Source: Polyangiales bacterium
Lineage (GTDB): Bacteria > Myxococcota_A > Polyangia > Polyangiales > Ga0077539
DNA length: 64,000 nt
NCBI GenBank assembly: GCA_044229975.1
Contig: JBGARZ010000001.1
Location: 896,001-960,000, forward strand
Direction of reading: 5' to 3'
This document shows, one piece after another, positions 1-64,000 of the stretch (positions are counted from its first letter, which is position 1; each line of letters starts with the position of its first letter). The position numbers and the translations under genes were made by a program. Below the pieces are notes generated by a model. That model was not told where the DNA came from and made no database searches. It was given only the letters and a program-made list of their open reading frames with translations.

Positions 1-1044
1 GATACTGGTGAGGGCGCCCTGCACCTCGCCCTGCTCGGCGGGCCCCACGGCGCGCGAGACCAGCGCCTGGAGCGACGGGTTGGCGAGGCCGCCGAGCGCG
101 AAGGGGACGACGATCGCGTACATCATCCAGCCGCGGGTCGCGAGGCCGAAGGCGACGAAGCCGAGGACGTTGACGGCGAGCCCGAGGACGAGCGCGCGGC
201 GCTCACCGAGGCGCGGGACGAGCACGCGGATGAGGCCGCCCTGCACGATGGCGCTCGACAGGCCGACGGCGGCGAGCGAGGTCCCGACGTCGACCTCGCG
301 CCACCCGAAGCGGCCTTCGCCCGCGATGGCCCACACGCTCTGGAGGATCTGCTGGGCGAGGCAGGAGCAGGCGAAGGTTCCGGCGAAGCCGAGGACGACG
401 GGGTGTCGTCGGAGCGTGGCGACGAGGTCGAGGGAGCTCGACCGCCGGAGCGAGAAGGGGCGGCGGTGCTCCGGGCGCAGCGACTCGGGGAGCACGAAGA
501 AGCCGTAGAGGAAGTTGGTGAGGTTGAGGCCCGCGGCGACGAGAAACGGGAGCCGAAGGTGGATGCCGCCGAGCAGGCCGCCGAGGGCGGGGCCGATGAT
601 GAAGCCGAGGCCGAAGACGGCGCCCATGAGACCGAAGCTCTTGGCGCGCTCGTCGGGCTCGGTGACGTCGGCGATGTACGCGGTGGCGGTGGAGAAGCTC
701 GCGCCCGTGATGCCCGAGATGACGCGCCCGACGAGGAGCCACCCGAGGCCCGGAGCGACGGAGAGGAGGAGGTAGTCGAGGGCGGATCCGAGGACGGAGC
801 CGAGGAGCACCGGGCGGCGGCCGAAGCGGTCGCTGAGCCCGCCGAGCACCGGCGCGAAGACGAATTGCATCAGCGCGTACACGGCCACGAAGAAGCCGTA
901 GTAGCGGGAGGTGGTCGACGGGTCGTGGTGCACGAAGCTGCGCACGAGGCTCGGAAGCACCGGGATGACCACGCCCACCCCGAGGGTCGACAGCATCAGT
1001 GTGACGAGGATGAACGCGATGCCGGCGGTGCGTGGTCGGGTCAT
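1..1044 (-). CDS. TetA/TCR-family MFS efflux transporter (3' end runs off the window)
   Basis: Manual translation from ATG at 1044: [31 protein letters not shown]...[14 protein letters not shown] (MFS motif A)...[10 protein letters not shown]...AYIADVT...[10 protein letters not shown] (antiporter motif C). Absent from the ORF track because no stop lies in the window. Confidence 0.9.
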
Positions 1045-1147
1045 TGGGTCAGTCGGCTCGCGGGAGCTCGCACGACGGAGGCGCACTCATCGACCAAGTG
1101 ACGCGGACTGTCCAGCGGCCGCGCGCGGGTATATCCCGTCAGACCCG

Positions 1148-1765
1148 ATGACCACCGACGACCTCCGACGCTTCGCTCCGGCTACCCAGCGCAACCGAGA
1201 CCCGATCCTGGCGGTGCTCCGTCGGGTGCTCCCGGCGACGGGCACGGTGCTGGAGGTGGCGAGCGGCAGCGGCGAGCACGCGGTGTACTTCGCGGCGCAG
1301 CTCCCTGCGCTCACCTGGCAGCCCTCGGACGCAGACGCGACGGCGCGCGCGAGCATCGCGGCGTGGGCCGCCAAGGAGGCGCTCGGCAACGTGCTGCCGC
1401 CGGTGGCGCTCGACGCGTCGGCGGAGGAGTGGCCCGTGACCAGCGTCGACGCGGTGCTCTGCTGCAACATGGTTCACATCTCGCCATGGTCGTCGTGCGA
1501 GGGCTTGATGCGGGGCGCCGGACGGGTGCTGACAGCGGGCGGGGTGCTGGTGATGTACGGACCGTTCAAGGTCGGCGGCGAGCACACGGCGCCGAGCAAC
1601 GCGGCCTTCGACGCCGACCTGCGACGGCGCGACGCGCGGTGGGGAGTGCGTGACCTGGAGGCGGTGGTGGACGAAGCGCGGGGGCGCGGGTTCGATCACG
1701 TCGAGACGGTGTCGATGCCGGCCAACAACCTGACGGTGGTATTCCGGCGGCGCGCGGAGGGATAG
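1148..1765 (+). CDS. DUF938-family class I SAM-dependent methyltransferase
   Basis: FAPATQRNRDPIL, VLEVASGSGEH, WQPSD, NMVHISPW, YGPF, SNAAFD, MPANN motifs. Confidence 0.9.
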   Translation: MTTDDLRRFAPATQRNRDPILAVLRRVLPATGTVLEVASGSGEHAVYFAAQLPALTWQPSDADATARASIAAWAAKEALGNVLPPVALDASAEEWPVTSVDAVLCCNMVHISPWSSCEGLMRGAGRVLTAGGVLVMYGPFKVGGEHTAPSNAAFDADLRRRDARWGVRDLEAVVDEARGRGFDHVETVSMPANNLTVVFRRRAEG

Positions 1766-1770
1766 GTGGG

Positions 1771-2313
1771 TCAGCGCGGGCGGCAGCGGCCGCGGAAGAA
1801 GAACCAACCGGGCGGGCACGCCATGGGCGCCATGTTGGCGGGGCGACAGGCGCCGTTGATGAAGGCGTAGCCCGCGGGGCACGCGACCGGCTGCACGGGG
1901 ACGGCGACGGCGGTGCAGACGCCGTTGACGAGCATGGTGCCCGGAGGGCAGGCGACGGGCATGGGCTGCTGGATGGGCTGGCCCTGGGGCCAGCACCGAC
2001 CGTTGCTCCAGAAGAAGCCGGCCGGGCAGGCGACGGGCTGCTGCTGGATGGGCCGACAGGCGCCGTTGACGAAGGCGTAGCCGGCGGGACAGGCGACGGG
2101 CTGCGGCTGGGCGATGACGACGCACATCCCGTTCTGGAAGACCTGGCCGGGCGGGCATGGGCTGTTGCCGTAGGGGACGCAGCGACCCCAGCGGTTGCGC
2201 ATGAACCCCGGGGGACAGCGAAACTGCGCCGACGCAGGCACGGCGACGAGCAGGGTGGAGAGGGCCGCCAGGGCGGGAACGATGATGGATGTCGGGACTC
2301 GGGCGAACTTCAT
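1771..2313 (-). CDS. Secreted Cys/Pro/Gly-repeat protein (7 x CP(P/A)G...GxC)
   Basis: Signal peptide ending ASA; GGAGG RBS upstream; seven two-Cys repeats such as CPAGYAFVNGAC. Confidence 0.75.
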   Translation of the reverse strand: MKFARVPTSIIVPALAALSTLLVAVPASAQFRCPPGFMRNRWGRCVPYGNSPCPPGQVFQNGMCVVIAQPQPVACPAGYAFVNGACRPIQQQPVACPAGFFWSNGRCWPQGQPIQQPMPVACPPGTMLVNGVCTAVAVPVQPVACPAGYAFINGACRPANMAPMACPPGWFFFRGRCRPR

Positions 2314-2406
2314 GGGGATATCCTCCAGCGGGGCACTACGGACGGGCGGAGACAGAACTTCAGCGCGGCCTCAACGACTCCCCCCCAAAGGGCAGACCGC
2401 CGACCT

Positions 2407-4875
<2,469 letters not shown>

Positions 4876-4939
4876 GTCGGGGCGCGATGGTACTGCCCAT
4901 CGTCCCCGACTGACCACGAATGTCGCTGTCGCCGGAGCG

Positions 4940-5386
4940 CTAGCGGTGCGAGCGCTGCTTGTCCTCGCCCTTCAGCTCGCGAGCGCGACCCGCGGCCTGC
5001 ATCTGCTCGTCGCCGAGCACCTCGCCGAGCTTGCCCTGCACCGCGCCTGCGACCTCCTGCAGCTTGCCCTTGGCGCGCTCGACGGCGTTGAGCGCCTCGA
5101 CGCGGTCTTCGCCCTCCAGCTCACGCGCCCGCCCTTCGGCCTCCATGCGCTCGCTGCCGACGGCCGACCCGATGGCGCCCTGCACCGCACCCGCTGCGCG
5201 CTGCACGTGTCCCTCCACGCGCTCGGCCCCCTTCGCCGCGCTCTGCTGCGCCTGACCGGCGAGCTCCTTCGCGCGCCCCTCGGCCTGCATCTGCTCATCG
5301 CCCACCAGGGCGCCGACGCCCTGCTTGATCTTGCCGCCCAGCTCGGTGACCGCACCCTCGACGCGCTTGCTCGTGTTGCTGCTCAT
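4940..5386 (-). CDS. CsbD-like general stress protein with about three internal repeats
   Basis: Repeated G.(L/V)GDEQMQA.GRA.EL.G units; AGAGG-like RBS upstream of ATG at 5386. Confidence 0.8.
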   Translation of the reverse strand: MSSNTSKRVEGAVTELGGKIKQGVGALVGDEQMQAEGRAKELAGQAQQSAAKGAERVEGHVQRAAGAVQGAIGSAVGSERMEAEGRARELEGEDRVEALNAVERAKGKLQEVAGAVQGKLGEVLGDEQMQAAGRARELKGEDKQRSHR

Positions 5387-5608
5387 AGGAAACCTCTGTC
5401 GTTTGCATCCGCCAAGCACATCGCCCGGGGATGACGGACCCCATCGCAATGCGTGTGCCGACAGGAGCAGGAGGCGCGCGGACGTTGGAAATGTCGCGGG
5501 TGCGCGCCGCGCTGACGCTGCGGCGTGGGACCAGAAATCAGAACAGACGCGCGAGCCCATCCGCCGAGCGACGCCCCAGCGCGCACCTGTGGCGATCGTG
5601 CGTGTGCG

Positions 5609-7003
<1,395 letters not shown>

Positions 7004-7081
7004 GCGTCCCATCGTAGGGCCACCCACGAAGCGCGGGCACCCATCGACGGCGCGGTGGTGTTCGTGGTCCGCTCCGCGGCG

Positions 7082-7912
7082 ATGCGCCCACACCTCCCGC
7101 TCTCCCTCGCGCTGCTCGTCGGCGCGTGCTCGTCGCCCACGACCAACGTCACCGTCGATGCCGCGACCACCGACGTCGGCACCACGCCCGACACCGGCTC
7201 ACCGGCCGTCGATGTACCTCTCGCCACCGACGTTCCGCCCGCGGTCGACGTTCCGCCCGCCGTCGACGTCCCGCCCGCCGTCGACGTCCCGCCCGCCGTC
7301 GACGTCCCGCCCACGGTCGACGTCCCGGCCCGCACCTACGTCGAGATGCCCGCGCTCTCCGAGGCGCCCGTGCGTCGCTTCGACGCCGCGCCCGCCGCGA
7401 TGCTCGTCGCCGGGAGCGACTACCGCGCGACCGTCGTCACCGACGCCGGAACCCTCACGCTCGACCTCTTCGAAGACGCCGCCCCCCTCGCGGTGAACTC
7501 CTTCATCTGGCTCGCGCGCCATCACTTCTATGACGGCATCGCGTTTCACCGGGTGATCGAAGGCTTCGTCGCGCAGGGCGGCGACCCCAACACCATCGCC
7601 GGCGCCCGCACCACCTGGGGCCGCGGCGGTCCGGGCTACATGTTCGGCACCGAGATCGACGACACCCTGCACTTCGACGGACCCGGCGTCCTCGGCATGG
7701 CGCGCTCGACCAGCCTCAACAGCAACGGGTCGCAGTTCTATCTGACGCTCGCTGCGGCCGCACACCTCGACGGGCAGTACACCGTGTTCGGCCGCGTGCT
7801 CGGCGACGGCGCGCTCGCCGTGCTCGATCGCATCCAGCGCGGCACGACGGACGCACCGCCCGACGTGCCGACGCGCATCACGTCGGTGACGATTCTCGTG
7901 GCTGCTCCCTGA
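7082..7912 (+). CDS. Lipoprotein cyclophilin-type peptidyl-prolyl cis-trans isomerase
   Basis: Lipobox [47 protein letters not shown]. Confidence 0.93.
7205..7330 (+). repeat. In-frame 18-bp tandem repeat encoding (PPAVDV)n linker
   Basis: About 6-7 copies of gccgtcgacgtcccgccc-like units. Confidence 0.9.
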
Positions 7913-8906
7913 GGCGAAGCCCCTCCTTCACGTTGGCCTGCTCGGTCGCCGCGTGGTCGCCGGGGTGCTCCTCGGGCTCGATCTCGGGCGCGGCCTCCTG
8001 CTGCTTCGCGGTCTCCGGCATGTTGGCCACGTGCGTGTCGGTCTTCTCCTTGTCCTCGCCAGGCATCAGGATCTTGTTGATCTCCGCGCCGAGCAGCAGC
8101 GCCATCGTCGAGACCCACATCCAGAGCAGCAGCACGATGACGCCGCCGAGCGCGCCGTAGGTCGCCTCGTAGCTGCCGAAGTGCTGCACGTAGAAGCTGA
8201 AGCCCCACGACGCGCCGACCCACAACAACACCCCGACCACCGAGCCCGGCGTCACCGGTTGGAATCGCGGCTTCACGTTGGGAAGGAACTGATACAGCCC
8301 CGCCCACGTCACCATGATGATGAGCCCCGCGAGCGGGAGGCGAAGCCACTCCAGGGCGGTGCCGAGCGGGCCGCCGATCCAGCGGGCGAGAGCGGGCACC
8401 GCGATGGCGATGAGGGACGCCACGAGCGCGATGACGCCCACGCCGATGGTGGTTCCGATGGCGAGCAGGCGACGCTTCCAGAAGGGGCGGGTCTCGACGA
8501 CGTCGTAGGCGCGGTCGAGCGCCGGGATGAGCGACGCGACGCCCGCCGAGGCCGACCAGAGCGCGCCGATGAAGCTCAGCGTGAGCAGGCCGGTGGCGGG
8601 CTGTGACTTCAGCGCCGTGAGACGCTCGGAGACGATGGTGGTCACGTCGCGCGGCATCACGCGCGAGACCTGGCGGACGATGTCCTCGATGGTGTCCCAG
8701 CTCACCACCTTGCTCAGGACGCCCACCACGAAGAGCAGGAAGGGGAAGAGCGCGAGCACGCAGTAGAAGGTCACCGTCGCCGCGACGTCGTCGACCGCGT
8801 CGTGGTCGAGCTCCTTCACCAGCTTCTTGAAGAACTCCTTCCAGGGCATGTCTCGCCCTGGCCAGAGGAGCTTCGTCTTCGGTTGCTCCGTCGACTCGGT
8901 CGGCAT
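7878..8906 (-). CDS. YihY/virulence factor BrkB family membrane protein
   Basis: AATVTFYCVLALFPFLL, LWSAS, LDRAYDVVETRPFWKRR, YEATYGALGGVIVLLLW, LLGAEIN. Confidence 0.92.
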   Translation of the reverse strand: MPTESTEQPKTKLLWPGRDMPWKEFFKKLVKELDHDAVDDVAATVTFYCVLALFPFLLFVVGVLSKVVSWDTIEDIVRQVSRVMPRDVTTIVSERLTALKSQPATGLLTLSFIGALWSASAGVASLIPALDRAYDVVETRPFWKRRLLAIGTTIGVGVIALVASLIAIAVPALARWIGGPLGTALEWLRLPLAGLIIMVTWAGLYQFLPNVKPRFQPVTPGSVVGVLLWVGASWGFSFYVQHFGSYEATYGALGGVIVLLLWMWVSTMALLLGAEINKILMPGEDKEKTDTHVANMPETAKQQEAAPEIEPEEHPGDHAATEQANVKEGLRLREQPRESSPT

Positions 8907-9044
8907 GACCGCGTTTCGTGAGCACACCACGTACCGCCGCGCGATGCGGCCCGGCGACGGGTCGCGGCCGAGGCCGCTCGCCACACCTGTGACAAGGGTG
9001 GCGTGCCTTGACGTCGACACGCACAGGACATCACAACCGAAGGC

Positions 9045-9473
9045 ATGAACCTCCGATTGGCTCCGGTGTTCTTCGTCGTCGGCGCGGCAGCCTGTGGCAC
9101 GCGCGGTGGGTACGCCGAGCCCGGTCCGGCCTCGGCCTCCGCCAACCCGCCGAGCCCGCCCAGCGTTCAGTCGGGGCAGCCGTTGCAACCGTCCCCCGGC
9201 AACGGTGAGCCCTCGGCCATCCCGCCGACGGTCGGCCCCACCGGCAACAACATCGCCGCACCAAGCGACCCCGACACCCGCGCCGAGTGCCGCACCGACG
9301 CCGACTGCGCGCCCGCGGCGTGCTGCCATCCCGCAGCCTGTGTCGCGGTCGCCAGCATGCCCCGGTGCGCAGGCATCATGTGCACCGGCCAGTGCGCGCC
9401 CGGGACGCTCGACTGCGGGCAGGCCCATTGCGTCTGCCTCGGCGGCCGCTGCGGCGTGCAGCGACGAGGCTGA
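9045..9473 (+). CDS. Small lipoprotein with Pro-rich linker and C-terminal Cys-rich domain
   Basis: GAAAC lipobox-like; ECRTDADCAPAACCHPAACV...CVCLGGRC. Confidence 0.7.
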   Translation: MNLRLAPVFFVVGAAACGTRGGYAEPGPASASANPPSPPSVQSGQPLQPSPGNGEPSAIPPTVGPTGNNIAAPSDPDTRAECRTDADCAPAACCHPAACVAVASMPRCAGIMCTGQCAPGTLDCGQAHCVCLGGRCGVQRRG

Positions 9474-9524
9474 GCGCATCGTCACCCTTGACGCGATGGA
9501 GGCCGCTGGTCTCCCATCGCCGCA

Positions 9525-11015
9525 ATGGCCCCCTCCGACGTCGGCGGTACGGACCGCGCGTGGCGGGCCCTGTCGCTCTCCCTCACGGCCCTCACCCACG
9601 GCGCCGCGCTCGCGGGCGACCTCCTCGACGGCGACCGGCTGTTGCTCGTTCGCAACCCGAGCCTGCACTCCTTCGCGGGGCTCGCCACGCTGCTCTCCGA
9701 CGGACGTGTCTTCCTCCGTGGCGCGGCGCTCCCGCTGCGTGACCGCTCACCCCTCGCGGCGCTCTCGACGTGGCTCTCGTGGCAGTGGTTTCGCGCCAAC
9801 CCGGTGGTGCAACACGCCCTCGGCGTCGCCCTGCTGGTCTCGATCGTCGCGGCGTTCGGGTCATTGCTCCGCTCGCTCAGGACGTCATCCGCCGCAGCGT
9901 GGCTGGGCGCCCTCGGGCTCTCGCTCCACCCCTGCGCCGCCGACCTCACGGGCCCGCTGCTCGGCCGCGACACGCTGCTCGCGCTGCTCGTCGCGCTCGT
10001 CGCGGCTCGACGCGTTCGCGACGCGGCCCCGTTGCGAGCCGTCGCCTGGTCGGCTGTCGCCGCGCTCGTCGCTGGACTCTGCGCGCCCGGTTCTGGCCTG
10101 CTCGGGCTGATCCCCGCGGCGCTCGCTTCATCGTCTCTCGCACGTCGTGCCGCCGCCCTCGCCGCCATCTTCGCGACGCTCGTCGCCCTCGGTGTCACCC
10201 ACGGCGTCGACCCGCTCCTCCCTTCGCTCGCTGCCCTCTCCACTGGCGCCGTCGCGACCCTCCTCGCGTGGCTCCCCTCGCCCACCGCCTTCGTCGCCGT
10301 CACGCTTCCCCGCGGCCTCGTCGTCGGCCTCCTGCCCTCCGTCGCGCTCGCGCTCTTTGCGTTCGTGTCGTCGGTCCGCGCGCGTGACCCCGACGCCGCC
10401 GCGCTCCTCCGCGCCGGGTCCGCCGCCGCGCTCGCCTCGCTGCTCTCCGCCGCTGCCTCCGTGCGCGCCTCCACCGCCGACGGAACCTCCGCCCTCCTCC
10501 TCCACCTCTCCCTCTCCCTCGTCGCGCTCGCCGTGCTCCGCGCCCAGGGCGCTACGTTCGCGGCCCGCGCCCGTCCGTGGATGCTCCTGGTGCTCGCACT
10601 CCCTGCCGCGCTCACCGCGCATCGCGTGCGTCAGTGGTCCACCCAGGAGCGGGTGCTCGGTGCGCTCATCGCGCGCGACCCCGACGACCCCGAGGCGCTG
10701 CTCGCCCGCGCGACGCTCGCGCTACGTCGCGGCAACCTCTCCGACGCCGCTCCGTGGTGCCTCCGCTACGGCGCGGCGATGACCACCACCGGCCGCGCCG
10801 ACGGGTGCGTCGGAGCGCTCGCCGCGGCGCGGGGCGACGAGCGTGCGGCGGTGTTTCTGCTGCGACGATGGGCGGCTACGCTGGACGACCGCCGGGCGCT
10901 GCGAGCCGCGGCGTTGCAGCTCTCGGACGCGATGCCCGACCCGCGCTTCGGCGTCGCGTTTCGCGCGGCCACGGGGTACTCGCTCCCGCAGCGTCGACCC
11001 GGGGAGGCGCGGTGA
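9525..11015 (+). CDS. Polytopic membrane protein with C-terminal TPR-like helices; degenerate TMTC-like GT-C fold
   Basis: LAGDLLDGDRLLLVRNP, LHPCAADLTGPLLGRDTLL and RVRQWSTQERVL...RDPDDPEA resemble TMTC-family landmarks; many hydrophobic helices. Confidence 0.55.
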   Translation: MAPSDVGGTDRAWRALSLSLTALTHGAALAGDLLDGDRLLLVRNPSLHSFAGLATLLSDGRVFLRGAALPLRDRSPLAALSTWLSWQWFRANPVVQHALGVALLVSIVAAFGSLLRSLRTSSAAAWLGALGLSLHPCAADLTGPLLGRDTLLALLVALVAARRVRDAAPLRAVAWSAVAALVAGLCAPGSGLLGLIPAALASSSLARRAAALAAIFATLVALGVTHGVDPLLPSLAALSTGAVATLLAWLPSPTAFVAVTLPRGLVVGLLPSVALALFAFVSSVRARDPDAAALLRAGSAAALASLLSAAASVRASTADGTSALLLHLSLSLVALAVLRAQGATFAARARPWMLLVLALPAALTAHRVRQWSTQERVLGALIARDPDDPEALLARATLALRRGNLSDAAPWCLRYGAAMTTTGRADGCVGALAAARGDERAAVFLLRRWAATLDDRRALRAAALQLSDAMPDPRFGVAFRAATGYSLPQRRPGEAR

Positions 11016-12619
11016 AGCGCGGCGGGTGGGCGCTGCTGCTCGGCGTGTTGGGCGTGACGCTGGGCTGGGCGGCGACCCATCACGGCATCGACGAGTGGGG
11101 CAGCGCGCGGGCGCGCACGATCGTGGCGCTCGCCGCCCTCGGGTGGGCGTGGTGGCTGCGTGATCGTCGCCGCGACGGACGACCGGTCGCCTTGCCCGTG
11201 GCACACGGCGTCACGGGTGCCATCGCGCTGTGTGCGGCGGCGGCGTGGTTCAACTTCGGCGCCATCGGCCACACGGGGGGTGTGCACCGCCACGACGTCT
11301 TCCACTACTACGTCGGCAGCAAGTATCACCGCGAGCTCGGCTACGGGCTCATCTACCGCTGCACCGCCGTCGCCGAGGCCGAAGACGGTCACGTCCAGCG
11401 CGTGCGCGAGCGGATGTTTCGCGACCTCGCGACCGACCGTCTGGTGCCCGCGGGCGAGGCGCTCGCCGACCCGTCGGTCTGCCACGACCGCTTCACCGCC
11501 GAGCGATGGCGGGCCTTCCGCGATGACGTCCACAACATCCGCGAGGGCATCCCGGAACCTGCGTGGCGACAGGCGCAGATCGACCACGGCTACAACCCGA
11601 CGCCCGCCTGGAGCGTCACCAGCGGCGCCCTGTCGCGGGTGGTTCCGTCCACCGACCTCGGGCTGCGCTTCCTCGCGTCGCTCGACCTCGCGCTCATGGC
11701 GCTCGTGGTCGCGCTGCTCTTCTGGGCCTTCGGCTGGCGCGTCGCCGCCCTCGCCCTCGTCCTCTGGGGAACCCAGGAGCCCGGCAAGTTCACCTGGGTC
11801 GCCTTCTCGATGCTGCGCTTCGACTGGCTCTTCCTGCTCGTCGCGTCGCTCGCGCTGCTCCGCCGCGGTCGACCCGCGCTCGCCGGCGCCGCCCTCGGCT
11901 GGGCCGCCGCCATGCGTGGCTTCCCCGCGCTCGGGCTCGTCGGGGTGCTCCTCGCAGGCGTCGCCGACCCGCTTCTGCGCGCACGCTACGCCGTCACCCG
12001 CCGCCGCTTCGCGCTGGGCTTCGGCGCGACCGCCGTCGTGCTCGTCGCCCTCAGCGCCGCCGTCACCGGAACCTCCTCGTGGTCCGAGTGGGCCCATCAC
12101 ATCCGTCGCCACAACGCCGTGGCTGCGTCCAACAAGGCCGGCCTTGGCGTGCTCGTGTCGTTCCATCCCGAGCACCGCGTGGAGCGCGTGCAGGCGAGGC
12201 ACCCTGGGGCGGCGCAAGAGGTGTGGATGCAGCGCTGGTCGGACGAGGTGCGCGCCACCCGCGACGCCCGCAAGCCCCTGCTCCGACTGTTGCAGCTCGC
12301 GTTTGGCGCGCTGCTGCTCGTGGCCCTGGGACGTGCCCGTCGCCCGTACCTCGGCCTCACGCTGGCCATCCTCGCCGCCCCGATGGCCACGGAGCTCTCG
12401 GGTTACTACCTCATGTACTTCCTCATCGCGGCGGTGCTCGCGACGGCGCGCGCGTCGCTGGAGCGCTGGCTCCTGGGCTTCGCTGCCGCGGTGCAGGCGC
12501 TGATGGTGATGCCCGCGGTGGGGTGGTTCTACGACGACCGCTACCTGGCCATTTCGCTCACCTATGTGGTCGCGGCCGTGGCCCTGACGGCGGTGTTCGC
12601 CCGCCGACGACGGGCGTGA
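11012..12619 (+). CDS. Polytopic membrane protein, probable GT-C (GT87/DUF2029-like) glycosyltransferase
   Basis: GTGA overlap with the upstream gene; HDVFHYYVGSKY, DHGYNPTPAW, FDWLFLL; many TM segments. Confidence 0.55.
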   Translation: MKRGGWALLLGVLGVTLGWAATHHGIDEWGSARARTIVALAALGWAWWLRDRRRDGRPVALPVAHGVTGAIALCAAAAWFNFGAIGHTGGVHRHDVFHYYVGSKYHRELGYGLIYRCTAVAEAEDGHVQRVRERMFRDLATDRLVPAGEALADPSVCHDRFTAERWRAFRDDVHNIREGIPEPAWRQAQIDHGYNPTPAWSVTSGALSRVVPSTDLGLRFLASLDLALMALVVALLFWAFGWRVAALALVLWGTQEPGKFTWVAFSMLRFDWLFLLVASLALLRRGRPALAGAALGWAAAMRGFPALGLVGVLLAGVADPLLRARYAVTRRRFALGFGATAVVLVALSAAVTGTSSWSEWAHHIRRHNAVAASNKAGLGVLVSFHPEHRVERVQARHPGAAQEVWMQRWSDEVRATRDARKPLLRLLQLAFGALLLVALGRARRPYLGLTLAILAAPMATELSGYYLMYFLIAAVLATARASLERWLLGFAAAVQALMVMPAVGWFYDDRYLAISLTYVVAAVALTAVFARRRRA

Positions 12620-12683
12620 CGTCGGACGGCCAGTGGGGTCTATCATCGCCCGCCCGCCACCGCCCCGAAGGAGACCCACGCCG

Positions 12684-13757
12684 ATGTCATCGATCGCCCG
12701 CCGTAGCCTGCTGCTCCCGCTCGTCCTCCTCGGCGCCGCCGCCGGGTGCAGCGATTCGGTCTCGACGACCGACGCCGCGGTCACCACGGACGTCCCGAGT
12801 GACCTCGGCGCTGCACCGAAGGACGCAGAGGTCGACGCGGGCACGATCAAGCCCGAGGACGTCCCGCCCGTGGCCGTCGACGTCCCCGCCACCGATGTCT
12901 ACGAGCCGGCGGTGGTGTCGGGCCCCTGCGACTCCTTCAACGCCGGCACCGTCACGGGCTTCAGCGTCGATGGGCTCAACCGTTCGTTCATGCTGACGCT
13001 GCCGACGGGCGCGACGGGGACGGGCGGTCGTTGGCCAGTCGTCTTCAACTGGCACGGCCTCGGCGACAGCGCGCCCAACATGAACCGGCTCCTCGCGGGC
13101 GAGGTGAACAACGCCACGATGCCGTTCATCCTCATCACGCCGGTCTCCACGATGCTCGGTCCGACCACCATGCCCCTCGGCCTGGAGTGGGAGAACCTCC
13201 GCGCGATGACACCCAATCGCGAGGCCCGCCTCTTCGACGCGGTGGTGCGCTGCCTCGACGAGCGCTACGGCGTCGACCGCGACCGCCTCTACACCGTCGG
13301 CTTCTCCGCGGGCGCCATCATGTCCGACCTGCTCGGCGTGCTCCGCGGTTCGCAGCTCGCCGCCGTCGCCAGCTACTCGGGCGGCTACTTCTCCAACCCC
13401 GACAACCCCGCAACGCTGGGCGCGCTCCGCACCTATCCCCAGTGGCCCAACCCCAACGCCACCGCGCGCTATCCCCAGCTCGTGATGTTCGGCGGCGAGA
13501 GCGACACCTTCAACCTCTTCGTGGCCACGGCGCGCTTCAACGTCTTCGCCGCCAACGACGTCGGCTACCTCAACGCCCGCCAGCACGAGGTCGTGTACTG
13601 CAACCACAACGGCGGACACACGATCCCGACGGCGATCCAGGGGTCGCGGATCGTGCAGTTCTTCGCGGCGCACCCGCGCACCGCGACGTCGTCTCCGTGG
13701 GCCGCCGCGCTGCCGACGGGCTGGCCGTCGTACTGCTCCTTCCGCGGTCGGTCGTAG
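12684..13757 (+). CDS. Lipoprotein alpha/beta-hydrolase (PHB-depolymerase/LpqC-like esterase)
   Basis: AAAGC lipobox; PVVFNWHGLG, VDRDRLYTVGFSAGA nucleophile elbow, GGH catalytic His. Confidence 0.8.
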   Translation: MSSIARRSLLLPLVLLGAAAGCSDSVSTTDAAVTTDVPSDLGAAPKDAEVDAGTIKPEDVPPVAVDVPATDVYEPAVVSGPCDSFNAGTVTGFSVDGLNRSFMLTLPTGATGTGGRWPVVFNWHGLGDSAPNMNRLLAGEVNNATMPFILITPVSTMLGPTTMPLGLEWENLRAMTPNREARLFDAVVRCLDERYGVDRDRLYTVGFSAGAIMSDLLGVLRGSQLAAVASYSGGYFSNPDNPATLGALRTYPQWPNPNATARYPQLVMFGGESDTFNLFVATARFNVFAANDVGYLNARQHEVVYCNHNGGHTIPTAIQGSRIVQFFAAHPRTATSSPWAAALPTGWPSYCSFRGRS

Positions 13758-13784
13758 CCCTTCAAACCGGTGTACGGTCGAGGG

Positions 13785-15533
13785 ATGCCTCGACCGGATG
13801 CCCGAAGAGCACCGCGCTGGACCCCGCTGCTGGTCGTCGCCCTCGCCGCGTGTGACCTCCTCACGGCGCGCCGACCCAGCGTGGCCATCGGCGGCGAGTG
13901 CACCTTCAACGACGAGTGCACGGCGCCGCTGCTCTGCGCCGCCCGCCGCTGCCGCGCGCCCTGTCGCACCGACCGCGACTGCACCAACAACTGGCGCTGC
14001 CTCTCCGCGGGCATCGTCGACAAGTTCGTCTGCTACGCGCCCGACGACCTCGACACCGCGTGCGTCTGGCCGAGCCACTGCCTTCGCGGTCGCGTCTGCA
14101 CCCCCGAGCGCATCTGCCGCGCCCAGTGCCGCGCCGACTACGACTGCCAGACCATCCGCCGTGACCTCACCTGCAACGTCGACGCGGGGGTCTGCCTCGG
14201 TCACCCGCTCCTCCAACCCGACGGAACCCTCCGCGACACGCTCCGCAACGACGACGGCCCCAACGTCGACCCCATCGTCGGATCGGCCGCGCCCGTCGAC
14301 GCAGGCACGCCGCCCGACGTGGGTTCTCCCACCGATGTCGGGATGCCTGCGGACCTCGGGATGCCCTCCGACCTGGGCACGCTCGCAGACACCGGCACGC
14401 CCCCCGATGTCGGTACACCGGCAGACGCGGGCGACCCGAGAGCCTGCGCGACGCTCACGGGCGGCACCGCCTGTCGTCCGGGCATCGACGTCGGCTGCAC
14501 GGTGACGTCGTTGAGTGCTCGCGGCGGCAACGCCTGCGCGCTCGTGAGCGGCGGCTCGATGCGCTGCTGGGGCTCGAACTTCTCGGGTCAGCTCGGCGTC
14601 GGCGGCACGCGCTCGTGTCTGTGGCCGGGCCTCGTGCCTGCGCTCACCACAGGCGTGTTGGGCATGGCGGTCGGCCAGGACTTCGCGTGCGCGCTCCGCA
14701 CGGGCATGGGCGTCTGGTGTTGGGGCACCAACAGCCGCGGTCAGCTCGCCACCGGCAAGCTGACGCCGAGCCGTGATGTTCCGTTCATGAGCAACGCGAT
14801 GGAGGGGCAGCCCTACGCGGGCAGCGGCCACGCGTGCATCGTCAATGCCGCGACGGCGCAGTGCTGGGGCGACAACTCGTACCGCCAGCTCGGGGCCCTC
14901 TTCGGAACGCGCACCGAATACTTCTCCCCCGTCGCGGTGAGCATCGCGGGTTCGGTGAGCGTGGCGCTCGGTCGCTCGCACTCGTGCGCGGTCTTCTCGG
15001 GCGGGACCGTCGGCTGCTGGGGCAGCAACGCCAACGGGCAGGCAGCTCAGATGATGTCGATGACCATGGTCAACATGCCCGCGGCGGTGACGGGTCTCGA
15101 CTCGATCGAGCAGGTGGTCGCGGGCGACAACTTCAGCTGCGCGCGACGGACGGGCGGCCAGGTGTTCTGCTGGGGCGACAACATGGCGGGGCAGCTCGGG
15201 CGGGGGACGGTCGCGTCGCCGGCGAGCGACGCGGTGCCGCAGGTGGTTCCGACGATCACTGATGCGACGGAGCTCACCGCGGGGCCCGCGGGCGTCTGCG
15301 CCGTGCGGACGGACCAGACCGTGTGGTGCTGGGGCGAGGCGGCGCACCTGGGCGACGGATCGATGGCGGCGCGAGGGGTTCCGGCGCAGGTTCCGGGGCT
15401 GACGGGGGTGCTCGGGCTGGCGGGGTCGGGGCCGTTGTGTGCGCGCCGCGCTGGCGCCGACGTGCGCTGCTGGGGCACCGCGCCGGGTGACGGGACCGCG
15501 AGGTCGATCACGCCCGTCGCGGTGGTCTGGTAG
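13785..15533 (+). CDS. Lipoprotein with N-terminal Cys-rich domain, D-x-G linker and RCC1/BLIP-II propeller
   Basis: LAAC lipobox; ECTFNDEC...; repeated CWG.N..GQL. Confidence 0.85.
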   Translation: MPRPDARRAPRWTPLLVVALAACDLLTARRPSVAIGGECTFNDECTAPLLCAARRCRAPCRTDRDCTNNWRCLSAGIVDKFVCYAPDDLDTACVWPSHCLRGRVCTPERICRAQCRADYDCQTIRRDLTCNVDAGVCLGHPLLQPDGTLRDTLRNDDGPNVDPIVGSAAPVDAGTPPDVGSPTDVGMPADLGMPSDLGTLADTGTPPDVGTPADAGDPRACATLTGGTACRPGIDVGCTVTSLSARGGNACALVSGGSMRCWGSNFSGQLGVGGTRSCLWPGLVPALTTGVLGMAVGQDFACALRTGMGVWCWGTNSRGQLATGKLTPSRDVPFMSNAMEGQPYAGSGHACIVNAATAQCWGDNSYRQLGALFGTRTEYFSPVAVSIAGSVSVALGRSHSCAVFSGGTVGCWGSNANGQAAQMMSMTMVNMPAAVTGLDSIEQVVAGDNFSCARRTGGQVFCWGDNMAGQLGRGTVASPASDAVPQVVPTITDATELTAGPAGVCAVRTDQTVWCWGEAAHLGDGSMAARGVPAQVPGLTGVLGLAGSGPLCARRAGADVRCWGTAPGDGTARSITPVAVVW

Positions 15534-15540
15534 GCGGGCG

Positions 15541-17034
15541 CTACGGCGGCCACTGCTCGTCGATACGCCGCCGACCGTGCGGTACCCGGGGCGTCGCTGG
15601 AGCGGTCGCCGTCGGCCTCACGGGTCGAGCGACACCAGTCGCTGCGGGAGTCGCAGTAGGCGCCGCGTCCTGCACACGACGAACGAGCGATCGCGAGATG
15701 CGCAGGTCGCCGTCGGCGCGCACCGAGTCGACGAAGGGCAGGTAGCCGTCGGCCTCGACGCGCAGCGAGTGAACGCCGCCGCGCGCGACCTGGGTCGAGG
15801 CGTGCCCCGCGCCGAGCTCGGCGCCGTCGAGAAGGATGCGCGCCTCGACCGGTGAGAAGTCGAAGCCCAGCGTCACCATCGGCGTGGCAACGGTGGGAGG
15901 CGGTGCAACGGTCGGAGCCACGCGGTCGCGACGGGTGAGCGCGAAGCCGCCCGCGATGAGCCCGACGGCGACGACCGCGATGACGAACGCGAGGGGCCAG
16001 CGCGTCGGCGGCACCCGGGTCGGCGGCGCTTCGATGGGCGTCCTCTCGACGGGCGGCGGCGGGGTGACCAGCGGCGGTGCCTCGGCGGTGGCGGCGATGT
16101 CGACCGGCGTAGCGACCACGGGCGCAACGCCGGGAGTCGGTGCGCCGTTGAGCGCGTCGATGAAGGCCTCCATCGAGGGGAAGCGGTTTGCGGGCTCGGT
16201 GGCGAGCGCGCGCATGAGGGCGGCGACGAGCGCGGGGTCGAGTGACGGGCATCGCGCGCCGAGGTCGGCGACGGGCTCGGAGACGCGGCGCACGAGCAGC
16301 GCGTGGGCGGTCTCGCACTGGTGCGGAATCTCCCCGCAGAAGGCCTCGTAGAGCATCGCCGCGAAGGCCCACTGGTCGGCGGCGTGGGTGATCTCCTTGA
16401 GGCCCCAGGTCTGCTCCGGGGCCATGTACGCGGGCGTTCCGAGGATGGCGCCGGTCGCGGTGATGGACTTCGCGCCCTCCTGGGAGATCGGTCGCGCGAT
16501 GCCGAAGTCGAGCACCTTCGGCGTGAGGGAGCCGTCGTCGCCCTTCACGAGGAAGACGTTGTCGGGCTTCACGTCGCGATGAACGATGCCCCGCGCGTGC
16601 ACGAAGGACAGCGCCCGCCCCACCGGAATCACCAGCGGGAGCAGCGCGGCCGGATCACACGGGACGCGAGCATCGATCCAGTCGGCGAGGGTCGATCCCG
16701 AGAGAAACTCCATCACGATGAAGACGAGCGGCCCCTCCTGCCCCGCGTCGAACACCTGAACCACGTTGGGATGGGTGAGCCCGGCCATGGTCTTCGCCTC
16801 GCGGCGGAAGCGCGCCACGAGCCCGGCGTCGACCGTCAGCGCGGGGTGCAACACCTTGAACGCCACGCGCCGATCGAGCGTGAGGTGGGTGGCCTCGTGC
16901 ACGGCGCCCATGCCACCGGCGCCGAGCATGCGCTCGATGCGATAGCGACCCGCGATGATGCGACCGGGTTCGAGCGAGGGCGCGAGCTCAGGCGCGTCGG
17001 CGTCGGTGTTGGGTTCGTGCTGCGCCGCGGTCAT
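15541..17034 (-). CDS. Membrane Ser/Thr protein kinase with C-terminal PEGA-like domain
   Basis: LGAGGMGAV, VAFK, HRDVKPDN, DFG, GTPAYMAPE; TM helix; P.EARILLDG...LRVEADGY. Confidence 0.92.
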   Translation of the reverse strand: MTAAQHEPNTDADAPELAPSLEPGRIIAGRYRIERMLGAGGMGAVHEATHLTLDRRVAFKVLHPALTVDAGLVARFRREAKTMAGLTHPNVVQVFDAGQEGPLVFIVMEFLSGSTLADWIDARVPCDPAALLPLVIPVGRALSFVHARGIVHRDVKPDNVFLVKGDDGSLTPKVLDFGIARPISQEGAKSITATGAILGTPAYMAPEQTWGLKEITHAADQWAFAAMLYEAFCGEIPHQCETAHALLVRRVSEPVADLGARCPSLDPALVAALMRALATEPANRFPSMEAFIDALNGAPTPGVAPVVATPVDIAATAEAPPLVTPPPPVERTPIEAPPTRVPPTRWPLAFVIAVVAVGLIAGGFALTRRDRVAPTVAPPPTVATPMVTLGFDFSPVEARILLDGAELGAGHASTQVARGGVHSLRVEADGYLPFVDSVRADGDLRISRSLVRRVQDAAPTATPAATGVARPVRPTATAPATPRVPHGRRRIDEQWPP

Positions 17035-17041
17035 CGCAAGG

Positions 17042-18463
17042 TCAGAAGGTACCGCGAAGCGAGGCGCCGCCGGGGCTCAGCGACACGTCCCACCCCACGG
17101 GGCGATCGTAGCGATCGGAGGGGTCGGCGCGGAGACGGAGCACAGTGCCGACGATGACGCCCGCAACGCCGATACCGATCAATGAGCCACCGACGATGGC
17201 TCGCACCGAGGCCGCAGTGAACTCGCTGTCGTACGGGGCGCGCTGTGCGTTGAACTCCGCCGTCGTGGTGGAGCATCGACCCGTGAGGTCCTGTTCGCAG
17301 GCGGTCATTCGAGCACCCACTTCGTCGATACGAGATTGTGCGTCGGCCCGATCACTCAGCCCCGTGATGAGCAACGGCACGCCACCCGCGATCAGCGCGA
17401 GACCCGCCCCACCGAAGACGTACGCCACGGTTCGTTGCCGACGCACTCGCGCGGCGTGCTCGCTGCGCAGCGTGGTCGTCGCGTCGAGCCACACCCGCGC
17501 GGTGTTGTCCCCTGGCGACAGCTCCACCGACCGCTGCGACGGAACGTATCCCGCGTGCGCCACCCGGAGCTGATGCCTCCCCGGCGGGACGCGCGCGCTC
17601 CCGTCCACCACCACGCTCCGCCCGTCGACGCTCACCGTCGGGAACGTCACGTTGCTCTCCACCCGCAGCGTCGCCGCGACCGATGGCGGCATCGACGGCT
17701 CCCATTCGAGCGGGGCGTCCATCACCACGCCCGCGGTCCCCATCACCACGTTGTGCGCGTAGGTCACGTAGCCGGGGCGGGCGACCTCCAGGCGATGCGG
17801 CCCTTCGGTGAGCATCAGCGGTTCGGTGAGTGGTGTGCGGGCGACCTCGACTCCATCGACCCGCACGACGGCTCCGTCGGTGTCGCAGCGCAGCGCGAGC
17901 GGGGCCCGCTGCGGGTCGAGCGCGTCGGTCAGCACGAGCTCACGTCCACCGGTCACGTCGACCGTGGTCTCGCGCGGGACGTGGCCCGGCGCTTCGAGGC
18001 GCACCCGTCGCGGACCGGCCGACACCGGAACTCCTCCGCGCGCACGCTCTACCGGGACGTCGCGCCCGTCGACGGTCACGCGCAGACCGATCGTGGGAGC
18101 GGTGACGCGGAGGGTTCCGATGCGTTCGCGGAGGCGGGCGAGGCGCTCGTCGAGCTCACGGGCGCGCTGGGCGACGGTCGCGGGCGTCGCGCCCATGCGG
18201 TAGGCGGTGAGCGCGTCGCGCGCCTCGACGAAGCGGCCGAGGGCCTCGTACACGGCGCCGAGGTTGTAGAGCAGGTTGGGGTTGTGGCTGAGGTCGTAGG
18301 CCCGCTGAAACTCGACGAGCGCCGCCTCGTAGTTGCCGTCGGCGTAGAGGGACACGGCGCGGGCGAAGCTGGCGCGCGCATCGCTGGATGGTGGCGTCTG
18401 CGCGAGCGCGGCGGAGCCGTGGAGGACGGCGGCGAGCGCCAATGGGAGGTGGGGGTGACGCAT
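17042..18463 (-). CDS. Secreted TPR + multiple PEGA-domain protein
   Basis: Signal peptide; ALVEFQRAYDLSHNPNLLYNLG TPR; repeated VDG...GPHRLEVARPGY PEGA units; C-terminal LRGTF. Confidence 0.85.
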   Translation of the reverse strand: MRHPHLPLALAAVLHGSAALAQTPPSSDARASFARAVSLYADGNYEAALVEFQRAYDLSHNPNLLYNLGAVYEALGRFVEARDALTAYRMGATPATVAQRARELDERLARLRERIGTLRVTAPTIGLRVTVDGRDVPVERARGGVPVSAGPRRVRLEAPGHVPRETTVDVTGGRELVLTDALDPQRAPLALRCDTDGAVVRVDGVEVARTPLTEPLMLTEGPHRLEVARPGYVTYAHNVVMGTAGVVMDAPLEWEPSMPPSVAATLRVESNVTFPTVSVDGRSVVVDGSARVPPGRHQLRVAHAGYVPSQRSVELSPGDNTARVWLDATTTLRSEHAARVRRQRTVAYVFGGAGLALIAGGVPLLITGLSDRADAQSRIDEVGARMTACEQDLTGRCSTTTAEFNAQRAPYDSEFTAASVRAIVGGSLIGIGVAGVIVGTVLRLRADPSDRYDRPVGWDVSLSPGGASLRGTF

Positions 18464-18630
18464 GAGAGGGAGTGCCCGCGCGACGATCGATGGTCGGAGG
18501 GGACGGGTCAAGACACCGGGCGGTGGTGTCCGAGTTTGAGTCGCTGTGCCCCGGCCGAGAGTCCGCTGCGTCCTACTTTGGAAGCGGAGGAGAGTGATCG
18601 GTGTCCTCCGTCGGACACCACTCACAGGGC

Positions 18631-18743
18631 CTGGGATTCGGAGTAGGCGTCGGCGGCGTGGGCCGGATGGCCACGTCGGCGGTCCCCACGAGGGACCGAC
18701 GACGAGCACCTCGCGTCGCCACGACGCCTACTCCGAATCCCAG
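18631..18743. repeat. Perfect 22-bp inverted repeat enclosing internal hairpins (structured intergenic element)
   Basis: ctgggattcggagtaggcgtcg (18631-18652) and its exact reverse complement cgacgcctactccgaatcccag (18722-18743). Confidence 0.9.
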
Positions 18744-18813
18744 ACCGGGCAGACCTCGTTGCATCCGACGCCCCACCGAAGCGATCATTCGTCGTCGAGT
18801 GCCCCTCGTCGCC

Positions 18814-19260
18814 ATGCGCCACCACCCCCTTCTCAGCCTCGCGCTCTGCCTCACCTCGCTCTTCGGGTGCACCCTCGAAGCCGAGCGGCGCGGCCTCCTC
18901 GCCGAGTGCACCTTCAACGACGAGTGCGAGGCGCCGCTCATCTGCGCCGCGCGCCGTTGCCGCGCCCCGTGCCGCACCGACCGCGACTGCACCAACAACT
19001 GGGTCTGTCGCTCGGCCGGTCAGGAAGATCGCCTCGTCTGTTACGCGCCAGGGACGCTAGACCACGGCTGCGTGCGCGACAGCGACTGCGAATCCCCCTA
19101 CGTCTGCGGCACCACCCGCGAGTGCATCTTCCAGTGCCGCACCGACTACGACTGCCGCATCGCGTACCCCTACGAGCCCAACGCCCGCTGCGTCGTCGCC
19201 GACCACACCTGCGACGCGCACCCGCGCTACGCCGCGGACGGCGGCGCTACGAACGACTGA
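18814..19260 (+). CDS. Small Cys-rich lipoprotein, paralog of the N-terminal domain of 13785-15533
   Basis: LFGC lipobox; ECTFNDECEAPLICAARRCRAPCRTDRDCTNNW. Confidence 0.8.
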   Translation: MRHHPLLSLALCLTSLFGCTLEAERRGLLAECTFNDECEAPLICAARRCRAPCRTDRDCTNNWVCRSAGQEDRLVCYAPGTLDHGCVRDSDCESPYVCGTTRECIFQCRTDYDCRIAYPYEPNARCVVADHTCDAHPRYAADGGATND

Positions 19261-20032
19261 CCCGCTCGCCCGGGTCCTGTCGATAGAAGTCGGCCAGCAG
19301 CGCGTACAGGTCGGGTAGCGCCCGCTTCAACGGCACCGGTCGCTCGAAGAAGCTCTCCGTCGCCACCGCGAAGAACTCCGCTTCGTTCTTCGCTCCGTAG
19401 GGGTCGATCACGCGGCGCACGTCGGGGTCGTGGTCCTTGAGCGCGAGGAAGACCTCCGAGCACACCTCGGCCCAGCTCCGTCGCTCGGCGCTGCTCTCCA
19501 GCGGAGGCGTCCCGTCCACCTCGCCGCCCAGCATGTCGATCTTGTGCGCGAACTCGTGAAACACCACGTTGCGCCCGTCGTCCGGGTCGCGCGCGCCGCG
19601 CTTCACGGCGTCCCACACGAGGATCACCGGACCACCCTGGTGCGCCTGCCCGAGGATCGCTTCGGACTCCTCCACCACCGCGCCACCGCGCTCGAAGATG
19701 CCCGCCGTGCGCTCCGCCGCGAAGACCGTGCTCGGGTACACGAGGATGCTCTCGACGTCGTCGTAGAGATCGTGGTCGCGGCCCAGCAACAACAGACACG
19801 CCTCGGCCGCGACGGTCACCCTGATCTCGTCGGTCATCTCCAGACCCCCGCAGCCCTCCCAGTGCTTCTCCGCGATGAACACCTGCACCAGCTCGCGCAG
19901 GCGCCCGCGCTCGGCGTCGTCGAGGCCGCGCCAGTGGGCGACGTTGCGCTCGATGATCGCCTGCCACTCCGCGGGGAAAGACTCTTCGAGGATGCGCGCC
20001 CGACGGCGCTCGGTGAGCCAGGTGAACAGCAT
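19247..20032 (-). CDS. Zinc-dependent peptidase, M90/MtfA family
   Basis: FIAEKHWEGCGGLE, ILVYP, GPVILVW, DGRNVVFHEFAHKID, YGAKNEAEFFAVATESFFE. Confidence 0.92.
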   Translation of the reverse strand: MLFTWLTERRRARILEESFPAEWQAIIERNVAHWRGLDDAERGRLRELVQVFIAEKHWEGCGGLEMTDEIRVTVAAEACLLLLGRDHDLYDDVESILVYPSTVFAAERTAGIFERGGAVVEESEAILGQAHQGGPVILVWDAVKRGARDPDDGRNVVFHEFAHKIDMLGGEVDGTPPLESSAERRSWAEVCSEVFLALKDHDPDVRRVIDPYGAKNEAEFFAVATESFFERPVPLKRALPDLYALLADFYRQDPGERVSRS

Positions 20033-20163
20033 GCGAGGGAGACTCGCACAGCCGATGGCCCTTGCGCGCGGGCACCGACCCGGCACCATCCGCGGCTGTG
20101 GGTCACGGCGTAGTCATCGCCCTGACCATTGGGGTTCCACCGCAACGTAGGGAGACGACGCCG

Positions 20164-21800
<1,637 letters not shown>

Positions 21801-21801
<1 letters not shown>

Positions 21802-22262
21802 TGGCGCCACAACGGCTGTCGCGGGAGGACTTCCTCACGGTGGTGCGCCTCGCGCCGCTGGTGTCGCTCGACCTCGTGGTGAGCAACGCCTGCGGTGAGG
21901 TGTTGGTGGGTCTCCGTACCAATCGACCCGCGGAGGGGTTCTGGTTCGTCCCGGGCGGGCGCATCCAGAAGGACGAGCGCATGGACGCGGCCTTCCGTCG
22001 GCTCACGGGCGAGGAGCTCGGTCGCCCGATGGGGCTCGCCGAGGCGTCGCTGCTGGGCGTCTACGAGCACCTGTACGAAGACAACTTCGCGGGCGAGCCT
22101 GGAGCCTCCACCCACTACGTCGTCATCGCCCACCGGCTCACGCTCGACGTCGAGCTCGCGTCACTGCCCGGCGCGCAACACGCCCGCTGGAAGTGGATGT
22201 CCGTGGAGGCGCTGCGCGCCGACGAGACGGTGCACGCCAACACGCGGGCCTACTTCCCGTGA
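21801..22262 (+). CDS. gmm: GDP-mannose mannosyl hydrolase (Nudix)
   Basis: APLVSLDL, GLRTNRPAEGFWFVPGGRIQKDE, GVYEHLYEDNF, STHYVV, VHANTRAYF; TGATG coupling to the ligase. Confidence 0.9.
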
Positions 22263-23539
22263 GGCGCGGTCAGCGTCTCGGCCCGCCGTCGCCCCGTCAG
22301 TAGCCACACCTCCATCTCCCCCTTGCCCTTCACGGTGATGACCCCGCGCGCCGTCATCTCGTAGCGCGACGCCAGCCGCTCGTGCACCGCCGCCGTCACC
22401 TGGATCTCCCCGGGGATGCCGTGCGACTCCATCCGACTCGCGGTGTTTACCGCGTCGCCCCACAGGTCGTAGATGAACTTCCGCTTGCCGATCACGCCCG
22501 CGACGGCCGGGCCCGTGTTGATGCCGATGCGCGCCTTCAGGGGATAGCCCGTCTCGGCCGACACCCGCGCGAGCACCACCCGCATCTCCAGCGCGAGGTC
22601 GGCGATCACCTCCGCGTGGTCGTCGCGCGCCTCGGGCAGCCCGCACGCGACCATGTAGGCGTCGCCGATGGTCTTGATCTTCTCGACCCCGAAGCGCAGC
22701 GCCAGCTCGTCGAACTCGGAGAAGATGCGGTTGAGCACCTGCACCAGCGCCTCGGGCGACAAGCGCGCGCTCAGCTCGGTGAAGCCCACCAGGTCGGCGA
22801 AGAGAACCGTCACCGAGGGGAAGCCCTCCGCGATGTGCTGCTGCCCGCCCTTCAAGCGCTTCGACACCGACGCCGGGAGGATGTTGAGCAGCAGGCGTTC
22901 GGAGCGCTCGTGCTCTTCGGTGAGGCGCTCCTCCGCGCGGATCACGTCGCCGCGAAAGAGCTGCACCAGATAGATGAGCGTGCCGAAGGTGAGCGCCACC
23001 GCCGTGAGGCTCAGCGCGTGCTCGACCGGCATGGAGAAGCGAAACACGCCGCGCTCGGGGATGAAGTCCTCGACCACCGCGAAGAGCACCACGCTCAGCG
23101 CCGCGAAGCCCCACCGCACCCAGCGCTCCTGCTCGGAGAAGAGCAGGAACCCCAGCGCCGCGAAGACGAAGTAGTAGAGGTGGAAGCCCGCGCCGCTCCC
23201 GACGAGTGCCGACACCGCGACGATGAGCGCGTGCGCGGGGCCGAGCAGCATCACCCGCGCGGCCCGGTGCCACCCGCGGGCGTTGAGCGCGATGGTGAGC
23301 CCGAAGCACACGACCGCGACGGCGTTGATGGCCGAGCCCGACCAGTAGGTCGACAGGTCGGCGACGGCGTAGCCGATCACGAAGCTCGTGCAGGTGAGCG
23401 CGCCAATCGCCGCGGTCTGGTTGCTCAGGTGGATGCGCCGCTGCTCGGCCGGGTCCTGATCGAGAGCGCCGACCGCGCCGACGGCGTCGAGCAGTCGAAG
23501 CAACACCGGGCGGGGCGGAGCCTCTGCGGTCGGCGACAC
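22250..23539 (-). CDS. Membrane-anchored class III adenylate/guanylate cyclase
   Basis: About 6 TM; ERLLLNILP, VLFADLVGFT, EKIKTIGDAYM, RIGINTG, YDLWGDAVNTASRMES, VKGKG. Start (GTG) is approximate. Confidence 0.93.
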   Translation of the reverse strand: MSPTAEAPPRPVLLRLLDAVGAVGALDQDPAEQRRIHLSNQTAAIGALTCTSFVIGYAVADLSTYWSGSAINAVAVVCFGLTIALNARGWHRAARVMLLGPAHALIVAVSALVGSGAGFHLYYFVFAALGFLLFSEQERWVRWGFAALSVVLFAVVEDFIPERGVFRFSMPVEHALSLTAVALTFGTLIYLVQLFRGDVIRAEERLTEEHERSERLLLNILPASVSKRLKGGQQHIAEGFPSVTVLFADLVGFTELSARLSPEALVQVLNRIFSEFDELALRFGVEKIKTIGDAYMVACGLPEARDDHAEVIADLALEMRVVLARVSAETGYPLKARIGINTGPAVAGVIGKRKFIYDLWGDAVNTASRMESHGIPGEIQVTAAVHERLASRYEMTARGVITVKGKGEMEVWLLTGRRRAETLTAPHGK

Positions 23540-23637
23540 GGACCCATCGTACGTCACAAGAGCGAGGTCCGACTCTCCGCATTTCTCGCGCCGGAGGTCG
23601 GGCACCCAAGTACCATCGCGGCCGTCACGAGCGGACG

Positions 23638-25014
23638 ATGAGCGACCCGAGCTCCCCACCCGATGCCTTCGTCGGCGAGACCCTCCTCGGGCGCTACCTC
23701 GTGGAGGAGTGCGTCGCGCGCGGTGGCTTCGCGGTGGTCTATCGCGCACGACACCTGGAGCTCGATGTTCCGGTCGCGATCAAGGCGCTGACGGACGTCG
23801 ACCGCTACGGGGGCGAGTCGGGCAAGGCGTACCTCGCGCTCTTCAAGCAGGAGGCGCGCACCGTCGCAGCGCTCAATCACCCGGCCATCGTCCGCGTGCT
23901 CGACTACGGCGCGCTCGGTGACCGTCCGTGGATCGCCATGGAGTGGCTCGACGGCACGACGCTGGAGGAAGACCTGCGCGCCCACGAAGGCATCGGGCGA
24001 TCGCCGCGCGAGGTGCTCGACCTGCTGCGCCCGGCCTTCGACGCGCTCGCGTGCGCTCACGAAGCGGGCGTCAGCCATCGCGACATCAAGCCGTCCAACC
24101 TGATGCTGGTGAAGGCGCGGCGCGGGGAAGGCTCGCTGCGGGTCATCGACTTCGGCGTCGCCAAGGTCGACGAGCCCGACCGCGACGTCGGCAGCGGGTC
24201 GACGCGAACGGCGGCGGCCTTCGTGGCGTTCAGCACGCAGTACGCCGCGCCCGAGCAGGTGGCGCGCACCCGCACCGGACCGTGGACGGACGTGCACGCG
24301 CTCGCGCTCGTCCTCGTCGAGGCGCTGGTGGGTCACCGCGCATACGGCGACGCGGACGGGGCCGAGCTCATCGAGCGGGTGCTCACGACGCCGCGACCGA
24401 CGCCCGCGCGGGTGGGCGTCGACGTGGGCCCCTGGGAGTCCGTGCTCGCGCGCGCCCTCGAACGCCTGCCCGCCGCGCGCCCCGCCAGCGCCGCGGTGTT
24501 CTGGACGGAGCTCGCCAGCAGCGTCGAGGAAGCACAGGCCGCGTGGGTCGCCTCGCCGCGAGCGCGCACGCCGACATCGAACGCATCGAGCGCCGTCACC
24601 CGCGTCGGAACTGGCGAGACCGCCGCCTCGCTGCCCTCCGTCGCGATCGTCGTCCCCGCGCCGACCACCTCGACCGCTTCGCTGCGCGCCTCGCTGATGC
24701 CGCCTCTGCGTGGCACCTGGCTCGTCGCCGCGTCGCTCTTCGTGGCGCTCGCGGCGCTCGCCACCCTCCTGCGCGGACCCCACCGCGCGCCGCAACCGAC
24801 GCCGGCGTTCATCCACACGCCCATCGCGCTGGCCCCGGTCGCGCAGCCCGCTCCCCTCGCCCCGATCGCTGCGCCCACCGCGGCACCGCTGGCGCCGCCT
24901 CCCCCGCCGTCGAAGCTCGCCGCGCGTCGGCCCCTGCGACCGCGACCGATCACCGACGCGAGCACCGCGGTCGTGGCGACGCCGCCTTCCGAACCGACGC
25001 TGGTCGTCGAGTGA
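23638..25014 (+). CDS. Membrane Ser/Thr protein kinase
   Basis: GGFAVVY, VAIK, HRDIKPSN, DFG, YAAPE; TM helix; Pro-rich tail. Confidence 0.92.
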   Translation: MSDPSSPPDAFVGETLLGRYLVEECVARGGFAVVYRARHLELDVPVAIKALTDVDRYGGESGKAYLALFKQEARTVAALNHPAIVRVLDYGALGDRPWIAMEWLDGTTLEEDLRAHEGIGRSPREVLDLLRPAFDALACAHEAGVSHRDIKPSNLMLVKARRGEGSLRVIDFGVAKVDEPDRDVGSGSTRTAAAFVAFSTQYAAPEQVARTRTGPWTDVHALALVLVEALVGHRAYGDADGAELIERVLTTPRPTPARVGVDVGPWESVLARALERLPAARPASAAVFWTELASSVEEAQAAWVASPRARTPTSNASSAVTRVGTGETAASLPSVAIVVPAPTTSTASLRASLMPPLRGTWLVAASLFVALAALATLLRGPHRAPQPTPAFIHTPIALAPVAQPAPLAPIAAPTAAPLAPPPPPSKLAARRPLRPRPITDASTAVVATPPSEPTLVVE

Positions 25015-25985
25015 GGGCGCGACCGCTCGCCCTCGCCCTCGTCACGATCGCCGCTCCCGTTGCGGCGCAGGAGACGCCCGAGGAGACCGCCCGTCGCGAG
25101 CTCATCGCGCAGGCCGAGCAGAGCGCCACGGCTGCCGACCACGCCCGCGCGCTGGAGCTCGCCCGCCGTGCTTCGGCCATCCGCCCGTCCCCGTCGCTCA
25201 CGTGCTTCCTCGCCCGTGAGCACCGCGCGCTCGACCAGCTCGTCGAGGCCCTCGACCTCGCCCGCGCCAGCATCCGCGCCGTCGACGCCGACCTCACGCT
25301 CCGCAACCGCGACACCATCCGTCAGGCGTGTGAGGCCGTTCGCGCGAGCGTCGAGCCACGCCTTGGCCGCCTGGAGGTCTCCGTCGTCGGCGGGGCGACC
25401 GATGCCCTCGTCGTGCGCCTCGACGGCCGCGCGCTGTTGCCCGAGCTGCGTGGCGTGGCGATGCCCGCGATGCCGGGTGAGCACCGCGTCGAGGTCGAAG
25501 CGCCAGGCTTTCTCCGCGCGACTCGAACGGGCGTCGTGAGCGCGGGTGAGCTCCTCCGCGTCGAAGTTCACCTCGAACGCGAACTCCCGCCACCACCTCC
25601 CGCTCCCCTCACCGTGCTGCCAGGGGTCATCGCGCCGCCCTCCCACCGGGTGCGACGCGCCATCGGCCCGGGTCCGTGGATCATCGGCGGCGCCGGCATC
25701 GCAGGCGTGATCTTCGCGGGCATCAGCTATGAGCTCGCGACGAGCGCCCAGTCGGAGCGCGACGCCGCCTGCTTCGCCGACGGCACCTGTCGCCCCGAGG
25801 CGGTGCCCCTCGACGCTCGCTACGTCGACTGGCTCGCGGCCACCAACGCCGCGTCCGTGGCGGGCGGCGCGCTGCTGGGCGGAGCGGTCGTCTGGTACCT
25901 CGTGGCGCGGCTCACGGGCACCTCCGAGGCGGCCCCGCGGCCCACCTTCACCGCTGGGCGTCTGGGTGTCAGCGTTGCGTTCTAG
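25011..25985 (+). CDS. Secreted TPR + PEGA-like protein
   Basis: GTGA overlap with the kinase; signal peptide ending VAA; helical TPR-like N-part; LDG...PGEHRVEVEAPGF; C-terminal Phe. Confidence 0.75.
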   Translation: MRARPLALALVTIAAPVAAQETPEETARRELIAQAEQSATAADHARALELARRASAIRPSPSLTCFLAREHRALDQLVEALDLARASIRAVDADLTLRNRDTIRQACEAVRASVEPRLGRLEVSVVGGATDALVVRLDGRALLPELRGVAMPAMPGEHRVEVEAPGFLRATRTGVVSAGELLRVEVHLERELPPPPPAPLTVLPGVIAPPSHRVRRAIGPGPWIIGGAGIAGVIFAGISYELATSAQSERDAACFADGTCRPEAVPLDARYVDWLAATNAASVAGGALLGGAVVWYLVARLTGTSEAAPRPTFTAGRLGVSVAF

Positions 25986-28191
25986 CGCGCTGCTCGCGCT
26001 GCTCGTCGCGCTCGTGGGCTGCACCCGCGACGAGTGGCGTTTCCGTCCGATCGTCGATGCCGCGGCGCCCGGCGACGTCGTCGACGCCGCCGCGGACGTT
26101 GCGGTCGCCGACGTGCCCGCCATCGACACACCGCAGGCATCGGGGCGCGTCGTGCAGTTCGTCACCGCGGCGCGCATCACCTACGCCGTGCGCGACGATG
26201 GGCTCGTCTTCGCCGCGGGCGAAGGCGCTGGCGCCTTCGAGGGCTACGAGGGAACCCACCGCAACACCTTCGTCGCCATCCGCGGGCTCACCGACGTCGC
26301 CGAGGTGTCGAGCGCCTCGCAGTCGCCCCACGTCGTGTGCGCGCGTCACGCCGACGGAACCGTGACCTGCAAGGACGGCAGCACCGACCCGATCGCCGTC
26401 GACGGCGTTCGCGCGCGACGCATCGCCGGTCGCTGCGCCCTGCTCACCGACGGCGGCGTCGCCTGCTGGGACCTCGCGCAGTTTCGCGCCGCGCCCGTCG
26501 ACCTCACCGACGTCGTCGCCCTCGCGGGCAACGGCAGCCTCCACTGCGCCCTGCGCCGCGGCGGAACGGTCTGGTGCTGGGGCGAGGTCGGCGCCGTGCT
26601 CGACGTCCCCGCGACCACCCGCACCACGACGGCACCCGTGATGGTCCCGGGCATCACGACGGCCACGTCCCTCGCGGTCGGCCGCTTGAGCGCGTGCGCC
26701 GTCGTCGACCTCGGCGCGGTGGTCTGCTGGGGTCGACGCTCCATCATCAACGGCGGGCCCGACGCCAACACCGAACGCCCGATCGCGATCACGGGCGCGC
26801 GCGGCGTTCGGACCCTGACGCCCAACTCCGCACTCACCGAGCGGGGCGAGGTTCTCACCTGGGGCGGCGCCCACGGAACGCGCGGCGACGGCACCTACGG
26901 CGCGGCGCCGACGGCCTTCGTCGCACCGGGCGTCACGGCGCGCGCCATCGCCGAAGGTGACGGAGAGCTCCGGGTCTGCACCATCGACGAGGAGGGTCAC
27001 GGGTCGTGCTGGGGCGAGGACTTCGTCGGCGAGCTCGGCGTCGGTGGTGGCATCGAGCTCCACCCCCTCCCCGTGCTCGCGCACCCCGAAGACCCTGCCG
27101 ACCCCGCCAGCCTCGACGACGTCGTCGACACGATGCTCTCGGGCGAGGCGCAGTGTGCGCTCCTCGGCGACGGGTCGGTGCGCTGCTGGGGCTGTCCCGC
27201 GCACGGCACGACCGGCGCCGGGGTCATCGCGTCGTGGCCCTCGTGGCAGCCCACGCCCACGCCCGTCGCGGGCCTCACGGACGTCACCGCCCTCGTCAGC
27301 TTCGGCTCGACGCAGAACGAGACCTTCGGCGCGCTCCTCCGCGACGGCACGGTGCGCCTGTGGGGCCAGGGGATGGCCGGAGCCCTTGGCAACGGCGGCG
27401 TCATCTCTCGCGCGCGACCGGGTGCGCCCGACGGCCTCGCCGACGTCGCCCGCCTCGTCATGGGCGAGTACCACGCGTGCGCGATCGCCCGCGACGCCAC
27501 GGTGTCGTGCTGGGGCATCGGCACATCCGGGCAGCTCGGCGACGGCAGCACGTCGAGCTCGTCGCGACCCGTTCCGGTCGCGCGCCTCACCGACGTCGTC
27601 GACCTCGCGCTCGGCACCGACGTGTCCGTGGCGCTACGCCGCGACGGCTCGATGCACCTGTGGGGGCGCTCGCAGTGGCTGCTCTCCACGTCGACGCTCA
27701 ACCCTTCGCCCATCGCGCTGCCGACCCTGCCCGACGTGGTGGAGCTCGCCATCCTGACGCCGCACAACTTCCGCCAGCTCTGCGCGCGCCGCAGCGACGG
27801 TCATGTGAGCTGCCTCGGTGCGAACCTCCCCTCCGCCGACCGCTGGTTCGACCTCGGGCTGGAGGGCGTCACGCAGATCTCGGCGAGCGCGTCGGGCACC
27901 GGCTGTGCGCGCCACGCGGATGGTGGCGTCTCGTGCTGGGGAATCAACCGCAACGGCGAGCTCGGCGACGCGCGCGTCTCGCAAGCCGACGGCTACCATC
28001 CTCCGCAGCGGGTGCTGCTCACGGGCGACACCCCGCTCGACCGCGTCACCCGCGTACGCGCCGGCATCGGCAACGTCTGCGCGGTGCGCGACGACCACAC
28101 GCTGTGGTGCTGGGGCGCGGTGAACCACGGCGTCACGGGCCGCGGCCGCGCCATCGTCTCGCCCCTCCCCCGCCGGGTGCTCGGTCTCTGA
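25975..28191 (+). CDS. RCC1/BLIP-II repeat lipoprotein
   Basis: LVGC lipobox; many DG.V.CWG...G.LG repeats. Start (TTG 25975 or GTG 25966) uncertain. Confidence 0.85.
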   Translation: MRSSALLALLVALVGCTRDEWRFRPIVDAAAPGDVVDAAADVAVADVPAIDTPQASGRVVQFVTAARITYAVRDDGLVFAAGEGAGAFEGYEGTHRNTFVAIRGLTDVAEVSSASQSPHVVCARHADGTVTCKDGSTDPIAVDGVRARRIAGRCALLTDGGVACWDLAQFRAAPVDLTDVVALAGNGSLHCALRRGGTVWCWGEVGAVLDVPATTRTTTAPVMVPGITTATSLAVGRLSACAVVDLGAVVCWGRRSIINGGPDANTERPIAITGARGVRTLTPNSALTERGEVLTWGGAHGTRGDGTYGAAPTAFVAPGVTARAIAEGDGELRVCTIDEEGHGSCWGEDFVGELGVGGGIELHPLPVLAHPEDPADPASLDDVVDTMLSGEAQCALLGDGSVRCWGCPAHGTTGAGVIASWPSWQPTPTPVAGLTDVTALVSFGSTQNETFGALLRDGTVRLWGQGMAGALGNGGVISRARPGAPDGLADVARLVMGEYHACAIARDATVSCWGIGTSGQLGDGSTSSSSRPVPVARLTDVVDLALGTDVSVALRRDGSMHLWGRSQWLLSTSTLNPSPIALPTLPDVVELAILTPHNFRQLCARRSDGHVSCLGANLPSADRWFDLGLEGVTQISASASGTGCARHADGGVSCWGINRNGELGDARVSQADGYHPPQRVLLTGDTPLDRVTRVRAGIGNVCAVRDDHTLWCWGAVNHGVTGRGRAIVSPLPRRVLGL

Positions 28192-28194
28192 CCG

Positions 28195-29190
28195 TCAGCT
28201 CTGCGGAACCATCGCGACGTCCGCCCCCTCCGCGAGGCGGAAGCGCACGCCGCCGTCGTAGCGGTCGAGCAGCGCGCCGCCGTCGATGTCCGCGCGCACG
28301 AGGTCTTTGCGGGTGCGAAAGACCAGCGTGTTGAGCTCGACGCGGCCGCCCTGCTTGCCGCCCGGCCACACCCGCGGGATGAGCACCTCGTCGGGCACGA
28401 GATCACCCGCCGCGTGCGGTGCCGGAGGGAAGAGCAGCGTCGCCACGAGGTCGCAGCGTCGATCGGCGAGCCAGAGCGTTCGCTCCCACGAACCGTAGCC
28501 CACGGTCAGTCGCCCGCCGCGCGGAAGAAATTCCAACCGTGCCGCCCGCGGCAGCTCGACCCCCGACTCCGGGGCTGTCGCGGTCTCAGGCCCCGTCGAC
28601 GCCGACACCAGCCGAAGCGATTGACCGAGGTGACGCACCACGGTGCCCGAGCGCACGGCCACCACCGCGGCCTCCTGCAGCGGGCCGTCGCAGTCCACCC
28701 CCGCGACCCCCGTCTCCATCACCAGCGCACGCTGCACCAACGAAAACGTCAGCGCCGCCGCTGCCCATCCGGGGATGTGCAGGTCGTCGCGCTCGTCGCC
28801 GCCCACCGTGAAGGGGCTCTCCGCGATGCGATAGAACGCCCCCGCCGCCGACTCGACGCCCCACACACAATCCGCGCGAACGACCTTCGGCGCCGGCGTG
28901 CTCACCACGCGAAAGGCCCGCCCGCACACCGCGAGCCCGTCGCCATCTCGCAGCGTCGCGACGGTCTGCACGGGCGCGTCGTTGACCCGCACCGGCGCGC
29001 GTCCGAGCACCATGAGCTCGACGCCGTCATCCACCGGTCGCAGCAGGAGCTGATGTCGGCTGACCCGCGAGTCGGGCAACACCACCTCGCAGTCGGTGCT
29101 GCGCCCGAGGAGCAGCCCGCCGTGCCGGACGAGCACCCGGCCGAGGTCACCCTGGAGCCAGTACTGGCGGGCCTGGTCGCGTTCGCGCAT
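28195..29190 (-). CDS. FHA-domain protein with a second degenerate FHA and C-terminal OmpR-like winged helix
   Basis: LLLGRSTDCEVVLPDSRVSRHQ; FTVGGDERDDLHI; LVPDEVLIPRVWPG...LNTLVFRTRKDL. Confidence 0.75.
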   Translation of the reverse strand: MRERDQARQYWLQGDLGRVLVRHGGLLLGRSTDCEVVLPDSRVSRHQLLLRPVDDGVELMVLGRAPVRVNDAPVQTVATLRDGDGLAVCGRAFRVVSTPAPKVVRADCVWGVESAAGAFYRIAESPFTVGGDERDDLHIPGWAAAALTFSLVQRALVMETGVAGVDCDGPLQEAAVVAVRSGTVVRHLGQSLRLVSASTGPETATAPESGVELPRAARLEFLPRGGRLTVGYGSWERTLWLADRRCDLVATLLFPPAPHAAGDLVPDEVLIPRVWPGGKQGGRVELNTLVFRTRKDLVRADIDGGALLDRYDGGVRFRLAEGADVAMVPQS

Positions 29191-29213
29191 CGCCAAGCGA
29201 TATCAACCGACGG

Positions 29214-30761
29214 TCAGTAGTGCACGCCCGACGCGATCTGCCGCGAGCCCGGGAACCCGGTGCCCGCCCACACGCCGTCGAGGAGGTCCATGGCGAGTCC
29301 CCAGCGACGCACGGCCGTCCGACCGCGCGCCCCGTCGAGGTCGTAGCGCACATCGCGCAGCGACGTGATGACCGCGGGCCGGAAGAACATCGCGTGTGCC
29401 AGCTTCACGCGGAAGAAGTCCTCGGGAGAGACCAGCGCGTCACGGTCGAGTCCGCGCACTGGTCCCTCCATGGGCATCGCCTGGCGCAGACGCCACGGCA
29501 TCTTCTCCAACGCGATGGCCGCGAAGCTATGGTGATCGGCCGTGTGGAAGGTCGACACCGTGCAGAGGTACGTCGCCACGGCGCGCGCGAGCACACCGCC
29601 CCGCGCGATGGCGCCGCCGTCGGGGTAGCCCGGCAGCCACGCGGCGATGTGGTCGGCCCAGGCGCGCACGTGCACGTCGTCCGCGGCGACGCCGTCGAGC
29701 GCCTCGGCGACGAAGCCCGTCCACGCCTGCAACCACACCTGACGAAAGCGCCCGTACGAAACATGCGCTCCGGTGAAGAGGTCGCCGAAGCGCCACGCGG
29801 GCCACGCCGGGTTGCGCGCGACGCCCTGTCGACCGGCGACCACCATGCGGTGCATCCCCTCGGTGGTGTACGGGAAGGGGTTGTAGAGCTCGCGCTGCGA
29901 GTTGTGGATGCTCGATCGTCGGTGATGGATCACCGACTCGTGGAGCCCGAGGGTGAAGCGGGTGTGGGGTTCGATGAGCCGCCGTACCGGGTGACGCCGC
30001 GGGAGCACGGAGCGCGTGACGGCGTTGATGACGTCGGCCGGGAAGTGCAGCCGCGGATGCGCCGCCGTGACAAGGCGCACCTGCGCCGATTGCAGCGCGT
30101 ACCAGCGAGCGAGCCGCCACGCGTCGCCCTCGTCGGGCGTGACGATGCGCGCGTGCACCCGGATGGCCGCGACGGACCACGGGTCGCCCTCGCGGCGCAG
30201 CAGCACGACCACGGGCGCGGTGTGGACGCCCGGCAGCAGCTCGTCGAGCGCCGCGACGCTGAAGTCCATCGTGGCGTACACGCCGGGTGAGCGCGCCATC
30301 AGCGGATGGAAGTCCTCGCTCGGGGCGCACTCGTCGGCGAGCGCGACAAACTGCCCGAAGCTCGTGGTGGTGAGCAGCGAGGCGAGCTCGCCGTCGTCGA
30401 CGTCGACGAGTCGTGGCCCGCGCAGGGCCTGCGACGCCGCGGCGGGCACCTCGCTGACCATCTGCCGCAGGTAGCGCGAGACGATGAAGCGCACGTAGTC
30501 GACCCGATCGCCCGCCGGGACATTGAGCACCGGCGCATAGAACTCCGGGTCGATGACCGGCTCCTGCGGCCACGGCCCTCGCACGCCCCGCGGGTGCCGC
30601 GGAGCAGGCGCGTCGATGCGCCCCGCGCCCCAGGGCATCGGGCTGAGGCGCGGCGAGTCGGTCCACGTGGTGGGGGCGCGGAGGAGCGACCCCATGAGGG
30701 AGAGCGCGTCGTCGGAGGCCGGGCTGTCGGGTGCGGTGGTGGTGCGGGCGGGGGCGTTCAT
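29214..30761 (-). CDS. Divergent lipoxygenase-like protein
   Basis: WRLAR, HPRLH-x17-HP...-x8-H (RRHPVRRLIEPHTRFTL), STFHTADH, C-terminal IASGVHY map onto the LOX metal-binding landmarks. Confidence 0.75.
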   Translation of the reverse strand: MNAPARTTTAPDSPASDDALSLMGSLLRAPTTWTDSPRLSPMPWGAGRIDAPAPRHPRGVRGPWPQEPVIDPEFYAPVLNVPAGDRVDYVRFIVSRYLRQMVSEVPAAASQALRGPRLVDVDDGELASLLTTTSFGQFVALADECAPSEDFHPLMARSPGVYATMDFSVAALDELLPGVHTAPVVVLLRREGDPWSVAAIRVHARIVTPDEGDAWRLARWYALQSAQVRLVTAAHPRLHFPADVINAVTRSVLPRRHPVRRLIEPHTRFTLGLHESVIHHRRSSIHNSQRELYNPFPYTTEGMHRMVVAGRQGVARNPAWPAWRFGDLFTGAHVSYGRFRQVWLQAWTGFVAEALDGVAADDVHVRAWADHIAAWLPGYPDGGAIARGGVLARAVATYLCTVSTFHTADHHSFAAIALEKMPWRLRQAMPMEGPVRGLDRDALVSPEDFFRVKLAHAMFFRPAVITSLRDVRYDLDGARGRTAVRRWGLAMDLLDGVWAGTGFPGSRQIASGVHY

Positions 30762-30827
30762 CGGTCCTCCGGGAGCGTCGGTGACTGCGGGGAGTCACTT
30801 CGCACCTGGCGGGCCGCGCGGCCGATG

Positions 30828-31613
30828 TCAGCCGATATCAACCACCGACTGGCGGCCCTTCACGCGCGAGATCACGCGCCCCACGAAGAAGGGCCCCATG
30901 CGGTCCATGAACTCGCCCGTCTGGCGGGTCTTCCGCATCGACTGGATGACGTGCGAGAGCGGGTGCAGCTCCTTGCCGACGAGCCCGATGACGAAGTCGT
31001 TGTCGTTGCTGTCGAGGCCGTGGCAGGCGAGGCGGATGTCGTGCGCCAGGTCCTTCTCCCCGTACGCGCGGCCGATGGTCCCGTGCTCGCGGAGGATGGC
31101 GCCCTGCTCCTTCGGATCGAGCCGACTGAAGGCCCCGGTGCGCTTGAGCGGGTACCACACCGCCCAGTCCCAGCCCTCGTGCATCACGGTGTCGCGCGGC
31201 CGATCGAGCAGCCAGTGGGTGAGGTCGCTCTCGTACCCGGTGCTGTACGTTCGCCCGAACATCGAGAACTCCGGCCGCGACCGCCACGGCGCCACGTCCG
31301 TCGCGCGGTTGCACTCGCGCACGATGTCGTGGACGCGGGTCACGAAGTGCGCCGGGTCTTCGCTGAAGGTGAGCAACCCGAGGCCCTGCGGGTGGTTGGC
31401 GTCGGCGTAGAGCACCGCCGGCACGCCGCCCAGGGTCAGCGCCTCTTCGAGCTGGTGCAACGCCGCGTCGAAGTTGGACGGGTGCTCGAACACTAGGAGC
31501 TGCATGAAAAGTCGCCGGTTGCTCACCTGCGGGACGCCGTCCTTGGGCGCTCCCCGCTCGCTCACGTCCACCGCCGGGAGATCGCCTGGGCCGTGCTTCG
31601 TCGCGTCGCTCAT
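30828..31613 (-). CDS. Chlorite dismutase / coproheme decarboxylase (Cld/ChdC) family heme protein
   Basis: VWYPLKR...EQGAILREHGTIGRAY, GLD..DFVI, MRKT, GPFFVG. Confidence 0.85.
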   Translation of the reverse strand: MSDATKHGPGDLPAVDVSERGAPKDGVPQVSNRRLFMQLLVFEHPSNFDAALHQLEEALTLGGVPAVLYADANHPQGLGLLTFSEDPAHFVTRVHDIVRECNRATDVAPWRSRPEFSMFGRTYSTGYESDLTHWLLDRPRDTVMHEGWDWAVWYPLKRTGAFSRLDPKEQGAILREHGTIGRAYGEKDLAHDIRLACHGLDSNDNDFVIGLVGKELHPLSHVIQSMRKTRQTGEFMDRMGPFFVGRVISRVKGRQSVVDIG

Positions 31614-31661
31614 CGCGCGCTACATCCCACGCCGACGCGCGGGCGGGCAAGCGCACCGATG

Positions 31662-32414
31662 TCAGGAGGCGGACGAACGGGCGGTCGACGCGCGTTCACG
31701 GTCTTCGCTCACGCAGAGCGCGAGGTAGAGGCAGTCGAAGACGAAGATCATCGTGTAGAGGAAGTACGTGAACGAATACGTCGTGGGCTCGACGACGTGC
31801 GGATGCGTGCGGAGGTGGCCGTCGACAAACTGCGCGGGCCACCACGTCGCGAGGAAGAACGACCCGGCGAGCGTCCCGATGAGCTTGAGCCACGCGACGT
31901 GGGTGGAGAGCCCGACGCGCCCCGGCCGCGAGAGGTGGAAGAGCGGGTACGCGATGCTCATGACGAGGTTCATGGACATCGACGAGGTGACGCCCTTGAG
32001 GTCATTGAAGTAGAGCGTGAACGTGTAGAGCGCCCCGGCTGCGGTGCCGAGCGAGAGGGCGAGCAGCGGATAGAACCAGCGCTCCAGCAGCGGCACCACC
32101 TGCGCCGCCTTCCCGTAGCGGAACAGCTGGTAGAGGATGACCACGTCGAAGACGAACCAGAGGCGGTTGCCGTAGTGGAAGAACCAGTGCAGCCGCGCGT
32201 CGGTGAGCTCGAAGGAGTAGATGGCCTCCCACACCACGTTGAGCACGATGCACGGCCACGGGAGCCCGTAGGTCTTCTCCTTGAATCCCCGGTAGATGAT
32301 GATGGCGTAGGCCGCCGTCCAGCCGAGGTACATCACCGCCCCGATGGCGACCTGCAACGGGGAGAACCCCGGCTGCCGCATGAGTTCGTCCCAGATGCGT
32401 TCCATGCGAGGCAT
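31662..32414 (-). CDS. Pyr4/PaxB-like integral-membrane terpene cyclase homolog
   Basis: WTAAYAIIIYRGFKEKTYGLP...LNVVWE (catalytic Glu position), WFVFDV, WLKLIGT, FVFDCLY (second acidic residue); about 7 TM. Confidence 0.75.
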   Translation of the reverse strand: MPRMERIWDELMRQPGFSPLQVAIGAVMYLGWTAAYAIIIYRGFKEKTYGLPWPCIVLNVVWEAIYSFELTDARLHWFFHYGNRLWFVFDVVILYQLFRYGKAAQVVPLLERWFYPLLALSLGTAAGALYTFTLYFNDLKGVTSSMSMNLVMSIAYPLFHLSRPGRVGLSTHVAWLKLIGTLAGSFFLATWWPAQFVDGHLRTHPHVVEPTTYSFTYFLYTMIFVFDCLYLALCVSEDRERASTARSSAS

Positions 32415-32452
32415 CTTCGCCCCCGCGCAGGGTTAGCGTCCACGGTTCTCCC

Positions 32453-32803
32453 GTGAGGCTGCACCACCTCGCGCTGCGCACGGCCGACCCGACCGCCCTC
32501 GCCCGTTGGTACGCCGCGCTCTTCCTCCTGCCGACGCTCCGTGAGCAGCCCGGCTACTCGGTGTGGCTGTCGCTCGACGGCGCTGCCCTGATGATCGAGC
32601 GCGCCTCAACCAACGAGCCCACGGTGCCCGTCGGGTCGATGGAGTTCTTCGCGCTGAGGGTGACGCCGGACGATCGCGACGCCTTCGTCGCGCGCTGCCT
32701 CTCGCTGGCGGTGCCCATCGAGCACCGCACGGAGTTCACGGTCTACGTGCGCGACCCCGACGGCCGCCGCGTGGGCGTCTCGTGCTTCGACGGCTTCCCT
32801 TGA
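32453..32803 (+). CDS. VOC/glyoxalase family protein
   Basis: LHHLALRTAD...WY; VYVRDPDGRRV. Confidence 0.85.
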   Translation: MRLHHLALRTADPTALARWYAALFLLPTLREQPGYSVWLSLDGAALMIERASTNEPTVPVGSMEFFALRVTPDDRDAFVARCLSLAVPIEHRTEFTVYVRDPDGRRVGVSCFDGFP

Positions 32804-32832
32804 AAGCACCGCTGCGGTAGACCGCCCGGCCT

Positions 32833-34152
32833 ATGGCACACGTCACCGTATTGGGCGCCGGACTCGTGGCAGGGCCCGTGGTCAGGCACATCCTCGAAGC
32901 GTCGTCGCACACCGTCACGGTGGCGGCCCGCTCCATCGACCGCGCCAATGAACTGGTGCGCGGCCACGACCGCGGCAGCGCGGCGGCCTTCGACATCGAC
33001 GACGCCGACGCGCTCGACCGCCTCGCCGCCAAGAGCGACGTGATGGTCTCGATGCTCCCGTACCTGCACCATGTGAAGGTCGCCGAGCGCTGCATCGCGC
33101 ACGGCCACCACCTCGTCACGACGTCGTACGTGTCGCCCGCGATGCGCGCCCTCCACGACCGCGCGCAGGCCGCGGGCGTGGTGCTCCTCAACGAGCTCGG
33201 CCTCGACCCGGGCATCGACCACATGTCCGCGATGAAGATCATCCACGGCATCCGCGCGGCGGGCGGGAAGGTCACCTCCTTCCGCTCGTACTGCGGCGGG
33301 CTCCCGGCGCCGGAGGCCAACGACAACCCCTTCGGGTACAAGTTCTCGTGGTCGCCGCGCGGCGTGGTGCTCGCCGCCCGCAACGCCGCGAAGTACCTCC
33401 GCGACGGCGTCGAGGTGGTCATCCCGGGCCCGGAGCTCTTCGCCAATCCAGAGCGCGTCGTCGTCGAAGGGGCGGGCACCTTCGAGGGCTATCCCAACCG
33501 CGACTCCACCGCCTACGTCGCCACCTACGACGTCGCCGGCGTGCAGACGATGTTTCGCGGAACGCTGCGCAACCTCGGCCACTGCGAGACCTGGAAGGCG
33601 ATGGCCGATGTCGGCCTCTTCGACGACGGCACGCGCAGCTACGACAGCGCCACCTTCCGCGGCGTGCTCGCGGCCCTCGCGGGTGTGCCGGTCGACGGTG
33701 ACGTCGAGGGCGCCATCGCCGCCAAGGCCCGCGTCGCCAAGGACAGCGCGCCCATCGCCAAGCTCACCTGGCTGGGGATGTTCGATCGCACCGCACTGCC
33801 CGAGGCCAACCTCTCTCCGCTCGACGCCCTCGTCACGCGCATGCTGGAGAAGCTCCAGTACAAGCCCGGCGAGCGCGACATGATCGCCCTCCAACACGAG
33901 TTCATCGCCGAGTACCCCGACCGCAAGGAGTTCCTGCGCTCGACGCTGGTGGACTTCGGCGTGCCCGGCGGCGAGACCGCGATGTCGCGCACCGTGGGCC
34001 TGCCCGCGGCCATCGGCGTGCTCCGCGTCCTCGACGGAACCATCCGCGACCGCGGCGTCGTCGTGCCCGTCACCCCGGAGGTCTACAACCCGATCCTCGA
34101 CGAGCTCGAAGGCGCGGGCATCCGCTTCCGCGAAGAGCGCCGCCCCGCCTGA
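32833..34152 (+). CDS. Saccharopine dehydrogenase (NADP+, L-glutamate-forming) family
   Basis: LGAGLV, VTTSYVSPAM, NELGLDPGIDHM, SYCGGLP, YKFSWSPRG, YPNRDS, RGTLR, TAMSRTVG. Confidence 0.93.
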   Translation: MAHVTVLGAGLVAGPVVRHILEASSHTVTVAARSIDRANELVRGHDRGSAAAFDIDDADALDRLAAKSDVMVSMLPYLHHVKVAERCIAHGHHLVTTSYVSPAMRALHDRAQAAGVVLLNELGLDPGIDHMSAMKIIHGIRAAGGKVTSFRSYCGGLPAPEANDNPFGYKFSWSPRGVVLAARNAAKYLRDGVEVVIPGPELFANPERVVVEGAGTFEGYPNRDSTAYVATYDVAGVQTMFRGTLRNLGHCETWKAMADVGLFDDGTRSYDSATFRGVLAALAGVPVDGDVEGAIAAKARVAKDSAPIAKLTWLGMFDRTALPEANLSPLDALVTRMLEKLQYKPGERDMIALQHEFIAEYPDRKEFLRSTLVDFGVPGGETAMSRTVGLPAAIGVLRVLDGTIRDRGVVVPVTPEVYNPILDELEGAGIRFREERRPA

Positions 34153-34153
34153 G

Positions 34154-34915
34154 ATGACCCCCGCTCGGGTCTTCGATCACGCCCTCCTCCTCCTCGCGCT
34201 CCTCGGTGTGGTGCTGCTCGTGCTCAAGCGCGAGCTGCTCATCCCGTCGCGACGCGCCCGCTGGGCCCTGCGCCTCGGCTTCGTCGCGTGGGCATTGCTC
34301 TGGGTATCCGCCACGCCCGCGGTGTCCGGCGCCCTCGTTCGCGCGCTCGAACCGTCGCTCCCGTTGGCCGCCGCGGTCGTCCCTGTTGCGACGCGCGCAC
34401 AGACGGCCTTCGTGGTGCTGGGTTCGGGTGTGCTGCCCGCGATGGCGGGTGTGCCTCCCCGCGAGCGGCTCGACAGCGCAGCGCGCGCTCGCACCTACGG
34501 GGCCGCGCGGTGGTTTCAGCCCACCCAACCCGCGGCGGTGATCGTCTCGGGCGCGAGCGCCGGCCCCAACCCCAACGCCTCGGCCGAGGCCATGGCGGAC
34601 GCGCTCGTGTACGCGGGCGTTCCGCGCGAGCGCATCTGGTTGGAGCCGCGCGCCACCGACACCCGCGACAACGCGCGGTACAGCGTCGAGCTCGGTCGCA
34701 CCCGCGGCATCACGCGCTTCGTGGTCGTGACGTCGGCGCTGCACATGCCCAGGGCGCTGCGCGAGTTCCGTCGCGCGGGGGTCGATCCCGTCGCGGCGCC
34801 GGTCGAGTACCTCGGGCCGAGCTTTGGCGGCGTGACCGAGTGGTTTCCGGCGGCCTCATCGCTCGGCCGCACGCAGCAGGTGCTGCACGAGCTGCTCGGG
34901 ATGCTGAAGCCGTGA
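34154..34915 (+). CDS. YdcF/ElyC (DUF218) family membrane protein
   Basis: N-terminal TMs; VVLGSG, VIVSG, DTRDNA, VVTSALHMPRA, LHELLG. Confidence 0.9.
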   Translation: MTPARVFDHALLLLALLGVVLLVLKRELLIPSRRARWALRLGFVAWALLWVSATPAVSGALVRALEPSLPLAAAVVPVATRAQTAFVVLGSGVLPAMAGVPPRERLDSAARARTYGAARWFQPTQPAAVIVSGASAGPNPNASAEAMADALVYAGVPRERIWLEPRATDTRDNARYSVELGRTRGITRFVVVTSALHMPRALREFRRAGVDPVAAPVEYLGPSFGGVTEWFPAASSLGRTQQVLHELLGMLKP

Positions 34916-35023
34916 CATAGACTGTCCGCCGAAAATTCAGTGATCTGTTCAGTGCTGGTCAGAATCACACCGTTGCCAGCGACCCCACCAAAGGGGAAAG
35001 CAGTACGGAAGGGTAGAGACGCC

Positions 35024-35209
35024 ATGCACGACGACGATCAGGACGAGGGGCTCACCACGGCGGGGGCCCGCTACCTCATCAGCGACCGCGACCTCGACGC
35101 CCTCGCGGAGGCCGAGATGGCCTTCGCGCGTTGGGAGCAGACGCGCCGCTGGTGGCTCGTCGGCTGCCTCGACGACCGGGCCGCGCTCGACAAGGCCAAC
35201 AGCGCCTGA
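35024..35209 (+). CDS. Small acidic hypothetical protein (61 aa)
   Basis: ATG after purine-rich gaagggtagag; GC3-rich codons; 20 nt upstream of the nucleotidyltransferase. Confidence 0.5.
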   Translation: MHDDDQDEGLTTAGARYLISDRDLDALAEAEMAFARWEQTRRWWLVGCLDDRAALDKANSA

Positions 35210-35229
35210 CCGACGCGCAACCAACGCGC

Positions 35230-36087
35230 ATGGCCACCCGGTTGAAGGCTGGTGCTGTTCAGGCGCTGCTGCTCTCCCGTCAGCGGGAGCTGCTCCGAGA
35301 CGTGGCGCGCGAGGTCGGCGCGGAGGTGTTGTTCCTGAAGGCGGCGTGGGCAGACGCCGCGCTGTTTGGAGGGCGCGGCGATCGGGTGGGCAGCGACCTC
35401 GACGTGCTCGTCACCCCGGAGCGCTTCACCGACTACGCCAACGCGCTCGAAGCCCGCGGCTTCACCCGCTACGAGCCGGTCACCCACCGCGCGACCGTCA
35501 CCCTCGGCTCCAAGGAGTGGACCTACTCCCACCCCGGCGCGTGGATGCCCGTCGACCTGCACCGCGAGCTCGCCGAGCCGCCGTGGTTCACGTTCGATGT
35601 CGCAGCGGTGCTCTCGCGCGCCGTGGAGTGGCCCGCGGTGGGCGGCCCCATCCGCTCGCTGGGCCCTGAAGACCAGGTGCTCTACGCGGCGGTTCACTAC
35701 GCCAACCATCTCTACGAGATCGACGATCGACACGCGGGGGACATCGCCCGCCTGCTCACGTCGCACGCCGTGGACTGGTCGCTGATCTACCGCGAGGCCG
35801 ACCGCGGGGGCATGCGACTCATCGCGGAGGTCTTCGCCGAGCACCTGCGCGCACGCGGCCTCGACGTGCCCGCGCCGCCGTGGCCCGCGTCGGCGTTCAC
35901 ACGACTGCGACGCGACTGGGTCGGCCGCTGGGTCGACGTGGGCGCGACCTTCGCGCGGCGGAGTGCTGTGGGGAGGTACACCGGGCTGCTGTTGGAGCGC
36001 CCGGTGTTGAGTGATCGATGGGAGGCGCTGCCCCGTTGGGCGCTCAGGTACGCGGCCTTGCGTGCGCTCGACCGCGTCCTGCGCTGA
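35230..36087 (+). CDS. Nucleotidyltransferase family protein (NTP_transf_5-like)
   Basis: LFLKAAW...RVGSDLDVLV (DxD), VDLHREL, LGPEDQVLY..VH, DIARL, VDW. Confidence 0.85.
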   Translation: MATRLKAGAVQALLLSRQRELLRDVAREVGAEVLFLKAAWADAALFGGRGDRVGSDLDVLVTPERFTDYANALEARGFTRYEPVTHRATVTLGSKEWTYSHPGAWMPVDLHRELAEPPWFTFDVAAVLSRAVEWPAVGGPIRSLGPEDQVLYAAVHYANHLYEIDDRHAGDIARLLTSHAVDWSLIYREADRGGMRLIAEVFAEHLRARGLDVPAPPWPASAFTRLRRDWVGRWVDVGATFARRSAVGRYTGLLLERPVLSDRWEALPRWALRYAALRALDRVLR

Positions 36088-36097
36088 CCCTCCCGGG

Positions 36098-36265
36098 TCA
36101 GGTGTTGGCGAACCCGCCCTCTTCGTCACACGCGCCGGCGTTCTTCCCGCCGGAGCCCGTGTCACACGCGAGGCTATAGGTCTCCAGTGGAAGGTCTTCG
36201 ACGACGCGCGGTGCTTCGTACGGCAGGAGGGCGGAATGGTTGGGCATGGTGTTCTCGGGGGACAT
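36098..36265 (-). CDS. Putative RiPP precursor peptide (55 aa, YxxP leader, two Cys)
   Basis: GAGGAG RBS 7 nt before ATG; MSPENTMPNHSALLPYEAPRVVEDLPLETYSLACDTGSGGKNAGACDEEGGFANT; same strand as and downstream of RRE and rSAM genes. Confidence 0.8.
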   Translation of the reverse strand: MSPENTMPNHSALLPYEAPRVVEDLPLETYSLACDTGSGGKNAGACDEEGGFANT

Positions 36266-36299
36266 GGAGTGACTCCTCATGGAAGGTTGAAGCGGCTGC

Positions 36300-39200
36300 T
36301 CACCGCACGATGAACAGCGCACCAGAAGCGGTCTGGGTGAAGGCCGCGTCGACGGCTCCGTCGCTGTCGATGTCGCCCACCCACGACGTGCTGGAGATCG
36401 TGGCGGCGCTGGTGCCTGTGGGCGACACCACGAAGCGATCGGCCGTGTCGGTGGTCTGCCCCGCCCAGGAAGCGCGGCCGCGGTATGCGTAGAAGCGTGC
36501 CGCGCTGTTGAGCTGATACGCGGCGCTGCCGAGGAGGAGGTCGGCCGAGGGGGCGCCGCTCAGCAGCAGCGAGGGGCGCACCTGCGTCGGGTCGGTGATG
36601 GAGGCGATGGAGCGACCGAAGATGTCGAGCAGGGCGCCAGCGGCCGTGGTGCGAACGCTCCCGCCCGCAGCGAGACCGCCGTCGGTGCCGCCGAAGTACA
36701 GGAACACCTCGCCCGCGCCGCCAGTGGTGCCGATGTTGCCCACGGCGAAGTCGCTACGACCATCGCCGTTGATGTCGCCGACACCCGCGACGACGTTCTG
36801 ACCGTTGGCCGCGGTCGAGCCGGTCACGCTGCCGGGCACCTGACCCGGGCGGGTGAAGGTCGCGTCGGTCGCGGTGAGCGAGAGCGGGGTCGCGAGCGAC
36901 CGGCCCGCGAACACATACGCCGCCGCCGGGGTGCCCGACGCGCCGCCGCCGATGGCGAGATCTTCGAGCAGGTCGTTGCCGACCAGGCGACCCGCGCCGG
37001 CGAGGGAGATGCCGAACACCGTCGCCGTGCCGCTGTTGCGGATGGTGAGGTCGGCACCGTTGGGGGAGAGCGTGGCGGGCCAGGTGCGGCGACCGCGGAA
37101 CAACACCACCGCGCCGCCGCCCGTCGCGATGGGCGCGGCGATGGCGACGTCGTTGAGGTTGTCGACGTCGCCATCGAAGTTGCCGACGCGAGCCAGCGTG
37201 GCGCCGAGGCGGGCCGGGGCGAAGTCGCCCGTGCCACCGCCGATGGTCACGTTGGCCTCGGACGCGAGGTAGGCCATCGCAGTGCCCGTGCGCCACATGG
37301 CGGCCGGGCGGCCGAAGAAGAGGTACACGCTGCCCGCGCGGGTGCCCGACGTCGGGCCCGGCTCGCCGATGGCGATGTCACCGACGCCGTCGCCGTTGAT
37401 GTCGCCGAGCGACGCGACCACGGTGCCGAAGCGACCGTCGGACACCGAGCCGCGGAACTCGGTGAAGTTGGTCTCGGAGAGCCCGGTCGCGGAGCCGAAG
37501 TAGATGCGCGCGAAGCCGCCGGCGCTCGTGCCCTGGGTGGACGAGGCCAGGAGCACGTCCGAGATGCCGTCGCCGTTGAGGTCGAACCCACCGGAGACGG
37601 CGTTGCCGAGCAACGGCGACGCCACGGTGATCTGATCGACCACCACGTCGGGCGTGAGCGGGCCGGCCGAGACCACCGTCGCGCTCGTGTTGCCCACTGC
37701 GTCGAAGGAGCGCATCGCGAAGTAGTAGGCCCGACCGAGCTGGAGGCCGTTGATGTCAGCGGTGTTCGCAGCGCCGGGGGTGCCCGGCGTGGCCGTGATG
37801 ACGGCGAGCGTGGCGCTGGAGAAGTTGGACGCGGTGATGGCGGCCGCGGAGTAGCGAACCTCGTAGCGGCCCACCGGGCGAGTGCCGGTGCCCGAGGGGT
37901 TGGCGTCGGAGCCGTCGTTCCAGGTGAGGCGGACGATGCCCGCGCGGCGCGCCGAGCGCGGGGTCGTCGGGATGGCAGCCACGAAGTCGGTCGGTGCCGT
38001 CGGGATGGCCGTGTCGACCACCACCGTGACCGATGCCGTGCCTACGCCGCGGCCCGTGACTTCGGCGGTGGTCGCCGTGAGGTTGACGGCGTCGCCCTGC
38101 GGGAGCGTGACGCCCGAGAAGGTCACCGTGCCGCCCGCAACGGTGCTCGTCACGGCGGTGCCGCCGTTGATGCGGAGGCTCACCACCGTGCCCGCCGGGG
38201 CGTCGGAGGTGAGCGTCACCGTGGTCGTCGCCGTGGTGAAGAGGGCGCCCGCGGTGGGGGCCGTAAACGCGAGCGTCGGGGGGTTGCCGACGGTGACGGT
38301 GCACATCCCGTTGGTGGTGCTCGCGTTGCCTGCCGGGTCGGTCGCCGCCAGCCGCAACGTGGTCACGCCCGGGAAGAACTGTAGATCGGAGAAGGTGCCC
38401 GTGCCGCCCGTCATGGTCGGCGCCGTCAGCGGAATCTGCCGCGGCATGTCGCCCATGCGTTCGAGCGTGAGGTTGATGGGATAGGCGTCGCTGCTCACGA
38501 TGACGGCGGCGCGCGCAGTGCCATCCGTGCCCGGCGCCACGATGCGGTTGCAGTTGAAGATGTTGAGCGTGGGGGCCGACGAGTCGACGTAGAGCACCGA
38601 GGCCACCGAGGCGCCGCGGTCGCCCGTGGTGTCGGTCACCTGCACGCGAATGGTCGGGCCGGTGGGCGCGGGAGAGGACGGGTCGGTGCGGGTCGGCGAG
38701 GTCTCCGGCAGCGTGACGTTGGCGAAGCGGGCGATGCCGACGAAGCCCATGCCCAGCGTCGCGCAGGGGTCACCCGCCATGGTCGGGGACACCGTCGCCG
38801 TCGCGATGGGGGCCGCCACCATGTCGCGGAGGAGCTCGGCGGTGCCCGACATGCGGTCGGTGCAGGCCACCACCTCGGCCTGGAGGCCCGGCGCCGTGGT
38901 GTCGCGGTCGCGCGCCGCGTTGAGGATGGTGCCAGGGTCGGCCGCGTCGTACGCGACCGGGGCCACGATGCGCACCGACGGCAGCGCCGACTGACAGCGC
39001 ACGTTGGCGATGGTGCTGCGAGCGACGTTGCCCGCCGCGTCCTGCGTCGAGACCTCGACGGTGAAGGGAGCGCCGCCATCGGGACAGGTGACCTGCACGC
39101 ACGCGTCGGTGGTGGCCGAGGCCGGGACGTCGGCGCAGCCCGCCGGGTCGGCCGGGGTCGAGCCCATCACGTTGGCGCACACCCGGCGCCCCGCCGCGTC

Positions 39201-40100
39201 GCTGCGCGCGCACACGTTGAACTGCACGCCCGCGACCGCGGTGTTGACGTCACCCGAGAGGCCGATGGTCGCGTTGGCCATCGGGCTCTGCACGGTGAGC
39301 GTGGGCGCCACCGAGTCGACGGTGAAGCGGCCCTCGGCCGAGCGGCCCACGTTGCCCGCGCGGTTGGTGCACGTCGCGCGCGCCACGAACTCTCCGTCGG
39401 GCGCGAGCGCCACGTTGTTGAAGCGAGCGACCCCGGCCATGACGGCGGCGCGCAAGGGCGTCGCGGTGCCCGTGATGGCGAGCTCGACCTCGCGGCCGTC
39501 CTCCACGTCGGTGCCGACGGTGAAGGTCGTCGCGAAGGGCATGCCCGCGGCGGCGGTGCTGTCGGTCAGGTTGAGCGTCGAGCGCATCGGCGTCGCGATG
39601 GAGCAGCGGGGCACCGCGCAGCTGACCGAGAGCGTGGTGCGACCGCACGGCGCGCTCTCCCCGGCGACGCGCACCTCCAGCGAGGACATCGCGCCGGTGT
39701 CGAACTGCACCGCCTCGAAGCGCACCGTGGGGCCGCTCACGGTGGCGGTGGCCACGCTGCGGGTGTTGACGAAGAGCTCGAGCCGGGTGCCCACGGCCGC
39801 GTTGGTCGCGAGCTGCACCGTGTACGCGAAGCCGTTGCTGCAGTTGTTGTCGGCGTCGTCGGCGACGCCCAGCACCGCCGCGGCGGTCGGGCGCACGAAC
39901 TCGATGGACGGACAGAGCGCGCCCGCATCGTTGCCCGCGTCGTTGCCCGCATCGTTGCCAACGTCGGTCCCGGTGTCGCCGCCCACGTCGCCACCGGCGT
40001 CACCCGCGTCGCCCGCAGGGGCAGGCGGGTCGTCGGAGCAGCCCACGGCTGCGGCGGCGAGAAACGGAAGCAGCAAGCCCAAACGGATGCGATGCGCCAT
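36300..40100 (-). CDS. Large surface lipoprotein: Ig-like/FnIII domains plus C-terminal FG-GAP (integrin-alpha-like) propeller
   Basis: AVGC lipobox; DAG-repeat linker; DxAGN Ig-like motifs; YYFAMRSFDAVGN; DLNGDGISD, GDINGDGVGD, GDINGDGRSD, GDIDSDGAVD Ca-binding loops. Confidence 0.85.
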   Translation of the reverse strand: MAHRIRLGLLLPFLAAAAVGCSDDPPAPAGDAGDAGGDVGGDTGTDVGNDAGNDAGNDAGALCPSIEFVRPTAAAVLGVADDADNNCSNGFAYTVQLATNAAVGTRLELFVNTRSVATATVSGPTVRFEAVQFDTGAMSSLEVRVAGESAPCGRTTLSVSCAVPRCSIATPMRSTLNLTDSTAAAGMPFATTFTVGTDVEDGREVELAITGTATPLRAAVMAGVARFNNVALAPDGEFVARATCTNRAGNVGRSAEGRFTVDSVAPTLTVQSPMANATIGLSGDVNTAVAGVQFNVCARSDAAGRRVCANVMGSTPADPAGCADVPASATTDACVQVTCPDGGAPFTVEVSTQDAAGNVARSTIANVRCQSALPSVRIVAPVAYDAADPGTILNAARDRDTTAPGLQAEVVACTDRMSGTAELLRDMVAAPIATATVSPTMAGDPCATLGMGFVGIARFANVTLPETSPTRTDPSSPAPTGPTIRVQVTDTTGDRGASVASVLYVDSSAPTLNIFNCNRIVAPGTDGTARAAVIVSSDAYPINLTLERMGDMPRQIPLTAPTMTGGTGTFSDLQFFPGVTTLRLAATDPAGNASTTNGMCTVTVGNPPTLAFTAPTAGALFTTATTTVTLTSDAPAGTVVSLRINGGTAVTSTVAGGTVTFSGVTLPQGDAVNLTATTAEVTGRGVGTASVTVVVDTAIPTAPTDFVAAIPTTPRSARRAGIVRLTWNDGSDANPSGTGTRPVGRYEVRYSAAAITASNFSSATLAVITATPGTPGAANTADINGLQLGRAYYFAMRSFDAVGNTSATVVSAGPLTPDVVVDQITVASPLLGNAVSGGFDLNGDGISDVLLASSTQGTSAGGFARIYFGSATGLSETNFTEFRGSVSDGRFGTVVASLGDINGDGVGDIAIGEPGPTSGTRAGSVYLFFGRPAAMWRTGTAMAYLASEANVTIGGGTGDFAPARLGATLARVGNFDGDVDNLNDVAIAAPIATGGGAVVLFRGRRTWPATLSPNGADLTIRNSGTATVFGISLAGAGRLVGNDLLEDLAIGGGASGTPAAAYVFAGRSLATPLSLTATDATFTRPGQVPGSVTGSTAANGQNVVAGVGDINGDGRSDFAVGNIGTTGGAGEVFLYFGGTDGGLAAGGSVRTTAAGALLDIFGRSIASITDPTQVRPSLLLSGAPSADLLLGSAAYQLNSAARFYAYRGRASWAGQTTDTADRFVVSPTGTSAATISSTSWVGDIDSDGAVDAAFTQTASGALFIVR

Positions 40101-40153
40101 GGTGGATCCCCGTCAGAATGGAAGGTTCGAAGCGTGTGAGGTCGCGGGTTCTA

Positions 40154-41446
40154 TCACACCCGGTCGCTCGCCGGTGTGCTGCATGGTTCAGAGGGTGACG
40201 CGTGTAAAGGTGCGCCGTCTCGCCGTCGCCGGAGGGTCACGAGCTCTCCGCCGTCGGCTTTGTTCCCGTGCGCCGGACGGAGCCACTCGAACCTCCGCGC
40301 GAGGGCCTCGTCACCCGGGCTACGCACGTCGCGCTCGGGTCGGATGACCCCGCTCGCCACGATGGAAAACGGGCCCACCGCCGGATCGCGGTCGGGGCCG
40401 CAGTCCGCCGACGGCGGGAGCACATCCAGGCCGCCGGCCGCCGCGGCATACCGAGCGCGAGCGCGGGCGCAGGCCGAGGCGTAGGGCCCCAGGTAGTCGC
40501 CGCCCTCGTGGAGCGCCGTCGCGTGGCAGCGCTGACAGGCCGGAAGCAGGTCGCAGTCCCGACAGCCGTGAATCCGCGACCAGGTCAAGCCCTCGAACAG
40601 CGCCCGCTCGGGCGCCGCATCGAGCGCCGCGGAGAGGGACTCGCGCGTGAGGTCGGCGAGGATGGATGGGGTATCTGTGCACGCTTGCAGCCGCCCGTCG
40701 GGCAGCACGACGAGGCCCGAGCGGCCGACCCCGCACGGATACTTCGCGAGCTTCTCGGCGCGCGCCGCTTCGGCATCGGCGGGCGGCGACCAGGGTTGGA
40801 GCAAGCCCTCGCGCAGCAGGTCTTCCGGGGTGACCCGAACGGCCCATGGGTCGTCCGCGCCGTCTTCGCGCATCGTGAGGTCGGTCGAGGGGTGATGCTC
40901 GCAGCCGAGCCGCAGGGCGAGGGCCTCGACGGAGCGTGTCCCCTTGAGCGAGAGCGTGGTGGCGGGCGTCTTGAGCACCACCCGCACACCGCGCTCGCGG
41001 AGGGCCGAGATGGCGCCCGCCGTGCGAACGAAGGAGCCCGGAACGCGGGTGACGGCGTCGTGCTCGGCCGCCTCTCCCGAGTAGAGGCTGATGTGGACTT
41101 CGAGCAGGCCGATGAGCGCCAGCGCGTCGGCGTAGGCCGCGTCGATGAGGAACCCATTGGTGAAGAGCCGCACCGCGAATCCACGGCCGCGCGCGTGGCG
41201 CAGGATGTCGAGCAGGTCGGGCCGCAGCGTCGCCTCGCCGCCGCTCACGTTGAGCGTGAACACCCCTGCGTCAGCGATGCCGTCGATGACTCCGCGGAGC
41301 TCGTCGAGGGACAGCTCGCCCTTCTCGCCCTGCACCTGGTAGCAGTGCTGGCAGGCGTGGTTGCAGCGGTCGGCCACCTGGAGGTGAACGCCCATGGGCC
41401 GCCCCTGCCGCGTGGCGAGCGAGCGCAGGAGGTCGGAGCCCTTCAC
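40154..41446 (-). CDS. Radical SAM/SPASM domain peptide maturase
   Basis: CNHACQHC (CxxxCxxC), SGGE, FTNG, HDAVTRVPGSF; SPASM CGVG...DGRLQAC and CxxCx5CxxCx18C. Confidence 0.93.
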   Translation of the reverse strand: MKGSDLLRSLATRQGRPMGVHLQVADRCNHACQHCYQVQGEKGELSLDELRGVIDGIADAGVFTLNVSGGEATLRPDLLDILRHARGRGFAVRLFTNGFLIDAAYADALALIGLLEVHISLYSGEAAEHDAVTRVPGSFVRTAGAISALRERGVRVVLKTPATTLSLKGTRSVEALALRLGCEHHPSTDLTMREDGADDPWAVRVTPEDLLREGLLQPWSPPADAEAARAEKLAKYPCGVGRSGLVVLPDGRLQACTDTPSILADLTRESLSAALDAAPERALFEGLTWSRIHGCRDCDLLPACQRCHATALHEGGDYLGPYASACARARARYAAAAGGLDVLPPSADCGPDRDPAVGPFSIVASGVIRPERDVRSPGDEALARRFEWLRPAHGNKADGGELVTLRRRRDGAPLHASPSEPCSTPASDRV

Positions 41447-41724
41447 GGGGCCTCCACCGCGGGGCGCAGGAGGCCGCGGGCCACGAGGTCGTCGAGGAAG
41501 GCCACCACGTCGGCGTTGGCGGTGGCCTCGTCGACCGCGAAGCGCTCGCGCACGGCGGCCACGAGCTGGTCGATGGTGGCGCCGTCGCAGCGCTCCCAGA
41601 GGAAGCTCCCGACGGCGTTGAAGAGGCGCACCCGGCTGGTGTCGAGGGAGATCACCGCCACCTGGTCGTCGTAGCGTCGCCAGACCGCATCGCGTGCGTG
41701 GTGGACGGTTCGTTGGGCGTTCAT
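41443..41724 (-). CDS. PqqD-family RiPP recognition element (RRE)
   Basis: 93 aa; LFNAVGSFLWERCDG.TIDQLV...RFAVD...DVVAFLDDLVARGLL. Confidence 0.93.
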   Translation of the reverse strand: MNAQRTVHHARDAVWRRYDDQVAVISLDTSRVRLFNAVGSFLWERCDGATIDQLVAAVRERFAVDEATANADVVAFLDDLVARGLLRPAVEAP

Positions 41725-42482
41725 GGCGGTGAGGTCGTCGGGTGGAGGGCGGTGTCGAGGGCCGCAAGATAGCCCGGCCCCCAGGGCAAGCCTAGCGTCA
41801 AAGCCCGCACGCGGCCGCCCAACGAGAGGGCGACGCCCGCCCGGACTCGTGCGTGGGGGTCCTCTCCCCGGGGGCGCGTCACATGAGACATCAGGCGCAT
41901 CGTTGCCGTAGAGCCCGGCATCCATTCAACCGTGGCCAGGGAATGGCGATGGACGAAGGCCAGGGCCACGAGCGGCGAGCGATCGGGCGCCTCCAGCTCG
42001 GGCGCGGCCTCGCGGTTGAACGGCATCGCGCGCACCCTCATCGACGAAGGCCCGTCGCCCCCTTCGACGAGCACCGAGTTGGACGCGAAGGCCCGCTCGC
42101 CCGCCGCGCGCACGGCGGTGGTCTTGCCCACCCCGGGTGCGGCGATCAGCAGCGCGACCCCGCCCTCGACCCGCACCGCCCCGGCGTGCAGGAGGAAGCA
42201 CCCGTGGAGGGGCGCGTCGCGCGCGACCAGCTCGCACACCGCGGCCAGCCACGGTGCGTGCCGGGCGGGGTCATCGATGATGGTGAGCTGATCGTGGTCA
42301 GGGTGCGCGGTGAGCGCGAAGCCGACCTCGGCATCGGTGGGGAGCGTGGGCGCCAACGAGACCGTCACGCGGCGCGCATCGACCGGTGGGTCGCAGAGCC
42401 ACGGTCGCAGAAGCGGATGGGGCGGCGGCCCTTCGAGGGCGAGCGCAACGGGACCGAAGCGCAAGCCGTAGGCAGCGCTCAC
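41721..42482 (-). CDS. HPr-kinase-related P-loop protein B (lacks the DD motif)
   Basis: LLHAGAV...LLIAAPGVGKTT; FASNS where family members carry LSDD. Confidence 0.75.
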   Translation of the reverse strand: MSAAYGLRFGPVALALEGPPPHPLLRPWLCDPPVDARRVTVSLAPTLPTDAEVGFALTAHPDHDQLTIIDDPARHAPWLAAVCELVARDAPLHGCFLLHAGAVRVEGGVALLIAAPGVGKTTAVRAAGERAFASNSVLVEGGDGPSSMRVRAMPFNREAAPELEAPDRSPLVALAFVHRHSLATVEWMPGSTATMRLMSHVTRPRGEDPHARVRAGVALSLGGRVRALTLGLPWGPGYLAALDTALHPTTSPP

Positions 42483-43318
42483 GCGAGCCAGCGGTCGAGC
42501 AGCGGCAGCACCGGCGCCTCGCGCGGCAGGGCCAGCGTCACACACGGAACGGCGCCGACGAGGTGATGCGCGTGGTCGAGCAGCGACGCGGCCGCGGGGT
42601 CGCCCTGCGCGAACCACACCATCGACTGGAGCGCGTCGGCGAAGGCGGCCGACGGGGAGCACGCGCCGACCGCGAGCGTGTCGGCCTTGCGGAGAAACAC
42701 CAGCGCCCGCAGACGCGCCCGACGCGGGACCGTGGGTCGTCGCCACTCGCCGACGAAGGGCAGCGAGAGGGCGTCCCACCCATCGGCCGTGCGACGGATG
42801 GCGACGAGGTCGTCGGACAGAACGTGGGCCTCGGGGAGCTTGCGCGCGGTGGTGGTCTTGCCGCCGCCCGAGCGGGCGATGAAGAGCACCGCCCCGCGCT
42901 CGTCGGCGTAGCCGCAGGCGTGGACCATCGCTCCCTGGCGGGACGGGAGCTCGGTCGCAAGCTGGAGGCGCAGGGGCGTGTCGATGGGCGTGACGTCGTC
43001 CATGGGGACGTCGGTGTGGACGGTCGGACGCACGAGCGCTGTCGCGCGATGTCGACCCAGATGGACACGCGTCTCGCCGTCGGGTCGGAGGAAGCGCAGC
43101 GCGCCGTCGGGCTCGCGCCGCACGTCGACCCCCGGGAAGCGGTTGAGCACCGGCTCCGGCAGCGACCACGCGGGGTCGACGGTGATGTCGAGGTGCAGGT
43201 CGGGCGCCGCGCCGTCGTCGAGCGCGACGTAGCGACCGAAGCGCAGGTCGGCGTGACCCTCGTGGATGGGCCCGGTGGTGGCGACGGCGACGCGCAGCCC
43301 GGCGATGTCGAGGATCAC
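42479..43318 (-). CDS. HPr-kinase-related P-loop protein A
   Basis: MVHACG...LFIARSGGGKTT, VLSDDLVAI, LPFVGE. Confidence 0.82.
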   Translation of the reverse strand: MILDIAGLRVAVATTGPIHEGHADLRFGRYVALDDGAAPDLHLDITVDPAWSLPEPVLNRFPGVDVRREPDGALRFLRPDGETRVHLGRHRATALVRPTVHTDVPMDDVTPIDTPLRLQLATELPSRQGAMVHACGYADERGAVLFIARSGGGKTTTARKLPEAHVLSDDLVAIRRTADGWDALSLPFVGEWRRPTVPRRARLRALVFLRKADTLAVGACSPSAAFADALQSMVWFAQGDPAAASLLDHAHHLVGAVPCVTLALPREAPVLPLLDRWLA

Positions 43319-43710
43319 GCGAACACCCCACGCAGCGCAGCGAGCGCGACACGACCGAGGGCCCGCAGCTCACGACGACGCGGCCACCGAAGCGAGAGCG
43401 GTCGTTGCTCGACCACGGCCGCGCGACCGAGCACGTCGCCCCAGGACACGGCACCGTCATCGCGCGACAGGGCATCACCGCGGCAGGTCGGCCCCGCGGG
43501 CCCCAGGGAGGCGACCCGATGCACCACGAGGGCGCCTCCGCGGGAGTAGGCGATGACCTCGCCGACGCGGACGGCGCGCGGGTCGCACGGGGTCACCAGC
43601 ACGCTCGCCCCGTCGCGGACGGTCGGCCACATGCTCGCGCCGCGAACGACCCAACGGGTGGGGCGGCCTTCGCGGAGAGAGTCGACGATCACGCGTTCGG
43701 CGAGGCCCAT
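43315..43710 (-). CDS. S24/S26-family serine peptidase
   Basis: VRGASMWPTVRDG, GEVIAY, LVVHRV, RGDA...D, VLGR; no TM anchor apparent. Confidence 0.85.
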   Translation of the reverse strand: MGLAERVIVDSLREGRPTRWVVRGASMWPTVRDGASVLVTPCDPRAVRVGEVIAYSRGGALVVHRVASLGPAGPTCRGDALSRDDGAVSWGDVLGRAAVVEQRPLSLRWPRRRELRALGRVALAALRGVFA

Positions 43711-43748
43711 CGTTGGTGCCGCTACGTTGCCAGCCTGAGGCCCGCGGT

Positions 43749-44633
43749 TCAACGCCAGTGACGGCAGACGGGCTTGAAGACACACGCCGTGCAGTCACCA
43801 GCGACGGGCTTGTCGGGGCACGGGCCGTCGATGCCCTTGTGGCAGAGCGTGAAGTCGTACTGCACCGGGTCGTCGGGGTTGAGGCGACGGAGGCTCGCGG
43901 TGATCTCCAGGGCGGTGCGCCACGAGGCGTCGGTGCGCGTCGTGAGCCCGAGGTTGTGCGCGATGCGCCCGATGTGAACGTCGACCGGGATGATGAGCGC
44001 CGACGCCGGGATCACCTCCGTGAGCCCAAGGTCGACCCCGGAGCGTCGAACCACCCAGCGCAGAAACAGCATGAGGCGTTTCGACGCGCTCGACCCGACG
44101 GGGTCGGGCAGGAGGTGCTTCTGGGTGCGGTCGGGTCCGTTGGGCCACGCGATGGCGCGCAGCGAAGCGACCCACTGCCCGAGGGCCGCACTCAGGTCGG
44201 GGCGGGATGACTCCCAGGCGCGTTCGAGAGGGGCGAGCACCCTGCCCTCGGCGCGGTACTGCTGCCCGATCGCGACGAGCAGGTCGGCGATGTCGGCGCC
44301 GCGAAAGGTGCGGTGCACGAAGCCCGCGAGGCGCGCTCGCAGCTCGTCCCGAGACGCTCCCGCAACGACCGCGATGGGCGACCGACTCGTCGATACGGTG
44401 AGCAGCGTGAGCAGCTCTTCGAGCTTGTCGATGATGGTGTCGACGCGGCCGAAGGCCATCAGCGCCGAGAGCAGCGCGACCAGCGCCCGATCGTCAGGGT
44501 CAGCGTAGCGGTGCGGGAACTTCAGCGGGTCGCGGTCGAGCGCCCGCTGGTGATCGAAGCTCCGGTGGTGCTCTCCGACGGCGCGCAACACGTCGTCCAT
44601 CGGAGCGGGCTTGCGAGCACGGGCCCTGGCCAT
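43749..44633 (-). CDS. TIGR02757/DUF2400-family protein (HhH-GPD-like)
   Basis: DPLKFPHRY, ALMAFGR, SASKRLMLFLRWVVR, VDLG, IPVDVH, DPVQYDF, C-terminal Cys cluster. Confidence 0.88.
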   Translation of the reverse strand: MARARARKPAPMDDVLRAVGEHHRSFDHQRALDRDPLKFPHRYADPDDRALVALLSALMAFGRVDTIIDKLEELLTLLTVSTSRSPIAVVAGASRDELRARLAGFVHRTFRGADIADLLVAIGQQYRAEGRVLAPLERAWESSRPDLSAALGQWVASLRAIAWPNGPDRTQKHLLPDPVGSSASKRLMLFLRWVVRRSGVDLGLTEVIPASALIIPVDVHIGRIAHNLGLTTRTDASWRTALEITASLRRLNPDDPVQYDFTLCHKGIDGPCPDKPVAGDCTACVFKPVCRHWR

Positions 44634-44711
44634 GGCGCGGGGATACCACGGCCGCGCGCACCGTGTTTCGAGGTGTCGCCGCGGGGGCGGTTGGCGATAG
44701 TGTCCCGCGCC

Positions 44712-46025
44712 GTGTCGAGAGCGAAGCTGGCCGCGTGGATGCTGACGACGTGGGCGCTGACGACGTCGGCGCTGCAAGGCACAGCGTGGGCCCTCGACCC
44801 GCTCGCCAAGGGCCCGTGGTTGATGGACCTCCGCACCGACAGCGTCGTGGTGATGGCCGAGCGGCGGAGCACCGGGAGGCTGGCGGTGACGGCGGTTCCG
44901 CAGGGGCCTGGTGGCGACCTCGCGACGGGGTCGGTGACGGCGCGCGCCGGGGTCGATGCGCTGCTCCATGAGCTCACCCTCTCGGGGCTTCAGCCTGGCA
45001 CCCGCTACCGCTACGAGGTGTCGGCCCCCGACGTCGAGCCCGTCGGCGGGACCTTCGGCACCGCGCCGACGACCCCAGGGCCCTTTCGCTTCATCATCTA
45101 CGGCGACACGCGCAGCCACGCTCGGCCGCACGCCGCGGTGGTCGACGCCATCCGGCGCGAGGCCGGGGAGTTCGCGGTGCACACCGGCGACCTCGTCGAG
45201 GACGGTCGCGACGAGGACGACTGGCAACGCTTCTTCGACATCGAAGCACCGCTGTTGCGATCAACGCCCTTCGTCCCTGTGATCGGCAACCACGAGATCG
45301 CGGTGCAGTTCTCCAGCGGCATCGACAACTACCGCCGCTACGTCCACGTCGCGCCGGGCGGGCCGAGCGCCGAGCTCGACTCGGTGTTTCGCTACGGCAA
45401 CACCCGCTTCGTGCTGGCCAACTCGTACGACGACTGGTCGGGCGCCGCGCGCGACTGGCTCGACCGGGAGCTCTCGCGCGCCCGCAGTGAAGGGCCCGAC
45501 GACTGGCTCTTCGTCGTCATGCACTGGGGCGCCCGCTCGTCGGGTCCTCACGGCGACAACCGCCTCGTCGAGCGCGCGGGCGTCGACACCATCCTGCGGC
45601 GCCACCGGGTCGACCTGCTCATCTCCGGGCACGACCACGCCTACGAGCGCGGTGACGATCGGGGGCTGCGCTTCATGGTGAGCGGCGGCGGCGGCGCGCC
45701 TCTCTACGAGCGCGAACAGGTGCGGGCGATGACCCGGGTGTTTGCGTCCGAGCACCACTACGTGCGCGCCGAGGTCGAGCGCGAGCGCATCGTCTTCACC
45801 ACGCTGCGTCCCGACGGCACCGCCCTCGACCGGGCCACCCTCCACCACGGCGGGTGGACCGACATGAACGCCGTCGAGCCTGAGCAACCGAGGCCGCGAC
45901 CGCCCGCAGCCCCGCCCGAACCACCGACGCCGCCCGAAGACTGGACCTGGCTCTGGAAGGTCGTCCCGGCGCTCGCGGCGGTCGGAGGCGGCGCGTGGTG
46001 GCTGCGCCGACGTTCGCGAGGCTGA
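44712..46025 (+). CDS. Purple-acid-phosphatase-like metallophosphoesterase with C-terminal membrane anchor
   Basis: [34 protein letters not shown]; Pro linker, TM and RRRSRG tail. Start approximate. Confidence 0.88.
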
Positions 46026-46065
46026 GGGCTGTATCCAGATGCCGCCTCGCGACGTAGACGGCGGC

Positions 46066-46620
46066 ATGAACCGACGTCACTGGCTTCAAGGGATTTTCGG
46101 GATGGCCGCGACGGCGGCGTGTTCGCGCGCGGGGGCGTGGGTGCCGGGGCGCGCATCGTCACTGCCCGAGGCTTCGGTGATTCCGAGCCGCGCGGCCAAC
46201 GGGGACGCGGGCGTCGACCCCCCGGTGGGCGAGCGCGTCACGCTGGCCGATGCGGAGTGGCGACGGCGCCTCGGCAGCGAGCGCTACCACGTCATGCGCG
46301 AGGAGGGCACCGAGCGCGCCTTCTCGGGTGCGTACTGGGACCACCACGCCGCGGGCACCTACCGCTGCGCGGGCTGCGGGGCGCCGCTCTTCCGCTCGAC
46401 GGACAAGTTCGAGTCGGGCACCGGGTGGCCAAGCTTCACGCGGCCCGCCCAGGACGGCCGGGTCGACGAGCGCGTCGATGCGTCCATGGGGATGACGCGC
46501 ACGGAGGTCCACTGCGCGCGCTGCGGCGGGCACCTGGGTCACGTCTTCGACGACGGCCCCGCCCCGACGGGGATGCGGTACTGCATCAACTCGGTGTCGA
46601 TCACCTTCCAGGGGCGGTAG
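46066..46620 (+). CDS. msrB: Peptide-methionine (R)-S-oxide reductase with Tat-like signal
   Basis: [49 protein letters not shown]-terminal NRRHWL. Confidence 0.95.
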
Positions 46621-47710
46621 CGTCCCCGGTCCCGGGCAGCGGGCACGCGTAGCGCTGGAGCACCGTCCGCGGCGACGTGTGCGACGTGTCGCGCGAGAGC
46701 AGCAGGACGGTCGACGGCGCCTCCACCACGAAGGTGGCCGGTCCCGGCAGGTGACTGCGCACCGCGATGAGCACCGACGCGCTGCCATCGGGCAGGAGCC
46801 GCGCGAGGAGGGTCTGTCGGCCGTTGGTCGGGGCGCTGACGAGCGCGAGCACGACCTCGTCGTCGAAGGCGAGCGCATCGAGGTGGGCGCGCGGCGCGAC
46901 GGCCGGGTCGGCGAGGGCCGTGGGCGCGGCGACGGCGGGGCTGCGGAGGAGCATCGGGTTGCCCTGCGGGTTGATCTGCGCGGCGAGCACCGCGCCGCCG
47001 AGGCGCACCGGGCCCAGCGCGCCGATGGGCCAGCGGGAGCGCGCGACCTCTGATCCGTCGGCGCGGAGCGTGAGCACCCACGGGTCCACCGCGGGGTCGT
47101 CGGGGTCGACGCGCAGGGTCGCGGTGCCGGTCCCGTCGAAGCGCAGCGCGCGCACCGCCGGCTGATCGAGCGCCACCCTCGATGGGCCGTGCGGAACCGA
47201 GTGGGCGTTGAGGGCCATCACCCGGACCTCCGTCGGGTGCGACCACGCGAGCAGCGCGCCCGTAGGCGTGACCGACGTGACGGCGAGCGCCGACACCGGG
47301 GCAGCGAGGTGCTCGACGACGCGCGGGACGTTCTGCGCGGCGAAGGCGTTGGAGAGGCGGGCGACGACGAGGTCATGCTCGCGCTCGACGTAGGCGATCG
47401 CGAGGCCCGTCGGGGTGCGCCCGAGGGCGAAGGCCCCGACGGCCTCACCGAGCACGCGAGGCGATTCGAGGAAGCGCAGGTCGGGTGCGAAGCGCTGAAC
47501 GCGGAGGGTTCCTGCGCGGCTGCGCCAGGCGACCACGGTGACGTCGCCGATCGCGAGCAGGGCGGGCGGCGCGCGCGGGTCGATGTCGTCGTCGGCGGTG
47601 ATCGCGGCGTGGGCGGTGATGGCGCAGCGAGGATGTGCGGGTGGACGGAGCTGCGCGCCGAGCGGCGCCGCGCAGGTGAGGGCGATGGCGAAGGCGAGGG
47701 CCCGTCGCAT
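46601..47710 (-). CDS. Secreted hypothetical protein
   Basis: Signal peptide [24 protein letters not shown] coupling with the upstream gene. Confidence 0.6.
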
Positions 47711-48675
47711 CACCGGAGGGACGCGCGGTACCGGCGGCCCTGGCCGACGACGGTGGTGGTGAGCGGCCAGTTGCCAACGCGGGTGACGTTGACGTTGTAC
47801 GGGAGCACCGAGAGCAGCGCCTGACCGGGCGCGATCGGCGGGAGCTCGGCGAGGGCGCGCGCGGGGATGACGGCCCGCCCGGCGTTGCCGTAGCCCTGCA
47901 CGCTCGCACGGTAGCTGCGCGACTCGCCCGAGCTGTCGTCGTTGAGCGAGAGCACCACCCAGACCTCCCGCGCGGCGTTGGGCACCCACTCGATGACGAA
48001 GTCGCGGTCACGCGCGATGACGACGTCGGGGTCGGAGCCAGGCGACAGCACCACGAGCGCAGGCGGCACTTCGAGCGTGAGGTCGATGGCGGGCACGTCG
48101 CGCGTGCCGGGCGCCGTCACCCGCACGGTGCGCGGACCAGGAAACTGCGGCTGGTTGTTGAAGTACGGGCTGTACTGCCCGCTGCCCTGGAGGCGCAGCG
48201 TGACGGGCGCGAGGCCGCCGTTGATGGAGAGAATCCCGGCGTTGGGGAAGGTGCGCGGGTGCGGGTCGACGGGGCCGGCGCCGTCATTGCTGCACACGAT
48301 AAAGTCCCAGCTCCCGGCCGAGCGCTGGGAGCAGCGGAGGTCATCGGGATAGGGCACGTAGCGGAACGTCGCGCTCGCGTAGGTGCTGTCGTTGAGGTCG
48401 CCGGAGTTGCTGCCGACGTAGAGGGTTCCGTAGCGCTGGTCGAAGACGGTGGCGTCAGCGAAGGGCGAGGCTCCGGCGTCGGCGAGGCCCGCGTCGGGGG
48501 AGATGACGCCGGCCTCGACGGGACGGAAGGGGTCGAGCCCGTCGGGGTTGAAGCCGGGCGGAACGTCTTGCGCGAGGCCAGAGTCGGGCCCGGTGGCGGA
48601 GGTTCCGTCGACGGTAGCGGCGCAGGCGACGAGGTGCAGTGAGAAGCCAAGCAGCGCGACGACAGGAGGGCGCAT
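47710..48675 (-). CDS. Hypothetical lipoprotein
   Basis: LVAC lipobox, DAG-type linker, beta-rich body. Confidence 0.7.
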   Translation of the reverse strand: MRPPVVALLGFSLHLVACAATVDGTSATGPDSGLAQDVPPGFNPDGLDPFRPVEAGVISPDAGLADAGASPFADATVFDQRYGTLYVGSNSGDLNDSTYASATFRYVPYPDDLRCSQRSAGSWDFIVCSNDGAGPVDPHPRTFPNAGILSINGGLAPVTLRLQGSGQYSPYFNNQPQFPGPRTVRVTAPGTRDVPAIDLTLEVPPALVVLSPGSDPDVVIARDRDFVIEWVPNAAREVWVVLSLNDDSSGESRSYRASVQGYGNAGRAVIPARALAELPPIAPGQALLSVLPYNVNVTRVGNWPLTTTVVGQGRRYRASLR

Positions 48676-48732
48676 GAGGCGGGAGTCTGGGTGAAGCGCC
48701 GCGCCGTGGTCAATCGGGCGCGCGGGCCGTGA

Positions 48733-49869
48733 TCAGAGGTCCTTGGTGTACATGCGGTAGCGCTTGTAGATCTTCGCGCCCATGGCGGCGATGCCGCTGT
48801 TGATGGGCGAGTCGTCCTCGCGGGTCCACGACAGCTCGCCCCACTGGTAGCCCTTCTTGGCGCCGCGGTCGGCGACCTCGGCGTACATCGCGGCCGAAAG
48901 CGGCATGTACTTACGGACGCCCCGGAGTTCTTTGCGGATGCCGAGGAGCATGAGGCGCGCGGACTTCGGCCGCGTCCACTTGAGGCGGTAGAACGCCTTC
49001 AAGATGCCGAAGGGGAATTCCTTGCCGCCGATGTCGCGGATGCACTCGTTCATGTTTGGCAGCAGGATGCACATCCCCATCGGCTTGCCATCGACCTCCG
49101 CGATGAACGCGAGGTCGGGGTCGATGATGAGCTTCAGGTCATCGGCCATCTTGTCGAGCTCGTCGGGCAGCGCCGGGACGAAGCCCCACTTGCCCTCCCA
49201 GGCGTCGTTGTAGATGTCCATGATGATCTTGATCTCGTCGCGCATCTTCGACGTGTCGACCGACCGCAGCTTGAGCTCGGGGATGGCCTTCATGTCCTGC
49301 CACGCCTTCTCCACCCGCTTCGGAAGCGTCCCCACGTCATAGCGCCACGCATAGAGGTCCTTCTCCTTGGTGAGACCCCACGCCTCGGTGACGCGCCCCT
49401 GCCACGTCCGCGAGTGCGCCATCAAGAGCTGCGGCGGCGAGTCGAAGCCCTCCACCAGCGTGCCGATCTCCTCGTTGGCGTAGAGCCCGAACGGCCCGCT
49501 CATGCGGGTCATGCCCTTCGCCTTCAACCACTCCGCCGCGCGGGACAGCAGCGCCGCCCCCACCGCGTCGTCGTCGATGGTGTCGAAGAGGCCGTAGAAG
49601 CCGGTCTTCTCCTTCCAGACCTTGTTGTGCTCGTGGTCGATGGAGGCCGTGATGCGACCCACCAGCTTGCCGTCGCGCTTGGCCACGAAATACACGGCCT
49701 CGCCGCGCTTGAAGAAGGGGTTCTTCTTCGGGTCGAGGCGCGGCTTGATGTCGAAGAACTCCAGCGGCGGGACGAAGTGGGGGTCGCCCTTGAACACCTC
49801 GTGTGCCGCGTCGATGAACTCGCGGGGATCGCTCCCCGCCGCAATCTCCCGGATCTCGATCTCACCCAT
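48733..49869 (-). CDS. YghO-like GNAT-fold N-acetyltransferase
   Basis: KNPFF, VGRITA, GFYGLFD, GPF, LVEGFD, IYNDAW..KWGFVP, ELSWTREDD. Confidence 0.8.
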   Translation of the reverse strand: MGEIEIREIAAGSDPREFIDAAHEVFKGDPHFVPPLEFFDIKPRLDPKKNPFFKRGEAVYFVAKRDGKLVGRITASIDHEHNKVWKEKTGFYGLFDTIDDDAVGAALLSRAAEWLKAKGMTRMSGPFGLYANEEIGTLVEGFDSPPQLLMAHSRTWQGRVTEAWGLTKEKDLYAWRYDVGTLPKRVEKAWQDMKAIPELKLRSVDTSKMRDEIKIIMDIYNDAWEGKWGFVPALPDELDKMADDLKLIIDPDLAFIAEVDGKPMGMCILLPNMNECIRDIGGKEFPFGILKAFYRLKWTRPKSARLMLLGIRKELRGVRKYMPLSAAMYAEVADRGAKKGYQWGELSWTREDDSPINSGIAAMGAKIYKRYRMYTKDL

Positions 49870-50006
49870 AGGGGCAGCGCTTGTATCCCCATCGGCGCTC
49901 CGACTCAAAGGTCGCTCGCGACGCATTCCCGCAATCGACGGTTGCCAACGCCCGCGCGATCGGGTTAGGACGCCGTCCGTCCGAGGGAGAGATCCTGAAG
50001 ATCACA

Positions 50007-50089
50007 TGGCCCGGCTGACCGATGGCTCGTGAACCCCGCCAGGTCGGAAACGAAGCAACGGTAGCGTAGATCGCGGTGCAGCCGGGCCA
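50007..50089 (+). ncRNA. ffs: Signal recognition particle RNA (4.5S)
   Basis: Domain IV GAACCCCGCCAGGTCG-GAAA-CGAAGCAACGGTAG; closing stem tggcccggctg/cagccgggcca. Confidence 0.92.
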
Positions 50090-50203
50090 CCCTCTCCTTC
50101 CAGCCGTCTCAGTCCCTCCACCCGGGACGACGGAGAAGGGAGACGGCCCGTGGCGGCAAGTCCGCCGTCCCCAACGACCTCAGCTCGTGCACAATGCGCG
50201 CGC

Positions 50204-50686
50204 ATGAGCGACCGGACCGTGGTCACCCTCAAGGAGACCGTTCACGTCGAGTACTGCACCGCGCGCGGTGTGGTCTCCCGCGGCGAGCTCTTCCTCCGAC
50301 CGCTCGACGCCAACACGCGCGGCGAGCGACTCATGGACGTGCTCTCCGAGCGAACGTTCATCCCGCTGCGCTCTGCAGAGGGCTTGGTGTTCCTGGCGAC
50401 GAAGCACCTCGCGTGGGTGCGCCTCGACCTCTTCGCCGCGCTCGACGAGCTCGACCCCGAGGCCGAGGACGACGTCGACTCGGTGGTCGCCCGCGTGGTG
50501 GTCGAGCTCGCGCAGGGCGCGGCCCTCGAAGGCACGCTCCGCTTCGCGCTGCCCGCCATGACCCGGCGACTCGGCGACTACCTGGAGCGCGTCTCGCCCT
50601 TCTTCCCGCTGCGCACCGACGACTGGATCTACCTCGTGAGCGCCGCGCAGGTGGCGTCAATCACCCCGCTCTCGGAGGGGCGCTGA
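50204..50686 (+). CDS. Hypothetical protein with two similar small beta-domains, upstream of pilT
   Basis: Two units (GELFL...ERLMDVL..RTFIPL and GTLRF...RRLGDYL...PFFPL); 1 nt before pilT. Confidence 0.65.
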   Translation: MSDRTVVTLKETVHVEYCTARGVVSRGELFLRPLDANTRGERLMDVLSERTFIPLRSAEGLVFLATKHLAWVRLDLFAALDELDPEAEDDVDSVVARVVVELAQGAALEGTLRFALPAMTRRLGDYLERVSPFFPLRTDDWIYLVSAAQVASITPLSEGR

Positions 50687-50687
50687 C

Positions 50688-52217
50688 ATGGTCCGTCACA
50701 TCGACCGCTTCATCGCCGCCATGCGCCGCGAAGACGCCGAGGAGCTGGTGTTTGCCTCGGGCGAACCCGTGCGCGTCCGCAACGGCGACCACGTCCGCGT
50801 GGTGCTCGCGCAGGCCGTGCGGTCCGATCAGATCCTGGCCATCACGGCGGAGTTCGCGCCGCCCGAGGTGACCGAGGGGCTCACCGCCGACGGCGAGGTG
50901 ACCTTCGACTTCGACGCGCTCGGCGGCCCCGTGGTCGCGCGCTGCTGCTGTCGCGATGGGCTACTGGAGGTTGTTCTCCGTGAGCAGCATCAGCTCGAAG
51001 AGCTGGAGGTGATGCCGTCGCTCCCGCCGCCGCCCGAAGACCTGCCCGACGACTCGCGCACCGATCAGCCGCCACCGGACGAGGACGAGTTCGCGGCGTC
51101 GCCGATGGAGCGCACGGTGCAGCTCGTCATCGACGGGCCGCGCATCGACGGCCTGCTGCGAACGCTCGCCGACCTGCGCGCCTCGGACCTCCACCTCACG
51201 GCCGGGATGCAGCCGCGCATCCGCCTCGACGGCGACATGCAGCTCCTGCCGGGCGCCGACGAGCAGGTGCTCACGGGCGACGCCATCCGCGCGCTGCTCA
51301 TGGAGATCGCGCCCGCCGACGCGCAGCAGCGCTTCGAGCAGACCAAGGACACCGACTTCGCCTACGAGATCACCGGCGTGGCGCGCTTCCGCGTGAACAT
51401 GTTCCGCGACCGGCGGGGCGTGAGCGGGGTGCTGCGGGTGATTCCGCCGCGCATCCAGAGCGCCGATGAGCTCGGGCTGCCCTCGGCGGTGCGCGACTTC
51501 TGCGGGCTCACCAAGGGGCTCGTGCTGGTGACGGGGCCGACCGGGTCGGGCAAGTCCACGACGCTCGCCGCGATGATCGACCTCATCAACCAGTCGCGGC
51601 CCGACCACATCATCACGATCGAAGACCCGGTGGAGTTCGTCCACGAGTCCAAGAGCTGCCTGGTCAACCAGCGCGAGGTGCACGCCGACACGCGCAGCTT
51701 CGCGTCGGCGCTGCGGGCCGCCCTGCGCGAAGACCCGGACATCGTGCTGGTGGGCGAGCTGCGCGACCTGGAGACGACGTCCATCGCCATCGAGACGGCG
51801 GAGACGGGTCACCTCGTCTTCGGAACGCTCCACACCAACACGGCCATCAGCACCATCGATCGCATCATCGATCAGTTTCCGGCCGATCGGCAGGGGCAGA
51901 TCAGGGCGATGCTGGCGGTGTCGCTGCGCGGGGTCATCGCGCAGACGCTGTGCAAGCGCGTGGGCGGCGGGCGCGTCGCGGCGATGGAGGTGCTGGTCTC
52001 GTCGCACGCGGTCGCCAACATCATCCGCGAGGCGAAGACCTACCAGCTCACCTCGCTCATGCAGACCCAGCGCGCGCAGGGCAACCAGACCATGAACGAC
52101 GCGCTCCTCAAGCTCGTCGTGGACGGCGTGGTGAGCCCGCAGGAGGCGCTGACCAAGGCCGTCGACCGACAGGCGCTGCGCGGCATGATCGAGCGGGAGA
52201 CGGCGCCCGCGACCTGA
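50688..52217 (+). CDS. pilT: Type IV pilus retraction ATPase with an extra N-terminal domain
   Basis: ASDLHL, GPTGSGKSTT, TIEDPVE, NQREV, ALREDPD, GELRD, AETGHLVFGTLH, AVANIIRE. Confidence 0.92.
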   Translation: MVRHIDRFIAAMRREDAEELVFASGEPVRVRNGDHVRVVLAQAVRSDQILAITAEFAPPEVTEGLTADGEVTFDFDALGGPVVARCCCRDGLLEVVLREQHQLEELEVMPSLPPPPEDLPDDSRTDQPPPDEDEFAASPMERTVQLVIDGPRIDGLLRTLADLRASDLHLTAGMQPRIRLDGDMQLLPGADEQVLTGDAIRALLMEIAPADAQQRFEQTKDTDFAYEITGVARFRVNMFRDRRGVSGVLRVIPPRIQSADELGLPSAVRDFCGLTKGLVLVTGPTGSGKSTTLAAMIDLINQSRPDHIITIEDPVEFVHESKSCLVNQREVHADTRSFASALRAALREDPDIVLVGELRDLETTSIAIETAETGHLVFGTLHTNTAISTIDRIIDQFPADRQGQIRAMLAVSLRGVIAQTLCKRVGGGRVAAMEVLVSSHAVANIIREAKTYQLTSLMQTQRAQGNQTMNDALLKLVVDGVVSPQEALTKAVDRQALRGMIERETAPAT

Positions 52218-52243
52218 GCGGCTTCGCTGTACCGTAGCGAGCG

Positions 52244-54116
<1,873 letters not shown>

Positions 54117-54127
<11 letters not shown>

Positions 54128-55136
54128 CCGCGACCTCGCCCTTCGAGACCGCGTCGACCCCGCCGCGCGCCTCGGCCCACGTCGCGAGCGAGCGCATCCC
54201 CTCCTCCACCGTCACCACCGGCGTCCACCCGAGCTCCTTGCGGGCGCGCTGCACGTTGAAGTACGCGCCCAGTCCGAGCCGCGACACCTCCGCCCGCCAG
54301 CACCCGGTGTCGCTGCCGGAGCGCTCGGCCCACCAGCCCAGCGCGTCGGCCGCCCAGTACGGCAGGCTCGACGCGACCACCTTCCCGCCGCCCGCCGCGG
54401 CCACCGCGCGCGTCACGAACTCCCGCGCCGTCACCCGCTCGTCGTCGGTCACGTAGTAGGTGCCCCACGCGCCCTTCTCCGTCGTCAGCGCACGCACCAT
54501 CGCGTCGACCACGCTCTCCACGTGGCTCGTCGGAACCATCGGCCGCCCCGCCTCGACCCACCGAAAGGTGCCCGCGCGCACGCGCCGCAGCACGTCCGGC
54601 AGCCACCGCGTGTCGTCGGCGCCCCACAGGATGCCCGGCCGGATGCACACCGTAGAGAAGCGCTCCGCGCCCGCCGCCATCACCAGCTCTTCGGCGAGCG
54701 CGAGCGCGTGGGCCGACGGGTCGCGGTACCGCTGCGGCGCCGGAAACTCCTCGTCGACGTAGCTCCGCGCGAGCGTTCCGCGCGTCACCGACTCGCTCGA
54801 CCGGAACACCAGCCGCCGCACCCCGAGCGACTCCGCCGCGCGCAGGACGTTCTCCGCGCCGACGAGGTTCACCGCCTCGGCCTCGGCGCGCGCGACCCGC
54901 GGGCCCACCTGGGCGCAGTGCACCACCGCCTCCATGCCGCGCACCGCCGCGCGCACCGCCGCGTCGTCGGTCACCGCCCCGATGCGCTCGACCACGCCCA
55001 GCGACCGCAGCCGCTCGCGCGCCCCGGGGTCGCCTGCCGCCCGCGTGAGCGCCGTCACCCGATGACCCTCGCGCACCAGCCGCGCGGCGAGATTTCGTCC
55101 CAAAAACCCCGTCGCGCCGGTGACCAGAATCTCCAC
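54117..55136 (-). CDS. NAD-dependent epimerase/dehydratase (extended SDR)
   Basis: ILVTGATGFLG, VVHCA, IRPGILWG, ELGWTP. Confidence 0.88.
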
Positions 55137-55186
55137 GCGCGGAGTGTGTACCAGCGCGCCGGTCGGACGAAGTATCTTCCGCGGCC

Positions 55187-56110
55187 ATGCAGCAACCCCA
55201 TCGGTCGACGCAGGGCGCGAGCGATCTGGTGCTCCCCTTCTGGCAGGCGATCCCGGAGGGCGTGCGCCTCATCCTCGTCGCCGGGCTGCGCATCGCCATC
55301 GCCCTCCTCATCGCCCGCGCGCTGCTGAAACTCGTGCCGCGCCTGGAGAAGTTCATCACCAGGCGCGCCACGCGTGGGGTCACCAACGACTCGCTCGCCA
55401 CGGCGTCGATGATCCAGGAGAGCCAGCGCACCGAGACCCTCGTGCGGGTGTCGGGCTCGGTCGCGCGCGCCTTCGTCTACGCCTCGACGACGGTGACGGT
55501 GCTCGCCAGCGTGGGCCTCGACATCACGCCGGTGCTCGCCGGCGCCGGCATCGCGGGCGTGGCCGTCGGCTTCGGCGCGCAGGCCATCGTGAAGGACTTC
55601 TTCGGCGGCTTCTTCATCCTCATGGAGAACCAGTACGCGGTGGGCGACACCGTCACCATCGGCGCCATCACCGGCACCGTCGAGGAGATGACCATGCGCG
55701 TCACCGTGCTCCGCGACGCCACCGGCCCGCTGCACTTCATCCCCAACGGTGGCATCGGAACGGTCACCAACCGCACCCACTCCTGGCAGCGCGCCATTGT
55801 AGAAGTGAGCTCGCCGTGGAGCGTTCCCGTGGAGCGCGCCCGCAGCGCACTTCTGGCCGCGGTGCAGCCCCTCGTCGACGACCCGTCGAAGCACAACCTC
55901 CGCAGCCCGGTGGAGCTCGAAGGCCCGCTCGACTTCAACGGCGAGCGAGTCACGTGGCGCCTCTCCGCGCGCTGCGAACCCAAGAAGCTCCCGCTCGCCC
56001 GAGGCGCCATCCTCGACGCGCTCCAGCGGGCCCTCCCCCGCAGCGGCGACATCGAGCGCCCCGACTGGTCGAAGGTGCGCGACGAGGGTGGTCAGTCCGG
56101 CCCCGGTTGA
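55187..56110 (+). CDS. MscS-family mechanosensitive channel
   Basis: LAGAGIAGVAVGFGAQAIVKDFFGGFFILMENQYAVGD, IPNG. Confidence 0.92.
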   Translation: MQQPHRSTQGASDLVLPFWQAIPEGVRLILVAGLRIAIALLIARALLKLVPRLEKFITRRATRGVTNDSLATASMIQESQRTETLVRVSGSVARAFVYASTTVTVLASVGLDITPVLAGAGIAGVAVGFGAQAIVKDFFGGFFILMENQYAVGDTVTIGAITGTVEEMTMRVTVLRDATGPLHFIPNGGIGTVTNRTHSWQRAIVEVSSPWSVPVERARSALLAAVQPLVDDPSKHNLRSPVELEGPLDFNGERVTWRLSARCEPKKLPLARGAILDALQRALPRSGDIERPDWSKVRDEGGQSGPG

Positions 56111-56134
56111 CGCCGTGCGCTCGCGCGCGGTGAA

Positions 56135-57829
56135 GTGTCCCCTGCCGTGTCCGCCCTGCTACGACCGCTCGCCCTGCTGATCGTTCTTGCCGGGTGCACG
56201 GGGCTCGTGGGCGACCGTCCGCCGCCGAGCGCCAACGCCGTCACGCCGCCGGTCGTCACGCCGACACCCGACGCGGGCAACACGCATCCCGACCCGGTGG
56301 TGCTCCCGCCTTTCGCCCCGGCGGGAACGGTGCTCGCTTCGCTCACCACCACGCAGTACCGCAACGCCGCGAGCGACCTCCTCGGCGCGGGCCTGCCCGA
56401 CGTGGCGCTGGAGCCCGACACCAACCCCTATCTCTTCACCGCCATCGGCGCCGCGCGAAGCACCGCCGCCGAGCGCACCGTGCGTGCGTGGGAAGCCGCC
56501 TCACACCGGCTCACCGAGGCAACCTTCGCCGTCCCCGAGCGCCGCGTCGCGCTGGTGGGCTGCACCCCGACCGCGCCCGATGCGCCCTGCGTGCGGACGT
56601 ACTTCGAGCGCTTCCTGCGCCGCGCGTGGCGACGCCCCGCCACCACCGAAGAGCTCGATCGCTTCGTCGCGCTCTGCCGTCGCCTCGGCGCCCGCGACGT
56701 CTGGACCGGGCTCCGCTACGCCACCGCGGCGGCGCTCCAATCACCGAGCTTCCTCTACCGCATCGAGCTCGGCGCCCCCGTCGTCGGCACGCCCGGTCAA
56801 CGCCGTTACACCGCCTACGAGATGGCCTCACGCCTCGCGTTCACCCTCTGGAACTCCGTTCCCGACGACGCCCTCCTCGACGCCGCCGCGCGCGGAGTGC
56901 TCGACCAGCCCGACACCCTTCGCACCGAGGCCCGTCGCCTTCTGCGCAACCCGCGCGCCCGCAACGCCGTGCGAGCGTTCTTCGTGCAGTACCTCGGCCT
57001 CGGCGGACTCGATGGGCTCGCGCGCGACCGGACGCTCTACCCCGACGTCACGCCCGCGCTCACAGCCTCCATGCGCGAGGAGGTCGAGCGCCTCGTCGAG
57101 GACGTCGTCTTCACCCACGACGGGGATTTCCGCGCGGTGTTTTCGGGCGACAGCACCTTCCTCGATACGCGCCTCGCGACCCTCTACGGGATCACGCTCC
57201 CGGCCGGTACCGTGGGCTTCAACCGCGTAGAGCTCCCGGCCCACAGCGGGCGCGGCAGCCTGCTCACCACCGCCGCACTTCTCGCCGTGACCGCGCACCC
57301 CAACGCCACCTCGCCCACGGCCCGCGGTCGCTACGTGCGCGAGCGCCTGCTGTGCGAACGCGTTCCCGATCCCCCGATGAACGTCCCGCTCAACCTCGAC
57401 GCGGGCGACAGCGGCGCGATGCCCACGCTCCGTGAGCGCCTCGAACGCCACCGCCGCGACCCCAACTGCGCGGGCTGCCACCTCCGCACCGATCCCGTTG
57501 GCCTCGGCTTCGAGGACTTCGACGCCATCGGTCGACGCCGCACCATGGAGGCCGGTCGCCCGGTCGACGCGCGCGGCGACCTCGACGGGGTGAGCTTCGT
57601 CGGCGCGAGGGCGCTCGGGGAGATCCTCGCGCGTGACCCGCGGGTGGCCTCGTGCGTCGTTCGGCAGGTGTACCGCTACGCGACGGCGCGGCTGGAGACC
57701 GAAGGCGAAGCCCGCGTGCTCGCCGACCTCGAAGAGCGCTTCGCCGCGCGCAACTACCGCTTCCTGGAGCTGCTGGTCGAGCTCGTGGCGAGCGAGGGCT
57801 TTCGCACCGTCGCCGACGGGGGGAGATAG
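56135..57829 (+). CDS. DUF1592/DUF1588/DUF1595-type lipoprotein with a c-type heme motif
   Basis: LAGC lipobox; QYRNAASDLL, LQSPSFLYR, EMASRLAFTLWNSVPD, TSPTARG, CAGCH, DPVGLGFEDFDAIGR. Confidence 0.9.
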   Translation: MSPAVSALLRPLALLIVLAGCTGLVGDRPPPSANAVTPPVVTPTPDAGNTHPDPVVLPPFAPAGTVLASLTTTQYRNAASDLLGAGLPDVALEPDTNPYLFTAIGAARSTAAERTVRAWEAASHRLTEATFAVPERRVALVGCTPTAPDAPCVRTYFERFLRRAWRRPATTEELDRFVALCRRLGARDVWTGLRYATAAALQSPSFLYRIELGAPVVGTPGQRRYTAYEMASRLAFTLWNSVPDDALLDAAARGVLDQPDTLRTEARRLLRNPRARNAVRAFFVQYLGLGGLDGLARDRTLYPDVTPALTASMREEVERLVEDVVFTHDGDFRAVFSGDSTFLDTRLATLYGITLPAGTVGFNRVELPAHSGRGSLLTTAALLAVTAHPNATSPTARGRYVRERLLCERVPDPPMNVPLNLDAGDSGAMPTLRERLERHRRDPNCAGCHLRTDPVGLGFEDFDAIGRRRTMEAGRPVDARGDLDGVSFVGARALGEILARDPRVASCVVRQVYRYATARLETEGEARVLADLEERFAARNYRFLELLVELVASEGFRTVADGGR

Positions 57830-57837
57830 AGGTCCCG

Positions 57838-59223
57838 ATGCCCCGCACGCTCTCCCGACGAACGCTCCTGCGCGGCATGCTCGGCGGTTCACTCGTCTCG
57901 CTCGCCCTGCCGCCGCTGGAGGCAATGCTCAACTCCCACGGTGAGGCGTGGGCCGACGAGCCCGGTCCCATCCGCCGCTACGGCGTCTTCTTCTGGGGCA
58001 ACGGCTACGCCTGGAACACCCGCGGCCGCCCCGACCGCTGGACCCCGACGCCGGGCCCGATGGGATGGACCCCGTCCGATCAGCTCGCGCCGCTCGGCCC
58101 CGATGGTGCGGGTCGCACGATGACCCACCGCGTGAGCGTCGTCACGGGCCTCGAACCCAAGACGGCCATCCCGGATTCGCCCGGCGGACAGGGCGACGGG
58201 CACATGCGCGGCGTGGCCGTGGCGCTCTCGGGCGACCGTCCACGCTCGGAGGGGTTCCACCACCCCGACCACATCTTCGCGCTCAACCGCCCGACGCTCG
58301 ATCAGGTCATCGCGCGGCACCCGCGCTTCTACACGTCGGCTCCGCGCTTCCGCTCGCTGGAGCTGTCGGTGAGCGCCAACCGCTTCCACGACTACGGCAC
58401 CTGGACGGCCATCTCCTACAACGGCCAGGAGTCGCAGAACCTCCCCATCCGCTCGGTCGACGCCCTCTTCGATCAGCTCTTCGCCGTGCGCTCGTCGGAC
58501 ACCGTCGACCGCGCCCTGCTCCTCGACGCCGTCGCCGACGACGCGCGACGTCTCCAGGGTCTCCTCGGCGCGAGCGACCGCATGCGCGTCGATGCGCATC
58601 TGGAGCACGTTCGCACGCTTCAGCGCGAGCTCACCGGGTCGCAGGCTGCGTGCGGCATGCCCTCGCGCCCGACGCGCGGCGGAGGCTTCGACGGAACGCC
58701 CGGCAACGAGCCGCTCCTCGACAAGGTCGACGCCATGGCGCGGCTGCTCGCGCTCGCGTTGCAGTGCGACATGACCCGGGTGTTCTCGCTGATGTTCACG
58801 GGCCCCGGCTCGCAGACGGTCTTTCGCGACGTGGGCGCCACGACGGGTCTCCACCAGCTCTGCCACGACGAAAACTGGGAGCTGTCCCGCCGCGCCACCA
58901 TCTACTCGATGCAGTGCTTCCGGCGCGTGCTCGACATCCTCGCGGCGGCGCCCGACGTCGGCGGCGGCAGCGTGCTCGACAACCTGGTGCTGCTCGGCAC
59001 GAGCGAGTTCTCCGCGGGCGACATCCACGAGGTGGGTAACTTCCCGGTGCTCCTCGCGGGTGGTGGCTCTGGCGCGCTGCGACCGGGCGCGCACATCCAC
59101 ATGCCGTCGGGCAACCTCGCGAGCGTTCATCTGACCATCCAGCAGGCGCTCGGCCTCGGGGTGGACGCGTTTGGCTACAACGGCGGTGAGACCCGGGACG
59201 CCATCGCGCAGGTGCTGCGTTGA
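57838..59223 (+). CDS. DUF1552-family Tat-exported protein
   Basis: LSRRTLLRG...LALPPLEAM; TLDQVIA, ALQCDMTRV, HQLCH, SVLDN, FPVLLAG. Confidence 0.9.
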   Translation: MPRTLSRRTLLRGMLGGSLVSLALPPLEAMLNSHGEAWADEPGPIRRYGVFFWGNGYAWNTRGRPDRWTPTPGPMGWTPSDQLAPLGPDGAGRTMTHRVSVVTGLEPKTAIPDSPGGQGDGHMRGVAVALSGDRPRSEGFHHPDHIFALNRPTLDQVIARHPRFYTSAPRFRSLELSVSANRFHDYGTWTAISYNGQESQNLPIRSVDALFDQLFAVRSSDTVDRALLLDAVADDARRLQGLLGASDRMRVDAHLEHVRTLQRELTGSQAACGMPSRPTRGGGFDGTPGNEPLLDKVDAMARLLALALQCDMTRVFSLMFTGPGSQTVFRDVGATTGLHQLCHDENWELSRRATIYSMQCFRRVLDILAAAPDVGGGSVLDNLVLLGTSEFSAGDIHEVGNFPVLLAGGGSGALRPGAHIHMPSGNLASVHLTIQQALGLGVDAFGYNGGETRDAIAQVLR

Positions 59224-60218
59224 CGGTGCGCCCGCTCGTCGCGACGCTGGCTTGCCTGCTCGCGGCCTGTAGCGAAGCGACCCCCGACATCGACGACGAC
59301 GCCGAGGTGGTCACTCCGAAAGAGGACGCGGCGGTCGACCGCGACGTGACGCCGCCCGAAGCGGGGACGGCCCGCTGCGCCTCGTGGAGCGACTGCGCGG
59401 GCAACCGCGAGCGCCCGAGCTGTGACGTGAGCGCGGGACGCTGCGTGGAGTGCCTCGTGAGCGACGACCGCTGCGCCCCCGCCGACCACTGCGAGGCGAG
59501 CACGCAGCGCTGCGCGCCCGGGTGCCGCAATGACGAGGGATGCGCCAACCCGACGCCCCGCTGCGACGTGGCGCGGCACCAGTGCGTGGCGTGCACGGCG
59601 ACAGCCCATTGCCCCGGCGGCGCGGCCTGCGTCGAGGGCCGCTGCGCCGCAACCGCGTGCCCCGAGGGACGGGGGGACTGCAACCGCAACCCGGCCGACG
59701 GGTGTGAGGTCGACCTCGCGCGCGACGAGGCCCACTGCGGTGCCTGCGGTCGGCGCGGCGCCGAGACGTGCAACCTCGCCGACGACAACTGCAACGGCGC
59801 GTGCGACGACCTCGACGGGTGCCGCGTGGGCATCCACCGCAGCAACGGCCCCGAGCACTTCTACACGGCCAGCCGCGAAGAGGCGCAGTGCTGCGGCTTC
59901 ACCGTGGAGACCTACGATTACTTCTTCCTGTATGCGGCGATGGCCCCCGGGACGGTCGCGCTCTACCGCTGCTACGGCGGCGGGCACCACTTCTACACGT
60001 CGCGCGAAGGCTGCGAGGGCGGCGGCGTCGTCGAGGGGGTCATCGGGTACATCGCGACGACGGCGGTGTGCGGGTCGGTTCCGCTGTACCGGATGCGGCA
60101 CCCGGGGTCGGGCGACAACTTCTACACCGTGAGCGCGGCCGAGCGCGGCAGCGCGGAGGGCCTCGGGTACACCTCCGTCGAGCTCGCGGGCTACGTCTGG
60201 ACGAGGCCCCGGGGATGA
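59220..60218 (+). CDS. Cys-rich lipoprotein with a C-terminal three-repeat (HFYT) domain, DUF5648-like
   Basis: LAAC lipobox; DCN...DGCEVDL...HCGAC; repeats HFYTAS, HFYTSR, NFYTVS. Confidence 0.75.
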   Translation: MTVRPLVATLACLLAACSEATPDIDDDAEVVTPKEDAAVDRDVTPPEAGTARCASWSDCAGNRERPSCDVSAGRCVECLVSDDRCAPADHCEASTQRCAPGCRNDEGCANPTPRCDVARHQCVACTATAHCPGGAACVEGRCAATACPEGRGDCNRNPADGCEVDLARDEAHCGACGRRGAETCNLADDNCNGACDDLDGCRVGIHRSNGPEHFYTASREEAQCCGFTVETYDYFFLYAAMAPGTVALYRCYGGGHHFYTSREGCEGGGVVEGVIGYIATTAVCGSVPLYRMRHPGSGDNFYTVSAAERGSAEGLGYTSVELAGYVWTRPRG

Positions 60219-61069
60219 AGCTTCGCCTCGCCGCGGCGCTCGCCGTTGCCCTCGCGCCGCGCGTCACGCTCGCCCAGAGCGACGAGTCCGACCCGTACAC
60301 CATCGCCGCGCGAAGGGCCGCCGGGCAGACCGTCGAACCCGCCACGTCGCAGTCCATCCAGATGCAGGCGCTTGACGTCTCCGCCGGCGTTCGCCTCTCG
60401 CACCGCGCCCTTCGCTGGAACGACGATCTCTTCGGCGAACAGCGCCCCTACACGCTGCCGCTCGCCCCGTGGCTCACCGTCGACGCGGAGTGGTTTCCCG
60501 GCGCTCACTTCACCAACGGATGGCTCGCGAACCTCGGCGTGTACGCAGGCGTCGGCCTCGCGGTGGGCGTCACCTCCGAGGACACCATGGGCCGCGCCTA
60601 CGACACCTCGGCGCTCGACGTGCGAGCGGGCCTGCGCGGTCGCCTCCCGCTCGGGCGGCACGCGCTCTACGCGGGCCTGGGCTACGAGCTGCGGAGCTTC
60701 TCCCTCGCGCCGCCCGACGACCCCGATGACCCTGGCGTGCCCAGCGTCTCCTACGGATCGGCCACGCTCGACCTCGACGCGCGCGTCGGGCTCGCCACGG
60801 CGTTCACGCTCATCGCGGGTGTCTCCGGCGCGCTCCCGCTCGCCTTCGGCGACCTCGGCGAGCGGCTCTTCCCGGCGACCTCGGGCGGCGCCGTGGAGCT
60901 GCGCGCGGGCCTCGCGTGGGCCTTCCTCTCGCACTACGAGGTGCGCGCCGTCGCCTCCTACCGCCGCTATTTCCTCGCGATGAACCCCTCGCCCGGTGAT
61001 CGCTGGGTGGCGGGCGGCCTCGTCGATGAGTTCGTCTCCCTCTCGCTCTCGGTGGCCCTCCGTCGATGA
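60215..61069 (+). CDS. Probable outer-membrane beta-barrel protein
   Basis: Signal peptide; alternating amphipathic strands; ATGA overlap with the upstream gene. Confidence 0.65.
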   Translation: MKLRLAAALAVALAPRVTLAQSDESDPYTIAARRAAGQTVEPATSQSIQMQALDVSAGVRLSHRALRWNDDLFGEQRPYTLPLAPWLTVDAEWFPGAHFTNGWLANLGVYAGVGLAVGVTSEDTMGRAYDTSALDVRAGLRGRLPLGRHALYAGLGYELRSFSLAPPDDPDDPGVPSVSYGSATLDLDARVGLATAFTLIAGVSGALPLAFGDLGERLFPATSGGAVELRAGLAWAFLSHYEVRAVASYRRYFLAMNPSPGDRWVAGGLVDEFVSLSLSVALRR

Positions 61070-61587
61070 TCGCCCTCCGTCCCTCCCTCGCGGTCGTGCT
61101 CTGCGCTGTCGGTCTGCTCGGTTGCCCCGGCGCCATCGACGACCCCGCTCCCTTCATCGCCGCGCGCATGGACTCCGGGGCCCCGCCCGCCCGCTGCCCC
61201 GAAGGCGTCTCGGTCACGCGCGACCTCTTCATCCCCCACTGCGCGACCGCGGGCTGCCACGACAGCACCACGCAGCTCATCAACCTCGACCTCCAGTCCA
61301 CTGGGGTCGCGGCGCGGCTCATCGGGCGTCGCGCCGCCGCCTGCGGTCAGCGGACCCTCGCCGACCCCAACGACCCCGAGCGCAGCGTGCTGCTCCTCAA
61401 GCTCCGCGCGGCGCCCCCCTGCGGCGACCGCATGCCGCTCGGAACGCCGCCGCTCTCCAACGAAGAGATCGCGTGCGTGCGCGCCTGGATCATCCGCCGC
61501 GGCGAAGAGCCCGACGCCGGAACCCTGCCCGACGCCGCGACGTCGGCGCCCACCGACAGCGGCGTCACGGATGACCTCTCCCGATGA
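61066..61587 (+). CDS. Lipoprotein, cytochrome c-like with a CxxxxCH motif
   Basis: LLGC lipobox; HCATAGCH, DPERSVLLLKL, RMP, IRAWI-like VRAWI. Confidence 0.7.
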   Translation: MIALRPSLAVVLCAVGLLGCPGAIDDPAPFIAARMDSGAPPARCPEGVSVTRDLFIPHCATAGCHDSTTQLINLDLQSTGVAARLIGRRAAACGQRTLADPNDPERSVLLLKLRAAPPCGDRMPLGTPPLSNEEIACVRAWIIRRGEEPDAGTLPDAATSAPTDSGVTDDLSR

Positions 61588-61710
61588 CCCCGGTCGGCCG
61601 CTGCCACAGGCCCACTCGACGAACCCCGCGCCGATGCACTAGCGTCGGGCGTTCGCTCCGTCCCCCAACGGCGCGCACGTCCTACCATCACCCCCAATGA
61701 GGCCCCTCTG

Positions 61711-63447
61711 ATGATCGCACTGGGTCGACTCCAGCGCTTCGTGTTTTCCCTCTGTGCCTTCGCCGCGCTGCTCGTCGGCGCGACCCGCGACGCCGAGGCC
61801 ATTCCCCTGCTCAATGGCTTCGGTGGCCCGACGGGCTATGGCACCCCCGACCATTGCGTTCATCCCAACGATGACGGCTCGTACATGAGCGCCATCGACC
61901 TGCGCCCCGCCTTCCCCGGCGGTCTCAGCTTCTTCGGCAGCACCTACAACAACTTCTATCTCAACAACAACGGCAACATCACGTTCCGCGGCGCGCTCGG
62001 AACGTACACGCCCGCGGCCTTCCCCATCGCCAACCAGCCGATGATCGCCCCGTGGTGGGCCGACGTGGACACCCGCGGCGGCGGTCAGCCGACCAACAAC
62101 TCGATCTGCTTCCACATCGAGCCCAACCGCATCGTCATCACCTGGCACAACGTCGGCTACTTCGCGTCGCACAACGACCGCCTCAACGACTTCCAGATGA
62201 TCCTCTCGACCTCCGGCACCTGCACCACCGGCGGCGACTTCGACGTGGAGTTTCGTTACAACCGCTGCGAGTGGATCACCGGCGACGCCTCCGGCGGCAC
62301 CGGCGGCTTCGGCGGCACGCCCGCCCAGGTGGGCTTCGACGCGGGCGACCGCACCAACTTCGTCGCGCTCACCGAGTCGCGCATGCCGACGATCATCAAC
62401 GTCTGCCGCACCACCAACGTGTCGGGCGGCTCTCCGGGCCTCTACCGCTTCCAGATTCGCGGCGGTCGCGTGGGCGGCGGCTGCACCGGCGCGGGCCTCC
62501 CGTGCACCATCGCCGGCCAGATGGGCGCCTGCGCCATGGGCGTGACGATCTGCGCGGGCACGGGCACCACCTGCCAGCAGGTCAACATGCCGCGCGCTCG
62601 CGCCTGCAACGGCTTCGACAACGACTGCGACGGCACGGTGGACGAGGGCAACGAGCTCTGCGCCTCCAACCAGGTGTGCGACCGCGGCGCCTGCGTCGAC
62701 CGCTGCCAGCCCGAGCTCGGCTGCCTCACGGGCCGCACCTGCTCAGACCGCGGAACCTGCGTCGAGACCTCCTGCCTCGACGTCACCTGCCCGTCGGGTC
62801 AGCGCTGCGCGGGCGGCCGATGCGTGGGCATCTGCGAGGGCGTCAACTGCCCGTGGGCCCAGAGCTGCCGCGCCGGCCGCTGCGTCAACCCGTGCACCGA
62901 CGTGGTGTGCGACGGCCGCGACGTCTGCGACGACGACCCCCGCTCGATGACCTTCGGCCAGTGTGTCGCAGGTTGCCAGTGCCGCCCCTGCCGCAGCGGC
63001 CTTAGCTGCCAGCCCGATGGCCACTGCACCGAAGACGCCTGCACCGGCGTGACCTGCCCGACCGGCCAGCACTGCGAAGAGGGCACCTGCCGCGACTCGT
63101 GCGCGACCGGCCCCGACACCCGGCTCTGCCCCGCGGGTGAAGTCTGCCGCCTCGGCGACTGCACCCCCGGCATGAGCACCACCAACCCCGACGCGGGCGT
63201 CATCCCGGCGACCGACGGCGGCCGACCCACCGGCGACACCGGGCCCGTCACCCGCACCGACAGCGGCGTCCGCACCGACGGCGCCGTTCGCGTCGACTCG
63301 GGCGTGACCTTCCGCTGGACGCCCGCCGACCGCGGTTGCCAGTGCCGCGCGGGCGCAGGCGAGACGTCCCCGCGCTGGGGTGGCCTCGGCGCCCTCGCGC
63401 TCGGTGCCGCCCTCGCCCTGCGTCGCCGCCGCCGCGCCGCGCGCTGA
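61711..63447 (+). CDS. NIDO (nidogen-like) domain + Cys-rich repeats + MYXO-CTERM surface protein
   Basis: NDDGS, YLNNNGNITF, IAPWWADVDTR, TWHNVGY; CNGFDNDCDGTVDE; GCQC...TM...RRRRR tail. Confidence 0.88.
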   Translation: MIALGRLQRFVFSLCAFAALLVGATRDAEAIPLLNGFGGPTGYGTPDHCVHPNDDGSYMSAIDLRPAFPGGLSFFGSTYNNFYLNNNGNITFRGALGTYTPAAFPIANQPMIAPWWADVDTRGGGQPTNNSICFHIEPNRIVITWHNVGYFASHNDRLNDFQMILSTSGTCTTGGDFDVEFRYNRCEWITGDASGGTGGFGGTPAQVGFDAGDRTNFVALTESRMPTIINVCRTTNVSGGSPGLYRFQIRGGRVGGGCTGAGLPCTIAGQMGACAMGVTICAGTGTTCQQVNMPRARACNGFDNDCDGTVDEGNELCASNQVCDRGACVDRCQPELGCLTGRTCSDRGTCVETSCLDVTCPSGQRCAGGRCVGICEGVNCPWAQSCRAGRCVNPCTDVVCDGRDVCDDDPRSMTFGQCVAGCQCRPCRSGLSCQPDGHCTEDACTGVTCPTGQHCEEGTCRDSCATGPDTRLCPAGEVCRLGDCTPGMSTTNPDAGVIPATDGGRPTGDTGPVTRTDSGVRTDGAVRVDSGVTFRWTPADRGCQCRAGAGETSPRWGGLGALALGAALALRRRRRAAR

Positions 63448-63618
63448 CCGCTCCTCCGCTCCCCCATCATCCGCGCGGCTGACGCGCCCCCGCCACTCTC
63501 GACGGGGGCCGCCGCGCTGCGCTATACGACCGACAAGCGCCGTGCGGCCGGTGTGCAAGCGCACCGCTCGGCTCTACTTCTCTTGTTGCGCTAGCGCGCA
63601 GAAACGAGCCGACCGTCC

Positions 63619-64000
63619 ATGACCGCCCCGGGCCAGCTCCGACGTCTCCTCCACGTGTGCGCCGCGATGGCCCTCACGACCCTCGGCGCCCGTGCGGCGG
63701 AGGCCATTCCCCTCATCAACGGCTTCGGTGGCCCGACGGGCTACGGCACGCCCGACCACTGCGTTCATCCCAACGACGACGGCTCGTACTCGGGCCCCAC
63801 GGGCACCGGCGCGGCGGTCGCCATCGACCTGCGCCCGGCCTTCCCCTCGGGCCTCGCGTTCTTCGGGCGCACCTTCGAGAGCTTCTATCTCAACACCAAC
63901 GGCAACATCACGTTCCGCGGGGGTCTCGGCACCTTCACGCCGGCGCCGTTTCCCGTGGCCGAGCAGCCGATGATCGCGCCGTGGTGGGCCGACGTGGACA
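63619..64000 (+). CDS. Second NIDO-domain protein, tandem paralog (3' end runs off the window)
   Basis: Manual translation MTAPGQLRR...AEAIPLINGFGGPTGYGTPDHCVHPNDDGSY...IAPWWADVD. Confidence 0.85.
   Translation, partial: MTAPGQLRRLLHVCAAMALTTLGARAAEAIPLINGFGGPTGYGTPDHCVHPNDDGSYSGPTGTGAAVAIDLRPAFPSGLAFFGRTFESFYLNTNGNITFRGGLGTFTPAPFPVAEQPMIAPWWADVD

Follow-up and report, generated by a model that had tools for sequence, protein, structure and literature searches.

A divergent protein with a predicted lipoxygenase fold from a Polyangiales bacterium and its family of bacterial relatives with an aromatic C-terminus

Introduction

In the standard cycle of lipoxygenases (LOXs), hydrogen abstraction is followed by O2 addition (PMC13319228). 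The metal ligands of the superfamily are three fixed His and, in addition, one residue that is either His, Asn or Ser (PMC13059375). For instance, rabbit 15-LOX has four His ligands together with the terminal carboxylate (PMC11011848). The terminal ligand is usually Ile and very occasionally Val, according to a 2026 review (PMC13059375). Canonical LOXs are described as sharing, without exception, a Leu clamp whose loss cuts activity 20–100-fold (PMC12383934), while the Coffa position, the Ala/Gly stereo site, was Ala in all the sequences of a bacterial LOX survey (bioRxiv 2022.06.21.497025). The oxygen channel reportedly becomes narrower when the residue at this site is bulkier (PMC13319228).

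The best sequence scores for the family described here belong to mammalian 12/15-LOXs (rabbit 1lox/2p0m, pig 3rde, and human ALOX12 8ghb/8ghc), which have the same fold as its predicted model (Z 28–29, approximately 437 residues, 13–14% structural identity), and of which the rabbit and pig enzymes share a His at the Asn site. Unlike these enzymes, the protein has no beta-barrel domain, possesses H-x3-H where they have H-x4-H, Val at the Coffa site, and Tyr at the terminus where they have Ile, lacks the second-shell Gln after the fourth His, and appears to be without the invariant Leu clamp. Bacterial iron LOXs, including CspLOX2 from Cyanothece (5med), PA-LOX from Pseudomonas (4g32), the LOX of Enhygromyxa salina (8x8f), and myxobacterial LOXs, share the single-domain fold (Z 25–27.5). 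They are found in the same genomes as the family, and genes of both kinds occur together with PfaA-like genes and are often located close to STAND kinase/cyclase genes, whereas the family forms a separate, long-stemmed clade and the protein is without a PF00305 match. Among 21 ordinary bacterial LOX loci, the Coffa residue is Ala in 18, the clamp Leu is present in 19, and the terminal residue is Ile, Val, or Leu in all 21.

Fungal manganese LOXs (Mn-LOXs; Magnaporthe 5fno and Gaeumannomyces 5fx8) share the fold (Z 26) and have an H-x3-H pentamer, as does the family. They end in Val (PMC13059375), their class I members keep the Leu clamp, and the fungal LOX genes examined carry secretion peptides (PMC12383934), whereas the protein ends in Tyr, has no hydrophobic leader, and appears to be without the clamp. 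Epidermal LOX3 and the fungal class II "Cys-clamp" LOX-like proteins set a precedent for metalloproteins of the LOX fold whose pocket is altered and whose dioxygenase activity is low, the class II proteins retaining fold and metal with poor-to-no LOX activity (PMC12383934). To the extent of the tests made, neither is related to the family, and the likeness is one of function.

The gene and its motifs

The gene is located at 29214..30761 on the minus strand of the window, which is the whole stretch of 64,000 nucleotides analysed, and all features within it are given on that strand. Its ORF (30761–29214) is intact and encodes 515 aa followed by a TGA stop, with a ribosome-binding-site-like GGAGG (30766..30770, minus strand) placed 4 nt ahead of the ATG. 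By translation, models, and fold, the product consists of the catalytic domain only. The motifs on which the earlier note had based its proposal of a divergent LOX, namely HPRLH, H-x17-H-x8-H, STFHTADH, and IASGVHY, are all present in the translation, with STFHTADH beginning at residue 403, TLGLHESV at residue 270, and IASGVHY forming the C-terminus. The H-x4-H form does not occur in the 515-aa protein, which has instead H235-P-R-L-H239 (30045..30059), the first two predicted metal ligands, at a spacing one residue shorter than that of iron LOXs (a one-residue gap against pig and human 12-LOX). H257 and H266 (29964..29993) are the x17/x8 His of the LOX signature and correspond to conserved His that are not known to be ligands in LOXs.

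The spacing of these four His (H-x3-H-x17-H-x8-H) occurred in 17 of 20,000 shuffles; it is also carried by 122 of the 34,340 six-frame ORFs of the host genome and is weak taken alone, so the case rests on homology and not on spacing. A scan of 19-residue windows starting at residues 1–25 found no hydrophobic N-terminal stretch (best Kyte–Doolittle mean 0.24, compared with a whole-protein maximum of 1.43), in agreement, as far as hydropathy goes, with the absence of a signal peptide that had been noted before.

Fold and active-site anatomy

The PF00305 profile, against which the earlier note had proposed to check the protein, found no match at E≤0.1 in a Pfam search. With the single sequence as query, most PDB matches were LOXs (best E 9e-4), and searches with family profiles reached LOXs at E 4e-9 and 4e-18. 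Profile–profile comparison with ordinary bacterial LOXs gave a probability of 100 and E 5e-45 over 448 columns. In the Atlas, the protein is placed among clusters with partial PF00305 cover at a recognition value under the threshold. Models predicted from 53 and 104 sequences had pLDDT values of 92.7 and 95.4, respectively, and every match listed by Foldseek for the first model was a LOX. Realignment of the predicted model to LOX catalytic domains gave Z 28.9 and an rmsd of 2.8 A over 437 residues at approximately 14% identity. The LOX-like fold that had been proposed is thus predicted, and by these models, the protein is a member of the LOX structural superfamily.

In the profile alignments, H235 and H239 coincide with the first two iron ligands once a single residue is deleted from the stretch that separates them, and H406-x3-H410 aligns to the H-x3-N/H of LOXs, where pig 12-LOX has H-S-S-N-H. 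The segment H406-T-A-D409-H410 (29532..29546) therefore holds the third His ligand, an invariant acid, and a His at the Asn/His site in these alignments, and the four His conform to the three-His-plus-His/Asn/Ser pattern, as the mapping of the earlier note had it. The His at the Asn site is indeed present as H410, but its supposed novelty did not hold, because rabbit 15-LOX already binds its metal with four His and a terminal carboxylate and pig 12-LOX has the same residue. In almost every row of the structural alignment, residue 515 is superposed on the final residue of the LOX chain, among them those of both Mn-LOXs, human 12-LOX, and soybean LOX-1. The carboxylate of this Y515 (29217..29219) is predicted to be the fifth ligand from the protein, so the Tyr reported earlier does occupy the place of the terminal Ile. 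From the fold and the sequence alignment together, the four His and the C-terminus would meet at one metal.

The region from V277 to I285 (29907..29933) comprises the end of the arch helix and a remodelled loop at the clamp site. V277 sits 38 residues past the second His, at the Coffa position, as had been suspected of this Val. Four residues beyond the Coffa site, where ordinary bacterial LOXs have the clamp Leu, the register is ambiguous: the counterpart is R281 in an ungapped alignment with CspLOX2 or S284 with a three-residue insertion, and neither is Leu. Column 284 is Val in 85 of 143 relatives; none of columns 278–285 is an invariant Leu in these 143, and columns 278 and 285 are mostly aliphatic. 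The deeper model, from 104 sequences, has the arch helix at 270–279 and a loop at 280–283, while the helix of the first model is shorter (273–277). The second-shell Gln, three residues past the Asn/His ligand, is replaced by Tyr/Phe, and the hydrogen bonding lost with it may have been taken over by the invariant acid at 409. The apparent loss of the Leu clamp, the loss of the second-shell Gln, and the invariant D/E409, all read from aligned sequences, were overlooked in the earlier note.

Size, conservation, and phylogeny of the family

A word-based search identified 61 relatives. A search with the full profile raised this to 809 representatives for E≤0.001 and to 209 for E≤1e-30 (clusters at 50% identity), of which the best 150 of the 209 were taken on. 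Conservation was assessed in 143 of 204 proteins that aligned in one piece to the profile end, a set that favours normal ends. In this set, H235, H239, and D/E409 are kept in 143/143 and H406 and H410 in 142/143, while H257 and H266 are kept in 131/143 and 135/143 (position 266 is Phe in eight of these full-length relatives). V277 is Val in 131/143 and Pro236 is present in 115/143, giving the motif H-P-x-x-H-F-P. The ligand positions are kept across 23–88% identity, as expected for a working metal site. The family signature thus consists of H-x3-H, H-x2-D/E-H, Val at the Ala/Gly stereo site, the lack of an invariant Leu at the clamp, and a terminal Tyr/Phe.

The terminal residue is Tyr/Phe in 139 of the 143 proteins of the profile-end set and, without that filter, in 156 of 165 long pentamer-bearing proteins. 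Of the nine remaining ends, five are unrelated tails and four carry the same motif with Ser, His, or Gly as its last residue. An aromatic terminus is thus a strong preference of the family, with exceptions. Atypical ends include IQS/VQS (P0067, P0118, L056, and L076), IQH (P0138), and LQG (P0160). In addition, one family gene (L011:7773-9505) is split over two frames, by a frameshift or a sequencing error.

A tree was built from 64 bacterial rows (39 of 92 family loci, two distant pentamer rows, and 23 ordinary LOXs) and takes in no eukaryotic, hence no fungal, sequences. All 41 pentamer rows lie on one side of a branch with SH-aLRT 100, and the stem from the ordinary LOXs measures 1.04 changes per site, with long branches flagged as meeting at its base. 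By these sequences, the family is a large distinct clade beside the ordinary bacterial LOXs, in keeping with the new subfamily that had been suggested. PF00305 matched 4 of 53 family members at E≤0.01, and members are named "hypothetical protein" except for one from Alteromonadaceae named "lipoxygenase". No longer fused form was seen among the 7,983 candidates scored, which is weak evidence. Nor did an informative extra domain turn up in the 21 family proteins that are longer or atypical.

A sister lineage (L159:3072-4436, plus strand, and L160:621-1985, minus strand) of approximately 455 codons has H-x3-H and a terminal Ile. Ser replaces its third His, and it lies tail-to-tail with an ORF that matches ordinary LOXs, to which it may be a partner that has no catalytic function or binds its metal through other ligands.

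A literature search, with supplements and a 2022 nine-cluster review of bacterial LOXs outside its scope, found no account of the clade. No clade member appears in the available text of PMC6612559, bioRxiv 2022.06.21.497025, PMC4019311, and bioRxiv 2022.12.07.519351, and PMC7159879 nowhere mentions lipoxygenase.

Proposed activity

The favoured reading, to which slightly less than an even chance is given, is that the protein would be a stand-alone cytoplasmic LOX-type dioxygenase with one non-haem metal, probably iron, converting PUFAs to hydroperoxides. H235, H239, H406, and H410, together with the C-terminal carboxylate of Y515, would bind the metal as in rabbit 15-LOX; M(III)-OH would take a bis-allylic hydrogen from presumably host-made PUFAs, and the resulting radical would take up O2. 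In pocket and oxygen path, the protein would differ from known LOXs through Val277, the reshaped clamp loop, D409, and the aromatic terminus, and for that reason, the position and chirality of the product are not predictable. In the cell, the enzyme might serve oxylipin signalling like other LOXs of bacteria, which is the weakest step. The alteration of all three of the Leu clamp site, the Coffa residue, and the second-shell Gln weakens this reading. No evidence for isoprenoid substrates, which had been listed for assay, was found in this analysis.

A wider reading, doubtful at present, is that the clade is a third branch of LOXs with a site of four His and an aromatic carboxylate, tuned by Asp, having independent manganese use or novel products and being nearly invisible to Pfam. 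In that case, counts of LOX-bearing bacteria would miss the clade because Pfam is nearly blind to it, and if the members are active, estimates of LOX-bearing bacteria would need revisiting. More than 200 sequence clusters break the terminal-residue, clamp, and Coffa rules together yet keep the metal ligands, which makes the clade a natural test of what determines the metal, the access of oxygen, and the stereochemistry of LOXs and a possible source of new biocatalysts.

Carriers, PfaA-like genes, and the possible isomerase alternative

The named carriers belong mostly to Myxococcota, with one from Actinomycetota and one gammaproteobacterium, and isolates with members include Enhygromyxa salina SWB005 and Alteromonadaceae bacterium (TVZ41526.1). 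The distribution is patchy: members were found in at least 6 of 401 genomes of the phylum, a lower bound as three candidates per genome were scored, and in 6 of 24 other genomes of the host's family.

The host has a PfaA-like gene above the TIGR02813 cut-off, although a TIGR02813 match alone does not prove PUFA synthesis, and 12 desaturase-family matches above cut-off. This PfaA-like frame of 2,199 codons is followed by a PKS-like frame of 2,862 codons, and the two (G000:C10:43195-53342) make up a probable PUFA-synthase cluster. At E≤1e-200, a PfaA-like match was present in all six carriers (seven of seven with the distant G097) vs 124 of the 401 phylum genomes, and in 16 of 22 genomes with ordinary LOX only. 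These genomes are related to one another, however, half of the six carriers being from a single family rich in PfaA. The Actinomycetota carrier (G401) had no PfaA above cut-off.

The host encodes a second family member and four ordinary LOX genes. The paralogue (L014:1390-3075, G000:C33) has H-G-M-L-H, ends in IQY, and belongs to another part of the same sub-clade, with an ion-channel/solute-binding protein among its neighbours. The ordinary LOX loci of the host (L157, L156, and L158 on G000:C32, C19, and C39) include a tandem pair adjoining a kinase–STAND–GAF–cyclase gene, a LOX adjoining a catalase-like ORF with a kinase–STAND gene beyond, and one that is divergent; tandem pairs or triplets were also seen in L129, L135, L138-L140, L142, and L144-L146.

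The best-grounded rival, unlikely in itself and drawn by analogy, is that the protein acts mainly as a hydroperoxide isomerase or peroxidase like epidermal LOX3, its reduced metal yielding epoxy-alcohols or ketones, because Val277 would block oxygen access. Narrowing at the Coffa site does promote such activity: the G316A variant of an Mn-LOX gains isomerase activity as its O2 channel is narrowed, and eLOX3 is without the channel (PMC13319228). Val, bulkier still, is nearly fixed at this position, and the four ordinary LOX genes of the host could provide the hydroperoxides. Against the isomerase, the gene adjoins no ordinary LOX gene, either in the window or at the paralogue, and five carrier genomes had no PF00305 match although the same search was positive in the host. 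These five (91–97% complete where stated) had been chosen for no earlier LOX match; PfaA is above cut-off in three of them, in pieces in one, and absent from the Actinomycetota genome, and their lack of a PF00305 match fits the self-standing enzyme of the favoured reading.

Genomic neighbourhood and the possibility of another role

Directly upstream of the gene on the same strand lie a chlorite-dismutase-family gene (30828-31613, minus strand) and then a Pyr4-like gene of a transmembrane terpene-cyclase family (31662-32414, minus strand), and an FHA-domain gene (28195-29196, minus strand) follows 17 bp downstream. By eye, the unannotated C-terminal part of the FHA gene product has the look of a winged-helix DNA-binding domain. 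The Pyr4-like and chlorite-dismutase-like pair was beside none of 12 genome loci of relatives, and the FHA gene was found only in L001, so an operon of these genes was rejected. Close relatives have no lipid-metabolism neighbour in common.

A match to a profile of STAND (AAA_16) ATPases, which are fused to a histidine kinase, a GAF domain, a Ser/Thr kinase, or a cyclase of class III, was found within 3 kb in 24 of 97 family loci, or 23 of 97 after a weak 35-bit match was dropped (L083, L084, L092-L094, L097, L098, L105-L107, L110-L112, L116-L118, L120, L121, L124, L125, L127, L152, and L154). Ten of the matches had seeded the profile, and several are near-duplicates. The host background is 21 such ORFs in 10 Mb. 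The same neighbour, confirmed with Pfam, lies within 3 kb of 10 of 25 ordinary LOX loci, or 10 of 24 once L150 is counted as a distant pentamer member (L133, L135, L138-L140, L142, L144, L146, L156, and L157). A family-specific STAND link was ruled out by this control; as ordinary LOXs show the link at least as strongly, it is a general trait of bacterial LOXs, common to distant family members and ordinary myxobacterial LOXs, which supports a LOX-like role and says little on this gene, whose own sub-clade has a STAND neighbour in none of 19 loci (L001-L012, L049-L054, and L155, several with short flanks).

These neighbours bear on a further rival, likewise improbable, in which the LOX scaffold oxidises a non-PUFA lipid or other unsaturated substrate, or senses metal or lipid peroxide for signalling neighbours. 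The Ala/Gly site, the Leu clamp, and the aliphatic terminus are all altered together across the clade, the stem from ordinary LOXs is long, clamp-altered fungal proteins show little or no LOX activity (PMC12383934), and nearly a quarter of family loci have the STAND neighbour. However, the strength of that link in ordinary LOXs and its absence from the sub-clade speak against this rival, as do the lack of a signalling-domain fusion (weak evidence) and the upstream genes that relatives have not kept, while carriers track PfaA-like genes.

In addition, a neighbour with an RHS and a Scabin/ADP-ribosyltransferase-like domain (L089:2-1000) and one with a T6SS Tle1-like phospholipase domain (L069:5491-7173) look like unrelated bacterial conflict genes.

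Choice of metal

H235–H239 matches the spacing of the fungal Mn-LOX pentamer, and the earlier note had taken this as a pointer to manganese. Sequence scores clearly favour iron LOXs, as a family profile reached them at up to E 4e-18 vs 2e-5 for two fungal Mn-LOXs, and a second profile ranked Mn-LOXs near the bottom with iron LOXs ahead. Structure scores favour iron LOXs slightly (Z 28.9 for the best iron LOX vs 26.4 and 26.1 for Mn-LOXs, a small gap), and the 68-residue His region alone found no Mn-LOX at E≤10. The pointer was therefore not upheld for this protein, which has no hydrophobic leader, and kinship with Mn-LOXs was rejected, since these searches favoured iron LOXs or found nothing. 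Because iron LOXs and Mn-LOXs do not differ in the types of ligand and each is able to bind iron or manganese (PMC13059375), the motif cannot assign the metal, and because the hallmarks of both canonical iron LOXs and fungal Mn-LOXs failed, the protein is filed under neither class.

The least probable rival, a manganese LOX that reached H-x3-H independently of fungi and whose Mn potential would be tuned by D409 together with the additional His, has in its favour the fungal-type spacing and a rebuilt second shell, the shell that tunes Fe vs Mn competence (PMC13059375), but has against it the lower rank of Mn-LOXs, the missing terminal Val and secretion peptide (PMC13059375; PMC12383934), the distinct H-P-x-x-H-F-P context, and a motif uninformative between the two metals.

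A candidate bacterial precedent for the pentamer, "His376 + His372" in the available text of PMC6612559, was set aside as a probable misprint for His367, because the Coffa Ala410 given there lies 38 residues after His372. Across the sequences compared, the simplest reading of H-x3-H in both bacteria and fungi would be convergence.

Follow-up and report, generated by a model that had tools for sequence, protein, structure and literature searches.

Lasso peptide kinases of the HprK type phosphorylate a C-terminal Ser and require a pair of Asp residues, and PsmN attaches a hexose to the phosphate (PMC6993621, PMC9266682). Among radical SAM (rSAM)/SPASM enzymes, CteB and SkfB form thioethers and have an open Aux I site (PMC6231123). 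Cassettes that combine an HprK-like protein, PqqD and an rSAM/SPASM enzyme are already named in NCBIfam (SynChlorMet, GeoRSP, HPr-rel-A), and the toolkit described here is therefore less without precedent than had been stated in the preliminary description. The locus lies in a 64,000 nucleotide stretch (the window) of contig JBGARZ010000001.1 of a Polyangiales bacterium (GCA_044229975.1). Its eight genes, spanning 35230..43710 (Table 1), form a complete example of a myxobacterial cassette that is widespread and unstudied, and that is akin in layout to the database-defined cassettes but is not a member of any of them.

Table 1. Genes of the cassette (positions in the window)
Product	Position	Strand	Evidence
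S26-family peptidase, minimal, SEC11-like, 131 aa	43315..43710	-	TIGR02228 E 1.6e-9 (under cut-off); SEC11C best PDB match
HprK/PEPCK-like kinase A, 279 aa	42479..43318	-	His133-Lys154-Asp169-Asp170 intact
HprK-like protein B (HprB), 253 aa	41721..42482	-	P-loop intact; Ser-Asn replaces Asp-Asp
Stand-alone PqqD/RRE, 93 aa	41443..41724	-	PF05402 E 2.3e-18
Radical SAM/SPASM maturase, 430 aa	40154..41446	-	Radical_SAM 5e-18; SPASM weak, 1e-3, under cut-off
Giant lipoprotein, 1266 aa	36300..40100	-	lipobox Cys21; FG-GAP 2e-11
Precursor peptide, 55 aa	36098..36265	-	YxxP leader; conserved in related loci
NTP_transf_5 nucleotidyltransferase, 285 aa	35230..36087	+	PF14907 E 4e-24

The SynChlorMet cassettes (TIGR04248 ScmD, TIGR04249 ScmC, TIGR04250 ScmE, TIGR04251 ScmF) also contain PqqD, rSAM/SPASM and a P-loop ScmC-like protein, and in the one true ScmE locus that was compared (L143) a Cys peptide with a YxxP leader likewise adjoins the rSAM gene. 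In contrast to the single rSAM/SPASM gene found here, they have two, and the present cassette missed all SynChlorMet models (score/cut-off in bits: ScmE 54/400, ScmF 50/400, ScmD 38/100, ScmC 13/125). The L143 precursor is a multi-Cys peptide of 138 aa, whereas the core of our precursor has 22 aa and two Cys; aligning the two with hhalign gave a probability of 1.5%, for the leader only, and the Scm models matched none of 45 cassette peptides. The best NCBIfam matches of the rSAM, PqqD and kinase B were to GeoRSP (TIGR04302/04303) and HPr-rel-A (TIGR04352/04353), systems that were compared by models alone, and these too stayed under cut-off (96.5/400, 41/100, 18/200 and 18.5/35 bits). TIGR04303 was above cut-off in none of 301 genomes of the phylum.

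With the paeninodin (PadeK) and pseudomycoidin (PsmK, PsmN) clusters the cassette shares the YxxP leader, the stand-alone RRE, a nucleotidyltransferase, an HprK-like kinase with His-Lys-Asp-Asp and, as in PadeK/PsmK tailoring, precursors that end in Ser or, as in this copy, Thr. It differs in having an rSAM and an S26 peptidase in place of the cyclase and B2 protease, and its precursors carry Leu at -2 and lack a fixed Asp/Glu; an ABC exporter is also missing. Of the features of lasso precursors, Thr at -2 was found in 6 of 93 peptides (Leu in 74) and Asp/Glu at core positions 7-9 in 22 of 115. Neither cyclase nor B2 was found in the cassette loci, as had been noted for this cluster; a B2-type transglutaminase (PF13471) was not found in the 93%-complete genome, and all six full-length Asn-synthase genes of the genome are on other contigs. 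With the sacti- and ranthipeptide systems (SkfB, CteB, AlbA, GggB, StsB) the cassette has in common a Cys-bearing core and a SPASM/twitch rSAM whose Aux I site is predicted to be open, but the invariant Cys is downstream of a fixed putative partner position, a single ring of free length is predicted, and kinase, nucleotidyltransferase and S26 peptidase are added. The earlier interpretation, a lasso-type tailoring toolkit combined with an rSAM cross-linker, is partly supported by these comparisons.

The gene layout proposed earlier held up. The first five ORFs of Table 1 are chained, in that order, by 4-nt overlaps (GTGA 43315-43318, GTGA 42479-42482, ATGA 41721-41724 and GTGA 41443-41446), and the nucleotidyltransferase gene converges on the peptide gene with a stop-to-stop gap of 10 nt. 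Codon bias is gene-like in all eight ORFs (GC3 0.80-0.94 vs GC2 0.46-0.61), and GAGGAG is located 8 nt before the ATG of the precursor gene. Dozens of independent loci repeat both the gene order and the peptide, so the cassette is not a product of chance. Of 401 Myxococcota genomes sampled, 44 carried the rSAM family at a strict threshold. Matches to the precursor profile, nearly always single, were obtained in 66 of the 151 genomes searched from the order and in 22 of 23 from the family. In the 41 loci with at least 7 kb on both sides (well-flanked loci) the kinase was present in 39, PqqD in 38, the peptide in 37 and the S26 peptidase in 33, and no exporter or other extra gene was found to recur among 883 ORFs of 68 loci.

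The conservation of the small ORF across homologous loci agrees with its proposed role as peptide precursor, and the 55-aa product is almost certainly the substrate. It has a YxxP leader with Tyr16 and a 22-aa core containing Cys34, Cys46 and the terminal Thr55. Sequence rules were scored on 115 unique peptides, with cores assigned at fixed offsets from the leader Tyr. Pro at Tyr+3 was present in all 115, as was a later (second) Cys, in a set collected with profiles that reward Cys. At Tyr+18 there is Cys in 93 and mostly Ser/Thr in the remainder (17 of these 22 have [LF]-G-Ser/Thr at the junction); the +1 position, fixed relative to the leader, is occupied almost only by beta-heteroatom residues (Cys/Ser/Thr). 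The spacing from this position to the invariant Cys ranges from 6 to 23 in the 115 precursors. In five cores of the Chondromyces type the invariant Cys is the last residue, and its partner must therefore be upstream. The cores are Gly-rich, and no conserved downstream acceptor position for Cys was seen among them.

Signal peptidases prefer to cleave after a small-x-small motif, and the flank of the 93 Cys-start precursors (Ala/Ser at -3 in 87, Leu at -2 in 74, Ala/Ser/Gly/Thr at -1 in 80) matches this rule. For the present precursor the predicted cut falls between Ser-Leu-Ala and Cys34. The S26 peptidase, a putative leader peptidase judged by its sequence, carries the Ser-His-Asp catalytic residues of the SEC11 type (SEC11C match, E 4e-6) and has no obvious N-terminal membrane anchor; among 56 sequences Ser26 was found in 48 and Cys in 7, His64 in 56 and Asp79 in 53. 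Removal of the leader by this enzyme between small-Leu-small and Cys is quite probable. S26, S24 and signal peptidases go unmentioned in the main text of a review on RiPP proteases from 2023.

The rSAM contains CxxxCxxC at 28-35, seven auxiliary Cys (238, 256, 295, 298, 304, 307 and 326) and a clade-specific C-terminal extension (structure model pLDDT 92.5). Cys238/256/307, which we take to be the Aux I ligands from the general SPASM architecture, are invariant in 92 rSAM sequences. Taking into account that no conserved eighth auxiliary Cys was seen in the family and that sister-lineage rSAMs retain only three auxiliary Cys, an open Aux I site is predicted by analogy with thioether-forming CteB and SkfB. 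The best PDB sequence match was SkfB (4e-23), and a fold search did not separate functions: BlsE, PqqE, SkfB, SuiB, CteB and anSME were all at TM 0.47-0.55. The profile searches suggested in the preliminary description gave clear matches for PqqD (PF05402), Radical_SAM and PF14907, whereas SPASM and all TIGRFAM models remained under cut-off; the rSAM was below every NCBIfam cut-off.

The two HPr-kinase-like genes reported earlier are real, but their products are not twins. Both matched the HprK-rel/ScmC profiles only weakly. Kinase A has the same motif as the lasso kinases (PMC9266682), and in HprB Asn replaces the second Asp of His-Lys-Asp-Asp. The Asp170 column contains Asn in 17 of 112 aligned kinases, every one B-type and comprising all 17 B-type copies, and Asp or Glu in the other 95. 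Two-kinase loci number 17 of 84, and HprB is confined to one sub-lineage. These motifs suggest that only kinase A is likely to be active and that HprB is likely a catalytically dead helper (pseudo-kinase). Kinase A is predicted to act on a C-terminal Ser/Thr: the last residue is Ser/Thr in 84 of the 93 Cys-start precursors (Ser 60, Thr 24) vs 11% within the core. Phosphorylation of the product, claimed before, is thus plausible, and at the C-terminus we consider it probable. Its generality is questioned by the Ser/Thr-start group, in which a terminal Ser/Thr is mostly missing despite Asp-Asp kinases. As to the nucleotidyltransferase, the gene is real, but as a part of the toolkit it was present in only 14 of the 41 well-flanked loci. 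Lys37, Asp56 and Asp58 are found in 21 of 21 sequences; the gene is single copy in this genome, and a check of 5 genomes located it away from the cassette in each of them, above cut-off in 4. By analogy its role is predicted to be PsmN-like, and the chances of an NMP or hexose cap seem even.

From the genes, their synteny, the sequence rules and the catalytic motifs we infer every chemical step of the following pathway. PqqD would grip the YxxP leader, the rSAM would link the invariant downstream Cys to core residue +1 in a single sulfur-bridged ring, and the S26 peptidase would remove the leader. Kinase A would place a phosphate on the C-terminal residue, and this phosphate would be capped by the nucleotidyltransferase. 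We assign a probability of about 0.5 to a conserved myxobacterial RiPP maturation cassette with all these steps together. A Cys-dependent ring made by the rSAM is somewhat favored, and the first core residue as ring partner is a tentative assignment. The product is likely a peptide closed by a thioether, its C-terminus phosphorylated and possibly capped with a sugar. It has the look of a cell-surface or signalling molecule maintained by vertical inheritance, rather than that of an antibiotic of sporadic occurrence. On chemical grounds, a thioether may be unstable when attached to the alpha or beta carbon of a Cys, Ser or Thr at the N-terminus. The ring spacing of 6-23, the undiscriminating fold search, the infrequent nucleotidyltransferase, the lack of a recurring exporter and the lipoprotein-free loci described below argue against the pathway.

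The giant lipoprotein has an Ig/fn3-like stalk and a C-terminal FG-GAP beta-propeller. All top fold-search matches of the propeller model (last 470 aa, pLDDT 88.8) were integrins (TM about 0.6-0.66), and the propeller is predicted from this model to fold like the integrin alpha head. It resembles the alpha-subunit in predicted fold and FG-GAP repeats, but identity is 14-16%, the N-terminus is lipid-anchored, the propeller is C-terminal and no beta subunit was seen. An ESM Atlas search returned generic FG-GAP clusters only, under 0.9. The lipoprotein had been reported as lying beside the peptide gene; this was correct, but it is no bystander and is inherited together with the cassette in most of the clade: in 47 of the 58 loci with a peptide its gene immediately precedes the peptide gene, a count skewed toward rSAMs similar to this one. 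The adjacency was retained through gene-order rearrangement, and only 1 of 38 FG-GAP ORFs in the genome has such a peptide after it. However, 8 informative loci and the sister lineage (10 loci) are without the lipoprotein, and four of five such sister genomes are without a matching propeller at E 1e-20. Chondromyces apiculatus DSM 436, whose precursor core starts with Thr, likewise has no FG-GAP partner. These observations weaken the case for the lipoprotein as an obligatory part, and it is dispensable for making the peptide. Its role as a functional partner, either cell-surface receptor or display platform, is conceivable at slightly less than even odds.

The conserved +1 position could also be explained if the rSAM altered the first core residue only, by oxidation or elimination, and the downstream Cys added unaided to form a lanthionine-like ring or stayed free beside an N-terminal aldehyde/keto group. 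Oxidation of Cys and Ser is known from the anaerobic sulfatase maturase (anSME), which also appeared among the structural neighbors, and +1 is fixed to the leader while the loop varies. The variable residue after Cys256 and the seven auxiliary Cys, as opposed to the fully ligated clusters of anSME (PMC6231123), make this unlikely. We give similarly low odds to an ordinary sacti- or ranthipeptide, in which Cys34 (and Cys46) would donate thioethers to Gly or other acceptors further downstream, the product would be secreted and the lipoprotein would be a mere neighbor. Donor-upstream geometry is the rule in the published thioether peptides compared here, including streptosactin (StsA), and is opposite to the ring proposed here; the Gly-rich cores and the 8 + 10 loci without lipoprotein point the same way. 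It is difficult to reconcile, however, with the missing conserved acceptor, about 17 cores with Ser/Thr at +1 and the five ending in the invariant Cys, or with the missing exporter, the single-copy retention in the family and the lipoprotein adjacency fixed through rearrangements.

That the lipoprotein itself is the substrate or attachment site, with the freed N-terminal Cys/Ser/Thr peptide ligated onto it or with the rSAM cross-linking it, is improbable, even though 45 of 48 partner lipoproteins end 22-35 residues past their final FG-GAP motif, as do only 4 of the 38 FG-GAP ORFs of the genome, and a large protein bearing rSAM/SPASM thioethers has been reported (PMC13692751). Three lipoprotein-free loci adjoin another exported protein (Kelch propeller in L006, PQQ-like propeller in L132, C25 peptidase in L148). 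On the other hand, no leader-like motif was found in the giant proteins (the precursor profile matched small or shadow ORFs only), the cassette persists without the lipoprotein, and the common C-terminus may be plain homology. Two apparent natural peptide-lipoprotein fusions (1325- and 1013-aa frames) were rejected as Arg-rich shadow frames. A cofactor-pathway enzyme (PqqE, MftC, Ahb/NirJ) or a lasso cluster with its cyclase in trans, suggested by generic HMM matches and by the Asn-synthase genes elsewhere in the genome, is largely refuted and very improbable: the PqqE/MftC/AhbD/NirJ models, with cut-offs of 265-650 bits, scored only 70-93, quick trees place the rSAM on a separate branch apart from PqqE, MftC and Ahb-like enzymes (SH-aLRT 96-97) with ScmE also outside, and the missing B2, the Leu at -2 and the infrequent Asp/Glu at core 7-9 speak against a lasso cluster.

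The proposed pathway names a substrate and sequence rules for an unnamed rSAM family, and makes the HprK/PqqD/rSAM cassettes, known from databases only, directly testable with one 55-aa peptide and five small enzymes. The most far-reaching version is a new RiPP class in which the rSAM joins the downstream Cys to residue +1 in a ring of free length, making a lanthionine-like bridge by radical chemistry, the leader peptidase is of the signal-peptidase family, and the phospho-capped product is a dedicated, strain-variable ligand or tag of the integrin-like lipoprotein in adhesion or kin recognition. This is a long shot; if true, the pairing of a RiPP and an integrin-like surface protein would connect the chemistry of peptide natural products with recognition at the bacterial cell surface. 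No paper on the cassette was found in a literature search that covered subscription journals thinly, and a compendium of about 15,000 enzymes (PMC10288494) may list these rSAMs. A plasmid search (query P0044) yielded unrelated rSAM clusters only. The names of the matching protein clusters were generic. In Chondromyces apiculatus PqqD is fused to the kinase.

On re-reading of the window all coordinates proposed for the cassette in the preliminary description were confirmed, and the families PqqD, Radical_SAM, FG-GAP and NTP_transf_5 were borne out by Pfam. The S26 peptidase, kinase A, kinase B, PqqD and rSAM genes form a minus-strand chain joined by four 4-nt start/stop overlaps; the genes of a 1266-aa lipoprotein and a 55-aa peptide follow downstream, and an NTP_transf_5 (NTase) gene converges on the peptide gene, 10 nt from its stop. 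The 10-Mb genome, 93% complete, has one copy of each cassette gene, rSAM and FG-GAP paralogues excepted.

Genes of the minus-strand part of the cassette
Feature	Position	Strand	Remark
S26 peptidase	43315-43710	-	chain start
Kinase A	42479-43318	-	
Kinase B	41721-42482	-	
PqqD/RRE	41443-41724	-	
rSAM	40154-41446	-	chain end
Lipoprotein	36300-40100	-	
Precursor peptide	36098-36265	-	

None of the cassette's proteins passed NCBIfam cut-offs, the best-scoring models being GeoRSP, SynChlorMet and HPr-rel. Cassettes of these three kinds are similarly built, but tests of membership were negative for each; in a true ScmE (SynChlorMet) locus, unlike the cassette, a 138-aa multi-Cys precursor accompanies two rSAMs. 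At L143:2898-3314 a 138-aa Cys/Gly-rich YxxP precursor, matched by no NCBIfam model, lies between ScmE and a ScmF-like gene.

The rSAM profile matched in 44 of 401 phylum genomes (E 1e-60) and in 251 metagenome stretches, 80 of which were retained for analysis; the resulting 157 loci were reduced to 126 non-redundant ones at 97%. Named relatives are Myxococcota, Chondromyces apiculatus among them. The peptide was visible in 58 of the 126 loci, the rest being mostly short contigs, and among the 41 loci with at least 7 kb on both sides a kinase was present in 39, PqqD in 38, the peptide in 37, S26 in 33 and the NTase in 14. The peptide profile, partly built from the same order and family genomes in which it was counted, matched in 66/151 genomes of the order and in 22 of the 23 other genomes of the family, almost always once per genome. 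In quick trees the cassette rSAMs formed one branch (SH-aLRT 96 with 46 rows and 97 with 32 rows), separate from PqqE, MftC, ScmE and Ahb/NirJ-like references. The preliminary description had named clustering of the rSAM with cofactor enzymes, and relatives lacking the peptide, as observations that would speak against it; neither test refuted it: the rSAM branch is separate and the peptide recurs in relatives. The cassette is a real, uncharacterised system, no published description of which was found in the literature searched, and is a good candidate for bench work.

The precursor rules were drawn from 115 unique sequences, with the caveat that these were gathered with Cys-rewarding profiles. 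The leader consensus is YxxP-x-[VIF]...[FL]E-x-x-small-Leu-small. Cys occupies Tyr+18 in 93 precursors, and 17 of the other 22 show Gly then Ser/Thr at the junction. All 115 have a second, later Cys, which in the 93 Cys-start peptides lies 6-23 residues after the first and is preceded by a hypervariable loop; 84 of these 93 end in Ser/Thr, compared with 11% at internal positions. Because no Trp was found in any of the 115 cores and Asp/Glu occurs at core positions 7-9 in just 22, the predicted cores fit neither cyclophane nor lasso chemistry.

In the S26 protein, whose nearest match is SEC11, the catalytic Ser (or Cys), His and Asp are conserved. Peptidases of the S26/SEC11 type prefer small residues at -3/-1, with which the small residues at these positions of the precursor agree. 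The His-Lys-Asp-Asp motif, intact in kinase A, is that of lasso kinases phosphorylating a C-terminal Ser, according to excerpts of PMC9266682 and PMC6993621. In kinase B the second Asp is replaced by Asn, as in 17 of 112 aligned kinases, every one B-type; a second kinase is present in 17 of 84 loci. The NTase Asp-x-Asp was kept in 21/21 sequences, and PsmN, whose family carries a similar annotation, is described in an excerpt of PMC6993621 as required for hexose addition. In the rSAM there are seven auxiliary Cys, spaced CX2CX5CX2C, and the alignment shows no conserved eighth; the sister-lineage rSAM retains only three, and Cys238/256/307 are invariant across 92 sequences. These observations suggest that Aux I has three Cys and an open site, like that reported for CteB and SkfB in part of PMC6231123. 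A fold search with the rSAM model did not discriminate function.

In function the cassette would resemble a thioether rSAM combined with the tailoring module of lasso clusters. Most likely, the leader would be bound by the RRE, the rSAM would form a single Cys-dependent ring onto the +1 residue, kinase A would phosphorylate the terminal Thr, the NTase would cap the phosphorylated terminus, and S26 would release a 22-residue core, the product acting at the cell surface, possibly together with the lipoprotein. Several points count against this pathway: the donor/acceptor geometry is reversed relative to streptosactin and StsA, the Cys-to-+1 link may be labile, no exporter was found among the cassette loci, and most of the Ser/Thr-start precursor group has no terminal Ser. 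Rival explanations are that the rSAM merely oxidises, or eliminates at, a single residue, that the product is an ordinary sactipeptide, or that the lipoprotein is covalently tagged.

The final 470 residues of the lipoprotein were confidently modelled as a propeller (pLDDT 88.8), the top fold matches of which were integrin alpha heads without exception. In 47 of 58 loci, among them a clade with another gene order, the peptide is immediately preceded by an FG-GAP giant (open frames of 846-2756 aa); the 11 others comprise 3 contig edges and 8 real absences. Since several of the real lipoprotein-free loci nest among lipoprotein-bearing tree rows, loss of the lipoprotein is suggested for them. Of the genome's 38 FG-GAP ORFs, just one has such a peptide after it. 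Evidence against an obligatory role came from twenty further regions, hand-chosen from 67 peptide-profile matches: 8 had a propeller, 10 had none and 2 were of a different, Cys-free family. The propeller-free regions were full cassettes or kinase-PqqD-rSAM-peptide remnants, most with S26 and five with a converging NTase, and in four of five genomes with propeller-free cassettes no matching propeller was found elsewhere. The lipoprotein is a lineage-wide partner rather than a core enzyme.

A sister cassette without lipoprotein (L180-L187, L189, L190) has a twitch-like rSAM with three auxiliary Cys and, in all four copies read, an S26 with a Cys nucleophile; in its peptides (10/10) Cys stands at Tyr+18, a second Cys is present and the terminal residue is Ser. 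At L148:4833-7967 the cassette is followed not by the FG-GAP lipoprotein but by a C25 (gingipain/PorU-like) peptidase that has a hydrophobic tail at its C-terminus. Cultured Chondromyces apiculatus DSM 436 (L007:8708-13011) has a kinase-PqqD fusion, no FG-GAP partner, S26 and NTase in line, and a precursor that begins its core with Thr at +1 and ends in Cys. Relatives from the same family carry another YxxP precursor family, free of Cys and with a Gly/Met/Val-rich core (L191:7705-15747 and L192:4374-12053), which is accompanied by divergent rSAM, kinase, PqqD and NTase genes. Near S26 and NTase genes, four loci (L109, L070, L076, L125) carry a gene of about 300 aa without Pfam match (L109:10656-11582). 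A plasmid cassette common to Indioceanicola and Microbulbifer (L141:11017-15841 and L142:11379-15730), comprising NTF2-like, rSAM, PqqD and two further rSAM genes, is not related to the myxobacterial one. In the genome to which the window belongs, one contig of 150 kb (G000:C30) is packed with at least 14 radical SAM matches. Within the window, 29214-32414 holds a Pyr4-like membrane terpene cyclase (31662-32414, PF25129), a gene of the chlorite dismutase family and a 515-aa ORF that has no Pfam match and whose His pattern may be reminiscent of a lipoxygenase motif.

Follow-up and report, generated by a model that had tools for sequence, protein, structure and literature searches.

The 64,000-nucleotide stretch of Polyangiales DNA that was analysed (the window) carries on its minus strand a 55-codon gene, at 36265-36098, whose product is almost certainly, to judge from its leader and its neighbours, the RRE-bound precursor peptide of the adjacent enzyme cassette. 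We infer the following maturation scheme, which as a whole we rate somewhat better than even: the leader would be held by the RRE, thioethers would be formed to non-acidic residues by a radical SAM enzyme (rSAM), Thr55 would be phosphorylated and the leader would be cut off after Thr29. Part of an earlier, sequence-only reading of the same DNA stands, namely the RRE precursor with a kinase site at its terminal Thr; the ranthipeptide linkage of Cys to Asp and the kinase sites on Tyr and internal Ser/Thr do not.

The precursor gene

The ORF (36098..36265, minus strand) encodes the 55-residue peptide MSPENTMPNHSALLPYEAPRVVEDLPLETYSLACDTGSGGKNAGACDEEGGFANT and has a second possible ATG at codon 7 (36247). 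All sequence features named in the earlier reading, which left out the strand, are present: the Shine-Dalgarno sequence GAGGAG (36273..36278, minus strand) 7 nt ahead of the ATG, the leader ...LPYEAPRVVEDLPLET, the C-x11-C pattern with an Asp after each Cys, and the C-terminal Thr. The gene is single-copy in the genome and has a GC3 of 0.82 on the minus strand, and a purine-rich SD-like stretch precedes the start codon in all 16 relatives inspected. Purifying selection is shown by the 19 codons from Tyr16 to Cys34, of which 8-10 differ in each of five close relatives (L001, L002, L003, L049 and L050): all differences are synonymous and the number of amino-acid changes is 0. The bare motif YxxPx[VIL] has 1160 occurrences in the six frames of the 10 Mb genome; the full family pattern occurs once, at 36265-36098 only.

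The ORF is a genuine gene, beyond chance. It is short, lies in a GC-rich genome, is unmatched in Pfam and NCBIfam and comes with no direct evidence of expression, all of which would suit a frame that is open by chance between two convergent genes; this reading, to which we give practically no weight, is refuted by the synonymous-only leader changes and the single occurrence of the family pattern, and it runs against the conserved SD and stop, the 727 homologues and the fixed place of the gene in cassettes of differing gene order. A soil metatranscriptome (one RNA run, a small share of it) gave one 205-nt contig with 13 differences, covering 36222-36426 (the RBS and the first 14 codons); this contig is from a relative, is strandless, could be DNA and is no evidence of expression. 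Promoter-like or terminator-like sites were not seen at 35900-36500.

The precursor family

Family searches gave sets of 43 representatives (two long proteins, of 580 and 2160 aa, left out), 727 proteins (profile search) and 187 proteins. The 293 distinct sequences that were analysed were drawn from the listed matches (best 120 of the 727 and best 120 of the 187), and seven of them, with one Cys, adjacent Cys or long read-through tails, were set aside for the position analysis, which leaves 286. A six-sequence profile matched in 21 of 401 genomes of the phylum, this genome included. Of the 20 other matches, 18 look like family members in cassettes and two were dropped: G400, with no cassette in its 20 kb, and G166, with the match inside a longer frame. 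The peptide and 22 homologues have no family match in Pfam or NCBIfam, a profile of 12 homologues found no match among PDB chains up to E 10, the LppA leader included, and the protein atlas returned unnamed clusters only (at 0.90-0.91). At P0005, P0008, P0016, P0023, P0025, P0031 and L076 the usual terminal Gly-Ser is read through into an unrelated tail; these are either stop-loss alleles or assembly errors.

The peptides share fixed anchors around hypervariable loops. Among the matches listed, YxxP-x14-C is found in 293/293, with YxxP invariant and the first Cys (Cys1) fixed 18 residues from the Tyr; here the RRE-binding motif YxxPx[V/I], as defined in PMC13381572, reads YEAPRV (Tyr16-Val21; 36203..36220, minus strand). 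Also among the matches listed, at least two Cys are present in 291/293, a Glu stands six residues before Cys1, as [LF]-E, in 292/293, Ala or Ser stands three before Cys1 in 292/293, and the residue just before Cys1 is Ala, Ser, Val, Thr or Gly in 289/293. In the position analysis of the same listed matches, [FLMIV]-E occupies its fixed place in 286/286, mostly followed by Thr or Ala, and 135 of the 286 have exactly FET or LET. At position +3 after this ET site the peptide has Leu, and the listed matches have Leu in 175, Thr in 72, Ala in 24, Val in 16 and Ser in 2 of 293.

Loci chosen by the radical SAM enzyme

The 293 sequences were gathered by likeness to the peptide, so that their leader counts are partly circular, and we therefore took as a second sample 20 loci chosen by the rSAM only, from the 78 genomes that bear the cassette rSAM among 201 sampled genomes of the order. 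These enzyme-anchored loci contained: the RRE (20), a kinase (19), a recognisable precursor (19), the S26 peptidase (15), the FG-GAP gene (13) and, within 20 kb, the PF14907 transferase (1). Two Cys are found in 17 of the 19 peptides, a terminal Ser/Thr in 11 and a Ser/Thr within the last three residues in 16, a Lys in 8 and an Asp after Cys1 in 1; some rSAM-linked peptides have Ala, Val, Leu, Pro or Gln as their last residue. Ala or Ser stands three before Cys1 in 14 of the 17 that have Cys1 in register; this -3 residue may also be Cys, Gln or Val, and the -1 residue Phe, Pro or Gln. These counts mark out the leader and the cysteines as core features; a hydroxyl residue usually stands at the terminus, and the Lys may be absent.

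Conservation near homologous rSAMs, which the earlier reading had set as a check, was borne out: the peptide lies beside 6 of 8 rSAM homologues in a first sample and at 19 of the 20 enzyme-anchored loci, the second Cys (Cys2) being kept in 17 of these 19. The other two homologues of the first sample comprise one with a different, one-Cys YxxP peptide and one at a contig edge. The cultured Chondromyces apiculatus (L007:11280-11474) also has this set of enzymes, together with a divergent precursor of YxxP leader and single C-terminal Cys, and one-Cys peptides also occur in L074 and L080; the C. apiculatus cassette is a possible experimental entry point. A 4 Mb genome (G424) has three rSAM matches of the family, and each of its two fetched loci has a precursor of its own, the FG-GAP gene being present in one and absent from the other.

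Layout of the cassette

On the minus strand the gene order is: i) a soluble S26/archaeal-type signal peptidase homologue (43315..43710; Ser26, His64 and Asp85; TIGR02228 E 2e-9, below cut-off); ii) an HprK-like kinase (kinase 1; 42479..43318) with His, Walker A and Ser-Asp-Asp motifs; iii) a second HprK-like P-loop protein (kinase 2; 41721..42482), in which Ser-Asn replaces the Asp-Asp metal motif; iv) a stand-alone PqqD/RRE protein of 93 aa (41443..41724; PF05402 E 9e-18); v) a radical SAM/SPASM enzyme of 430 aa (40154..41446) with CxxxCxxC and seven SPASM-region Cys; vi) a predicted lipoprotein of 1266 aa (36300..40100) with Ig-like domains and a C-terminal FG-GAP propeller (Pfam, model and Foldseek); and vii) the peptide. 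The stops and starts of the first five genes overlap. Beyond Pfam domain matches, none of the cassette proteins reached the NCBIfam cut-off of a named system. A conserved exporter was not seen among 15 window proteins and 45 neighbour proteins; an unrelated-looking ABC ATPase lies beside two loci.

Convergent with the peptide gene lies an NTP_transf_5 (PF14907) transferase gene (35230..36087, plus strand, start uncertain; E 6e-25), whose DxD is invariant (15/15). A PF14907 gene elsewhere in the genome was considered as proof of linkage, since all 10 cassette genomes examined have one, and was rejected: 9/10 control genomes without the rSAM have one as well, so that its presence elsewhere in the genome is not specific. 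Just upstream of the transferase gene, at 35024-35209 (plus strand), a 61-aa ORF has a conserved start, SD-like stretch and stop and is 89-97% identical in six relatives, against 67-68% for the transferase; its changes fall mostly in third codon positions and it is without a match in Pfam and the atlas. It is likely a real small gene, confined to close relatives so far. A protein with tandem cNMP-binding domains is encoded directly upstream of the cassette in L008, L040, L041 and L043. Polysaccharide export and glycosyltransferase genes occur within ~10 kb of the cassette at L034:16788-19978 and L043:16477-18173 and are not general; they echo the capsule-locus setting reported for LPP (linear polyphosphorylated peptides).

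Leader recognition and cleavage

The best matches of the PqqD/RRE profile are TbiB1 and LppB, and Asn35 and Asp71 of the RRE, kept in 46/47 and 47/47, align with N33/D70 of LppB, which grip the YxxP leader in the LppB-LppA crystal structure. The RRE-type precursor proposed by the sequence-only reading is upheld by these gripping residues in the adjoining PqqD protein, together with the YxxP of all 293 listed matches.

In the S26 peptidase a Ser or Cys nucleophile is found in 39/40, a His in 40/40 and a later Asp in 32/40, residues that were equated with LppS S29/H68/D93 from their motifs and spacing and not from a direct alignment; at eight loci (L035-L038, L042 and L045-L047) Cys replaces the catalytic Ser. 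LppS needs F-3, E-2 and T-1 (PMC13381572). By analogy with LppS, which cuts after F-E-T, the S26 peptidase would cut the leader after Leu27-Glu28-Thr29 (36179..36187, minus strand), the predicted recognition site. The match between this leader end and the LPP peptidase motif was overlooked in the earlier reading, as was the common Lys between the Cys. We consider it fairly probable that this cut would release a 26-residue core with an unmodified monoisotopic mass of 2494.0; the distance from the Tyr to the cut would then be two residues shorter than in LPP.

Classical signal peptidases follow a -3/-1 (small-x-small) rule. If the S26 enzyme of the same cassette followed it too, the cut would fall between Ala33 and Cys34 and give a 22-residue core with an N-terminal Cys and an unmodified mass of 2059.8 Da, and the Ala/Ser three before Cys1 would be a protease determinant instead of a thioether acceptor, only the cleavage step being affected. 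The fixed Cys1 and the small residues at -3 (292/293) and -1 (289/293) among the matches listed agree with this. We nevertheless find it unlikely, as the enzyme-anchored peptides also have Cys, Gln or Val at -3 and Phe, Pro or Gln at -1, the invariant Glu is best explained as the P2 residue of an F-E-T-type cut, and the sole tested RiPP enzyme of the family cleaves behind F-E-T regardless of core residues 1-5 (PMC13381572). Cleavage after Thr29 is kept as the preferred reading.

Phosphorylation of the C-terminus

PsmK phosphorylates a terminal Ser and needs its Asp-Asp, and the addition of a hexose depends on PsmN (PMC6993621). Kinase 1, which has Ser-Asp-Asp, would modify Thr55 (36101..36103, minus strand) in the way in which PadeK and PsmK modify a terminal Ser, and we regard (poly)phosphorylation of Thr55 by this kinase as likely. 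The terminal Thr is the one proposed kinase site of the earlier reading that held: among the matches listed, 286/293 end in Ser (258) or Thr (28), as do 11 of the 19 enzyme-anchored peptides. Tyr and internal Ser/Thr, put forward alongside it, fell away, since a Tyr after the leader motif occurs in 28 of the 286 listed matches analysed and no internal Ser/Thr position is fixed among them. The PF14907 protein may in turn add a sugar or nucleotide onto the phosphate of Thr55, compare PsmN; we put this step at slightly below an even chance.

In kinase 2 and its 12 orthologues the last residue of the expected acidic pair is Asn. Given that PsmK needs its Asp-Asp, kinase 2 probably does not function as a kinase of this type; it is likely to serve as a non-catalytic partner or to carry out some other activity. 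Some kinases of the family have x-Asp-Arg/His/Lys instead of Ser-Asp-Asp/Glu (L040, L041, L043, L062, L063, L067, L069-L071, L075-L077 and L079-L081). Most peptides that do not end in Ser/Thr belong to this group, in which the site specificity may have shifted.

The radical SAM enzyme and the cysteines

The SAM-cluster motif and C237, C255 and C306 of the rSAM are invariant (46/46). C294, C297, C303 and C325 are lost in one clade, where C237, C255 and C306 are the only SPASM-region Cys left, and no conserved fourth Cys lies upstream. Three invariant Cys and no fourth fit, as an assignment that we infer, a three-ligand cluster with an open site, presumably like that of CteB/SkfB. The twitch-like clade without four of the seven SPASM-region Cys comprises L035-L038, L042, L045-L047, L064-L066, L068, L072, L073 and L078, and includes the eight loci with a Cys nucleophile in the S26 peptidase. 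Among solved sequences the sactisynthase SkfB (E 9e-35, PDB 6efn) comes nearest, followed by PqqE, BlsE and CteB; with a model of pLDDT 86, the fold search ranks BlsE (top), PqqE, SkfB and SuiB alike. PqqE and the decarboxylase BlsE reach equal or higher scores in this search, so that likeness of sequence and fold leaves the reaction unfixed.

In the preferred scheme the rSAM would bind the peptide Cys at a putative open iron site of an auxiliary Fe-S cluster and form thioethers, which we hold to be probable. The nature of the acceptors is a more tentative matter: they would be backbone (alpha/beta) carbons of non-acidic residues, most simply Ser31 for Cys34, giving a four-residue ring in the [AS]-x-x-C segment Ser31-Leu-Ala-Cys34 (36164..36175, minus strand; the candidate cut site of the small-x-small alternative), and for Cys46 a residue, usually a Lys, that lies 5-7 positions earlier; this exact pattern we rate below even odds. 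Sactionine rings of four residues occur in streptosactin (PMC9389541). Here the Lys is Lys41 (Lys41...Cys46; 36128..36145, minus strand); among the matches listed, a Lys lies between the Cys in 248 of 291 cores and 5-7 residues before Cys2 in 227. No position is fixed relative to Cys2 among the 286 listed matches analysed, the best being Lys at -5 (29% weighted), and the spacing of the Cys is 4-15, plus one adjacent pair, in the 291 listed cores. An invariant Lys was considered and rejected, as it was found in 177/180 at first, then in 71/111 of more distant homologues and in 8/19 enzyme-anchored peptides; since the Lys is not invariant, Lys-specific chemistry is not favoured.

The sequence-only reading had proposed that the two Cys are thioether donors, each linked to the side chain of Asp (or Thr) as in ranthipeptides. 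The conservation of the Cys (291/293 among the matches listed) speaks for the donors and the linkage to Asp has to be given up. Asp does follow both Cys here, Asp or Glu often does so in the closest relatives, and a SPASM rSAM is combined with an RRE; among the listed cores, however, Asp follows Cys1 in 21/291 and Cys2 in 25/291 (6/55 and 9/55 after de-replication at 60% identity), 161/291 are without any Asp or Glu and the Cys-Cys spacing varies, while relatives even 78-82% identical have Glu for Asp35. The enzyme points the same way: CteB matches it far more weakly than SkfB, the residues after C255 are Thr/Val/Ser then Gln/Asp, as against His-Gln in CteB, and the position of CteB His363 holds His in 1/46 (Thr 23, Val 15, Ser 5), in a comparison that covered three of the six profile positions of the CteB catalytic site. 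A ranthipeptide linkage to the side chain of Asp (or Thr) is very improbable.

More weight, though still a minor share, goes to the explanation that the cysteines are not thioether donors at all, being free, in a disulfide or in a metal site, and that the rSAM performs other chemistry, e.g. oxidative decarboxylation of a (phospho)Ser/Thr C-terminus or a C-C/C-N link at Lys. The top NCBIfam matches of the rSAM include the decarboxylating enzymes NirJ, AhbD and mycofactocin maturase, all far below cut-off, the decarboxylase BlsE is the top fold match, and a disulfide loop would suit a Cys-Cys spacing that varies and a Cys2 that lacks a fixed acceptor. On the other hand, thiol binding accords with the three-Cys pattern of the cluster that is retained, the Lys is missing between the Cys in 43/291 of the listed cores and in 11/19 enzyme-anchored peptides, and some peptides that end in Ala, Val, Leu, Pro or Gln keep the rSAM. 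We continue to prefer thioether formation.

The FG-GAP lipoprotein

The N-terminus of the 1266-aa protein we take, from its lipobox motif, to be of lipoprotein type. Its last 452 residues form, in a model of pLDDT 87, an integrin-alpha-like propeller, and all listed Foldseek matches of this FG-GAP domain are integrins (best E 3.5e-15). The gene lies between those of the rSAM and the peptide, 35 nt upstream of the latter here, and its presence in the cassette at 13/20 enzyme-anchored loci extends across many families. Where the rSAM has both auxiliary clusters, most loci contain it, against 0/15 in the clade missing one; these are two clades and not independent events. The lipoprotein was also considered as a second substrate of the cassette and is not an obvious one, as the YxxP leader and [LF]E-x-x-[AS]xxC are absent from it and from one homologue.

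We take the product to be, probably, a peptide associated with the cell surface and not an antibiotic. A speculative and rather unlikely extension is that the cross-linked, phospho-glycosylated peptide would serve the integrin-alpha-like lipoprotein as its dedicated ligand or as a small subunit, a surface tag for adhesion or kin recognition. The presence of the FG-GAP gene in 13/20 loci, its position adjoining the peptide gene and the fixed anchors around hypervariable loops agree with such a role; the 15/15 loci without it, in the clade whose rSAM no longer has the second auxiliary cluster, and the lack of an evident exporter (among the window and neighbour proteins above) speak against it. 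If true, a sequence-variable tag made as a RiPP would be read by a bacterial integrin-like propeller in myxobacteria, and if the peptide serves the lipoprotein, this would suggest a cell-surface function for the whole phosphopeptide group.

Comparison with known systems

The closest known system is the LPP pathway of Bacillota, described in 2026 with LppA, LppB, LppK, LppS, LppD and LppN (PMC13381572). That source reports a YxxP leader, RRE-dependent cleavage after F-E-T by the SipW-like LppS (S29/H68/D93), an HprK-like kinase and an NTP transferase; its authors report that they detected neither the final product nor any activity of the transferase. The cassette shares with it the YxxP leader with an [F/L]-E-T-like end and a single locus that combines a stand-alone RRE with the same Asn/Asp contacts, a SipW-type S26 enzyme with Ser-His-Asp, an HprK-like kinase and an NTP transferase, without a lasso cyclase. 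It differs by the radical SAM/SPASM enzyme and the two conserved Cys (the word 'radical' occurs 0 times in the main text of PMC13381572), by the FG-GAP lipoprotein gene embedded in it, by its host (Myxococcota versus Bacillota) and by the MsbA-like exporter, which LPP has and which was not seen here among the 15 window and 45 neighbour proteins. The phosphorylation site differs as well: LppK phosphorylates Ser at core +3 and does not accept S3T (PMC13381572), whereas +3 is here Leu/Thr/Ala/Val and the conserved hydroxyl is at the C-terminus.

With the phosphorylated and phosphoglycosylated lasso peptides (paeninodin, PadeK; pseudomycoidin, PsmK/PsmN; PMC6993621) the cassette has in common an Asp-Asp HprK-like kinase, a nucleotidyltransferase, a YxxP-type leader and a precursor that ends in a hydroxyl residue. 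In contrast to these, it has no lasso cyclase or B2 peptidase among the annotated neighbours, an S26 peptidase and an rSAM being present instead, and a terminal Thr is tolerated (28/293 among the matches listed). With sactipeptides (streptosactin GggB, QmpB; SkfB; PMC9389541) it shares a SPASM/twitch rSAM nearest SkfB, two Cys and a candidate [AS]-x-x-C ring, and it differs by the stand-alone RRE, kinase, S26 peptidase and transferase and by the lack of a fixed acceptor for Cys2. Ranthipeptides and QhpD/QhpC (PMC7876137, PMC10288494) likewise combine an rSAM with a leader-bearing Cys peptide; a conserved Asp/Glu acceptor (or Asn/Thr at a fixed distance), a His after the cluster Cys, a conserved Trp and a subtilisin-type peptidase are all missing here. 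As described in the same two papers, the crosslinked peptide of the qhp operon (quinohemoprotein amine dehydrogenase) becomes a subunit of large partner proteins, an arrangement that is, by analogy, a possible parallel to the FG-GAP lipoprotein.

GeoRSP (TIGR04302/04303) and SynChlorMet (TIGR04248-04251) also pair a PqqD protein with an rSAM/SPASM enzyme, SynChlorMet with the kinase-like ScmC in addition, and they gave the best or near-best NCBIfam matches. All stay below cut-off, GeoRSP with 95.6 vs 400 bits (TIGR04303) and 38.9 vs 100 bits (TIGR04302), and SynChlorMet with 13 vs 125 (ScmC), 36 vs 100 (ScmD), 53 vs 400 (ScmE) and 49 vs 400 bits (ScmF); SynChlorMet moreover has two rSAMs, as against one in this locus. 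Judged by its sequence, the cassette is not LPP and not a lasso peptide system; the features that were compared set it apart from ranthipeptide systems, and the scores set it apart from GeoRSP and SynChlorMet.

A literature search, which covered few subscription papers, found no published description of an rSAM-bearing cassette of this kind. The spreadsheet of PMC10288494 holds none of four precursor motifs or two taxon names, and word searches of two RRE papers (PMC12710340 and PMC7470986) did not find the cassette. Yet its rSAM is present in 78/201 sampled genomes of the order.

The cassette joins the LPP module (S26 leader peptidase, HprK kinase and PF14907 transferase) to radical-SAM chemistry, and it would work like a hybrid of the phosphorylation module of LPP/paeninodin and a sactipeptide-type rSAM. 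Comprising an RRE, four small cytoplasmic enzymes and a 55-residue substrate whose predicted phosphorylation site differs from that of LPP, it offers a simple system in which to study the role of PF14907 and the ring made by the rSAM.
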